A stretch of 5,706 nucleotides of DNA. Origin: Candidatus Vampirococcus lugosii (GTDB lineage Bacteria > Patescibacteriota > Gracilibacteria > Absconditabacterales > Absconditicoccaceae). Within the stretch, counting starts at the first letter, position 1. Every line of letters starts with the position of its first letter. The notes beneath the pieces are model-generated. The model was not told the DNA's origin and ran no database searches. It saw only the letters and a program-made list of their open reading frames with translations. The stretch is from NCBI RefSeq assembly GCF_018420025.1, contig NZ_JAEDAM010000070.1, positions 1-5,706 on the forward strand, read 5' to 3'. A program made the translations under genes and the position numbers. Below, piece by piece: positions 1 through 5,706 of this stretch.

Positions 1-94
1 CTAATCTAAATCTTAAACATTGTAATCTTTTTAATGATTTTCAGCTTTTTTCAGTTTTTTCTCTTAACTCTATTTCTTTTATTTTTTCTATCAT
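1..94 (-). CDS. Possible 5' end of a divergently transcribed hypothetical gene (partial, runs off the window start)
   Basis: A reverse-strand ATG (complement of 94-92) opens a frame with no TAA/TAG down to position 2. It spans 31 codons, with one TGA read as Gly: MIEKIKEIELREKTEKSGKSLKRLQCLRFRL. No family is recognisable. It is short and AT-rich, so it may be chance. Confidence 0.3.
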
Positions 95-162
95 AATATT
101 TTCATTATTTATAAATATAAATATTATAACTATTCTTACTAAAAAAGCAAAATATTTTTAGT

Positions 163-401
163 ATAATACAAAACAAAGATTGTCAGAAGTTATGAAGCAA
201 GTATGAAAAATACCAGAATCATTAAAAGAATTTGCAGAAAATATGAGACAAAACACAAATCCAAAAACAGTATTATTAACAGCAATAATTTTTTCATTAT
301 GAAGTGGAGTAGTAAATGCAAGTAAAAGTGGTCAAGATATATTGGATCAAGCTATATCTTCATGAGATTCAGAATGATTTGTAGTGCAAATGTTTGAAAA
401 T
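163..401 (+). repeat. Left copy of a 239-bp direct repeat (partner 5468-5706, offset 5305 bp)
   Basis: Base-by-base comparison gives 5 mismatches in 239 bp, at 210/5515, 275/5580, 323/5628, 324/5629 and 386/5691. Homology starts sharply at 163/5468. Its right-hand limit is set only by the window end. Confidence 0.95.
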
Positions 402-575
402 AAAGATTATAAAGAATTGAAACAATTGGCAAGTATATTATGATTAGATCCAAATTTGATAAGAGATTGTCAGCAGTATGAGAATCTCTTGGATGAGATG
501 AATTGTAATGTTGACAAAACAGACAAAAAAATAAAATGATTATATGAGTATCTGAAAAAAGACAAGAAAGATTAA
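192..575 (+). CDS. Small hypothetical protein, copy 1 (127 aa from ATG 192), with one hydrophobic segment and a charged C-terminal half
   Basis: Table-25 translation, with TGA = G at 204, 300, 363, 375, 441 and 537: MKQVGKIPESLKEFAENMRQNTNPKTVLLTAIIFSLGSGVVNASKSGQDILDQAISSGDSEGFVVQMFENKDYKELKQLASILGLDPNLIRDCQQYENLLDEMNCNVDKTDKKIKGLYEYLKKDKKD, stop TAA 573-575. An in-frame TAG at 159-161 limits the 5' end; TTG 180 is an alternative start. The frame is supported by the paralog at 5398+, where 3 of the 5 nucleotide differences are synonymous in this frame. TVLLTAIIFSLGSGVV may be a membrane anchor. Confidence 0.65.
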
Positions 576-667
576 GAGCAGAAAGAGAACAGTTAGGCAA
601 CATCTAATTTTTGTTTTACTGAAATATCATCTTGAATACTGAAAATCAGCGAAACCAAAAACTTTTT

Positions 668-688
668 TTGCCCTATTCGGGCAATTTT
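668..688 (+). terminator. Candidate intrinsic terminator hairpin downstream of small-protein copy 1
   Basis: Stem TTGCCC (668-673), loop TATTC, stem GGGCAA (679-684), then TTTT (685-688). It sits in the only GC-enriched island of the intergenic region. Caveat: the aaRS-like reading frame is stop-free through this point, so the stretch could instead be coding. Confidence 0.3.
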
Positions 689-805
689 GGGGGGAGAAAA
701 AGGAATAAGGAAAAATGATTTTTAGAAAAAGTTGAATTTAAAACAAAAATTAGTATAAAATCAATAGTTTTATTTTTTAATTTTAAGAACATTGTTTACA
801 AAGCT

Positions 806-1921
806 TTGAATAATTGAGAGGTTGAGTATGTTTGAAATAACATAAACAAATCTCAAAAAATTAATTTTAAAGAAGTTGAAACTTCTTTACTTGAAAACAG
901 AGTTTCAAGAGTTAAAAATGAAAAAATGTTTTTGCATATTGCAAATATAGACAATACTATATTTCAAGCAACTGTAGAATATTTTGTTAAATTATGAGTA
1001 AAATGGACTAATTTACCACTTACAACTCTTATGATATCTTCTCCATGAGAAGTATATGCATGACAAAAATTAGATTATACAACAGATACTTTACCAATTG
1101 AACTTCCAAATTGGTTTTGAAATGATAGAAGAATATTTTTATCTGAAAGTTCTCAATTTTACTTAGAGTTACAATTACTTATAAAATGATTAGATCAAGT
1201 TTTTAGTATCTATAATTCTTTTAGAAAAGAAAAATCTGATGCAACACATTTATCTGAATTTCAACATATAGAGTATGAATGAAAAGTTGATTCAGAATGA
1301 AATATAGAAGTTTTTATGTGATTATTTGAAAATATTTTCAATTTTTTAGTAAAAAATAACAGAGAGGATTTACTATTTTTCTTATCAGAAGAAGAACTAA
1401 AAAATAAAATTGATTTAGTAAATAAATGATCTACAAGAATTTGATTTAGAGAAGCTTTAAATTTACTTTACAAGGAAACTTGAGATGAAAAATATAAAGA
1501 CTTTAGTTTAAAAAACTTTTGAACTTGGGAGGAAGTAAAATTAACAGAAATATTAAAAAGTAATGTAATTGTTGAAAAATTTCCAATGTTACAAATTCCT
1601 TTTTATCATGCTATAGCAAAAGAAGAAATTGATTGAGTTCCAGTTGCAAAAAATGCAGATTTTATACTTTATTGATTTAGAGAAACTATTTGAGCTTGAG
1701 AGAGAATAAAAGATAAAAATGTTTTACTAAAAAAAGCTGAAATATTTAATCTTCCAGAAAATGATTATTTGCCATATTTACAAACAAGAGATTTTTGAGA
1801 TTATGAAGTAACTAGTTGATTTTGAATGTGATGGCAAAGACTTACTCAATGGATTACAAACCAACCATATATCTATGAAGCAACTGTTTTTCCAAGAACT
1901 CATTTAGTTCCTAATCCTTAA
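806..1921 (+). CDS. Class IIb aminoacyl-tRNA-synthetase-like protein, AsnRS/AspRS-type catalytic core (start unresolved; the frame is open from 608; candidate starts are TTG 611/632/668/806 and ATG 926)
   Basis: Table-25 translation shows motif 2, FRKEKSDATHLSEFQHIEYE (1220-1279). It also shows ADFILYGFRETIGAGERI (compare AsnRS GEIIGGSQRE), then LPENDYLPYLQTRDFGDYEVT, which is collinear with the AsnRS-specific region. Motif 3 is SGFGMGWQR (1814-1840), with all three Gly encoded by TGA. The C-terminal FPR is typical of AsnRS/AspRS. Stop is TAA 1919-1921. The motif-1 region is FLHIANIDNTIFQATVEYFVKLGVKWTNLPLTT. Confidence 0.88.
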
Positions 1922-1956
1922 AAAGTAAAATTATTTTATTTATTAATTATAATATT

Positions 1957-2799
1957 ATGAAAAAAGATATTCTTACCAGTTTCTTTGATAAGTATTCAAA
2001 AAATGTTGATAATGCGGATAGTTTAGGTTTTTGGAAACTGTCAGATGCGATTATTGAAAGTATTATACAGAAACATATTGATAAATTGTATGATTGAAAA
2101 GAATTTATGATATTGGATGCATGATGTTGAACAGGAAGATGGATCAAGAAAATTATAAATAAAAATAAATGAAAAAAAATTAAGTTTATTGCTTATGATT
2201 TATTTGATAGTATGTTAAATAAAGCAAAAGAAAATTTACAATGATATGATAATGTTAAATTTATAAAATGAGATTTACAAGATATAAATTTAATTGAGGA
2301 TAATTCAATTGATTTGTGTATTAGTATTTATAGTCCTATAAGCTTTGTTGATAACTCAAGTTTAGTTATTTGACAAATTAAAAAAATTTTAAAAATTAAT
2401 TGAGAAGCTTTAATTATGTGACATGCTTTTCATAATGCTATTGATTCAAAAATCAATAATTATATGGCTGATAAAGAAGAATTGTCTAAATTAAATAATG
2501 AACAACTTGTAAAATGGAATGATATGTTACCTTATTTAAATACATATAGTATTGAAACTTTTGAAGAACTATGAAAGCAAAATTGATTAAATTGTGTATG
2601 ATGATATTGAGTTACTATATATTTAAAACCACAAAATGAAGATTGGGATCCTAATAATTCTCAAAAGAGTAAAATATCTTTGAAACTAGAAGAAGATAAA
2701 GATTTTTTTAACGAAATATATAGTTTAGAAATGGAAAATAATTCTAATAAAACTCTTGTAAATAGAGGTTTAAATATTTTAGCTTTTTATAAGAAATAA
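1957..2799 (+). CDS. Class I SAM-dependent methyltransferase (280 aa)
   Basis: ATG 1957, stop TAA 2797-2799. Motif I is ILDAGCGTG (2110-2136), with Gly codons TGA at 2122 and 2128. The post-I acidic residue lies in FIAYDLFD, followed by FIKGDLQDI, DLCISIYSPISF and LKINGEALIMG. I count 14 in-frame TGA codons against 3 GGN codons. The start is only 35 nt after the upstream stop. Confidence 0.9.
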
Positions 2800-2865
2800 A
2801 ATATTATAAATTTAATTATTAATATATAAAATATAAATGATACTAACAATGGTATAAAAAAAACA

Positions 2866-3726
2866 ATGGAATGCAATGATACTTCTTCAAATAAATCACA
2901 ATCTTATAAAGACTTGATGCAAAAAAAATTGCATAAAGTATTGTCTTTGTGAGAGATGTGAGAAGATGTTATTGATTATTTATCTTGACTTGATGAAGAG
3001 TCTTTATATGTTTTTCTATCTACAATCTTTTGAAGAAGAGTTCAAAACACTAGTTTAAAAGATGTAATGAGACAACGACAAAATTCAAGATTTTGTAGGC
3101 CAAAAGAAGAAAATGTTCATAAAAAAATATTAATAGAACAAACTATTTCACAAAATATGGACGATGATATGGAATTAGTAGAACTTTCTCCTTTAAATCC
3201 TCTGTGATTAAATACATTTCTTTCTGGCATTAGTCCTAATAGATGATTGTCCAGCATAAAATGACATGATGTCATGTCAGATGGTGCTTCTGTGATAGCT
3301 CTTCTTGGAGCAGAAAAAAGAAAAGAATTGTTTGGGGCACAAACAAAAGAAAAAATAAATCAAAAAGTATCATTATGTTCAAATAATGTATTAGTTAGGA
3401 ATCAAATTATGTATATTAATTGAAAAGTATGTAGTCCATTTCTCAGAGTTTGTCAAAATGGTGTATTTTGAAGGAAGTGAAATAGTGTGTCCTTTTTTTC
3501 TGAAGCAACAATAGAAGTGCTTGAATTATATTTAAAAACATTGATGAGTTTGAAAGAAAATGGTTATATAAACATGAGATATATAGATATATATTTGTCT
3601 GATATGAGAATTACTAGAAAATTATTTGAATCACATGTTGAATGTAATGATATTGATTTAGAATTACAGAAATTCAGAGAGTATCAATTAAAGCATCCAA
3701 TTGAAAATAACGGCAGTCAACTATAA
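2866..3726 (+). CDS. Hypothetical protein, upstream segment (286 aa) of a frame interrupted by TAA; possibly a divergent class IIa (HisRS/HisZ-like) fold
   Basis: ATG 2866 is the first in-frame ATG after the upstream gene. The table-25 frame is continuous to TAA 3724-3726: MECNDTSSNKSQSYKDLMQKK...ELVELSPLNPLGLNTFLSGISPNRGLSSIKGHDVMSDGASVIALLGAEKRKELFGAQ...HPIENNGSQL. The standard-code ORF 3487-3726 in the track is just the tail of this frame. Confidence 0.75.
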
Positions 3727-4089
3727 TTATTTGAATTTTTAGGTATTGATATCTCTCCATATGTTTGGGATCTTTCTAAGATTAATATTGATTTTGTTGA
3801 AACATATAATTTACACAATAATATAAATGATTTGAGAAAAATATATGAACGTTTAATCTATATAGAAAAAAAATATGAACAATTATGATTAAAATTTAAA
3901 TTTAATTTAGGAAGAACTACTTGAATATGACAATATAATTCTTTTACATTTAATTGAATATCATGAAGTGAAGTGGATTTTATGAATTGAGGATATTGTC
4001 CTGAATGGGCTAGCAAACTGACAACTCAAAATAAAGAAAAGGCATTTTTTTCTACACTATCTACTGATTTTATTGCTAATTATTTTTAA
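3727..4089 (+). CDS. Downstream segment (120 codons) in the same frame as 2866-3726, with no ATG/GTG near its 5' end; probably the C-terminal part of the same protein (split gene, pseudogene, readthrough or sequence error)
   Basis: The same frame continues directly after the TAA with no TAA/TAG until TAA 4087-4089. The other two frames of this interval contain stops. Translation: LFEFLGIDISPYVWDLSKINIDFVETYNLHNNINDLRKIYERLIYIEKKYEQLGLKFKFNLGRTTGIGQYNSFTFNGISGSEVDFMNGGYCPEWASKLTTQNKEKAFFSTLSTDFIANYF. The first canonical in-frame start is TTG 3832; the first ATG is 3982. Confidence 0.6.
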
Positions 4090-4151
4090 TCTAAAAATTC
4101 TTCATAGCTTGCAGTGGTATTATTTATTATTTAATTACCTTATTTAATAAT

Positions 4152-5168
4152 ATGAATTTAATAATTCCAAAAAAACTTGAAAGATGAGATACTATATGAA
4201 TTATATCTCCTTCAGCTTGATTGTGTCCTATATTTCCACATAGAGTTGATAATTGAATTAATATGCTTAAAAAATTATGATTTAATGTAAAATTTGCTTC
4301 TAATTCTAAGAATAATGATTGATATGTTTCTTGAACAGTTCAACAAAGAGTAGATGATATACATGAAATGTTTTTAGATAAAAATGTGAAGGCGATAATA
4401 TGTACAGTTTGATGAAATCATAGCAATCAATTATTAAAAAAAATTGACTATGAAATAATTAAAAATAATCCTAAAGTGTTTGTTTGATATTCTGATATAA
4501 CTGTTTTACACTATGCATTTTATAATAAAGCTAAATTACAAACTTATTATTGACCCTGCTTAATAACAGAATTTTGAGAGTATCCAGAAATGTTTGAGTA
4601 TTCAAGAAAATATTTTTTAAAAACCTTAACAGAGTGAGGAAAAATAAGTATTGACAAAATTAATTATTATACAGATGAGTTATTAAATTGGCTTAATAAA
4701 GAAGATTTAAAAAGACAAAGAAAGGTGTATAATATAGATTGATTTAAATGGATAAGAAGGGGTTATGTAAAATCAAAAATTATTTGATGATGTGTTCCCA
4801 GTGTTAATCATTTAATATGAACTGAATATTGGATAGATCCAGAAGATAAAGTTTATTTTATAGATTTACCTGAATGAAGTGAAATTTGAAAATGAATATC
4901 AATATCTAATTTAGATTCATATTTAACTGATTTAGATAATATAAATTTATTTGATAAAATATCTTGATTAATAGTTAGTGTGCCTTACTGATATGATGAT
5001 AATGAAAAAGAAAAACTGTATGAACTTATTAAAAAATTTGTTAATAAAAAAGATTATCCAGTTTTACTAAATTTCCCTATTTGACATACAGAACCTATGA
5101 TAACATTGCCTTTGATGTCTGAGATTGAGTTTGATTCAAACACAGAACAATTAATTATTTATAATTAA
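4152..5168 (+). CDS. Peptidase S66 family serine hydrolase (LD-carboxypeptidase / microcin C7 immunity MccF family), 338 aa
   Basis: ATG 4152, stop TAA 5166-5168. Family signatures under table 25 are GDTIGIISPSAG (4185-4220), GYVSGT, TVGGNHSNQLL (4410-4430) and VGYSDITVLH, which carries the nucleophile Ser codon at 4491-4493. FIDLPEG holds a candidate catalytic Glu, and PIGHTEP has the His codon at 5085-5087. Several of these Gly residues are TGA-encoded. Confidence 0.92.
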
Positions 5169-5307
5169 TATATTGAAATATTGAAAATAAATTTTAACCT
5201 AATTTTTTATAAAAACGCTATCTTTTCTTGAACATAAAGAATAAAACTCATTTTCTTTTGTCTTTTTCCAAACTCCCTCACCCAATTCTAAAAACCATTC
5301 CAAATAT

Positions 5308-5363
5308 TTGACAAAAAATAAAAAACAAATATACTTGACATAAAGAAATAAATGATTAATAAT
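5308..5363 (+). promoter_or_regulatory. Two overlapping sigma70-like promoter candidates upstream of small-protein copy 2
   Basis: TTGACA (5308-5313), 16 nt, TATACT (5330-5335); and TTGACA (5335-5340), 17 nt, AATAAT (5358-5363). These lie 35-60 nt upstream of ATG 5398. Perfect -35 hexamers are notable, but AT-rich DNA produces -10-like hexamers readily. Confidence 0.3.
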
Positions 5364-5397
5364 AAAAAATATTTAATTTCTTAAAAATCAAAAAATT

Positions 5398-5706
5398 ATG
5401 ACAGAAAAAATGAATCAAAATATGGAAACAGTTGAACAAGTAGATACAAATAAACAAACTCTTGTAAATAATACAAAACAAAGATTGTCAGAAGTTATGA
5501 AGCAAGTATGAAAAGTACCAGAATCATTAAAAGAATTTGCAGAAAATATGAGACAAAACACAAATCCAAAAACAGTATTGTTAACAGCAATAATTTTTTC
5601 ATTATGAAGTGGAGTAGTAAATGCAAGCCAAAGTGGTCAAGATATATTGGATCAAGCTATATCTTCATGAGATTCAGAATGATTTGTAGTACAAATGTTT
5701 GAAAAT
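5398..5706 (+). CDS. Small hypothetical protein, copy 2 (partial, 103 codons to the window end), carrying a 36-residue N-terminal extension (23 of them encoded outside the repeat) that copy 1 lacks
   Basis: ATG 5398, table 25: MTEKMNQNMETVEQVDTNKQTLVNNTKQRLSEVMKQVGKVPESLKEFAENMRQNTNPKTVLLTAIIFSLGSGVVNASQSGQDILDQAISSGDSEGFVVQMFEN... From codon 24 onward it is nearly identical to copy 1, with amino-acid differences I->V and K->Q. Confidence 0.7.
5468..5706 (+). repeat. Right copy of the 239-bp direct repeat (partner 163-401)
   Basis: See the left copy. It is truncated by the window end, so the true repeat may extend up to about 174 bp further, to the equivalent of 575. Confidence 0.95.

Follow-up and report, generated by a model that had tools for sequence, protein, structure and literature searches.

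The question raised by this locus is whether four adjacent genes of Candidatus Vampirococcus lugosii, which is an ultra-small predatory bacterium, serve housekeeping metabolism or belong with the pathways of two antibiotics, agrocin 84 and microcin C, which mimic an activated amino acid and inhibit translation. The four genes are rather likely to represent the core of a pathway that makes an aminoacyl-adenylate mimic and protects its producer against it.

Layout and genetic code of the contig

The window analysed is the whole contig, studied at its full length of 5706 bp (GC 23%). Under table 11 it contains no long open reading frames (ORFs), and five or six appear on the + strand when UGA is read as sense. 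Given that UGA sits at canonical glycine positions, for example in motif I of the methyltransferase (LDAGCGTG), code 25 (UGA=Gly) applies, and the following features are read with it:

163..401, no strand: left copy of a 239-nt direct repeat, 98% identical to 5468-5706
192..575, + strand: copy 1 of a predicted small membrane protein, 127 aa, no family match
791..1921 (or 806-1921), + strand: AgnA-like truncated AsnRS paralog, 376 aa, class IIb catalytic core only
1957..2799, + strand: class I SAM-dependent methyltransferase of "type B", 280 aa, Pfam Methyltransf_31/25/11
2866..3726, + strand: gene 3, N-terminal 286 codons, HisRS/HisZ-fold class II aminoacyl-tRNA synthetase (aaRS)-like, no anticodon-binding domain
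3724..3726, + strand: in-frame TAA of gene 3, aligned with a TGA (Gly, code 25) of the intact orthologue
3727..4089, + strand: gene 3, C-terminal 120 codons, same frame, no plausible start codon
4152..5168, + strand: MccF-clade S66 serine hydrolase, 338 aa, AgnC5 homologue, Pfam S66 N- and C-terminal domains
5398..5706, + strand: copy 2 of the small membrane-protein gene, with a longer, different N-terminus, running past the contig end

The four genes of the cluster all lie on the + strand, and the intergenic gaps of 35, 66 and 62 nt given by an earlier sequence-only reading proved exact on re-measurement; its lack of internal terminators was also borne out, as no terminator-like site was seen on the + strand within the cluster in a scan of the contig. 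Promoter-like matches in the contig scan were at chance level (54 vs 49.9 expected) in this DNA of 23% GC, so the scan is little informative. The copies of the direct repeat (163-401, 5468-5706) bracket the cluster, and the small membrane-protein gene at 192..575 probably flanks it rather than being a member.

Families of the four proteins

The family assignments proposed earlier hold for all four genes. The first product matches Pfam tRNA-synt_2 (1e-29) and keeps class II motifs 2 and 3 intact, and it spans positions 94-446 of the 451 of the NCBIfam asnS model with only 149 bits against a 414-bit cutoff. Given this score and the absence of the anticodon-binding domain, its earlier alternative identity as a housekeeping asnS is not sustained, and one related genome has a genuine AsnRS beside its own copy of the gene. 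The proposed start, TTG at 806, requires a qualification, as the orthologues (376 aa) begin with an ATG that aligns at 791, where the contig has ATT; the TTG is the next possible start, and either codon may act as one.

Homology of this protein with AgnA of the agrocin 84 cluster extends over its full length (25% identity over 374 aa, E = 5e-26), and counting against an agn relationship is the fact that it is equally close to AgnA and to genuine AsnRS, at ~25-26% each. The two proteins share derived features that are absent from canonical AsnRS/AspRS, i.e., the replacement of AEG[AG]..F by SSP..[ST]D[ST]LP[IV], an acidic residue within L[SA][ED]S.QF, a motif 2 loop that is one residue shorter and has lost its Arg, and GAGER. 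The orthologue from A. praedator is 94% identical across genera, compared with 23-33% for the neighbouring proteins, which indicates recent purifying selection; this degree of conservation appears more like that of a housekeeping enzyme than of a typical biosynthetic core, which counts against a link to the agn or microcin C (mcc) pathways.

Truncated AsnRS paralogs without the anticodon domain have a precedent as asparagine synthetases. The protein may thus be an AS-AR/AsnA-type enzyme, converting Asp to Asn via beta-aspartyl-AMP, or an unconventional AsnRS, with the S66 protein, the methyltransferase and gene 3 in unrelated or supporting roles in amino-acid or peptide salvage. PDB entries 1nnh and 3p8t are among its matches, the NCBIfam AsnA models are its second-best match, RefSeq labels the AgnA-like genes "asparagine synthetase A", and the very high conservation and the seemingly vertical distribution in reduced genomes fit such a role, as do the genuine AsnRS or AspRS genes that adjoin some related loci and the AsnC-type regulators found in eight. 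The AsnA score, however, is 90 against a cutoff of 389, and this explanation leaves unexplained a near-obligate linkage to an MccF-clade hydrolase with an adenine-stacking Trp, the MccD/AgnB1-type SAM enzymes and the Pro, Lys, Leu, Met, His and Ala aaRS paralogs of related loci, and parts and order that match the agrocin 84 cluster, all of which make it quite unlikely.

The S66 protein had been considered as a possible LdcA, an identity rejected here, given that its PDB matches place it much closer to MccF (BA_5613 MccF-like, 6e-53; E. coli MccF, 3e-47) than to LdcA (about 1e-9) and that the adenine-stacking Trp186 is kept. It is also homologous to AgnC5 (31% identity, E = 6e-57), and it retains the equivalents of Ser118 and His311, with Glu243 replaced by Asp. 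Among the S66 proteins of related clusters (n=63), Ser118 and His311 are kept in 62, the acidic triad residue in 62 and Trp186 in 60. The Asp/Asn specificity suggested by the sequence-only reading is not supported, as the residues with which MccF binds Asp (N220, R246, K247) lack conservation and different loci have different aaRS-like partner genes.

The methyltransferase occupies the position which, in most related loci, is held by an AgnB1/MccD-like "type A" enzyme (type A in 37 loci, type B in 17). Its similarity to MccD (E = 0.98) and to AgnB1 is not significant, which in both cases counts against the agn/mcc reading, and its similarity to AgnC3 is weak. The MccD-type decoration proposed earlier is thus not supported for the enzyme of this contig, although the type A methyltransferases in 37 related loci are homologous to MccD.

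Gene 3, which had been read as an intact ORF at 2866-4089, is split into 286 + 120 codons by the overlooked TAA. Its N-terminal part is identical to NCBI hypothetical protein P0001, and the uninterrupted orthologue has 421 aa; since the TAA aligns with a TGA (Gly) of the latter, a single TGA>TAA change is indicated, which, from this alignment, would be either a nonsense mutation or a sequencing error. The C-terminal part carries the most conserved motifs of the family (R-x-x-G-x-G-Y-Y, D-G-G-x-x-x-W and S-G-x-G-x-E-L).

The suggestion that gene 3 encodes a second aaRS-like protein was confirmed by structure prediction on the intact orthologue P0002 (AF2 model, pLDDT 88), for which the top 50 Foldseek matches in the PDB were all HisZ, HisRS or GCN2 HisRS-like domains (E about 1e-11), with HisZ as the best structural match (target-normalised TM-score up to 0.67); PF13393 is matched by 30 of 81 family members. 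R360 is invariant in the family and seems to preserve the catalytic Arg found in the HisRS "RGLDYY" motif, and the motif 3 Arg is missing. Given this loss and the interruption, gene 3 may be non-catalytic, which counts against the agn/mcc reading, as does the lack of a detectable relationship to AgnC1.

It is possible, if doubtful, that the cassette of V. lugosii is degenerating and has lost its function, whatever its role elsewhere. The TAA lies upstream of the most conserved motifs, the ATG of the first gene has become ATT, and the cluster sits on a short contig with a copy of a repeated gene on either side. Against this, the three remaining ORFs are intact and free of frameshifts, each having 14-23 UGA-Gly codons in frame, the first protein has the 94% identity noted above, the TGA/TAA difference, of one base, may have arisen in assembly, and ATT or TTG may start the first gene.

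Recurrence of the neighbourhood and proposed pathway

Patescibacteria, DPANN archaea and haloarchaea contributed about 76 non-redundant related loci to the comparison set. The core of the gene set is widespread in tiny symbiotic bacteria and archaea, far beyond the code-25 genomes in which its conservation had been proposed as a check, and no published description of it in these organisms was found in the literature. Of the 930 ORFs that lie no more than 6 kb from the aaRS-like gene, 61 are S66 genes, compared with 1 of 394 further off (76 loci; Fisher p = 6e-9), and an S66 gene is present within 6 kb in 37 of the 42 loci that are flanked by 5 kb or more on either side. This linkage also holds in archaea, which have no murein.

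The exact gene set of the contig was found again in seven loci. Of the 76 loci, 39 have an AgnB1 orthologue (up to 45% identity, E = 4e-85) and 58 an AgnC5 orthologue (up to 38% identity, E = 7e-75). In other loci the slot of gene 3 is filled by ProRS-, AlaRS-, LysRS-, LeuRS- or MetRS-like genes, mostly divergent paralogs, with a canonical copy adjoining in some loci, as with AgnB2. Accessory genes include matches to the MccE N-terminal decarboxylase (3 loci) and to the MccE C-terminal immunity GNAT (2 loci), an Acetyltransf_3 GNAT in L004, HIT hydrolases (9 loci), DrrA-type exporters in several loci, ATP-grasp ligases, NUDIX proteins and kinases.

Given the asnS score far below its cutoff, an S66 protein nearer to MccF than to LdcA and the recurrence of the neighbourhood, the mundane reading fails; none of the outcomes set beforehand as refuting (a sole, orthologous AsnRS, an S66 protein nested in LdcA, or no recurrence) was observed. 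The comparative evidence backs the earlier idea of a non-canonical locus without ThiF/MccB that handles an aminoacyl-adenylate-like antimetabolite, a function that we infer. The agn and mcc pathways yield an N-acyl phosphoramidate nucleotide, a non-hydrolysable mimic of an aminoacyl-adenylate that acts as an inhibitor of an aminoacyl-tRNA synthetase, and they also shield the producer from this compound.

In a corresponding scheme, in which we infer all of the roles, the AgnA-like enzyme, having lost tRNA anticodon binding and with a remodelled acceptor-side loop, would use ATP to join an amino-acid-derived carboxamide to a nucleoside phosphate, as proposed for AgnA. The HisRS/HisZ-fold protein would supply or present the amino-acid moiety, and the use of different aaRS paralogs in this slot suggests that the amino acid, and hence the target, would differ among loci. 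The SAM enzyme would then decorate the product, and the MccF-like S66 would hold the adenine via its conserved Trp and cut the acyl-N bond, a cleavage that would either protect the producer from its own product, the function demonstrated for MccF, or serve in maturation. Given the premature stop in gene 3 and the lost ATG of the first gene, V. lugosii may have an impaired pathway. Also counting against the agn/mcc reading, neither an exporter gene nor a resistant aaRS copy is present on the contig, which spans only 5.7 kb.

This absence of an exporter would suit a cassette that makes no toxin and neutralises or recycles aminoacyl-nucleotide antimetabolites, or damaged aminoacyl-adenylates, encountered in close contact with hosts; the S66, HIT and GNAT proteins would then detoxify, and the extra aaRS paralogs would provide back-up. 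Stand-alone S66, HIT and GNAT genes belong to classes shown to confer resistance (PMC9239234; PMC8323819), and these organisms live attached to other cells (PMC8080830). Such a role is nevertheless unlikely, as it accounts neither for the AgnA-like enzyme, which is invariant, uses ATP and has its adenylation motifs intact, nor for the MccD-like and decarboxylase tailoring enzymes, ATP-grasp ligases and DrrA-type exporters of several loci, components which are biosynthetic in known systems.

Anticodon-domain-less aaRS paralogs also act on macromolecules, such as GluQRS on tRNA queuosine and EpmA on EF-P. The AgnA-like enzyme might similarly aminoacylate a tRNA base, a protein or an envelope component, with the methyltransferase co-modifying the target and the S66 protein as the eraser, and weak EpmA/GenX matches, high conservation and the translation genes that are common neighbours of the cassette are compatible with this. 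No acceptor-gene candidate co-varies with the cassette, however, the accessory genes (MccD, MccE and MccF homologues, HIT, NUDIX, kinases, exporters, ATP-grasp) are of the kinds usually met in small-molecule pathways, and the agn homology and synteny point to a small molecule, which makes this very improbable.

Comparison with known systems

Among known systems, the agrocin 84 (agn) cluster of pAgK84 from Rhizobium rhizogenes K84 comes closest, through agnA, agnB1 and agnC5, rather than microcin C, the only one named in the sequence-only reading. The order in pAgK84 is agnA, a SAM enzyme, the resistant LeuRS agnB2 and the aaRS-like agnC1, with the MccF-like agnC5 further on, together with NUDIX and ABC genes. 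AgnB2 serves as the immunity LeuRS, and formation of the phosphoramide bond is the role proposed for AgnA (PMC8323819), although the agrocin 84 pathway is itself unproven, which counts against the agn/mcc reading. On balance, the four genes probably constitute a minimal, lineage-specific version of the agn core and, in part, of mcc.

Shared with agn are a truncated AsnRS-like protein directly followed by a SAM enzyme, a class II aaRS-like protein of roughly 400 aa and an MccF-like S66, to which related loci, not the contig, add an extra aaRS paralog (cf. AgnB2), NUDIX and ABC export. The Woesearchaeota loci L034, L083 and L086 have partly the same order (aaRS-like, methyltransferase, LeuRS-like), continued in L083 and L086 by a class IIa-like gene. 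The contig differs in lacking AgnB2, AgnC1-C4, C6-C7, AgnD-G and the opine/sugar "Trojan horse" genes, its methyltransferase is from another subfamily, and its gene 3 is HisRS-like and unrelated to AgnC1; AgnA (~25% identical) scores best against "AsnA" models, whereas the contig protein scores best against asnS. The hosts here are CPR and DPANN lineages, whereas a 2021 review reported agn-like clusters only in Ensifer and Actinobacteria, with archaea unmentioned (PMC8323819).

The E. coli mcc and McC-like systems, in which the warhead is detoxified by MccF, MccE2 and MccH enzymes (PMC9239234), share the MccF-type S66 with the same catalytic Ser/His and adenine-stacking Trp, and related loci add MccD-like SAM enzymes, MccE N-terminal-like PLP decarboxylases, MccE C-terminal-like GNATs and MccH-like HIT hydrolases. 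The contig, on the other hand, has no MccB/ThiF enzyme, MccA precursor peptide gene or MccC pump, and neither the Asp-binding residues of MccF nor an MccD-like methyltransferase.

AS-AR (PDB 1nnh, 3p8t) and AsnA have in common with the first protein an AsnRS-derived core with ATP-binding motifs and no anticodon-binding domain, but AS-AR has about 294 aa, with a phmmer alignment confined to the C-terminal third, and the contig protein falls far under the AsnA cutoffs in an agn/mcc-like context. HisZ and the GCN2 HisRS-like domain, which are non-aminoacylating HisRS paralogs, share with gene 3 the HisRS-type class II core minus the anticodon-binding domain; gene 3 differs from HisZ in having no hisG partner here and an N-terminal helical extra of ~110 aa, and from HisRS in not keeping the motif 3 Arg.

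Finally, phosmidosine (Streptomyces) is linked by chemical analogy only, and its gene cluster was not found in the literature searched. This N-acyl phosphoramidate nucleotide resembles Pro-AMP, being a natural mimic of an aminoacyl-adenylate whose amino acid is neither Asp nor Leu, and therefore shows that such mimics exist for other amino acids, which fits the variable aaRS paralogs of these loci.

Reading frame and state of the cluster

Under the standard bacterial code (table 11), the window, an entire 5706-bp contig of Ca. Vampirococcus lugosii, holds no long ORFs, and a row of + strand ORFs emerges once UGA is read as sense. Given that canonical glycines are coded by UGA, such as two Gly of the methyltransferase motif LDAGCGTG, code 25 applies, which results in the following features:

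192-575, + strand, small predicted membrane-protein gene, copy 1, no family match
791/806-1921, + strand, aaRS-like gene (gene 1)
1957-2799, + strand, methyltransferase (gene 2)
2866-4089, + strand, gene 3
4152-5168, + strand, S66 gene (gene 4)
5398-5706, + strand, small predicted membrane-protein gene, copy 2, no family match

The intergenic gaps of 35, 66 and 62 nt given by the sequence-only reading match the recomputed values, and the lack of internal terminators was borne out by the scan, which returned 0 + strand terminator-like sites inside the cluster. The promoter scan of the window was at chance level and uninformative in this DNA of 23% GC, neither the tRNA scan nor the Rfam scan returned a match, and PADLOC recognized no known defence system there, its sole return being a generic methyltransferase match. 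The 215-nt leader 5' of the aaRS-like gene (window 576-790), which has no Rfam match, includes GGGCAATTTTGGGGGGAGAAAAAGGAATAAGG, a run rich in G and as such unusual at 23% GC.

Two features missed by the sequence-only reading bear on the state of this copy. The first is an in-frame TAA in gene 3 (3724-3726), which aligns with a TGA (Gly) codon of the intact 421-aa orthologue, and thus reflects a single TGA>TAA change; in a code-25 genome, any UGA-Gly codon is one transition from a stop. The second is the start of gene 1, which is ATG in Ca. Absconditicoccus praedator and in the related locus L002, and ATT in the window (791-793), where the next candidate start after 791 is the TTG at 806. Unless the TAA is an assembly error, gene 3 is cut off ahead of its most conserved motifs, and the V. 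lugosii copy of the cassette may be impaired, the ORFs of the cluster other than gene 3 being intact.

The cluster has on both sides a 239-nt direct repeat (163-401 and 5468-5706, 98% identical), which is the part common to both copies of the small membrane-protein gene, their upstream sequences and N-termini being different. As the contig ends inside the second copy, the assembly was probably broken by this repeat, through which the cluster could also be excised or duplicated. A similar repeat-rich setting was observed in A. praedator (locus L001, CP054059), where the cluster is flanked by paralogous unknown families (8914-9809 and 14416-18166), which include proteins of 213, 220 and 254 aa with 45-57% identity, and proteins of 77, 120 and 624 aa with common stretches of ~60-95 aa that are 91-97% identical.

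The four encoded proteins

The match of gene 1 is confined to the catalytic core of the class IIb synthetases, in which class II motifs 2 and 3 are intact. Its alignment to the NCBIfam asnS model covers positions 94-446 of 451, with a score of 149 bits where the cutoff is 414 bits, and a second equivalog model gives 132 against 343 bits. No PF01336 match was obtained, which leaves the protein without the N-terminal OB-fold anticodon-binding domain, and this domain is present in the genuine AsnRS of the related locus L004. A canonical asnS was thus rejected, based on the missing OB-fold domain and on the scores below the equivalog cutoffs.

The homologues of gene 1 number in the hundreds, with ~376 aa, and the copy of A. 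praedator is 94-95% identical. In a search of plasmid proteins, gene 1 was aligned over 95% of its length with agnA, the "Agrocin84-synthetase" of pAgK84 (E = 5e-26 over 374 aa). Derived changes that are absent from canonical AsnRS and AspRS are common to AgnA, the homologue from an Exiguobacterium plasmid and the CPR/DPANN family. They lie around the loop on the acceptor side, the "QSxQ" motif that binds the amino acid, and the loop of motif 2.

The most serious rival explanation is that gene 1 is an asparagine synthetase and the cassette performs a housekeeping role, given that truncated AsnRS paralogs are known as Asn synthetases, and that gene 1 is unusually conserved (94% between genera, with 23-33% for its neighbours). 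Against the NCBIfam models of asparagine synthetase A (AsnA), the best score of gene 1 was 90 bits and that of AgnA 199 bits, with a cutoff of 389 bits. The correspondence with the agrocin 84 (agn) cluster is left unexplained by a housekeeping role. RefSeq calls AgnA and its relatives "asparagine synthetase A" (11998-13059 of the plasmid record L089, and other plasmid records), and the CPR/DPANN relatives of gene 1 are variously labelled "asparagine--tRNA ligase" or "amino acid--tRNA ligase-related protein". It is probable that the proteins of the cassette are systematically misannotated, as "asparagine synthetase A", "asparagine--tRNA ligase" and "LD-carboxypeptidase".

Gene 4 contains both the N- and C-terminal domains of S66, and its assignment to the MccF proteins is upheld by similarity to PDB entries, which is far greater for BA_5613 (6e-53) and E. 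coli MccF (3e-47) than for genuine LdcA (~1e-9). The equivalents of Ser118 and His311 are present in the protein, and that of Glu243 is Asp; in the S66 relatives associated with the clusters, Ser118 and His311 are found in 62 of 63, as is the acidic residue of the triad (E in 48, D in 14). The adenine-stacking Trp186, whose role in E. coli MccF has been described (PMC8323819), is present in gene 4, in AgnC5 and in 60 of the 63 relatives. The residues of MccF that recognize Asp (N220, R246 and K247) are P, G and I in gene 4, and vary across the family. The mundane possibility of an LdcA that recycles peptidoglycan was rejected, based on the PDB similarity, on Trp186 and on the presence of S66 alongside the cassette in archaea, from which murein is absent.

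Gene 2 encodes a generic class I SAM methyltransferase of a subfamily referred to here as type B, to distinguish it from the AgnB1/MccD-like type A. It occupies the position of AgnB1 next to the agnA homologue, with no BLAST match to AgnB1, and its suggested analogy with MccD did not hold (E = 0.98).

Searched alone, gene 3 gave no match to Pfam, NCBIfam or the PDB sequences, and appeared orphan-like in word-index homology searches (2-4 matches). An exhaustive HMMER search gathered a family of 983 cluster representatives at E ≤ 1e-3, and Pfam tRNA-synt_His (PF13393) was matched by 30 of 81 family members (best E = 2e-9). For the intact orthologue, a confident AF2 model (pLDDT 88, pTM 0.86) retrieved HisZ, HisRS or GCN2 HisRS-like domains in all of the top 50 matches of a PDB structure search (E ~1e-11). 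Given that the matches of the profile to PDB sequences were marginal (E = 0.02-0.2) and were lost with a deeper profile, the assignment of the fold is based on the Pfam counts and the structure search. The earlier suggestion of a second aaRS-like protein thus gains a predicted HisRS-like catalytic fold. The protein has no HGTP anticodon-binding domain, the family terminating in S-G-x-G-x-E-L, and lacks the motif 3 Arg of genuine HisRS; an invariant Arg in R-x-x-G-x-G-Y-Y is aligned with the "RGLDYY" motif of HisRS. Homology to AgnC1 was also considered and rejected (hhalign probability of 0.35%).

A recurrent neighbourhood in Patescibacteria and archaea

Conservation of the neighbourhood, which the sequence-only reading had singled out for checking, was found in the first seven genomes examined, all of which (7/7) have S66 beside or near the aaRS-like gene, with variable genes between the two. 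A scan of GTDB species representatives for gene 1 returned 80 loci (38-82% identity) from Patescibacteria, DPANN (Woese-, Pace-, Nano-, Micr- and Aenigmatarchaeota), Marsarchaeota and haloarchaea (Natrinema and Haloarcula). The ORFs of the loci were called under the code appropriate to each genome and scored with local HMMs, and 76 non-redundant loci were counted.

S66 lies within 6 kb of the aaRS-like gene in 58 of these 76 loci, most of those without it being cut by a contig end, and is present in 37 of the 42 well-flanked loci. This corresponds to 61 of 930 ORFs at up to 6 kb and 1 of 394 further out (p = 6e-9). A methyltransferase is found in the adjacent position in at least 54 of the 76 loci, of type A in 37 and of type B, that of the window, in 17. 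The exact set of the window (aaRS-like gene, type B methyltransferase, gene 3 and S66) was found again in 7 loci.

The related loci usually have an extra aaRS-related gene, which is variable. Most of the sampled extra genes miss the NCBIfam equivalog cutoffs, and in some loci the extra gene adjoins a canonical copy of the same specificity.

Extra aaRS-related genes in the related loci
ProRS-like, class IIa: 27 loci
Full-length class IIb (sampled genes LysRS-like, or canonical LysRS, AspRS or AsnRS): 18 loci
Gene 3 family: 14 loci
Class I, LeuRS- or MetRS-like: 10 loci
AlaRS-related: 6 loci

Further families that recur in the neighbourhood are the HIT hydrolases (in 9 loci), GNATs, NUDIX proteins, APH-type kinases, ATP-grasp ligases, PLP/pyruvoyl decarboxylases, radical-SAM enzymes and DrrA-type ABC exporters. 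A housekeeping role for the cassette does not explain why MccF-, MccD-, MccE- and HIT-type genes and the paralogs of unrelated synthetases should be its near-obligate company. The richest version of the cluster is found in locus L003 (9135-17131), with an AdoMet decarboxylase, a type A methyltransferase, a HAD phosphatase, a 652-aa APH-kinase/HD protein, S66, NUDIX, an ABC exporter and a P-loop kinase-like protein; by analogy with microcin C, the AdoMet decarboxylase and the MccD-like enzyme suggest a decoration of the aminopropyl type.

Two further observations concern the possible movement of genes. In the code-25 locus L004, the canonical AsnRS (6514-7839, - strand) has no in-frame TGA, and the neighbouring genes carry 7-18, and the HIT and methyltransferase genes of L006 (7534-7989 and 9155-9967), also of code 25, are TGA-free as well, which may mean that these genes arrived recently from organisms with the standard code, or that UGA is strongly avoided in them. 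In addition, the free-living haloarchaea Natrinema (L061 and L062) and Haloarcula (L074) have an AgnA-like gene of ~45% identity, found in both Natrinema loci with a type A methyltransferase, a 948-aa LeuRS and a DrrA-type ABC ATPase, and in L062 also with S66 nearby. Transfer of the gene between haloarchaea and DPANN symbionts is possible.

Relation to agrocin 84 and microcin C, and a proposed pathway

In pAgK84, agnA is followed by the SAM enzyme agnB1, the agrocin-resistant LeuRS agnB2 and agnC1 (~411 aa), with agnC5, annotated as an "MccF-like protein", further on, and with NUDIX and ABC genes upstream. In the window, AgnA is represented by gene 1 and AgnC5 by the S66 protein (31% identity, E = 6e-57), the methyltransferase at the position of AgnB1 has, unlike the type A of related loci, no BLAST match to AgnB1, and the slot of AgnC1, for which a remote resemblance to ProRS has been reported (PMC8323819), is taken by a different family of aaRS-like fold (gene 3). 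An AgnB2-like resistant aaRS and an exporter are absent from the 5.7-kb contig, but both are found in many related loci. Orthologues of AgnB1 are present in 39 loci (up to 45% identity, E = 4e-85), at the methyltransferase position next to gene 1 in 37-39 of the related loci, and those of AgnC5 in 58.

The comparison with microcin C (mcc), for which the sequences of the authentic MccC7 operon were used as references, revealed no ORF for the ThiF-type enzyme MccB or the peptide MccA in the window, and none among the annotated recurrent neighbour families. On the side of the likenesses, the type A methyltransferases of 37 loci are homologous to MccD over nearly its full length, and the N-terminal decarboxylase and C-terminal immunity GNAT of MccE have counterparts in several loci. 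The known detoxifiers of the microcin C warhead are MccF, the MccE2 GNAT and the HIT hydrolase MccH (PMC9239234). The genes agnA, agnB1 and agnC5 are thus a conserved core in Patescibacteria, DPANN and some haloarchaea, which is joined by tailoring and immunity modules of the microcin C type and by swappable aaRS paralogs.

Given this, the cassette is rather likely to be the core of an agn-type pathway for aminoacyl-adenylate mimics. The confidence in this mechanism is moderate. The analysis shows homology, conserved linkage, conservation of the residues for catalysis and base stacking, and the fold adopted by gene 3, and the remaining mechanism is inferred. The AgnA-like enzyme would probably spend ATP in joining an amide derived from an amino acid to a nucleoside phosphate, by analogy with AgnA, whose own role is a proposal. 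The swappable aaRS-like partner (HisRS/HisZ-like in the window) would probably provide or present the amino-acid part, and so set the target, the SAM enzyme would decorate the product, and S66 would probably cleave the acyl-N bond of the adenine-containing product, for self-immunity or maturation. The fixed Asp/Asn specificity that had been envisaged is not favoured, in view of the variable partner aaRS and the variable residues of the S66 acyl pocket. A detoxification-only island would accommodate the hydrolases, but is improbable, as the adenylating core and the tailoring genes do not fit, and the modification of a macromolecule, as in GluQRS or EpmA, is very unlikely, with no acceptor gene to support it.

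The agn-type pathway predicts a family of natural inhibitors directed against different synthetases, the candidates being those for Pro, Lys, Leu, Met, His, Ala, Asp and Asn, and its core narrows the set of enzymes for the key N-P bond chemistry. It may be speculated, tentatively, that episymbiotic or predatory CPR and DPANN commonly carry a compact toolkit for such mimics (an AgnA-like enzyme, a SAM enzyme of the MccD/AgnB1 type or type B, an MccF-like hydrolase and an interchangeable aaRS paralog that chooses the host synthetase to be poisoned), to be used in shutting down or manipulating the translation of the host cell, and that the trio is the minimal chemistry, long unknown, for the N-acyl phosphoramidate bond of the agrocin 84 type without MccB. 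The core offers a concrete and testable molecular mechanism for a possible interference with host cells by parasites and predators of ultra-small size, Vampirococcus among them.

A plasmid-borne cluster of the agn-like kind was also observed in Exiguobacterium sp. Helios (L090, NZ_CP053558, 5969-16880), with an AlaRS-related protein (L004_unk366 family), an MccD/AgnB1-type methyltransferase, an AgnA-like enzyme, a glycosyltransferase, ATP-grasp proteins, a deoxynucleoside kinase and a 595-aa AlaRS. This gene set points to a compound that is Ala-directed, with AlaRS as the immunity copy.

In a survey of agn-like clusters in a review published in 2021, the hosts were limited to a single strain of Ensifer and certain Actinobacteria, archaea being unmentioned (PMC8323819). 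Literature searches on CPR and DPANN returned nothing on the combination of genes in the cassette, and neither aaRS nor Asn metabolism comes up in the genome paper of V. lugosii. Systems of this kind are already known from the agrocin 84 and McC-type clusters for aaRS inhibitors. What appears to be new is the compact set of an AgnA-like core, a type B methyltransferase, a HisRS-fold partner and an MccF-like hydrolase without MccB, together with the mixing of agn and mcc modules around one conserved trio, and the wide spread of this trio through CPR, DPANN and haloarchaeal genomes.
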